Shown in pieces: positions 1-28,073 of a stretch of DNA of 28,073 nucleotides. The DNA is from Candidatus Eiseniibacteriota bacterium (lineage in GTDB: Bacteria; Eisenbacteria; RBG-16-71-46): contig JBGPFC010000045.1 of NCBI GenBank assembly GCA_041483195.1, positions 1 to 28,073 on the forward strand, read 5' to 3'. The notes beneath the pieces were generated by a model. The model had not been told where the DNA came from and searched no databases. It saw only the letters and a list, made by a program, of their open reading frames with translations. Numbering within the stretch: the first letter of the stretch is position 1; every line of letters starts with the position of its first letter. A program made the position numbers and the translations under genes.

Positions 1-399
1 GGGGCGATCCTCGATCGGCGCGGCCCGACACGCGTCCGCCGCGGTTCCGCCGCGCGGGGGGCGATGCGCGATCGGCGCGGCCCGACACGCGTCCGCCGCG
101 GTTCCGCCGCGCGGGGGGCGATGCGCGATCGGCGCGGCCCGACACGCGTCCGCCGCGGTTCCGCCGCGCGGGGGGCGATGCGCGATCGGCGCGCCCCGAC
201 TCGCGCCCGCCGCGCTTTCGCCGCGCGGGAGGCGATGCGCGATCCGCGCGCCCCGACACGCGTCCGCCGCGGTTTCGCCGCGCGGGAGGTGACGCTCGAT
301 CGGCGCGGCCCGACACGCGCCCGCCGCGCTTCCGCCGCGCGGGGGGCGAAAGTCGGCGCTCTCGTCCCGATTCACGCCCGCTGAAATTTCGCCGCGGCT
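1..399 (+). repeat. Coding tandem repeat, 57-bp unit, 6 near-identical copies + 1 degenerate copy (may continue off-window); encodes GGDARSARPDTRPPRFRRA in frame +3
   Basis: 57-nt periodicity is directly visible; differences between copies are almost all synonymous in frame +3, the rsmG frame. Confidence 0.93.
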
Positions 400-1178
400 C
401 GGGGCGAGCCCCCAGGACTCAAGAGCGCACTCCCGGCGCGCCCTCACACGAGCCGCGCGGCGGCCCGGCCGCGATCGACGAATCTTCGCAATTGACTGCC
501 GCCGAACGATGGCCAGATGTTTCTGGATTGATCGCGCGGCAGCCCTGGGATGATCTCATTCCGCACATCCTCAAGGCCGGAGCGAGCGCAGAGGAATCGA
601 TCGCACGCCTCCGTCGGTTCGCGGAGTTGCTCGTCCAGTGGAATCGAAGGGTTTCCAATCTGATATCCAGGAACGATGAGAACCGGATCGTCGCGCGGCA
701 TCTCCTGGAATCGGTCGAGCCGGCCCACTGGCTGAAGGCGAGCGGCGCCGATCGATGGATCGATCTTGGCTCCGGCGGTGGATTTCCGGCAATTCCACTG
801 GCCATGCTCGGGATCGGATCGTCGTGGACGCTGGTGGAGTCCAGACACACGAAGACGCTCTTCCTGAGAAAGGCCATTCAGGAGATGGAGCTGGCGGGAT
901 CGAACGTGATCCTGGAGCGGGTCGAGGCGCTCGTCGAGCTTCCCGAACACGCGGGCGCCTACGATGGATTCACCTCTCGCGCGACGCTCACGCTCGCGCC
1001 GACGCTCGCATACGCCTCTCGCCTGGTTCGCACCGGCGGCACCGCGTTCCTCTGGAAGGGCAGCAAGCGCGAGGAGGAGATGTCGGCCGCTTCGGCGTGG
1101 CGAGAGCTGTGGGACTTCGATGGCCTGCTGGGAATCGGCTCCGGAAAGACGGTTGTCGCCAGATTCAAGAGGAAGTAA
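3..1178 (+). CDS. rsmG: 16S rRNA m7G527 methyltransferase RsmG/GidB with long N-terminal repeat extension (5' partial, start lies off-window)
   Basis: Motifs LLVQWNRRVSNLIS, RHLLES, DLGSGGGFPAIPLA, LVES, FTSRA, LWKG; frame +3 has no stop from nt 3 to 1178; lies upstream of parAB. Confidence 0.92.
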   Translation, partial: GDPRSARPDTRPPRFRRAGGDARSARPDTRPPRFRRAGGDARSARPDTRPPRFRRAGGDARSARPDSRPPRFRRAGGDARSARPDTRPPRFRRAGGDARSARPDTRPPRFRRAGGESRRSRPDSRPLKFRRGSGRAPRTQERTPGAPSHEPRGGPAAIDESSQLTAAERWPDVSGLIARQPWDDLIPHILKAGASAEESIARLRRFAELLVQWNRRVSNLISRNDENRIVARHLLESVEPAHWLKASGADRWIDLGSGGGFPAIPLAMLGIGSSWTLVESRHTKTLFLRKAIQEMELAGSNVILERVEALVELPEHAGAYDGFTSRATLTLAPTLAYASRLVRTGGTAFLWKGSKREEEMSAASAWRELWDFDGLLGIGSGKTVVARFKRK

Positions 1179-1204
1179 AGGCGATCCGCTGATTCGTCGA
1201 GCGT

Positions 1205-1220
1205 AGTTCCACGTGAAACT
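1205..1220. promoter_or_regulatory. parS centromere-like site
   Basis: AGTTCCACGTGAAACT matches the chromosomal parS core GTTnCACGTGAAAC; lies just upstream of parA. Confidence 0.85.
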
Positions 1221-1226
1221 ATCTGC

Positions 1227-1255
1227 TTGTTCGCCACGCGCCTCGGGTCTATCTT
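1227..1255 (+). promoter_or_regulatory. Putative sigma70 promoter of parAB
   Basis: TTGTTC (1227-1232), 17-nt spacer, TATCTT (1250-1255). Confidence 0.45.
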
Positions 1256-1330
1256 GCTGCAGTCGAACGAGACTCTCGATCAACTCCGCAGTTCAGGTGG
1301 GCAGGAAGTCCGCCCCCACAAGCTCAGGGA

Positions 1331-2092
1331 ATGGGACGAGTCATCGCGGTTGCCAGCCAAAAAGGCGGCGTAGGGAAAACCACGACAGCGATCAATCTCG
1401 GCGCCTGTATCGCGCAGGAGAATCGGCGCGTGCTGCTCGTGGATATCGATCCTCAGGGAAGCGCTTCGAGCGGGCTCGGGATCAACGGCAACGACCAGCG
1501 CCTCGGCACATATGAGGCGCTCATAGGACAGGCCGAGCTGGCCGACGCCGTGCTCCCCACCGCCCTGGCCAATCTCGACCTTCTCCCATCCGGCCAGAGA
1601 CTCTCGGGAGCGGAGGTCGAGCTGGTCGGGATGATGGCCCGCGAGGCGCGCCTCAAGACCTGCCTCGCCCCGGTTCGCGGCGACTACGATTTCGTCCTGG
1701 TGGATTGCCCACCGTCTCTCGGGATGCTCACGATCAATGCGCTGAGTGCCGCGGACTCGGTGTTGATTCCACTCCAGTGCGAATACCTCGCGCTCGAAGG
1801 GCTCACACAACTGATCGGCGCGATCCGGCTGGTGCAGGACCACCTCAATCCAAGCCTGCGGATCGAAGGTGTGCTGCTCACCATGTTCGACGCGCGCCTC
1901 AACTTGTCGCAGCAGGTGGCGGACGAGGCTCGCAAGTTCTTCGCCGAGCGTGTGTACAAGACAGTGATTCCCAGGAACGTTCGACTCAGCGAGGCGCCTT
2001 CATTCGGGAAGCCCATCGTTCTGTACGACCCACACAGCACCGGTGCCGAGAGTTACCGGGGGCTGGCACGGGAGGTTCTGGAACATGCATAG
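1331..2092 (+). CDS. parA: Chromosome partitioning ATPase ParA/Soj
   Basis: Deviant Walker [51 protein letters not shown]. Confidence 0.97.
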
Positions 2093-2936
2093 GAAAGTGC
2101 TCGGCAGGGGTCTGGAGGCTCTGATTCCATCCGCGCTCGGTACCATGGACGGGCCGCAGCCGGGAGTGCGGGAGCTGCCCGTTGAGGACATCGGTGCCAA
2201 TCCGTTCCAACCGCGATCGCGGTTCGATGACGAGGCCATTCAAGAGCTCGCCCTGTCGATCAAGGCAACCGGGGTGCTTCAGCCAATTCTGGTGCGCCGA
2301 CTCGGCGATGACGGATACCAGCTCGTGGCCGGCGAGCGTCGGCTGAGGGCTGCGCGCATGGCCGGCCTGGTACGCATTCCGGCCCTGGTGCGCGACGTCA
2401 GCGAGCACGAGATGATGGAGCTCGCCCTCATCGAGAACATTCAGCGCGAGGATCTGAACCCGATCGACGAGGCCAAGGCCTACCACGCGCTCACCGAGAA
2501 GGTGGGGCTCACCCACGATCAGATTTCGGAGCGGGTCGGAAAGCAGCGCAGCTCGATCACGAACGCCATGCGACTGCTCGCCTTGCCGCCCGAGGTGCGG
2601 GAAATGGTTTCACGTGGAACGTTGACCGCCGGGCACGCGCGGGCCCTGCTCGGGCTGGAGGCTCCCGGTGATCAACTCGCCGCCGCACGCTATGTCCACG
2701 CCAAGGGATTTTCCGTGCGCCGCACCGAGGCTTTCGTGCGGAGACGGTTGCGCCGTCAGCACTCGCGCCCGCGTGCGGCAAGGATGGATGGGCTGGGCGA
2801 GTGGGAAACCAAGCTTCAGCAGAAGTTCAGCACGCGGGTAGCCATCGCGCCTGGACGGAAGGGTGGCCGAGTCGAGTTCGAGTTCTACAATCAGGAAGAC
2901 CTCGAGCGGCTGCTCGAGGCGTGGGGCGTGCTCTAG
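2085..2936 (+). CDS. parB: Chromosome partitioning CTPase ParB/Spo0J
   Basis: LGRGLEAL ParA-interacting peptide, [42 protein letters not shown] 2085 with GGAGG at 2071-2075, 8-nt overlap with parA. Confidence 0.97.
2606..2621. promoter_or_regulatory. parS site inside parB coding sequence (encodes VSRGT)
   Basis: GGTTTCACGTGGAACG; its 14-bp core is the reverse complement of the core at 1206-1219. Confidence 0.8.
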
Positions 2937-2998
2937 CCGAGATTCCCTGGGGCCGGCCTCGATGCCGGCCCGTGTCTCATGAACGAGGGAGGGATCCC

Positions 2999-3418
2999 AT
3001 GATGAAATTCAGGTCTCGCGCCCCGGAAAACAACGGCGTCGAGGCACCCAACACCACCGTCGGCGTTGGATCCAGCTTTCGCGGAACGCTGATGGTTTCG
3101 GGAACGCTGCGTATCGATGGAGAGTTCGAGGGCGACATCCTCAACTGCAATCGGCTCGAGATTGGGGAGCACGGCTTGATGCGCGCGGACATCGAGGTCA
3201 AGGAGGCGCTGATCCTGGGCCGCGTGAATGGAAACGTGCGCGCGCTGGGGACGGTGGAGATGAAGTCGGGAGCGCGCATGGAGGGCGACGTCGCCGCGAT
3301 GAGCGTGGTGATGGAACCCGGCGTGTTCTTCACCGGGCGCTGCACGATGCTCGAGTCGGGCATCGAGAGCGTCGAGCTGGGCACCGACCGCAGCCGCCAG
3401 CGAGAGTACCGAAGCTAG
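2999..3418 (+). CDS. Bactofilin (polymer-forming cytoskeletal protein, CcmA family)
   Basis: TTVGVGSSFRGTL...LRIDGEFEGDI...LEIGEHG...ILGRVNGNV...MEPGVFFTGRCTM beta-helix pattern; purine-rich RBS before ATG 2999/3002. Confidence 0.92.
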   Translation: MMKFRSRAPENNGVEAPNTTVGVGSSFRGTLMVSGTLRIDGEFEGDILNCNRLEIGEHGLMRADIEVKEALILGRVNGNVRALGTVEMKSGARMEGDVAAMSVVMEPGVFFTGRCTMLESGIESVELGTDRSRQREYRS

Positions 3419-3646
3419 CGCATCTGCCGTGTGATAGTCCTCATAGCATCAATCGCCACATACAAATATTTGTTATCGGTTGTCCGCGTTCGTGCGCGCC
3501 GAGTCGCGCAATGACGCGCGCCACGGGCGCCCGCGATCCCAGACGCTCGACGGCTCAAACCTCAGGTCCGGCAGCCGCTCGAGGGTCGGATCGAACGCCG
3601 CGTACACGATGCGTCTCTGCCCCTCGGCCGCGCCACGGAGTCCGCC

Positions 3647-5011
3647 GTGATCGAGACGACGATGAATAGACGCGGCCACACCCCGCGCCGCGGGGGCCGT
3701 CGATTCGCGGTGGTGGCGACCCTGATGATCGGGCTGCTCGCGCTCGCGCCGCGCGGTGGGCGCGCGGCGCGCACCGCGGCCGAGCCGAACTGGCCCGACG
3801 GCACCCGGCTGATGGCCTTCGAAAATCTGGAGGGCGTGCTGCTGATCGAGGCGACGCTGCGCGGGCTGGCCGGGCGCGACACCACGGGCCCCGTCGTGCT
3901 CGACACCGGCGCCGGATTCCTCGCCGTCGACGGTGCGCTCGCGGTCACGCTCGGTCTCTCCGACAGCGTGAGCGCGGATGAGGTGGGCATCGCGGCGCGT
4001 GTGCTCCCGCGGCTCACGCTCGGCGCGGCGCAGATGGACCAGGTCGCTCCGGTGCTCACCGTGAACGGTGACATCGTGCGGCGCGTGACCGACCGGCCGG
4101 TGCTGGGTCTGGTGGGCCAGCGACTCTTCGCCGGCGATGCGCTCCAGATCGACTACGCGGCGGGGCGTCTCGCGGTGGTGCCGGTCGCGCCGGCCGGTGC
4201 CGGCGCGGGGCGCGACGAGGGCGCGGATGCGATCGCGGCCTCGCACGCCTCGCTCGAGGAGGTTCTCGAAGCGGACGCCGCCCCCGTGCCATTCCGGCTC
4301 GCGGGCGACGGCAAGATCATCGTCGAGGCACGGGTTTCCGATCCGCGGCCCCCGCGCTACAGCCGCTGGCTCACCCTGATCGTGGACACCGGTGCGACCA
4401 AGTGCGTGCTGTTCGACTGGGCGCTCGCGGAGAATGCGGGACGCGCCCGGGAATGGCGCCAGCTGCGCGGGCTCTCGGCGCCGACGCTGTTCGGCGCGGC
4501 GAGCGCCTCCATCGCGCGCGTTCCCGAGATCGAGCTGCGTGCCGGCCGCGAACGCGTGCGAATGAGCGGACTCGACGTCGCCGTGATCCATAGCGACCTG
4601 GGCGGCGTGCTGTCGCGCGCGACCGGCGAGCCGGTGCACGGGTTGCTGGGCTACTCCTTCCTCCGCCATTACCGTGTGACCATCGACTATCCGCACCGAG
4701 TCATGTGGCTCGAGCGCGCCCTTCGGCCGGCGGACGAGCGTCCCAACGAGTACTCCCACGTCGGCATTCAGATCGAGCGCGATGACCGCGCCGCGCGCGT
4801 GGTGGGCGTCGCGGAGGGGTCGCCGGCCGCGCGCGCCGAGGTCGAGGCCGGGGATGAACTGATCGCGATCGACGGCGCTCCGGCTGCATCGCTCGACATC
4901 GTGACGCTCTCGCGCCGGCTCGAAGGGCCTCCGGGGAGCGACGTGACCCTGATCCTGAGGCGAGGTACGACTGAGCGCACCATCCGGCTCGTCCGACGCC
5001 GCCTCCTCTAG
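3647..5011 (+). CDS. Exported aspartyl protease with two retropepsin-like domains and a C-terminal PDZ domain
   Basis: N-terminal hydrophobic signal; VLDTGA and IVDTGA catalytic motifs, each followed by G-L-(V/L)-G...IDY; PDZ-like VGIQI...GSPAARAEVEAGDELIAIDG. Confidence 0.85.
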   Translation: MIETTMNRRGHTPRRGGRRFAVVATLMIGLLALAPRGGRAARTAAEPNWPDGTRLMAFENLEGVLLIEATLRGLAGRDTTGPVVLDTGAGFLAVDGALAVTLGLSDSVSADEVGIAARVLPRLTLGAAQMDQVAPVLTVNGDIVRRVTDRPVLGLVGQRLFAGDALQIDYAAGRLAVVPVAPAGAGAGRDEGADAIAASHASLEEVLEADAAPVPFRLAGDGKIIVEARVSDPRPPRYSRWLTLIVDTGATKCVLFDWALAENAGRAREWRQLRGLSAPTLFGAASASIARVPEIELRAGRERVRMSGLDVAVIHSDLGGVLSRATGEPVHGLLGYSFLRHYRVTIDYPHRVMWLERALRPADERPNEYSHVGIQIERDDRAARVVGVAEGSPAARAEVEAGDELIAIDGAPAASLDIVTLSRRLEGPPGSDVTLILRRGTTERTIRLVRRRLL

Positions 5012-5018
5012 GCGCGAT

Positions 5019-5933
5019 GTGGCGCGCGGCCGGTGGCTGGTGCTCGGCGCCACCGTCCTGTGGGGCACGACCGCCACCCTCGCGCGCTTCGTGTTCCGCG
5101 ACCGCCACGTCCCGGCCCTGGAGGTGGTGGAGCTGCGGCTCGCGATCTCGGTCGCGCTGCTCGGGCCATGGCTCCTCGTTCGCGACCGATCGCTGCTGCG
5201 CGTGCGGCGCGAGGATTGGGTCTATTTCCTCGTGCTCGGGTTGTTCGGAGTCGCCGCGGTTCAGGGCTGCTACTACTACTCCATCTCGAAGCTCGGCGTT
5301 GGCCTCTCGATTCTCATCCAGTACCTCGCCCCATCGCTCATCGTCATGTGGGAGGCGTTCCGCGGGGCACGCGTTTCACGCGTGACCGTGATCGGGGTGG
5401 TGAGCGCGCTGGCGGGAACCGCGCTGCTGGTGGGCAACCTCGATCCGGGATCGCTCCACGCGCGGCCGCTGCACGCGAGTCCGATCGATTGGGCGATCGG
5501 CTTCGGCTCCGCGCTCTCGTTCGCGTTCTACGTGGTGTTCTCGAAGCGCGGCCTCAGGCGCTACGCGCCCGAGACCGTCCTGTTCTACACCTTCGTGATC
5601 GCCGCGGGATTCTGGTGGGTGGCGGCGCCACCGTGGCGGATCGCGGCCGCCGGCTACGGGCCGGACCTGTGGCTGATGTTCCTGGTCCTCGGCGTGTTCT
5701 CGACGCTCGCACCCTTCGCGCTCTTCTATGCCGGCCTGCGTCGCATGCCCGCGAGCCAGGCGGGCATCTTCGCGACCCTGGAGCCGGTCGTGGCTGTGCT
5801 CTCGGCGGCGCTGTTCCTCGGAGAGGGGTTGCGCACGCTCCAGTGGATGGGGGCGCTGCTCGTGCTGATCGCATCGGCGATCGCCTCGCGACAGGCGCCC
5901 GAGGTGGTCGCGGCGCAGGTCGAGCGCGGCTGA
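5019..5933 (+). CDS. EamA/DMT family transporter
   Basis: About 10 hydrophobic segments, LWGT, QYLAP, ATLEPVVAVL...LFLGEGL...WMGALLVL. Confidence 0.9.
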   Translation: MARGRWLVLGATVLWGTTATLARFVFRDRHVPALEVVELRLAISVALLGPWLLVRDRSLLRVRREDWVYFLVLGLFGVAAVQGCYYYSISKLGVGLSILIQYLAPSLIVMWEAFRGARVSRVTVIGVVSALAGTALLVGNLDPGSLHARPLHASPIDWAIGFGSALSFAFYVVFSKRGLRRYAPETVLFYTFVIAAGFWWVAAPPWRIAAAGYGPDLWLMFLVLGVFSTLAPFALFYAGLRRMPASQAGIFATLEPVVAVLSAALFLGEGLRTLQWMGALLVLIASAIASRQAPEVVAAQVERG

Positions 5934-5944
5934 TCGGCGAGTCT

Positions 5945-6403
5945 TCAGCTCGCCGCGGCCAGATCCTCGGGCTGTCCGTGCAGGGCGTGCAGCCGATCGC
6001 GCACTCGTTCGACGCGCGCCGCGCTCACCGTTTCGACCGCGTAGCGCTCGTCCCACGCGAGATTGCCCCGCAGCCACACGCGCAGTTCGGGGAATCGCGC
6101 GAGGAGCATCACACCGGTCCTGCCCTTCAACTCGCGCACCGCGCTCGCCACGCTTTGAGATGGCTTGAGTGCCAGCAACACGTGGGCATGATCGGCTCCC
6201 GCCGCGACATCGATGAGAGCGTAATCACGTTCTTCGCAGGCTTGCGTGATGAGGGTCTGGAACGCGCGCACATGGCGATCCTTGAGCACCGGGCGGCGTC
6301 CGCGCGTGGTCCAGGTGACGAGGTAGTGAAGCTGACTGCGATAGATCGGCTCCCAACGACCCGCCAACGCCTCACTCACCTCGGGAGCCAGTTCGTGGTT
6401 CAC
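5945..6403 (-). CDS. IS200/IS605 TnpA-like Y1 HUH protein, predicted catalytically inactive (start re-called to GTG 6403)
   Basis: HYLVTWTTRGRRPVL, DHAHVLL (HUH), SVASAVRELKGRT, FPEL, W..RYAVETVS all match the Y1 transposase pattern; the YIxxQ helix is replaced by RDRLHAL; AGGAGG lies 7 nt before GTG. Confidence 0.85.
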   Translation of the reverse strand: MNHELAPEVSEALAGRWEPIYRSQLHYLVTWTTRGRRPVLKDRHVRAFQTLITQACEERDYALIDVAAGADHAHVLLALKPSQSVASAVRELKGRTGVMLLARFPELRVWLRGNLAWDERYAVETVSAARVERVRDRLHALHGQPEDLAAAS

Positions 6404-6427
6404 GGTCCTTCCTCCTGCGGGGATGAT

Positions 6428-6451
6428 TGAACGCATGTGCAGCTGTGTGCT
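6428..6451. promoter_or_regulatory. Two overlapping degenerate LexA-type boxes upstream of the tnpA-like gene
   Basis: TGAAC-GCAT-GTGCA (6428-6441, 1 mismatch) and TGCAG-CTGT-GTGCT (6438-6451, 2 mismatches) versus TGCAC-N4-GTGCA; same 10-bp offset as the pair at the lexA promoter. Confidence 0.6.
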
Positions 6452-6454
6452 CTG

Positions 6455-6477
6455 AAAAACGGGAGCGCAAGCTCCCG
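6455..6477 (-). terminator. Intrinsic terminator downstream of lexA
   Basis: Minus strand CGGGAGC-TTGC-GCTCCCG followed by TTTTT. Confidence 0.7.
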
Positions 6478-6514
6478 GGGGGGACCCGAATACGGCCGTT
6501 CGGATGCGCGGAAC

Positions 6515-7114
6515 CTATCGGAGGGTGCGAATCACTCCTTTCACGATGCCGAGGATGCGAAACTCTGCCGCCTCGTCGATCACGATCGGGGCGTACTTGG
6601 GGTTCGCCGCCACCAACTCAACGTGGCCGCGCCTCGGCTGGTAGTACTTGACCGTGGCTTCCTCCCCGACCAGGCCCACGACGATTTCGCCGGCGGTCGC
6701 GCGCTCCTGCTGGCGCACGATGACGTAGTCGCCCTGGAGAATTCCCGCGCCCTCCATGCTGTCGCCCCGCACCCGCAGCGCGAACATGCCGTGGGTGTCC
6801 CCGAAGACGTCGTTGGGATCGAGGTGGCCTTCGAAAGATTCTTCGGCGAGCACCGGCTGGCCGGCGGCCACGCGACCCAGAATGGGAATGCCCGAGCCCT
6901 GCGCGGTCCGCGCGATGCCCTCGATGCCGCGGGAGATCTTGCCGCTGCGCTTCAGGTGACCGGCCTTCTCCAGCAGGTTGAGGTAATAGCGGACGCCGTT
7001 GGTGGAGGCGATGCCGTAGGCCTTGCCGATCTCACGAATGGTCGGCGGGTAGCCCCGGTCGTTCTTGAAGCGCTGGATGAAGAGCAGAATTTCGCGCGCG
7101 CGATCGTTCAGCAT
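6515..7114 (-). CDS. lexA: SOS repressor LexA
   Basis: GYPPTIREI HTH, IPILGRVAAG (Ala-Gly cleavage site), LRVRGDSM (Ser), EATVK (Lys). Confidence 0.97.
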   Translation of the reverse strand: MLNDRAREILLFIQRFKNDRGYPPTIREIGKAYGIASTNGVRYYLNLLEKAGHLKRSGKISRGIEGIARTAQGSGIPILGRVAAGQPVLAEESFEGHLDPNDVFGDTHGMFALRVRGDSMEGAGILQGDYVIVRQQERATAGEIVVGLVGEEATVKYYQPRRGHVELVAANPKYAPIVIDEAAEFRILGIVKGVIRTLR

Positions 7115-7162
7115 GGATCACGTCCCCCTCGATGAATGGCCGATCCAGGGACCCGGCACGCG

Positions 7163-7195
7163 TGCACCATAGTGCACACACGTGCAGCGGGTCAA
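7163..7195 (-). promoter_or_regulatory. lexA promoter overlapped by two perfect TGCAC-N4-GTGCA palindromes (SOS boxes)
   Basis: Boxes at 7163-7176 and 7173-7186; minus-strand TTGACC (7195-7190), 18 nt, TATGGT (7171-7166). Confidence 0.8.
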
Positions 7196-7544
7196 GGGCG
7201 ATTTTTTCGCGCGGCCCGCGGGCTCGAAACGAGCGCCTCCGGCGGCGGTCGCTTCGACGCGCCGAGGACACCATTGGGTACCGCGTGGACACTTCCCGAC
7301 GCGCGGCCGGGAGCGCTCGGGTGCGCACCGCCCGCGCGACGCAACGATCCACCATGCGGTTGCCCGTGTGACGCGAGATCACGGCGCGACTGGTCCGCCG
7401 ATTGCGATGAGGCACGGGCGAGATCGAAAGATCTCGACCACGACAGGCAAGGAGCGGCAGGTCGGGCCCGCGGAGGTTGATCGCAATCGGGGGCCGGTTG
7501 GCCGAAGTGGACTCGCCTCCGCTGCCTTGTCGGTCGGGTAGGGC

Positions 7545-7583
7545 CGCGCGGTCCGGCGCGTGTGAGGCGCACCGGACCGCGCG
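7545..7583. terminator. Strong hairpin just downstream of the TonB receptor stop (terminator-like, no clear U tract)
   Basis: 12-bp perfect stem CGCGCGGTCCGG / CCGGACCGCGCG. Confidence 0.5.
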
Positions 7584-7607
7584 TGCTTCAGAATATTCTC
7601 GACGAAT

Positions 7608-9767
7608 CTAGTAGCGGTAGCTGACCTCGGCGCTCACCCGCCGCGGCGGCGAAACGTAGAACTGCGAATCCCCGATGTCGCTCTCGCCGATCGCGTGCCG
7701 GTCGTCCGACAGGTTCCGCCCCGTGATCGATACCGAGGCCTTCGCGAAGTCGCCGTGCACGCCAGCGTCCCACTGGGTGAAAGGCGTGTCGAAGAACGTA
7801 TTCCGGCGATTGAACGCCCGCGCGCCCATCGAGCGCGATGCGGCCCACACCCCGACGCGCATCGGCGCCTCATAGGCCACGCGCGCGTTGAACAGGCCCT
7901 TCGGCGCCAGCTCGAGCCGCTTGCCGCTCACGTTGCGCAGTGCGCCACCGGGCGTCACGAACGTGAACTCCACGAAGCGCGCGTCGTGGTACGCGTACCC
8001 ACCGCTCAGAGTCAGTCCCTGAACCATCGAAGGCGCCAGCGTGAGATCGACCTCCTGGCCCTTGAACCGCTCGCGCCCGGCATTGATGAAGATGGGATTG
8101 CCGCCCGCGTCGAGCGTCGAGACCACCATGTTCTCGAAGTCCATCTGGAACCACGAGAGATTCACGGCGACCTGCCGGTCGAGCCCGCGCAGCTTGAGCC
8201 CGCCTTCGACCGAGTGGGTGCGCTCCGGCTCCAGGATCTTCGCGTTCTCGGCTTCCGTCAGATTCGGCGCGGCCGGTTTGAACGAGCTCTTCCAGTTCGC
8301 GTAGAGGTTCACCGCGTCGGATTCGGCCTGCGGCGGCGCGATCCGCGCGAGCAGCGAGATGTCGCCGGACCACGCCCCCGTCGTCTTCGAGTCGTTCGTA
8401 TACTCGGGCGGGCTTCCGACTTCCTGTCCGAACGCGGAGAGCTTCTCGTCTGCGTTGTCGTAGCGGCCGCCCCCCGCGAGCGTCACGCGCGGCTGCGGAG
8501 TCCACGCATCGTGCACGTAGACGCCGGCGAAGGTGCGCCGGTCGCCGAAGCTGCGGTGGTCGCCGATCGGAATGGTCGCCAGCCCCGGGGTGGCGCTATA
8601 GGTCGAGAGCTTCTGATCGAAGTCGAAGCCGATTCCGGACGCGACCGTGCGGCCCCACGTGACCGCGCCGCCCGCGACCAGTTGATGGTCGCCGGCGAGC
8701 CGCGGGGTCGCGAGCCAGCGCACGTCGCCGAAGATCGTCGTCTCGTACGGCGCGAGCAGCACGCCCTCCGATGGGTAGTCGTCGACGGTCGAGGCGTCCA
8801 CGCCCGGGAAGCTGCGCAATGAGATCTGATTGTCGCGCGTGTAGCTCAGGGTGTGCTCGATGCGCCCGCTGCCGAGCGGCCGCGCGAGGTGCACCACCTC
8901 CGAGAACACGCGGTGCTCGAGGAACGCGCCCCCGACCGCGTAGTTGCGATCGAGATCGAAGCCCGGCACCGGAGCGCCCGCGTCCACCGGCAGCGCCGTT
9001 CCCCAATCCTGGTGATCCCGGTACGCGACGAAGTCGAAGCTCGCGTGCGTCGAGCCGAAGTCCCGCGCCAGCGTGAGCGCTCCGCGGTCGACGCTGCCTT
9101 CGGTGCGGTCCTGCCACCCATCGGCGCGCTGCAGCATTCCACTCGCCCGCAGCGTGAAGCCGCGGGGGAGCACGCGGCTCGCCTCGCCCTGCGCGTGCAT
9201 GGTCGAGAACGACCCGCCGCCCAGGGTCAGGTGTTCATGGCCCGTCTCTTCCTGCCGCGTGAAGACCTGCACCATGCCGGCGAACGCGGAGACGCCGTAA
9301 AGCGAGCCCTGCGGGCCCTTCACGATCTCGATGCGCTCGACGTCCTCGACCGGAATCTGCGAGAGCGAGGGATTGAAGGGTCCCCCGACCGGCACTCCGT
9401 CGAGCGTGATGAGCAGGGCGTCGAACTCCTTGAGCCCCCACATCCCGATGTTCGGGAGCCGCGCCCCGTTGTCGGACCCATCGCCCGTGTCCACCCCGAC
9501 CACGTCCTGAATCGCGTCGGCCACCGTGCGCGCGCCGCGGCGCCGCAGCTCGGCGCCGCTCACCACCGTCGCGCCGTTCGGGACGTTGACCGGATCCTGA
9601 GCGGATCGGGTCGCCGACACGATGATCTCGTACTTCGATGGCTCGTGCTTCGCCACCGGGGCTTCTTCCCCAGTCGCGACGCGCGCGAGCGAGCATGCCG
9701 TGACCGCGAATGCGCAGGCCATCACGCTCCGGAGCGGGCGCGCGCCCGCCGGTTTCCATTTCCACAT
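7608..9767 (-). CDS. TonB-dependent outer-membrane receptor (start re-called to ATG 9767)
   Basis: Signal peptide, TonB box-like EIIVSATR, plug VERIEIVKGPQGSLYG, LEPERTHSVEGG, NLSD, aromatic C-terminus SYRY; AAGGA RBS. Confidence 0.93.
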   Translation of the reverse strand: MWKWKPAGARPLRSVMACAFAVTACSLARVATGEEAPVAKHEPSKYEIIVSATRSAQDPVNVPNGATVVSGAELRRRGARTVADAIQDVVGVDTGDGSDNGARLPNIGMWGLKEFDALLITLDGVPVGGPFNPSLSQIPVEDVERIEIVKGPQGSLYGVSAFAGMVQVFTRQEETGHEHLTLGGGSFSTMHAQGEASRVLPRGFTLRASGMLQRADGWQDRTEGSVDRGALTLARDFGSTHASFDFVAYRDHQDWGTALPVDAGAPVPGFDLDRNYAVGGAFLEHRVFSEVVHLARPLGSGRIEHTLSYTRDNQISLRSFPGVDASTVDDYPSEGVLLAPYETTIFGDVRWLATPRLAGDHQLVAGGAVTWGRTVASGIGFDFDQKLSTYSATPGLATIPIGDHRSFGDRRTFAGVYVHDAWTPQPRVTLAGGGRYDNADEKLSAFGQEVGSPPEYTNDSKTTGAWSGDISLLARIAPPQAESDAVNLYANWKSSFKPAAPNLTEAENAKILEPERTHSVEGGLKLRGLDRQVAVNLSWFQMDFENMVVSTLDAGGNPIFINAGRERFKGQEVDLTLAPSMVQGLTLSGGYAYHDARFVEFTFVTPGGALRNVSGKRLELAPKGLFNARVAYEAPMRVGVWAASRSMGARAFNRRNTFFDTPFTQWDAGVHGDFAKASVSITGRNLSDDRHAIGESDIGDSQFYVSPPRRVSAEVSYRY

Positions 9768-9831
9768 GATCTCGTCCTTTCGGTTTTCGGTATCGAGCAA
9801 CAGCGTGCACGACCGTCGAAGGGACGAGCGA

Positions 9832-10485
9832 TCAGTTCCGGAGCGGGGTGAACCTCGGAAGGGAAGCCGGGCGCCGGATGGAACCGGCGAACGTCTCGCG
9901 GGGCGCGGCACGCGCGATCTCACGGGTCGCGCCCGGGGCCGGGAGGGCCTCATCGCGCGGCGCGGGCGAAACGGCCTGGCCATCGCGAGCGCTCCCGAGC
10001 GCCGCGCGGGGCGCGGCGAGCCCGGCCCCCGGTCGGGAGCGATCGTGCACCAGGCCGCTCCACCAGCCGTTCTCGTGAAACCGATCGAACTCAGGCGGCG
10101 CCGCGGCGTCGCCCACGATCTCGAACATCGTTCCGGGCTCGGCCTCGATCTCGCGTTCCTCCACGCCTAGCCTGAGCCGCAGGCGTGCGGAGCTGGTCGC
10201 GAGATTGGGCACGCGCCACAGATAGCGTCCCGCTCGAGGGTCGCACTCCGGAGTGACGCGCACCGCGTAGTGCCGTCCGCCATCGAGCGAGAGCAGGATC
10301 TCGAGCTCCTCGACATTCGAGGGCAGCGTGTTCCAGCGCAGCTCGACCAGGTCGCCGGCATGCACCGTCGTCGCGGTCATCACGACCCGGGCGTCGAACG
10401 GAGCGCGGGCCGCGGCCACCCAGGCGGGGGCCACGGTCAGGATCGCGGCGAGCGCGATCGGTCGAAGGTCGATGCGAGCGTTCAT
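9832..10485 (-). CDS. Secreted hypothetical protein with an Ig/FN3-like beta domain
   Basis: Signal peptide (IALAAILTVAPAWVAA); GDLVELRW...LEILLSLDGG...YLWRVPNL...ARLRLR pattern; GGAG RBS; co-directional with the receptor. Confidence 0.65.
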   Translation of the reverse strand: MNARIDLRPIALAAILTVAPAWVAAARAPFDARVVMTATTVHAGDLVELRWNTLPSNVEELEILLSLDGGRHYAVRVTPECDPRAGRYLWRVPNLATSSARLRLRLGVEEREIEAEPGTMFEIVGDAAAPPEFDRFHENGWWSGLVHDRSRPGAGLAAPRAALGSARDGQAVSPAPRDEALPAPGATREIARAAPRETFAGSIRRPASLPRFTPLRN

Positions 10486-10690
10486 GGACTCCGGATGGAA
10501 AGGGCCGAGAACACGTGAGAGCGCGGAATCTTACCGGACGCGGGCCCGTTTGAGGTGGGCTAAATGCGCCGGTCCGGCGCCGCGCCCGGTCCGGAACTGC
10601 CGTCTTCCGGGCCGGACCTCCACGCCAAACCCCTTCAGCGCGGGGCTCGAAGGGCCGATTCTACACGACAGGCCTGCTCGGAAGCGTGGC

Positions 10691-12001
10691 ATGTCGCCGC
10701 GGTCCAATCGAAGGAAGCGCACCCCATTGAAGCCGTTCCCATCGCCCTGGCAGAGCCTGCTCGAACCCTTCAAGGCGGGTGAGTGGCACGAGTGCGCGGA
10801 TATTCTCCGCCCGCACGTCGACCAGCACCCCGACGAGCTCGCGAGCCGGATGCTGCTCGCCGCGATCTACCAGCGGCTAGAGAATCCCGGGCTCGCCCAG
10901 GTGCAGCTCGAGCGCGCGCTGCCGCTCGCGGTCGGGCAGGGCGATCTGTTCCGCGCGATCGGAGTGCAGAAGCAGATCGACGTGATTCGCGCCCGCACCC
11001 GCCTCCACCGGCAGCGCTACATCGCGATCCACCAGTGGTTCGGCTCGCTGTCCCGGACGCAGGCCCAGCCGGCGAGCGCGGCGCTCACGCCGCGCGCGCT
11101 GCTCGCGCTCGCCCCGCGTGAGTTCGACGAGATCGCCATCGCATGCGTGCTCGAAGATCTGGGACTCGAACCGCGTGAGATCGCGTGCGATGCCGAGACC
11201 GCCCGGGTCATCCTCTACGGCCGGGTGCGATGGACTGAGGCGCCATCGCCCGACCGAGCAGCTACCGAACTGATCGCGGAAGCGCACGAGCTGATCGCCT
11301 CCGGGACGGATGAAACCCCCGGCACATCGCTCAAGCTCGAGTGCGATCTGCCGTCGGCCTGTCTGCGCTTCGATCTGTCGCTGCTCCGGCGAGTGCAGTC
11401 GCGCGCGACGTCCGCGGCGGGCGCCGCGGGCGGGCGCGAACCACGCAAGCAGCGCTCGAAGACCGCGCCCGCGAACTCGACAGAGCCCGCCACGGCCCCG
11501 CCCGAGCGTCCGCGGCCCGACCCGGTGGCCGAGCCGGTGATCGCGGTCGGGGCGCCGATCGAGCGCCGCCGCGGCACGCGCGTGACCGCGACGCTCGAGA
11601 CCCGGGTGGCGCTGCTCGGGATCTCGGGCACGCGGGTCGCGCCCTTCGGCGGCCGGCTCCTCGATCTCTCGCCGAGTGGAATGGGCGTGGGCTTCCCGCG
11701 CGGCGAGATCCGCCACATCCGCGAAGAACTCGAGGGCGCGCTGCTCGACGTCGAGCTCAAGCTCGACCGGCGCGGCGAGCCGCTCGAGCTCACCTGCCGC
11801 GTGCGCTGGGTCTCGTTCGACGGCCCGGATGGAGCCGCCGAACCCGACGAGCTCGCCCGGCTCGGACTCGAGTTCGTGCTGCTGACCGCGCGCGCGCGCA
11901 CGCGCATTCAGGACGCGCTGATTCGCGCCACGCATTCCGGGAAGCCGCTGGGCTCCGAGCTCGAGGGAAAAGAACTCGACGGAGGAAAGCAGGCGGCCTA
12001 G
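10691..12001 (+). CDS. TPR-like / degenerate cNMP-binding / PilZ multidomain protein (start uncertain, ATG 10691 or TTG 10727)
   Basis: C-terminal PilZ motifs ERRRGTR (RxxxR) and DLSPSG (DxSxxG), CRVRWV...LGLEF; helical TPR-like N-terminus. Confidence 0.75.
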   Translation: MSPRSNRRKRTPLKPFPSPWQSLLEPFKAGEWHECADILRPHVDQHPDELASRMLLAAIYQRLENPGLAQVQLERALPLAVGQGDLFRAIGVQKQIDVIRARTRLHRQRYIAIHQWFGSLSRTQAQPASAALTPRALLALAPREFDEIAIACVLEDLGLEPREIACDAETARVILYGRVRWTEAPSPDRAATELIAEAHELIASGTDETPGTSLKLECDLPSACLRFDLSLLRRVQSRATSAAGAAGGREPRKQRSKTAPANSTEPATAPPERPRPDPVAEPVIAVGAPIERRRGTRVTATLETRVALLGISGTRVAPFGGRLLDLSPSGMGVGFPRGEIRHIREELEGALLDVELKLDRRGEPLELTCRVRWVSFDGPDGAAEPDELARLGLEFVLLTARARTRIQDALIRATHSGKPLGSELEGKELDGGKQAA

Positions 12002-12062
12002 TCTGTGCGGCGCGGCGACCTTAGCCCCCGAACCCGCATCTCCCGGGGTCGGTCGCCTCCTC

Positions 12063-12971
12063 ATGACGACCTCCTCCGCCGCGATCTCGCCCGCCGCCCG
12101 CCTGCGCACGTACGCCTCGTTCGTGCGCTTCGAGCACACGCTGTTTTCGCTGCCGCTCATGCTGGCCGGCATCTTCAGCGCGCCAGGGTCCACGCTCCCG
12201 CTCGCACGCTGGGGGCTGATCGTGCTCGCAGCGGTGGCGGCGCGCACCTGCGCGATGGCGCTGAACCGCCTCATCGATCGCCGCCTCGACGCAATCAACC
12301 CGCGCACCATGTCGCGCGAGCTGCCGGCCGGCCGCATGCGGCTCGGCGAAGCGATCGCGCTGCTGGTCGTGAGCGCCGCGTTCTACGTCGCCGCCTGCGC
12401 AGCGCTCGGAACCTGGTATCTCGCGGCGGCGCCGCTGCCGCTCCTGGTGTTCGTCGTCTACCCCTACCTGAAGCGCGTCACGCCCTTCTGCCATTTCGGA
12501 GTGGGGCTCGCGCTCGCGCTCGCGCCGCTCGCGGGCTACGCGGCCGCGCATCCCGATCTCGCGCGCCCGGGGCCCGCCATCGCGCTCGCGGGGTTCGCGC
12601 TGTTCTGGGTGAGCGGCTTCGACGTCATCTACGCAACGCTCGACGAGGAATTCGACCGCGCCCAGGGCGTGCACTCGATGGTCGCGTGGCTCGGACGCGC
12701 GCGGGCGCTGCGGATCTCGGGCGCTTTGCACTCGATCGCGAGCCTCTGGCTGCTCGCGGCCGCCGTGCTCGCGGGCGCGCCCTGGACCGGCGGCCCGGCG
12801 TGGCGGATGGCGCCGCCGCTCGTGCTGTGGGGCGTGTGCTTCGTGCTCCTCCAGCTCGAGCAGAGGTGGGCGGAGCACGTGAACCTCGCGTTCTTCAAGG
12901 TGAACGTGTGGGTGGGCTTCGCGGTGCTGGCGATGGTGATGGCCGCCCGCGCGGTGTCGGGCGGGTTCTGA
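12063..12971 (+). CDS. ubiA: UbiA-family aromatic polyprenyltransferase (MqnP-like)
   Basis: FEHTLFSLP, NRLIDRRLDAINPRT..RELPAG, YPYLKR, GFDVIYATLDEEFD, LAFFKVN. Confidence 0.9.
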   Translation: MTTSSAAISPAARLRTYASFVRFEHTLFSLPLMLAGIFSAPGSTLPLARWGLIVLAAVAARTCAMALNRLIDRRLDAINPRTMSRELPAGRMRLGEAIALLVVSAAFYVAACAALGTWYLAAAPLPLLVFVVYPYLKRVTPFCHFGVGLALALAPLAGYAAAHPDLARPGPAIALAGFALFWVSGFDVIYATLDEEFDRAQGVHSMVAWLGRARALRISGALHSIASLWLLAAAVLAGAPWTGGPAWRMAPPLVLWGVCFVLLQLEQRWAEHVNLAFFKVNVWVGFAVLAMVMAARAVSGGF

Positions 12972-13525
12972 TGGCGCGTTACCTGATCGGCATGACCGGC
13001 GCCTCGGGCGCGGTGTACGGCGTGGACTTCGTGAAGCGCTGCCCCGGCGAGAAGTATCTCGTCCTCTCCGACTGGGCGCGGCAGGTGCTTCACGGCGAGA
13101 CCGGTCTCAAGCCCTCCGATCTCGAGCCGCACGTGAAGAAGATCTTCTCCGATGCCGACCTGGCCGCGCCGTTCGCGTCGGGCTCGAACCGCTACGACGC
13201 CTACGTGATCCTCCCGTGCAGCGTCTCGACGCTCGCGAAGATCGCGGTCGGCATCGCCGACACGCTGGTCACGCGCGCGGCAGCGGTCGCGCTCAAGGAG
13301 CGCATGCGCATGGTGCTGTGCGTGCGCGAGAGCCCGCTCAGCTCGATCGCGCTCGAGAACGCGCTCAAGCTCTCCCGCGAGGGGGTGGTCATCATGCCGG
13401 TCTCGCCGCCCTGGTACCGCAACCCGCGCTCGCTCGACGACCTGGTGGCCGGTTTCACCGACAAGGTGCTGGCGCTGCTCGGCGAGGACGCGGGCCACGG
13501 CTGGCGCGAGGACGAGCTGGAGTGA
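12971..13525 (+). CDS. ubiX: Flavin prenyltransferase UbiX
   Basis: GMTGASGAVYG, APFASGS, PCSVSTLAKIA.G.ADTLVTRAA.V.LKER, RESPL; TGATG overlap with ubiA. Confidence 0.95.
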   Translation: MARYLIGMTGASGAVYGVDFVKRCPGEKYLVLSDWARQVLHGETGLKPSDLEPHVKKIFSDADLAAPFASGSNRYDAYVILPCSVSTLAKIAVGIADTLVTRAAAVALKERMRMVLCVRESPLSSIALENALKLSREGVVIMPVSPPWYRNPRSLDDLVAGFTDKVLALLGEDAGHGWREDELE

Positions 13526-15942
13526 GCGGGCCGCGCGAGGACGCCGGAAAGCTCATCGCCCACTTCCGCATCACGGGCACGCTCGGCGCGGGCGGCATGG
13601 GCGTGGTCTACCGCGCGCGCGACGAGCAGCTGGCGCGCGACGTGGCGCTCAAGCTGCTGCCGCCCGAGCTGACATCGGATCCCGCCGCGCGCGCGCGCCT
13701 GCTGCGCGAGGCGCGGCTCGCGTCCGCCCTCGCCCATCCGGGAATCTGCGCCGTGTACGAGGTCGGCGAGGACCGCGGCCAGCTCTACATCGCGATGGAG
13801 CTGATCGACGGCCGCCCCCTCGACGAGCGCATTCCGCCCCACGGCCTGCCGCCTCCGGTCGCGATCGACTACGGCATCCAGATCGCGGCGGCGCTCGCGC
13901 ACGCGCACGCCTCGGGCGTGATCCACCGCGATCTCAAGAGCGCGAACGTGATGGTCGCGGCCGACGGGCGCGTGCGGGTGCTGGACTTCGGCATCGCGAA
14001 GCTGATGCCGGGGATGCCGGGCGCCACGGCCGGCGCGCTCACCACCACGACCGGCGTCATGCAGGGCACGCCGCAGTACATGGCCCCCGAGCTGCTGCGC
14101 GGCGAGGCCGCGGACGCGCGCACCGACCTGTGGTCGCTGGGCGTCGTGCTGTTCGAGATGGCCGCCGGCGCGCTGCCGTTCCGCGGCGAGACCGGGTTCG
14201 AGCTGGGCGCGGCGATCCTGAACGCGGAGCCGCTGCCGCTGCCGGCGTCGCTGCCGGCGGGATTGCGCGCCGTGATCGCGCGCTGCCTCGCGAAGGATCC
14301 GGCGCGGCGCTACCAGCAGGCGGTCGAGGTGCGCGCCGCGCTCGAGATGGTGCGCGGCGAGCCGGGCGCGTCCTCCGCAACGCCGGCCGCGCCGCCCGCC
14401 GCCGCGCCACCGCGCGGCCCGCGCTCGCGGCTCGCGACGATCGCCGCGATCCTGATTCCGGTCCTCGCCCTGCTCGCGCTCGCGCTCGACCAGGGCGGGG
14501 TGCGCACCCGGCTCGTCGACGCCGCGCGCAGGCTGACCGGCGGACGCGCGGGATCCGAACGCGTGCGCTCGCTCGCCGTGCTCCCGCTCGAGAATCTCTC
14601 CCGCGATCCGGATCAGGAGTTCTTCGCGGACGGCATGACCGACGAGCTCATCACGCGGCTAGCAGGCCTCGAGGGCGTGCGCGTCATCTCGCGCACCTCG
14701 ACCATGCGATACAAGGGCACCACCAAGGGCATCCCGCAGATCGGGCGCGAGCTGGGGGTGGACGCCGTGATCGAGGGCAGCGCGCTGCGCGCGGGCGGAC
14801 GCGTCCGCATCACGGCCCAGCTGATCCAGGCCGCGCAGGACCGGCACCTGTGGGCGCAGAGCTACGAGCGCGACATGAGCGACGTGCTCGCGCTGCAGGG
14901 CGAGGTGGCCGGCGCGATCGCCGGCGAGATCCGCGCGACGCTGAATCCCGACGCGCGAGCGCGGGCGGCGGCGGCCCGGCGCGTGAGCCCGGAGGCGTAC
15001 GACGCCTATCTCAAGGGGCGCTTTCTGTGGAGCCGTCGCGACGCGCAGGGCATCCGTGGCGCCGTCGCCCAGTTCCAGCGAGCGGTCGCGATCGATTCGA
15101 GCTACGCGCTGGGCTGGGCCGGGCTCGCGAGCGCCTACGTGCTTGCGCCCAGCTACGCCGACGCGCCGGCGGTCGAAGCGTTCGCGCGCGCGAGGAATGC
15201 GGCGGCGCGGGCGCTCGCGCTCGACTCGACGCTCAGCGACGCCCACGCCGCGCTGGCCGAGGCGAAGCTGATCGGCGACTGGGATTGGAAAGGCGCCGGA
15301 GTGGAATTCCGGCGGGCACTCGAGATCAATCCCAACGACGCCACCGCGCATCACTGGTACTCGAACTACCTGTCCGCGCTCGGCAGGAAAGACGAGGCAC
15401 TCGACGAGATGGACAGGGCACAGGCTCTGGATCCGCTCTCGCTCATCACTCGCTGCACGCGCGGCACCCGCCTCTGGGAGAACGGACGCGAGGAGGAGGC
15501 CTTCGCCCTACTGCGCGACGTGATCCAGCGCGATCCCTCCTTCGAGATGAGCTACCTGCAACTGAATGATTTCTACGAATCGAGCGGGAATCTTCGAGAG
15601 GCCGTGCTCTGGGGGGCGCGGTTCGACTCGTTGAGCGGCATGCCCCCCGAGGCCGCGCGGCGAGCCATGGCCGCGCTCGACAGGGAAGGACCACGCGGCT
15701 ACTACCGCGAGGAGCTTCGCTGGCTGGATACGTACAAGGTGGTCGCGCCCCCTCCTTCCACGATCTACGCCCACTGCTACCTGCGGCTCGGCGACCGCCG
15801 GCGCGCGCTCGACATGCTGAAGCGGTCGATCGATCGGCACGAGGACGATGCGATGTTCCTGCGGGTGTCTCCGTGGTTCGAGCCGCTGCGCTCCGATCCG
15901 GAGTTCAAGGCGTTGCTCGCGCGCATCGGGCTCGGCTCGTGA
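13522..15942 (+). CDS. Hanks-type Ser/Thr kinase with TM segment, TolB-N-like domain and TPR repeats
   Basis: LGAGGMGVVY, VALK, HRDLKSANV, DFG, GTPQYMAPE, DLWSLG; SLAVLPLENLS...FADGMTDELI; TPRs; GTG 13522 overlaps the ubiX stop. Confidence 0.93.
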   Translation: MSGPREDAGKLIAHFRITGTLGAGGMGVVYRARDEQLARDVALKLLPPELTSDPAARARLLREARLASALAHPGICAVYEVGEDRGQLYIAMELIDGRPLDERIPPHGLPPPVAIDYGIQIAAALAHAHASGVIHRDLKSANVMVAADGRVRVLDFGIAKLMPGMPGATAGALTTTTGVMQGTPQYMAPELLRGEAADARTDLWSLGVVLFEMAAGALPFRGETGFELGAAILNAEPLPLPASLPAGLRAVIARCLAKDPARRYQQAVEVRAALEMVRGEPGASSATPAAPPAAAPPRGPRSRLATIAAILIPVLALLALALDQGGVRTRLVDAARRLTGGRAGSERVRSLAVLPLENLSRDPDQEFFADGMTDELITRLAGLEGVRVISRTSTMRYKGTTKGIPQIGRELGVDAVIEGSALRAGGRVRITAQLIQAAQDRHLWAQSYERDMSDVLALQGEVAGAIAGEIRATLNPDARARAAAARRVSPEAYDAYLKGRFLWSRRDAQGIRGAVAQFQRAVAIDSSYALGWAGLASAYVLAPSYADAPAVEAFARARNAAARALALDSTLSDAHAALAEAKLIGDWDWKGAGVEFRRALEINPNDATAHHWYSNYLSALGRKDEALDEMDRAQALDPLSLITRCTRGTRLWENGREEEAFALLRDVIQRDPSFEMSYLQLNDFYESSGNLREAVLWGARFDSLSGMPPEAARRAMAALDREGPRGYYREELRWLDTYKVVAPPPSTIYAHCYLRLGDRRRALDMLKRSIDRHEDDAMFLRVSPWFEPLRSDPEFKALLARIGLGS

Positions 15943-17735
15943 CCGGCCACCGCACGCTCGGCGCGTTCCTTTCGGAGCTCGAGCGCCGCGGCGACCTGAA
16001 GCGCGTGACGCGCGAGGTGGACTGGCGGTGTGAGGTGACCGAGATCGCATCGCGCGAGGCGAAGGTGGAGGGCCCGGCGCTGCTGTTCGAGAGGGTGCGC
16101 GGCTCGACCCTCCCGCTCGCCCTCAACGTGCTCGCCGCGCGGCGGCGGATCGAGTGGGCGCTGGGCCGCACGCCGGCCGCGGTCGGCGCCGAGCTGGCGA
16201 CGCTGCTGCACGCGGTGCCGCCGCGGCGCCTCGGCGACCTGTGGAAGCTGCGCGGCAGCGCGGGGCGCGTGCTCGCGATGCGGCCCAAGCGGCTCCGCGG
16301 CTATCCCGCGCACGACGTCGCGCCCGACGGAGATCTCGCGGCGCATCCCCATCTCCAGCTGTGGCCACACGACGGCGGGCGCTTCATCACGTTCGGTCTC
16401 GTCCACACCGAGCATCCCGAGACGCGCACGCGCAACCTCGGCGTCTATCGCATGCATATCTTCGACCCGCGGACGACCGGCATGCACTGGCAGATCGGCA
16501 AGGGCGGCGGCTTTCACTACCACGTCGCGGAAAGGCACGGGCGGGATCTCGAGGTCGCGGTCGCGGTGGGCGCCGACCCATGCACGCTGCTCGCGGCGGT
16601 CTCGCCGCTGCCCGAGGGCATCGACGAGCTGGCGTTCGCGGGCTTCCTGCGCGGCGCGCCCACGCGCATCACGCGCGCGCGGACCCTCGGCATCGACGTG
16701 CTGGCCGACGCGGAGTTCATATACGAAGGCGTGGTGCCCGCACGCGAGCGCCGCATGGAGGGGCCGTTCGGCGACCACTTCGGCCACTACTCGCACGCGG
16801 CCCCGTTCCCGGTGTTTCATCTCAAGTCGGTCGCCGCGCGGCGCGGCGCGATCTGCCAGGCGAGCGTGGTGGGCAAGCCGCCGCAGGAGGACAAGTACAT
16901 CGGCGAGGCGGTGCAGGAGTTCTTCACCGGCGTGCTGCGCGTGATCCATCCCGAGGTGCGCGACCTGTGGGCCTACTTCGAGGCCGGCTTCCACAACCTG
17001 CTCGCGGTGGCGGTCGAGAACCGCTTCGCGAAGGAGGGCAAGAAGTCGGCGCTCGGCCTGATGGGCTTAGGCCAACTCTCGCTCACCAAGGCGATCGTGC
17101 TGCTCGACGCCGGCGTGAACCCGCGCGACCGGGCGGCGGTGTTCGGCGCGATCGCGCGGCACTTCGATCCAGCTGAAGACTTCTTGCTGCTGCCGTCGGT
17201 GCCGCTCGACACGCTCGACTTCACCAGCTACACCATGAACCTCGGCAGCAAGATGGTGATCGACGCGCAGTCGAAGCCCGGTCGCGAAGCGAGCGCGCCG
17301 ATTTCGAACGTCGCGGACCCGCGGGCGTTCGACCCGGCCATCACAGCATCGAGGCTCGCGTGGGGCGGAATGCTGGTGGTGCAGGTGAAGGGCGCGGTCG
17401 AGGGCGATGGTCCCGCGGCGGACGCGGCCTCGCCGGGCCGCGCGGTGATCGAGCGCCTGGTGCGCCGGCCGGAGTACGCGGCCGTGAAGCTGATCGTCGC
17501 GGTGAGCGGCGACGTGACGCTCGGCGACGACGAGGCGTTGCTGTGGGGCATCTTCACGCGCTTCGATTGCGCGCGCGACATCGTGCCCGCCGCCGCCGAG
17601 ACCCGCGGCGCGTGGCTCACGTGCAGGGGTCCGCTCGGAATCGACGCCTCGTGGAAACGCGGCTACCCGGACCCGGTCGCGAACGAGCCGGAGGTGGTGG
17701 CGCGGGTGGATGGATGGTGGGGGAAGACGACTTAG
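15939..17735 (+). CDS. ubiD: UbiD-family prFMN-dependent decarboxylase (long, menaquinone MqnL-like)
   Basis: WPHDGGRFIT, NLGVYRM, MHWQIGK, EGPFGDHFGHY, VGKPPQED, DTLD; GTG 15939 overlaps the kinase stop. Confidence 0.93.
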   Translation: MTGHRTLGAFLSELERRGDLKRVTREVDWRCEVTEIASREAKVEGPALLFERVRGSTLPLALNVLAARRRIEWALGRTPAAVGAELATLLHAVPPRRLGDLWKLRGSAGRVLAMRPKRLRGYPAHDVAPDGDLAAHPHLQLWPHDGGRFITFGLVHTEHPETRTRNLGVYRMHIFDPRTTGMHWQIGKGGGFHYHVAERHGRDLEVAVAVGADPCTLLAAVSPLPEGIDELAFAGFLRGAPTRITRARTLGIDVLADAEFIYEGVVPARERRMEGPFGDHFGHYSHAAPFPVFHLKSVAARRGAICQASVVGKPPQEDKYIGEAVQEFFTGVLRVIHPEVRDLWAYFEAGFHNLLAVAVENRFAKEGKKSALGLMGLGQLSLTKAIVLLDAGVNPRDRAAVFGAIARHFDPAEDFLLLPSVPLDTLDFTSYTMNLGSKMVIDAQSKPGREASAPISNVADPRAFDPAITASRLAWGGMLVVQVKGAVEGDGPAADAASPGRAVIERLVRRPEYAAVKLIVAVSGDVTLGDDEALLWGIFTRFDCARDIVPAAAETRGAWLTCRGPLGIDASWKRGYPDPVANEPEVVARVDGWWGKTT

Positions 17736-17799
17736 GCCCCTCGGGAGCGAAACTGACTTGAGGTGCACGAGCGACAGTCTCGGACAAAATCCGCCGGGG

Positions 17800-18975
17800 T
17801 CATTTCGAGTGACCCTTGGAAATTCTGCGAACTGGGAGGAAGGCCAGAATTCTCTCGCGCTTCGCCCGGACCACGTGTCCAACTCGTTCGATTAGCCCCA
17901 TCTTCATCAGAACATTCAGATCTCTGGAGACTGTCTTCTGCTGCTTAGTAGCGTAGGCAGCCGCCAAGCGAGGGCTAAGCGTTGCGATCTTCGCGACTGG
18001 GACACCGTCATGATGAAGGGAGAGGTCGAGCGCGAGGTGCCTCCGCCGTTCGTCCGCGAGCGACTTCTTGTCGCGGAATCCTTCGTGCACATAGTTTCTC
18101 CACGCCACGTCCCACTGTTGCTCCCTGATGCGCGCGAGTTGATCTTTCAGACCGTCGACGAATCCGGCGACCGCGTATTGAAGAAACGGGAGGACATCTC
18201 CCCCCGAGAGACTGGCTTGATGCAGCTGGCGGTAATACTCGGAACGTGTGCGGTTATAGTGGTCACTCAAGAGGTGCGCTGCAGGGAGTGGAACCCCCGC
18301 GTGAATGAGCATGTAGAACTCGATCAGGCGGGCCGTGCGGCCATTCCCGTCACCAAACGGATGAATCCAGGCCAAATAAATGTGCGCCAGCACGGATCGA
18401 ACAATGGCGAACGCAATCGCATTGGTTGGCTCATTTCGCAGATCTGGATGATTCAGCCACCCGCACATCCGTTCCAGTAGGTATTCACAGTCTTCCGGCA
18501 GGGGCGGGTCGTACCTGGCGACTCCCACCTTGACGGTGCGCACCTTGCCCGGGACGACATGCTCTTCCGCGGGCACCTTGGTCAGCACGATTTCATTCAG
18601 ATGGGAGACGAGCTTAGGGGTAAGCTCGTCGGTCGTGTGTTCCAGGTTCGCCGCAATTTCGTTGCACGCTCGAACGATGTTGTCGATTTCTTGGCCCAGA
18701 TATTGTTTCGACGCGGGGAGGTCCAATTTGCCTTCTATGCGCTTTCTGACTTCTTCCTCAGTGAGGGTGTTGCCCTCTATGGCCGTGGTCGCAAGGGCGC
18801 CCTTCGCGAGGTAGATTGAATGGAGTGAGGCGGCGGTGTCGGGTCTGAGCGGGACTCCAGCGATGTGCTCGCACTTCGACTGCGCTTCGCCGAGTTGGAG
18901 CCATGTCGTGGAGTTGATCCGGCGCAAATCAAATTCGAACGAAATCCAGCGGTGCGTTCTCTCGTACGGGCGCAT
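17800..18975 (-). CDS. Fic-domain protein (class II, N-terminal inhibitory motif) with putative C-terminal HTH
   Basis: HPFGDGNGRTAR catalytic motif; TTAIEGN fits (S/T)xxxE(G/N); ATG 18975 preceded by AAGGA (alternative start 19017); lower GC than neighbours. Confidence 0.9.
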   Translation of the reverse strand: MRPYERTHRWISFEFDLRRINSTTWLQLGEAQSKCEHIAGVPLRPDTAASLHSIYLAKGALATTAIEGNTLTEEEVRKRIEGKLDLPASKQYLGQEIDNIVRACNEIAANLEHTTDELTPKLVSHLNEIVLTKVPAEEHVVPGKVRTVKVGVARYDPPLPEDCEYLLERMCGWLNHPDLRNEPTNAIAFAIVRSVLAHIYLAWIHPFGDGNGRTARLIEFYMLIHAGVPLPAAHLLSDHYNRTRSEYYRQLHQASLSGGDVLPFLQYAVAGFVDGLKDQLARIREQQWDVAWRNYVHEGFRDKKSLADERRRHLALDLSLHHDGVPVAKIATLSPRLAAAYATKQQKTVSRDLNVLMKMGLIERVGHVVRAKRERILAFLPVRRISKGHSK

Positions 18976-19187
18976 CGTTGTCCGTCCTTGTGTCCAAGCT
19001 AGTTTGTTTTCTGGCATCCATTTAACTAATTACTTAGCCATACATATGTCCAACCTGACGTCGCACCATACGTCCACGTGATCGTCAGGCGCAAGCAGAG
19101 ATTCTGGCGCGGAATTCTGCGCGTGTCTGGGATCCGCAGGGTTAGAGGAGCTGAGGAAATCCAAGCCAAGGCTGGACGGAAACACTC

Positions 19188-20003
19188 ATGACTGAATCGT
19201 TTACGGATTCCCTCGGGCGCAGCCGCGCGCTGATCGGCATGCTGCACGTCGGCGCGCTGCCGGGAAGTCCCGCCGCGCGCGAGCGCCTCGATGCGCTGAT
19301 CGAGCGCTCGGTCGCCGAGGCGCGCGTCTATCGCGACGCTGGATTCCACGCGCTCATGATCGAGAACATGCACGACCGGCCCTACCTCGCGGGCGCGGTC
19401 GGCCCCGAGGTCGTGGCCGCGATGACGGCGATCGGCCGTGCGGTGCGGGCGGCGGTCGTCCTCCCGCTGGGCGTGCAGGTGCTCTCCGCGGCGAATCGCG
19501 AGGCGCTCGCGGTGGCCCTCGCGTGCGGCGCGGCGTTCGTGCGGGTCGAGGCCTTCGTGTTCGCGCATGTCGCGGACGAGGGCCTGCTCGAGGCGTGCGC
19601 GGGGCCACTGCTCCGCTACCGGCGCGCGATCGGTGCCGAGCACATCGCGGTGTTCGCCGACGTGAAGAAGAAGCACGCCTCCCACGCCATCACGGCGGAC
19701 GTTGACCTGGTCGAGACCGCGCGCGCCGCCGAGTTCTTCCTCGCGGACGGCGTGATCGTGAGCGGCGCCGCGACCGGGCGCGCCGCCGATCCTGAAGAGG
19801 TCGCGGCGGTGAGCGCGGCGGTCAAGATTCCGACGCTGGTGGGATCGGGGATCGCGCCAGACAACCTGGCGCGGTACGCGTCGGCGCGCGGGTTCATCGT
19901 GGGCTCGTGGGTCAAGCGCGACGGGCTGTGGTCGAACGCGCTCGATCCCGATCGGGTGCGGGCCGCCGCGAAGGCGTTTGCGGCGCTTACGCCCCGCGGC
20001 TGA
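19188..20003 (+). CDS. BtpA/SgcQ family TIM-barrel protein
   Basis: IGMLHV.ALPG, MIENMHDRPY, PLGVQVL, VADEG, ADVKKKH, ADGVIVSG.ATG, LVGSG, IVGSWVK. Confidence 0.92.
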   Translation: MTESFTDSLGRSRALIGMLHVGALPGSPAARERLDALIERSVAEARVYRDAGFHALMIENMHDRPYLAGAVGPEVVAAMTAIGRAVRAAVVLPLGVQVLSAANREALAVALACGAAFVRVEAFVFAHVADEGLLEACAGPLLRYRRAIGAEHIAVFADVKKKHASHAITADVDLVETARAAEFFLADGVIVSGAATGRAADPEEVAAVSAAVKIPTLVGSGIAPDNLARYASARGFIVGSWVKRDGLWSNALDPDRVRAAAKAFAALTPRG

Positions 20004-20162
20004 GGCCGCGCGGGCGCAAGGGCTCGGTGACCGGCACGCCGGCCTCGGCTTCCTTCAGGGTCGCGACGCTCTGCGACTCCGTGAATCGCGACTTCCTCAT
20101 TTGCCCTCCCGGTTGCCCGGGAGAGTCTAGCTCTGGCTGTCTACGAGGAGGGGAAGCTTACG
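19987..20162 (-). mobile_element. IS3-family left-end remnant: terminal repeat region + decayed 37-codon OrfA start (20100-19987)
   Basis: Minus-strand translation MRKSRFTESQSVATLKEAEAGVPVTEPLRPRGLSRGA* resembles IS3/IS407-group OrfA N-termini; the RBS lies inside hairpin CTCCCGG-GCAA-CCGGGAG; exact end uncertain. Confidence 0.8.
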
Positions 20163-20357
20163 GGCGGCGTGCACGTTGATCCTGTAGACGGGGCTCCAGC
20201 GCCCAAAGGTCGCCAGGCGCTTGGCGGGGTCTTGGCCCTGGGAGTTGCCGACGACTACGAGGCCAACTGCGAGGACGAGCATCGCCGTACGCGCGAGCAG
20301 CGCGATGCGCCCGGCGACCGTGGGGCGTGAAGTACTTGATGGAAAACGCGGGGCCAT
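20163..20357 (-). pseudogene. 5' fragment of a secreted protein truncated by the IS3 remnant (possibly galactose-oxidase/kelch-like)
   Basis: GGAGG RBS, ATG 20357, signal peptide, then FGRWSPVYRINVHAA running directly into IS sequence. Confidence 0.55.
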
Positions 20358-20443
20358 GGCCGGCCTCCATGAGTGGAAGGATGATCCCTTCTCCCGCGTA
20401 TGGGTGCAGAGCAGGTCGCAATCACCTGCGTGGGAGCGAAACG

Positions 20444-22990
20444 CTATCGGAGTTGAACGATCCGCAGCAGGGCGACCTCCTTTCCGAGCCGGGCACGCAG
20501 CAGATAGATTCCGGGCGCGGTGGGCCGGCCGGCGCGATCGCGACCGTCCCAGCTCAGCACCATTGGCCCGGGTGCGCCCGCGTCGCGCGTGAGCGTCGCC
20601 ACCCCGTGCCCCATCAGATCGTAGACCTCGACCTCGACCTCTCCCGCCCGCGGCACCGCGAGCGTGAGTTGAGCGCGCTCGCTGAACGGGCTCGGAGTTG
20701 CGCGCACCCAGCCGAGACGGGAGGGATTCACGCCGAGCTCGATTTCGACCGGACCGATGTACTGAATGCTGCCGTCCGCGTAGAGCACCGCAAGCCGGTA
20801 GCGATAATGTCCTCCGCGCTCCGCGCTCGGATCCTCCACCACGTACTCCGCGCGCCCATCGAGCGGGACCAGGTCCGCATTGAGCGGTGCGAACGATCCA
20901 TTCGCGCCAGTGGCGCGCTCCACGCGGAAGCCCGTGATCCCGCGGCCATCGTCCACCCGCCACGTGAGCCGCACCCGATCGCCTCCGGCGTCGGCGCGGA
21001 ACTCGGACACCGCGATCCCGGTCGGGTCGTCCCCGGCGATCCGCACCCCGCGGATGTCCACGCTATCCGGGCAGTTGGCCTGGGTCCACAGCACGTACAC
21101 CCGGCTCCCCGCGGCGCGCACCGCGAGATGGTCCCCGAAATTTGGACCCGCTCCAGCACAGCTCCAATCGCTCGCATGGCTGCTCAATCGTCGCGAGGGA
21201 TAGAAGCTCCCGCCGCCGTCCCTCGACACCGCCCAGTAGGTCTCGACCTGCGTTCCGCAGTCGGGATCGTCGCGCCGGTCGTACCACGCCACGTGCACCT
21301 GGCCGAGATCATCCACCGCCACACTCGGGAAGCACTCATCGAAGCGCGGCGGAGCGTCGTTGACCCGCCGCTGCGCGGACCAGGTGGCGCCGCCATCGGC
21401 GGAGGTGACCAGCATCACGTCGCGGTGGTCGCGCGCCGGCTGAACGGGGAAAGGGGTGAAGGTGCGCAGGTGGATCGCGATGTTCATGTCGAGACAGTAG
21501 CCGCCGCCCGCGCTGATCCAGTAGCGCCCGGTGCGGGGCAGGGTCCAGATCAGCGGCGGCAGCGGACCCAGCGAATACGGCTGCATCACGATCGGACTGC
21601 CGAACCGCACCAGGCGGGTGGTGTCGTCGCCGCAATAGAGCGTGGCTCCGAATAGCGGAGCACAGAGCGGGCTGTACCCGTACCCCGTGATCTCTCCCCG
21701 CACCCACAGGGTTGTGCCCTGGGTCCCGGTGAAGGTGAACCACCCGAAGTTGCTGCTGTGGAAATGGGTGTCGGGCACGTAATGCACGATGTCCTGCCCG
21801 ATCTGGACCGGGGTGGCATTGATGAAGAAGTCGTTGGGCTCCACATCCGTCACGCTGCCGGTGCCCGGCCCCACCGTGCCCGCGGCGTTCTCGGCCCAGG
21901 TCAGGTAGACCCGCCCGCGGTAGGGGCCTGCGCCGCGATCCACCGCGATCGAAGGAAAGTCAGGAGGGGAGGTACTGAGCAAGGGATACATCGAGTTGTA
22001 GCGGCGGGGCCCGAACCACGCCGGCGGCGACATGTTCAGGTTGTCGTTGATGGTGGCCACCACGAACGGGGGGCCGAAGTTCGCGCCGAAGCTGGTGGAC
22101 TTGCGGCCCAGCATCTGACTGGTGCCGAAGTCCTCCCACACCACGTAAAGCTCGCCGTCGGGGCCGACCGCCGAGCGCACCCCATTGCAGTGGCTGGAGC
22201 CCAGCGTCTGCGGTGCGCTCCAGGTCAGCCCTCCATCCAGCGAGCGCACGAAAGAGGGGGTGTAGGACAACTTCGAGAGCGTGTGGGTGTAGGTCAGGTA
22301 GAGGTAGCCCCGCACCGGATCGCAGGTGAGGTAAGGGGCGTCCTCGGGTTCCTCAAGATCAGAATTCGGATACTCGAGTGGGATAGCCGGGACCGCCGCA
22401 CTCCACTGAAAGCCCGGGTCCTGAAACGAACCCCGCCACACTCCGAGGCCGCAACCCTCATTCCGGCTCAGGAAGGCCGCGGCGTAAAAGCGGCCCGCGT
22501 TGTCCACGCAGATGGTTGGGAATCCCCCAACCGTGGTGGCGAGGTCGCCGGGGAGTAGCCCTCCGTCGGCCCAAGTCTGGCCACCGTCGAGCGAATAGCC
22601 CCAGCCGACGTTGTAGCCAGCTGGATTCCGATACCATACGGCCACCGCCGAGTTGCCGAACACCGCGATGTCCGGCTCGTTCTGGATGCCCGGGATCGGG
22701 CTCACGCGAAGATCGGGACCAATCGGGTCCGCGCCGACCGCGGATGCCAGGCCGAGGGCGAGGATCATCGTGGCGATAGTGAGGACGAGCACGGCCCGGT
22801 GCTCGGCCGGAGTTCGCGCAGGAGTGTGTAGACGCAAAGCTCGTGGCGACGGTCCAGCGCCGCACGCGCCCGCCTCCGGCCGCCCGGCACAAGTGCTTCG
22901 GACCGGCTGACAGTGGCTGCGGATCACAAAGGCCCCGGTTCTAAATGCGAATCCTGGCCGCGGATCGCGGTCTGATTGGCGGGCCGGCAC
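20444..22990 (-). CDS. Secreted BNR/Asp-box (sialidase-like) propeller protein with inserted beta-sandwich and C-terminal FlgD-Ig domain (true start probably downstream of 22990)
   Basis: Asp-boxes SLDGGQTW, SLDGGLTW, STSFGANF, SADGGATW, SRDGGGSF; signal VLVLTIATMILALGLASAVGA; C-terminal PSPF...VYDLMG...WDGRDRAG...PGIYLLR. Confidence 0.85.
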   Translation of the reverse strand: MPARQSDRDPRPGFAFRTGAFVIRSHCQPVRSTCAGRPEAGACGAGPSPRALRLHTPARTPAEHRAVLVLTIATMILALGLASAVGADPIGPDLRVSPIPGIQNEPDIAVFGNSAVAVWYRNPAGYNVGWGYSLDGGQTWADGGLLPGDLATTVGGFPTICVDNAGRFYAAAFLSRNEGCGLGVWRGSFQDPGFQWSAAVPAIPLEYPNSDLEEPEDAPYLTCDPVRGYLYLTYTHTLSKLSYTPSFVRSLDGGLTWSAPQTLGSSHCNGVRSAVGPDGELYVVWEDFGTSQMLGRKSTSFGANFGPPFVVATINDNLNMSPPAWFGPRRYNSMYPLLSTSPPDFPSIAVDRGAGPYRGRVYLTWAENAAGTVGPGTGSVTDVEPNDFFINATPVQIGQDIVHYVPDTHFHSSNFGWFTFTGTQGTTLWVRGEITGYGYSPLCAPLFGATLYCGDDTTRLVRFGSPIVMQPYSLGPLPPLIWTLPRTGRYWISAGGGYCLDMNIAIHLRTFTPFPVQPARDHRDVMLVTSADGGATWSAQRRVNDAPPRFDECFPSVAVDDLGQVHVAWYDRRDDPDCGTQVETYWAVSRDGGGSFYPSRRLSSHASDWSCAGAGPNFGDHLAVRAAGSRVYVLWTQANCPDSVDIRGVRIAGDDPTGIAVSEFRADAGGDRVRLTWRVDDGRGITGFRVERATGANGSFAPLNADLVPLDGRAEYVVEDPSAERGGHYRYRLAVLYADGSIQYIGPVEIELGVNPSRLGWVRATPSPFSERAQLTLAVPRAGEVEVEVYDLMGHGVATLTRDAGAPGPMVLSWDGRDRAGRPTAPGIYLLRARLGKEVALLRIVQLR

Positions 22991-23056
22991 CGGCCCCGTC
23001 TCAATCGTTCAACAAATCACCGTGTGGAAAATCTTCACGTTCGATTTGTACTATTG

Positions 23057-23085
23057 AGTCTGAAACTCCATTAGAGCGCCGTCAA
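23057..23085 (-). promoter_or_regulatory. Putative sigma70 promoter for the BNR-repeat gene
   Basis: Minus strand TTGACG, 17 nt, CAGACT within an AT-rich intergenic stretch. Confidence 0.4.
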
Positions 23086-23303
23086 GATGAGAAACCCACG
23101 TTGAGATCAGGGATAAGGCAACGATCAGCGACCGAGAGGGTGCGTCTCGAATCGTTGGGAAACCCTGCAAGATCGGCTTAGCTCGCGCGATCCGCCCCCG
23201 CCCTCACTGGCGCGAACCGCCGCGCGACGATACGCTGGCGGCCCGCGGCGTCGGACCGCGCGTCTCGTCCATCCCGCGCCCCGCGCCCGCTACCCGGAGC
23301 CCG

Positions 23304-24218
23304 ATGAAGCTCGACCTGGTTCTCGTCGGCAATCTGCTGGTGGACGACATCGTCTTTCCCGACGGCCGCACGCTCATGGGCGAGCCGGGCGGCGCCTCGC
23401 TCTATGCCGCGCTCGCGGCCAGCCTGTGGGGCGCGAAGGTCGGGGTCGCGAGCGTGCGCGGCGAGGACTACCCGATCGCCGCGCTCGATGCGCTCGCGGC
23501 ACGCGGCGTGGATCTCTCCGGCGTGCGCGCGCTCGAAGGCCCGGGGGTGCGCACCTGGCTGCTCTACGAGGAGCGCGCGCGGCGCGTCATCCATCGGCTC
23601 GGCGGACCCAGCCATGCCGAGGTCTCGCCGCGGCCCCAGGACTTACCCCCGCACTACCTCGAAGCGCGCGTGATCCACCTGGCGCCGATGCCTTTCGAGA
23701 ACCAATTGGCGCTGGTCGCGAGCCTCGAAGGTCGCCGCGAGACCGCGCTCTCGCTCGATCCGTTCGAGCCGATTCGCGACGAGAACCTCGCCGCGTGGCG
23801 CGGCGTGCTCGCGCGGATCGACGCGTTGTTCGTGAGCGAGGACGATCTGCTGCTCTCGGGCGTGGCCGACGATCCGCGCGGCGCGCTGCGCTCGCTCGCC
23901 TCGGGCCGGCTGCGCTTCGTCGCGTTCAAGCGCGGCCGTGCGGGCGGCCTGCTGTACGACGTGCGCGAGCGCGCGTTCACCGAATGGCCGCCGGTGCCGC
24001 GGCTCTCGGGCGATCCGACCGGCGCGGGCGATGCATTCGCCGGCGGATTCCTCGCCGCGATCGCGGCGGGGCGTTCGCTGCCCGATGCGCTGGATCAGGG
24101 CATCGTCTCCGCGAGCTTCGCGCTCGAGGACTGGGGGGCGCGCGGCCTGATCGCGGCGACCCGCGCGGAAGCGGACCGCCGGCTGCGCGAGTGGCTCGGC
24201 TCGCGCGCCACGCAGTGA
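23304..24218 (+). CDS. PfkB/ribokinase-family kinase, probable pseudouridine kinase by context
   Basis: VGNLLVDDI, PGGASLYAA, LSLDP, KRG..G, DPTGAGDAFAGGF; directly upstream of psuG. Confidence 0.88.
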   Translation: MKLDLVLVGNLLVDDIVFPDGRTLMGEPGGASLYAALAASLWGAKVGVASVRGEDYPIAALDALAARGVDLSGVRALEGPGVRTWLLYEERARRVIHRLGGPSHAEVSPRPQDLPPHYLEARVIHLAPMPFENQLALVASLEGRRETALSLDPFEPIRDENLAAWRGVLARIDALFVSEDDLLLSGVADDPRGALRSLASGRLRFVAFKRGRAGGLLYDVRERAFTEWPPVPRLSGDPTGAGDAFAGGFLAAIAAGRSLPDALDQGIVSASFALEDWGARGLIAATRAEADRRLREWLGSRATQ

Positions 24219-24269
24219 TCGCATGAGCGCGCGACGGCGGCGGCGCCCGCGCGGGCGCGGGGGGATCGC

Positions 24270-25187
24270 GTGAACGGACGGTTCGATCTCTCGTCGTTCG
24301 TCGCGGCGGCGCTGCGCGCGCGCCGGCCGGTGGTCGCGCTCGAATCCACGCTCGTGACGCACGGCCTGCCGCACCCGCAGGGGGTCGAGGTGGCCTCGAA
24401 GCTCGAGGCCGAGGTGGTCGCGGGCGGCGCGACGCCGGCGACGATCGGCGTGCTCGACGGCAAGGTGCGGATCGGCCTCACGCTGGATGAGCTGCACCGG
24501 CTCGCGACCGCGCACGACACGCTGAAGCTCAACCTCAGCAACTTCGCGGCGCAGGTGGCGAGCGGGCAGCCGGGCTCCACCACCGTCGCGGCCACCGCGT
24601 TCGTCGCAGCGCACTCCGGGATCGAGGTGTTCGCGACCGGCGGGATCGGCGGCGTGCATCGCGGCGCTGCGGAGAGCGGCGACGTCTCGTCCGATCTCGA
24701 CGCGCTGGCGCGTTACCCGGTGGCGGTGGTGTGCGCGGGCGCCAAGGCGGTGCTCGACCTGCCGAAGACGGTCGAGATGCTCGAGTCGCGCGGCGTGCCG
24801 GTGTACGGCGTCGGCACCGACGAGTTCCCGGCCTTCTACCGCCGCGACAGCGGGCTGCCGGTGGACCGGCGGTTCGATTCGATCGAGGAGCTCGCGCGCG
24901 CGGTGCGCACCCACTTCATGCTGGGGCTCGGCACCGGGGTGGTGATCGCGAATCCGATTCCCGCCGAGCACGAGCTGCCGCGCGACGTGTACGAGGCCGC
25001 GCTCGCGCACGCGCTCGCCGACGCCGACGCGCGCAAGGTGCGCGGCCGCGAGGTGACGCCCTTCCTGCTCGAGCGCCTGCGCGAGCTCACAGAGGGCGGG
25101 AGCGTGTTCTCGAACGTGGCGTTGCTTCTGCACAACGCGCGCGTCGCCTCGGCGCTGGCCGGCGCGCTGGCGCGGGGGGGCGAGTGA
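24270..25187 (+). CDS. psuG: Pseudouridine-5'-phosphate glycosidase
   Basis: VVALESTLVTHGLPHP, PATIG, GSTTVAAT, FATGGIGGVHRG, DVSSDL, CAGAKAVLDLPKT.E.LES, VTPFLL. Confidence 0.96.
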   Translation: MNGRFDLSSFVAAALRARRPVVALESTLVTHGLPHPQGVEVASKLEAEVVAGGATPATIGVLDGKVRIGLTLDELHRLATAHDTLKLNLSNFAAQVASGQPGSTTVAATAFVAAHSGIEVFATGGIGGVHRGAAESGDVSSDLDALARYPVAVVCAGAKAVLDLPKTVEMLESRGVPVYGVGTDEFPAFYRRDSGLPVDRRFDSIEELARAVRTHFMLGLGTGVVIANPIPAEHELPRDVYEAALAHALADADARKVRGREVTPFLLERLRELTEGGSVFSNVALLLHNARVASALAGALARGGE

Positions 25188-26023
25188 GCCTCGCGCGAGC
25201 GGGCAGCCTGCTCGTCACCGATCCCGCGCTGTTCGCGCGCAAGTCGGTGGCGCGGCTCTCACGACGCATTCCGTTCTTCCCGCGGCGCGCGCTGCGCAAT
25301 ATCCGCGGCGTGCGCTTCGACTGCGACTTCGCGCTCGATCCTCGCGTGTCGGACATGTACTTCGCGGCGTACGAGCCGGCCGAGGTCGCGGTGCTGGAGC
25401 GCATCCTGAAGCCCGGCGACTTGTTCGTGGACGTCGGCGCGAACATCGGCTACCTCACCGCGGTGGGCGCGTCGCGGGTCGGCACCACCGGCCAGGTGCA
25501 CAGCTTCGAGCCGGTGCCCGATTACTTCGCGCGGCTCGAAGCGCTGCGCGCGGCGAATCCCGAATACACGATCGCGGTGAACCACGTCGCGCTCGGCGAG
25601 CGCGAGGGCGAGGCCGAGATCGCCCAGGCCGCCGACGGCAACATCGGGTGGAACACCATGGTGCCGGGACTGCTCGCCGGGGAGGCCGCGCGCGCGCGGC
25701 ATCGGGTGCGGGTGACCACGCTCGACCACTACCTCGCCGCGCGCGGGATCTCGCGCGTGGACCTCATCAAGATCGACACCGAGGGCTTCGAGCTGCCGGT
25801 GCTGCGCGGCGCGAGCGCGTTCCTCGAGCGCGCGACCCCACGCCCGCCCATCCTGTGCGAGGTCGCGCCCGGCGCGTACGCCGCGCTCGGCGCGCGGGTC
25901 GCGGATCTGTTCGAGTACCTCGAGCGTTTCGGCTACTCCGGCGTCGACGTCGAGCGCGGCGGGCGGAGGGTTGAGGCCGTGGGCCTCGACGCCACGACCA
26001 ACGTGTTGTTCGAGACGAGGTGA
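25184..26023 (+). CDS. FkbM-family SAM-dependent methyltransferase
   Basis: YEP, FVDVGANIGY, VHSFEP, ALGE, TTLD, DLIKIDTEGFELPVLRGA; GTGA overlap with psuG. Confidence 0.9.
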   Translation: MSLARAGSLLVTDPALFARKSVARLSRRIPFFPRRALRNIRGVRFDCDFALDPRVSDMYFAAYEPAEVAVLERILKPGDLFVDVGANIGYLTAVGASRVGTTGQVHSFEPVPDYFARLEALRAANPEYTIAVNHVALGEREGEAEIAQAADGNIGWNTMVPGLLAGEAARARHRVRVTTLDHYLAARGISRVDLIKIDTEGFELPVLRGASAFLERATPRPPILCEVAPGAYAALGARVADLFEYLERFGYSGVDVERGGRRVEAVGLDATTNVLFETR

Positions 26024-26302
26024 CGCGGCGCGCCGGCTGCGTAGGCTATCGCGCGCTATGGAGAGCAGGTAACGCATCCGCGACTGAGCAGCGAACTAAC
26101 CGCGGCATGTCAGCCCATCGCGACCGGCTCGGTGATTGGGGAGCGGATCGAGCCTCCCCTTGGCAACAGCTGGGCTCACGGTCGGTTCCGTCAGACTCAC
26201 ACGATCATCGAGCGGCGGCTCCAGTCGCCGTGCCAGCGACGACTGTCTGCCCGCCGATATCCCAAGGTGGTATCACTTTCCCATATAGCATCAAGATTGC
26301 GG

Positions 26303-26330
26303 TTGACGTGGTCAGGCCGGAGCGTAGGAT
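26303..26330 (+). promoter_or_regulatory. Putative sigma70 promoter
   Basis: TTGACG, 16 nt, TAGGAT, 44 nt upstream of ATG 26375. Confidence 0.45.
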
Positions 26331-26374
26331 CACCGATGACCCCCTGAAGGCAGAAGCACCGACAGGAGGTCGCC

Positions 26375-28073
26375 ATGCTGTTCCTCACGGCCCGATACGC
26401 TCGCATCCTTGTACTCTTGTCACTGCTCTCGATTTCTTCCGCATCCCTCGCCCTAGCCGATTGCGGCGGGTTTGGCCCGATGGGATCCACTCCGGAATCC
26501 AATGTGCTGTGGTCGCTGAAGGACTCGGTTTCCGCGTGCCCCGCCGGCGACTCGGTTCTCGCGGGCCACCCGTCGCGACTGCGGATCAAGGTCTACTACT
26601 CCGACGACGCGTGTAACGCGAAGGTCGGGGTGCCGCCGGAATCCATCTGGGTGACGACGACGGTCCCGAGCGGCAACCTCGTTCCGAACGATCAGCCCAA
26701 GATCTTCGCCGACGATTCCACCGATGCGTCCGGCATCGCGCGCGTCACGATCGTCAGCCTGTCGGGCTGCGGGACGCTGCGCGTCAAGCTCTACGTGACG
26801 GGGGTCTATCAGGGATACATCGACGCCAAAGTGCGCTCGACCGACACGAACGGCGACGGGCGAACGAACTCCAGCGATACCACCAGCGTCTGTGATCTCG
26901 ACTACAACGGAGTGGTCAATAGCTCCGATGTCTCTCTCGTGAGAGAGCATCTCGAGGACTCCCACCGCAATGCGCTCTTCGGCACTCAGGTCCGGCGCAC
27001 GAATCTCTGCGGCGCCTGCTCCAACGGCACTGCCAACACGATAGGTGACGGCGTCATCGGCTGGTCACCCAATGGCACCCGGCTCGCCTACGAACGGCGC
27101 AATGCGTCCGGGCAATGCACGATCATGATCGTGTCCTCCGATCCGACTGCCGGGAACGAGTCACGACAGCTCAGCTTTCCACCCCCGGGACCTCGGGACG
27201 ACTACGACCCCAGCTGGTCCCCATTCGGCGACGAGGTGGTGTACGGCCGCGGCGACAGCCTGATCCTCCGAAAGGGCGTTCCCGGCATCGCCGCGGACAC
27301 GAGCGAAATGGCCGTATCCGTGACTGGCATCTACAGATCGACCAACGAGGCAATTTCACCGGACGGGAACCTTGTCGCGTTTAGCGGCTCCGTCTCGCAG
27401 TTTGACACATTTCATATATATACAGTGCCCAACACGGGTGGGGTTCCAAAGCAGCTCACGAACGGCTCGACCTACGACCGCTACCCGGAGTGGTCGCCGG
27501 ACGGTAAGACGATCGTGTTCTTTCGCAACCTGACTTCGACGACCGCTGCTGTCTACAGTGTGCCGGCGGATAGTGGTCCGATCACGACGGTGTATGCCCC
27601 TGCGTCCGCGAAGGCCCGGCTTCCCCATTACTCGCCAGATGCGGCCATCTTTACGATGTCGTACCAGGCAGGGAGCGCGGCTCCGTACACGCTTACTCGC
27701 GATACGACGATTTCATCTTCGACCCGGTCGATCGCGAACTATCCAAGCTACGGCTACGCAACGCTGACACCGAAGCTCTCGCCGGATGGAACGCGGCTCG
27801 CCCTGCTGGCAAAGGTACCGGGGAGTGCAGACCTCACGCCTCAGATGTGGGCCGTGCGCCGGAACATGAACCTGCCGCCACAGTTCACGTCGATCGGCGG
27901 CCAGTCCGTCGCCGACACCACGCCAAGCGTGTCCATCTCGATGAACCAGAACCACACGAACAACGTGGTGGTTTCCGCCAGCGACCCAGAGAGCGACGCT
28001 CTGACCTATGCCGCGTATTTCCTGCATGACGGCATGAGTTTCACGCCCACGACTCGCACCCTGTCGTGGTACC
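26375..28073 (+). CDS. Large secreted protein (3' partial): Cys-containing Ig-like domain, dockerin-like Ca loops, TolB/PD40 propeller, Ig/cadherin-like domain
   Basis: Not in the ORF track because no stop occurs before the edge; AGGAGG RBS; MLFLTARYARILVLLSLLSISSASLALA signal; DTNGDGRTNSSD and DLDYNGVVNSSD; WSPNG, WSPFG, ISPDG, WSPDG, LSPDG; NLPPQF...SASDPESDALTY. Confidence 0.88.
   Translation, partial: MLFLTARYARILVLLSLLSISSASLALADCGGFGPMGSTPESNVLWSLKDSVSACPAGDSVLAGHPSRLRIKVYYSDDACNAKVGVPPESIWVTTTVPSGNLVPNDQPKIFADDSTDASGIARVTIVSLSGCGTLRVKLYVTGVYQGYIDAKVRSTDTNGDGRTNSSDTTSVCDLDYNGVVNSSDVSLVREHLEDSHRNALFGTQVRRTNLCGACSNGTANTIGDGVIGWSPNGTRLAYERRNASGQCTIMIVSSDPTAGNESRQLSFPPPGPRDDYDPSWSPFGDEVVYGRGDSLILRKGVPGIAADTSEMAVSVTGIYRSTNEAISPDGNLVAFSGSVSQFDTFHIYTVPNTGGVPKQLTNGSTYDRYPEWSPDGKTIVFFRNLTSTTAAVYSVPADSGPITTVYAPASAKARLPHYSPDAAIFTMSYQAGSAAPYTLTRDTTISSSTRSIANYPSYGYATLTPKLSPDGTRLALLAKVPGSADLTPQMWAVRRNMNLPPQFTSIGGQSVADTTPSVSISMNQNHTNNVVVSASDPESDALTYAAYFLHDGMSFTPTTRTLSWY

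Follow-up and report, generated by a model that had tools for sequence, protein, structure and literature searches.

The window, a 28,073-nt stretch from a Candidatus Eiseniibacteriota bacterium, contains lexA and, 111 nt away on its downstream side, a gene that we term tnpA*, which is convergent to an EamA transporter gene (Table 1). As a sequence-only reading of this DNA had proposed, tnpA* is an intact 152-residue Y1 HUH gene with a strong ribosome-binding site, lies 11 nt from the stop of the EamA gene, and is accompanied by no tnpB: the source genome, which is 96.8% complete, yielded no TnpB-type match (PF07282), and its only Y1_Tnp match is tnpA* itself. At the tnpA* loci listed, no common downstream sequence was recognized by eye. 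Orthologues are found in the main host family (f1), which includes the source genome, and in two other host families of the same order (f2 and f3).

Table 1. Features at the lexA-tnpA* locus (positions in the window)
Feature	Position	Strand	Remarks
EamA transporter gene	5019..5933	+	context only; convergent to tnpA*; 11-nt gap to tnpA*
tnpA*	5945..6403	-	152-aa Tyr-less Y1/HUH protein; GTG start; intact ORF
LAAAS tail	5948..5962	-	ssrA-tag-like; likely degradation signal
His142	5978..5980	-	candidate third metal ligand; one residue past lost Gln
Arg137	5993..5995	-	at catalytic-Tyr position; alignment to ISDra2 TnpA
HUH motif H72-A73-H74	6182..6190	-	32/32 f1; intact in 0/9 f3 and 0/3 f2
Ribosome-binding site AGGAGG of tnpA*	6411..6416	-	sequence
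LexA-type box TGCAC-N4-GTTCA before tnpA*	6428..6441	.	conserved across loci
Putative weak tnpA* promoter	6430..6458	-	TTTTCA (6458-6453)-17 nt-TGCGTT (6435-6430)
Intrinsic-terminator-like hairpin and T tract	6454..6477	-	between lexA and tnpA*; hairpin 6460-6477
lexA	6515..7114	-	199 aa; TIGR00498 172 bits, cut-off 111; Pfam LexA_DNA_bind, Peptidase_S24
lexA promoter TTGACC-18-TATGGT	7163..7195	-	conserved box 7173-7186 between hexamers; overlapping non-conserved box 7163-7176

The encoded protein matches Y1_Tnp with 77 bits in a Pfam-type profile search and passes the cut-off of the NCBIfam IS200/IS605 transposase model NF033573 (74.8 bits, cut-off 55), and databases annotate it as a transposase. 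Its matches in the ESM Atlas belong to Y1_Tnp clusters only. A wide structural search with VIA-align, using an AlphaFold model with a pLDDT of 85, revealed that the closest fold is the Sulfolobus TnpA (PDB 2ec2), with a Z score of 16.3 and an rmsd of 2.2 Å over 110 aligned residues, followed by the IS608 TnpA (PDB 2vhg; Z 16.2, rmsd 2.2 Å, 110 aligned). Altogether, the profiles, the model and the structure alignments agree on a Y1_Tnp/HUH core. The protein thus resembles the IS200/IS605 TnpAs, including that of ISDra2 (PDB 2xm3), in fold, size, the HUH motif of f1 and the retained W-x-x-R and K-G motifs, and would also form a β1/β5 homodimer according to the model, but it possesses an additional N-terminal WEP segment and a C-terminal tail. 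In the cases aligned, it shares about 25-34% identity with the nearest true TnpAs, and none of 41 pattern matches in viral contigs proved to be a relative.

Active site and C-terminal tail

In IS200/IS605 TnpA, the catalytic Tyr and Gln belong to a Y-x-x-x-Q motif on helix D, as described in passages of PMC6006769. Alignment of the ISDra2 TnpA segment QIQKYIESQH with RVRDRLHALH of tnpA* places R137 at the position of the Tyr and L141 at that of the Gln. An Arg occupies the catalytic-Tyr column in 120/120 homologues and 77/80 loci, and a Tyr in 0/120 and 0/80, respectively. The claims that the HUH motif is retained and that both Tyr and Gln are absent therefore hold, with the addition that the lost Gln is adjoined by a near-invariant His142 (120/120 homologues, 78/80 loci). 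Three other tyrosines were considered as substitute nucleophiles and rejected: Y121 is structural, with a matching Tyr in β5 of true TnpAs; Y21 is variable, being replaced in 11/80 loci and in 9/9 f3 proteins; and a late Tyr, likewise variable, occurs in 6 of 80 tails.

The residues H72, H74, H142, H44 and R130 are each present in all 32 f1 proteins and in all 120 top homologues. The four histidines are lost together in the f3 and f2 orthologues: the HUH motif is broken in 12/12 of these proteins, which also lack His142, and the basic surface is retained there. R90, G94, P105, R108 and W117 are kept in all three families, and R34 and K/R93 also lie on the basic surface. The f3 and f2 orthologues have been kept despite lacking these histidines, which are thus not required for the function that the families share; judged from the sequences of the 12 proteins with a broken HUH motif, catalysis is dispensable for that function.

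The tail of the LAAAS type is found in 117/120 homologues and 72/80 loci, and is absent in f2 and f3. The tmRNA tag of the source genome is ANEQLALAA, and only 4 of its 2825 filtered ORFs end in an ssrA-like tail pattern. The sequence-only reading had noticed neither that two families have lost HUH nor that the tail is conserved.

Probable LexA control, linkage and the SOS cassette

The consensus box TGCAC-N4-GT(G/T)CA precedes tnpA* with at most one mismatch in 79 of the 80 named loci. In an alignment of 47 loci, which leaves out one at a contig end (L040) and one frameshifted and box-less (L046), the count is 47/47, far above the chance level given by 79/9400 shuffled 100-nt windows. A pair of overlapping boxes had been claimed behind the lexA terminator, with the same 10-bp overlap as at the lexA promoter; the single box stands, whereas the proposed partner has two mismatches here and is found at up to one mismatch in 0/47 loci. 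At lexA itself, both overlapping boxes are perfect in the source genome. The equivalent of the 7173-7186 box has at most one mismatch in 46/46 loci, and the second is perfect in only 2/46, so that the 10-bp overlap is, from this comparison, a local accident.

The putative tnpA* promoter keeps a fixed spacing and the consensus TTTTCA / TAYGTT over the 47 loci; its TTTTCA falls in the T tract of the terminator and its TGCGTT lies inside the box. A consensus promoter scan did not pick it up. Conserved hairpins lie upstream of tnpA* and within the leader of lexA. The GGGAG..CTCCC-T4 hairpin before tnpA* occurs once in the 4.17-Mb genome, and the stem is maintained with differing sequences at three loci (L013, L014 and L031). 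Its single occurrence, T tract and variable stem do not support a REP or a repeated TnpA target. It behaves as a terminator and could descend from an IS left end.

Among the seven best box sites of the whole genome, five precede lexA, tnpA*, two DUF6504-like/dinB operons and an Rv2578c/SplB-like radical SAM gene, and the other two precede the non-repair genes for a tRNA-Lys and an mraZ-like protein, the box upstream of the mraZ-like/mraW genes being perfect. LexA of Fibrobacter succinogenes binds a similar box, TGC-N-C-N4-GTGCA. No box with at most one mismatch was found at recA in the source genome; LexA of Geobacter sulfurreducens, likewise, reportedly does not bind recA, according to a title cited in PMC6511836.

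The gene was found in 93 of 101 relatives belonging to one order of Ca. Eisenbacteria, normally as a single copy. lexA lies upstream of it in 80/80 genome loci and in 48/49 distinct loci, the one exception being a contig end, and the EamA gene is present in 65 of the 80. Five f1 genomes without tnpA* were tested: lexA is missing as well from four of them, and in the fifth it sits at a contig end. Among 104 genomes outside the order, there were six weak matches, none with lexA in the flanking DNA examined; a phylum-wide presence is accordingly not supported, the gene being confined to one order in the 206 genomes searched. An f2 protein used as query returned only four close relatives. In a tree with the 45 nearest TnpAs, the tnpA* homologues form one clade (support 100/99), within which every host family forms its own clade. 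The dN/dS ratio is below 1 in 496/496 f1 pairs, with a median of 0.31 (0.33 for lexA), and in 36/36 f3 pairs, by NG86, which is crude at a GC3 of 0.84-0.89 and is applied here to non-independent pairs. Frameshifted copies exist in two genomes (L044, L045 and L046), and the extra copies in G035 come with duplicated lexA and EamA. Among the 47 genomes of the order that show a Y1_Tnp match, 42 show just the one, and related families without tnpA* are not IS200-rich either, with any Y1_Tnp match in 2 of 11 genomes.

The single copy, lexA linkage, vertical inheritance, purifying selection and conserved common box strongly support the proposal of the sequence-only reading that a transposase was drawn into the LexA regulon, and tnpA* is very probably domesticated under LexA control. 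The relatives carry the single-copy, lexA-linked and box-preceded orthologues that it had suggested looking for; multicopy, Tyr-bearing close homologues without lexA linkage, which it had named as contrary evidence, were not encountered among the 120 homologues and 80 loci.

In f2 and f3, tnpA* lies inside a lexA-DUF6504-dinB-DUF72 cassette, with dinB following in 12/12 loci, whereas dinB is present at 0/80 of the f1 loci. In other orders, tnpA* is absent from 20/20 lexA loci, six of which read lexA-DUF6504-dinB-DUF72. This context, missed by the earlier reading, is taken as ancestral. The history that we propose begins with an IS200 element that landed between lexA and DUF6504 in the common ancestor of this order; it would then have lost its Tyr and IS ends and acquired a LexA box past the terminator. 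In f1, the DUF6504-dinB-DUF72 part may later have moved off, carrying its own box.

Candidate functions of the Tyr-less protein

The predicted tnpA* homodimer, of the β1/β5 type, scores 0.81 against 0.06 for the best of three controls, with contacts agreeing to at least 84% and a pLDDT of at least 82; among solved structures, 20 of 30 pairs and 1 of 23 single chains attain the mark for this score, and the tnpA* score may derive from likeness to solved TnpA dimers. As f2 proteins lack β5 and helix D, part of the predicted interface, the dimer cannot be universal. According to passages of PMC5027513, binding of the IS608 TnpA to forks and Holliday junctions does not depend on its target sequence, and the protein is found at stalled forks and is an interaction partner of DnaN.

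We propose, with a probability of roughly 45%, that tnpA* is a nuclease-dead, fork- or hairpin-binding SOS factor working alongside translesion synthesis. LexA cleavage would derepress the weak promoter overlapped by the box, and the likely SOS-induced protein would dimerize as TnpA does in the model. Its retained basic surface is predicted to hold, not to cut, branched or hairpin ssDNA at stalled forks, and there to assist or gate translesion synthesis of the DinB type. The ssrA-like tail of the f1 proteins would clear them quickly once repair is done. Of the two functions suggested by the sequence-only reading, an ssDNA/hairpin repair factor fits better than a dominant-negative IS suppressor. 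Several observations run against this reading. The f1 tnpA* stayed with lexA when dinB left, so that the two genes need not be physically linked, and other orders manage the same cassette without tnpA*, so that this polymerase system can do without it. A purely passive binder would not need the near-invariant H72, H74, H142 and H44 of f1. The box sites before the two non-repair genes and the lack of a box at recA count against it as well. A more specific and more tentative version is that an IS200 transposase entered an SOS mutagenesis cassette and became a new stalled-fork factor, a non-cutting, LexA-controlled and protease-timed clamp on branched ssDNA that licenses DinB, in which one family would use a three-His metal site in place of tyrosine chemistry and the three families would represent successive stages.

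The division inhibitors SulA and YneA sit beside lexA. A short-lived SOS regulator or checkpoint acting on transcription or the cell cycle, not at the fork, would suit the constant adjacency of tnpA* to lexA, which outlasted the departure of dinB, a tail suggestive of tight turnover, the hairpins ahead of tnpA* and in the lexA leader, and the perfect box before the mraZ-like/mraW genes; it might bind the terminator preceding its own gene or the lexA-leader hairpin, serve as a LexA co-factor or pause division. We consider this unlikely, because the terminator keeps structure but not sequence in several genera, as an ordinary terminator does, the adjacency to lexA may be inertia within a broad f1 synteny that extends to EamA, and the tail is absent in f2 and f3. 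A re-tooled f1 enzyme is less likely still: here H72/H74 and H142 would form a metal site and R137/R130 would stabilize phosphate, giving a Tyr-free, hydrolytic ssDNA/hairpin nuclease or end-processing enzyme. The invariance of the histidines and R130 in f1 and the joint loss of the histidines elsewhere argue for it, but f3 and f2 orthologues persist without them, in f3 under purifying selection, and no metal geometry appeared in the model outputs.

Dominant-negative or competitive suppression of IS200/IS605 transposition during DNA damage seems equally improbable. The TnpA-like homodimer would suit it, as would the hybrid active sites of TnpA, with the Tyr supplied in trans (passages of PMC3597680), and the near absence of other Y1 genes from the genomes of the order could be the effect of suppression. 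However, the 42 genomes above have no resident target, 9 of 11 related genomes lacking tnpA* are equally free of Y1 genes, the nearest true TnpAs are distant, and f2 misses part of the dimer interface. Moreover, according to passages of PMC3597680, strand transfer in vitro was still obtained with an IS608 WT/Y127F heterodimer, although full excision needs two sites. A decaying or still mobile IS200, by chance beside lexA, could explain the transposase profile score and annotation and the frameshifted copies, but is in effect ruled out by the single fixed copy, the purifying selection, the family-congruent tree and the lack of Tyr in every orthologue; the extra copies in G035 duplicate the neighbouring genes as well, and viral contigs yielded no relative.

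Relation to known systems and significance

TldR is a dead TnpB kept for binding. ImuB, a dead Y-family polymerase under SOS control (passages of PMC6511836), also lost catalysis and was kept for binding, as is proposed for tnpA*, but ImuB and TldR differ from tnpA* in fold and origin, and neither is a Y1 transposase. Compared to mobile IS200/IS605 TnpA, tnpA* lacks the catalytic residues, tnpB and visible IS ends, is fixed in one copy behind lexA with its own LexA-type box, and has lost HUH in two families. TnpA_REP/RAYT proteins are, like tnpA*, host-retained Y1 HUH proteins; as passages of PMC6006769 describe them, they keep HUH and the Tyr (Y---NP) and are encoded next to REP arrays, and the RAYT of E. 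coli is monomeric. In contrast, tnpA* has no Tyr, scores 30.5 bits against a cut-off of 80 with the RAYT model NF047646, and is preceded by a hairpin that is not repeated. In the lexA-imuB-C-polY (GeoPolY-like) operon of Geobacter sulfurreducens, lexA is likewise followed by a small β-type accessory gene and then by the gene for an active Y-family polymerase, and the passages of PMC6511836 and PMC3765255 that describe it mention no transposase-derived member. DUF6504, which the small cassette gene matches, may correspond to a standalone ImuB-C.

We found no published description of tnpA* and no papers on DUF6504; the supplements of PMC6006769 and PMC6511836 could list such operons. The tree of the main Y1 family survey, as described in passages of PMC6006769, was built from the 722 of 924 sequences with both motifs only. 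The finding concerns one order of uncultured bacteria, and for their uncultured phylum it supplies a likely SOS box together with a minimal regulon. Described host-retained Y1 transposases, the RAYTs, retain the catalytic Tyr, and a Tyr-less branch fixed in a damage regulon represents another mode of domestication. The case is also unusually complete: the ancestral site still empty, the site with the insertion and the later split arrangement can all be seen in living lineages. It warns that host genes can be hidden under ‘IS200 transposase’ labels, and tnpA*, small (152 residues) and well modelled, offers a test of whether the fork-seeking of TnpA helped hosts.

A Y1 domain without its tyrosine beside lexA

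The 152-aa gene tnpA* lies 111 nt downstream of lexA and 11 nt from the EamA gene. Its product matches Pfam Y1_Tnp at 77 bits and the NCBIfam IS200/IS605 transposase model at 74.8 (cut-off 55), but falls outside the RAYT family (30.5 against a cut-off of 80). Neither a TnpB-type match nor a second Y1_Tnp match was found in the window's genome (96.8% complete). Alignment with ISDra2 TnpA places the HUH motif at H72-A-H74, with R137 and L141 replacing the catalytic Tyr and the Gln ligand; the class-1 catalytic core is HUH plus Y---Q according to PMC6006769. The sequence-only reading was therefore right about an intact HUH gene with a ribosome-binding site, the loss of Tyr and Gln, the lack of tnpB and the tight spacing to EamA.

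Features of the contig (f1, family of the window's genome)
Feature	Position	Strand	Remarks
parA-parB pair	1331-2936		Pfam
Aspartyl-protease/PDZ gene	3647-5011		Pfam; syntenic with the tnpA* locus in f1
tnpA*, 152-aa ORF	5945-6403	-	GTG start, AGGAGG ahead of start
LexA-type box before tnpA*	6428-6441		TGCAC-N4-GT(G/T)CA, single palindrome
lexA	6515-7114	-	TIGR00498 above cut-off
lexA leader element	7115-7165		GTGCC(A/G)GGTCC...GGACC, hairpin-like, conserved in most f1 genomes
Fic-domain gene	17800-19017		Pfam

None of the 120 top homologues or 80 named loci has the catalytic Tyr; Y-[ILV]-x-x-[QN] occurs in 87 of 139 more distant matches. Among the order's three families (f1, f2 and f3), HUH is intact in 32/32 f1 proteins, compared to 0/12 f2 and f3 proteins. 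The f2 protein (118 aa at locus L043, 139 aa at L042) stops just past W117 and lacks HUH, β5 and helix D, with the box kept (L041-L043). H26 (31/32 in f1), R90, K/R93, G94, P105, R108 and W117 are common to all three families, and we take them, from TnpA structures, to be the DNA-binding face. H44, R130 and H142 are additionally fixed in f1, where H142 is a possible replacement ligand. Moreover, f1 proteins end in [L/F/W]-A-x-A-[S/G] (117/120 homologues, 72/80 loci), a tail that resembles ANEQLALAA, the tmRNA tag of the window's genome, and is predicted to act as a degradation signal; 4 of 2825 filtered ORFs of this genome end in the pattern (about 2 expected).

The AlphaFold model of the protein (pLDDT 85) is closest to TnpA structures 2ec2 (Z 16.3) and 2vhg (Z 16.2), with an RMSD of 2.2 Å over 110 aligned residues, followed by RAYT 4er8 (Z 10.1, 3.2 Å over 118). 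A homodimer model scored 0.81, against 0.06 for the best of three controls, in a run whose own alignment and Mn ligand lie outside the calibration, where the score mark was attained by 20/30 solved pairs and 1/23 single chains. Contact agreement was at least 84% and pLDDT at least 82, with an interface of residues 18-27, 80-89 and 119-130. Modelling thus supports a homodimer, although resemblance to TnpA dimers of known structure may account for the score.

Distribution and ancestry

Searching 206 genomes of the phylum, the tnpA* profile matched 80/88, 10/10 and 3/3 relatives in the order's three families, normally once per genome. Among 80 genome records, 52 bear the title Ca. Eisenbacteria and 7 other labels, as submitted. 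Outside the order, 6/104 genomes matched, all weakly; one match visibly retains YIxxQ, and none has lexA in the stretch of DNA examined (two contigs of just 2.5 kb). Viral contigs yielded no relative. Five of the eight f1 genomes without tnpA* were tested: four also lack lexA, and one has lexA at a contig end. The upstream neighbour is lexA in 48/49 distinct and 80/80 named loci, two overlapping sets that are not additive. In genome G035, the entire lexA-tnpA*-EamA region is present in triplicate (L014, L044, L045), with two copies frameshifted, and the G019 copy (L046) is frameshifted and has lost its box. At L043, a glyoxalase gene sits between lexA and tnpA*.

In a tree of 44 orthologues and 45 of the 65 eligible nearest TnpAs, the orthologues form one branch (support 100/99), within which each family is separate (95/93, 95/92 and 100/100), and their distances correlate with LexA distances (Spearman 0.83 for the whole set, 0.47 in f1 alone). 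The nearest outside matches include tandem-Y1 proteins of 270-295 aa (P0132-P0134, P0145, P0151), in some of which one Tyr or HUH motif is degenerate. By NG86, which is crude at GC3 0.84-0.89 and here compares non-independent pairs, dN/dS is below 1 in 496/496 f1 pairs (median 0.31; lexA 0.33) and 36/36 f3 pairs (median 0.42; lexA 0.49; closest pairs 0.05-0.27). Single-copy, lexA-linked orthologues with dN/dS below 1 had been named beforehand as a check on domestication, and such orthologues are what we found.

The gene order in f2 and f3 is lexA-tnpA*-(DUF6504)-dinB-DUF72, with dinB in 12/12, DUF6504 in 7/12 and DUF72 in 11/12 loci. From other orders, one lexA locus was taken from each of 20 of 32 tested genomes; none holds tnpA*, six read lexA-DUF6504-dinB-DUF72, three lexA-DUF6504-dinB, three lexA-dinB and two lexA-DUF6504, and six have none of these partners. 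This cassette is similar to lexA-imuB-C-polY, an operon of Geobacter induced by DNA damage (PMC6511836, PMC3765255), with DUF6504 as a candidate ImuB-C. No dinB lies within 5 kb of the 80 f1 loci; in the window's genome, the DUF6504-dinB-DUF72 block is on contig C4 behind its own box. The simplest history would be that an IS200 element inserted once, in the ancestor of the order, at a point between lexA and DUF6504.

LexA-type boxes and a candidate regulon

The box, with at most one mismatch, precedes tnpA* in 47/47 aligned loci, a count that omits L040 (contig end) and the box-less L046, and in 79/80 named loci, compared to 79/9400 shuffled windows. At lexA, practically all loci have it between the -35 and -10 hexamers (46/46 having a site). 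For the overlapping second box proposed at both promoters, no conservation was seen at tnpA* (0/47 loci), and at lexA a perfect copy occurs in just 2/46. Counted per strand in the window's genome, the exact pattern stands at 8 to 1 against its reversed control; the excess is less clear in some relatives. Plain tallies of sites by spacer length gave no excess for N4, so the evidence for the box is its position and its conservation. A weak tnpA* promoter may consist of TTTTCA, from the T tract of the terminator, and a -10 within the box at a spacing of 17 nt; a consensus promoter scan did not report it.

A matrix trained on 90 sites in relatives gave seven sites of at least 19.8 bits in the window's genome. 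Besides lexA and tnpA*, they precede the DUF6504-like/dinB/DUF72 operon on C4 (~8155, L055) and a DUF6504-like/261-aa ORF/second dinB operon on C25 (~26157, L053); two Y-family polymerase operons thus appear box-controlled. The 261-aa ORF matches TIGR04471 weakly and is presumably Gp37Gp68-type. On C2, one perfect box lies upstream of the promoter of mraW and a gene we take from its sequence to be mraZ-like (~102783, L057:3684) and may tie the division cluster to the SOS response; another lies 6 nt ahead of tRNA-Lys(TTT) (~66181, L054:3682-3777). The seventh, also perfect, precedes an Rv2578c/SplB-like radical SAM gene on C28 (~9288, L056:3689); SplB-type genes are reported to be SOS-regulated (PMC8565304). 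On C8, a box-like site with a lower matrix score (13.6) lies shortly before rpsO (S15) and pnp (~44483, L059:2984). No box with at most one mismatch was found in 7 kb around recA on C48 (L060; cinA-2'5'-ligase-recA-recX).

Possible function and relation to known systems

We predict, at a probability of about 0.9, that tnpA* was domesticated under LexA control. In the earlier proposal of a domesticated SOS protein, domestication is well supported by the conserved box, lexA linkage and purifying selection, and LexA control stands as a prediction; a decaying IS is accordingly very improbable. Of the two functions proposed, the ssDNA/hairpin-binding factor is favoured. We tentatively suggest, at somewhat below even odds, that at stalled forks the protein would bind, without cutting, ssDNA in branched or hairpin form and act alongside DinB. 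This reading is favoured because catalysis is dispensable across the order, because the gene probably originated within a translesion cassette whose control it would share, and because the parent enzyme binds both forks and Holliday junctions, is found at stalled forks and interacts with DnaN (PMC5027513).

Against fork binding count the loss of dinB from the f1 locus, the use of the cassette without tnpA* in other orders and the possible metal site retained in f1. A tyrosine-free nuclease in that family is improbable. The other proposed function, a dominant-negative IS suppressor, is equally doubtful: 42/47 genomes hold no resident target, and an IS608 WT/Y127F heterodimer still carried out strand transfer in vitro (PMC3597680). 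An SOS regulator or checkpoint is unlikely, if less so than these two.

The protein has the fold of IS200/IS605 TnpA and probably binds DNA alike, but it lacks Tyr and Gln and is not mobile. The SOS-controlled ISCR transposase reported in PMC13393415 is an active enzyme and hence a different case. Among openly readable main texts on IS200/TnpA domestication, Eisenbacteria SOS and DUF6504, no account of tnpA* was found. Altogether, tnpA* is a real, new form of transposase domestication, for which the mechanism is a proposal.
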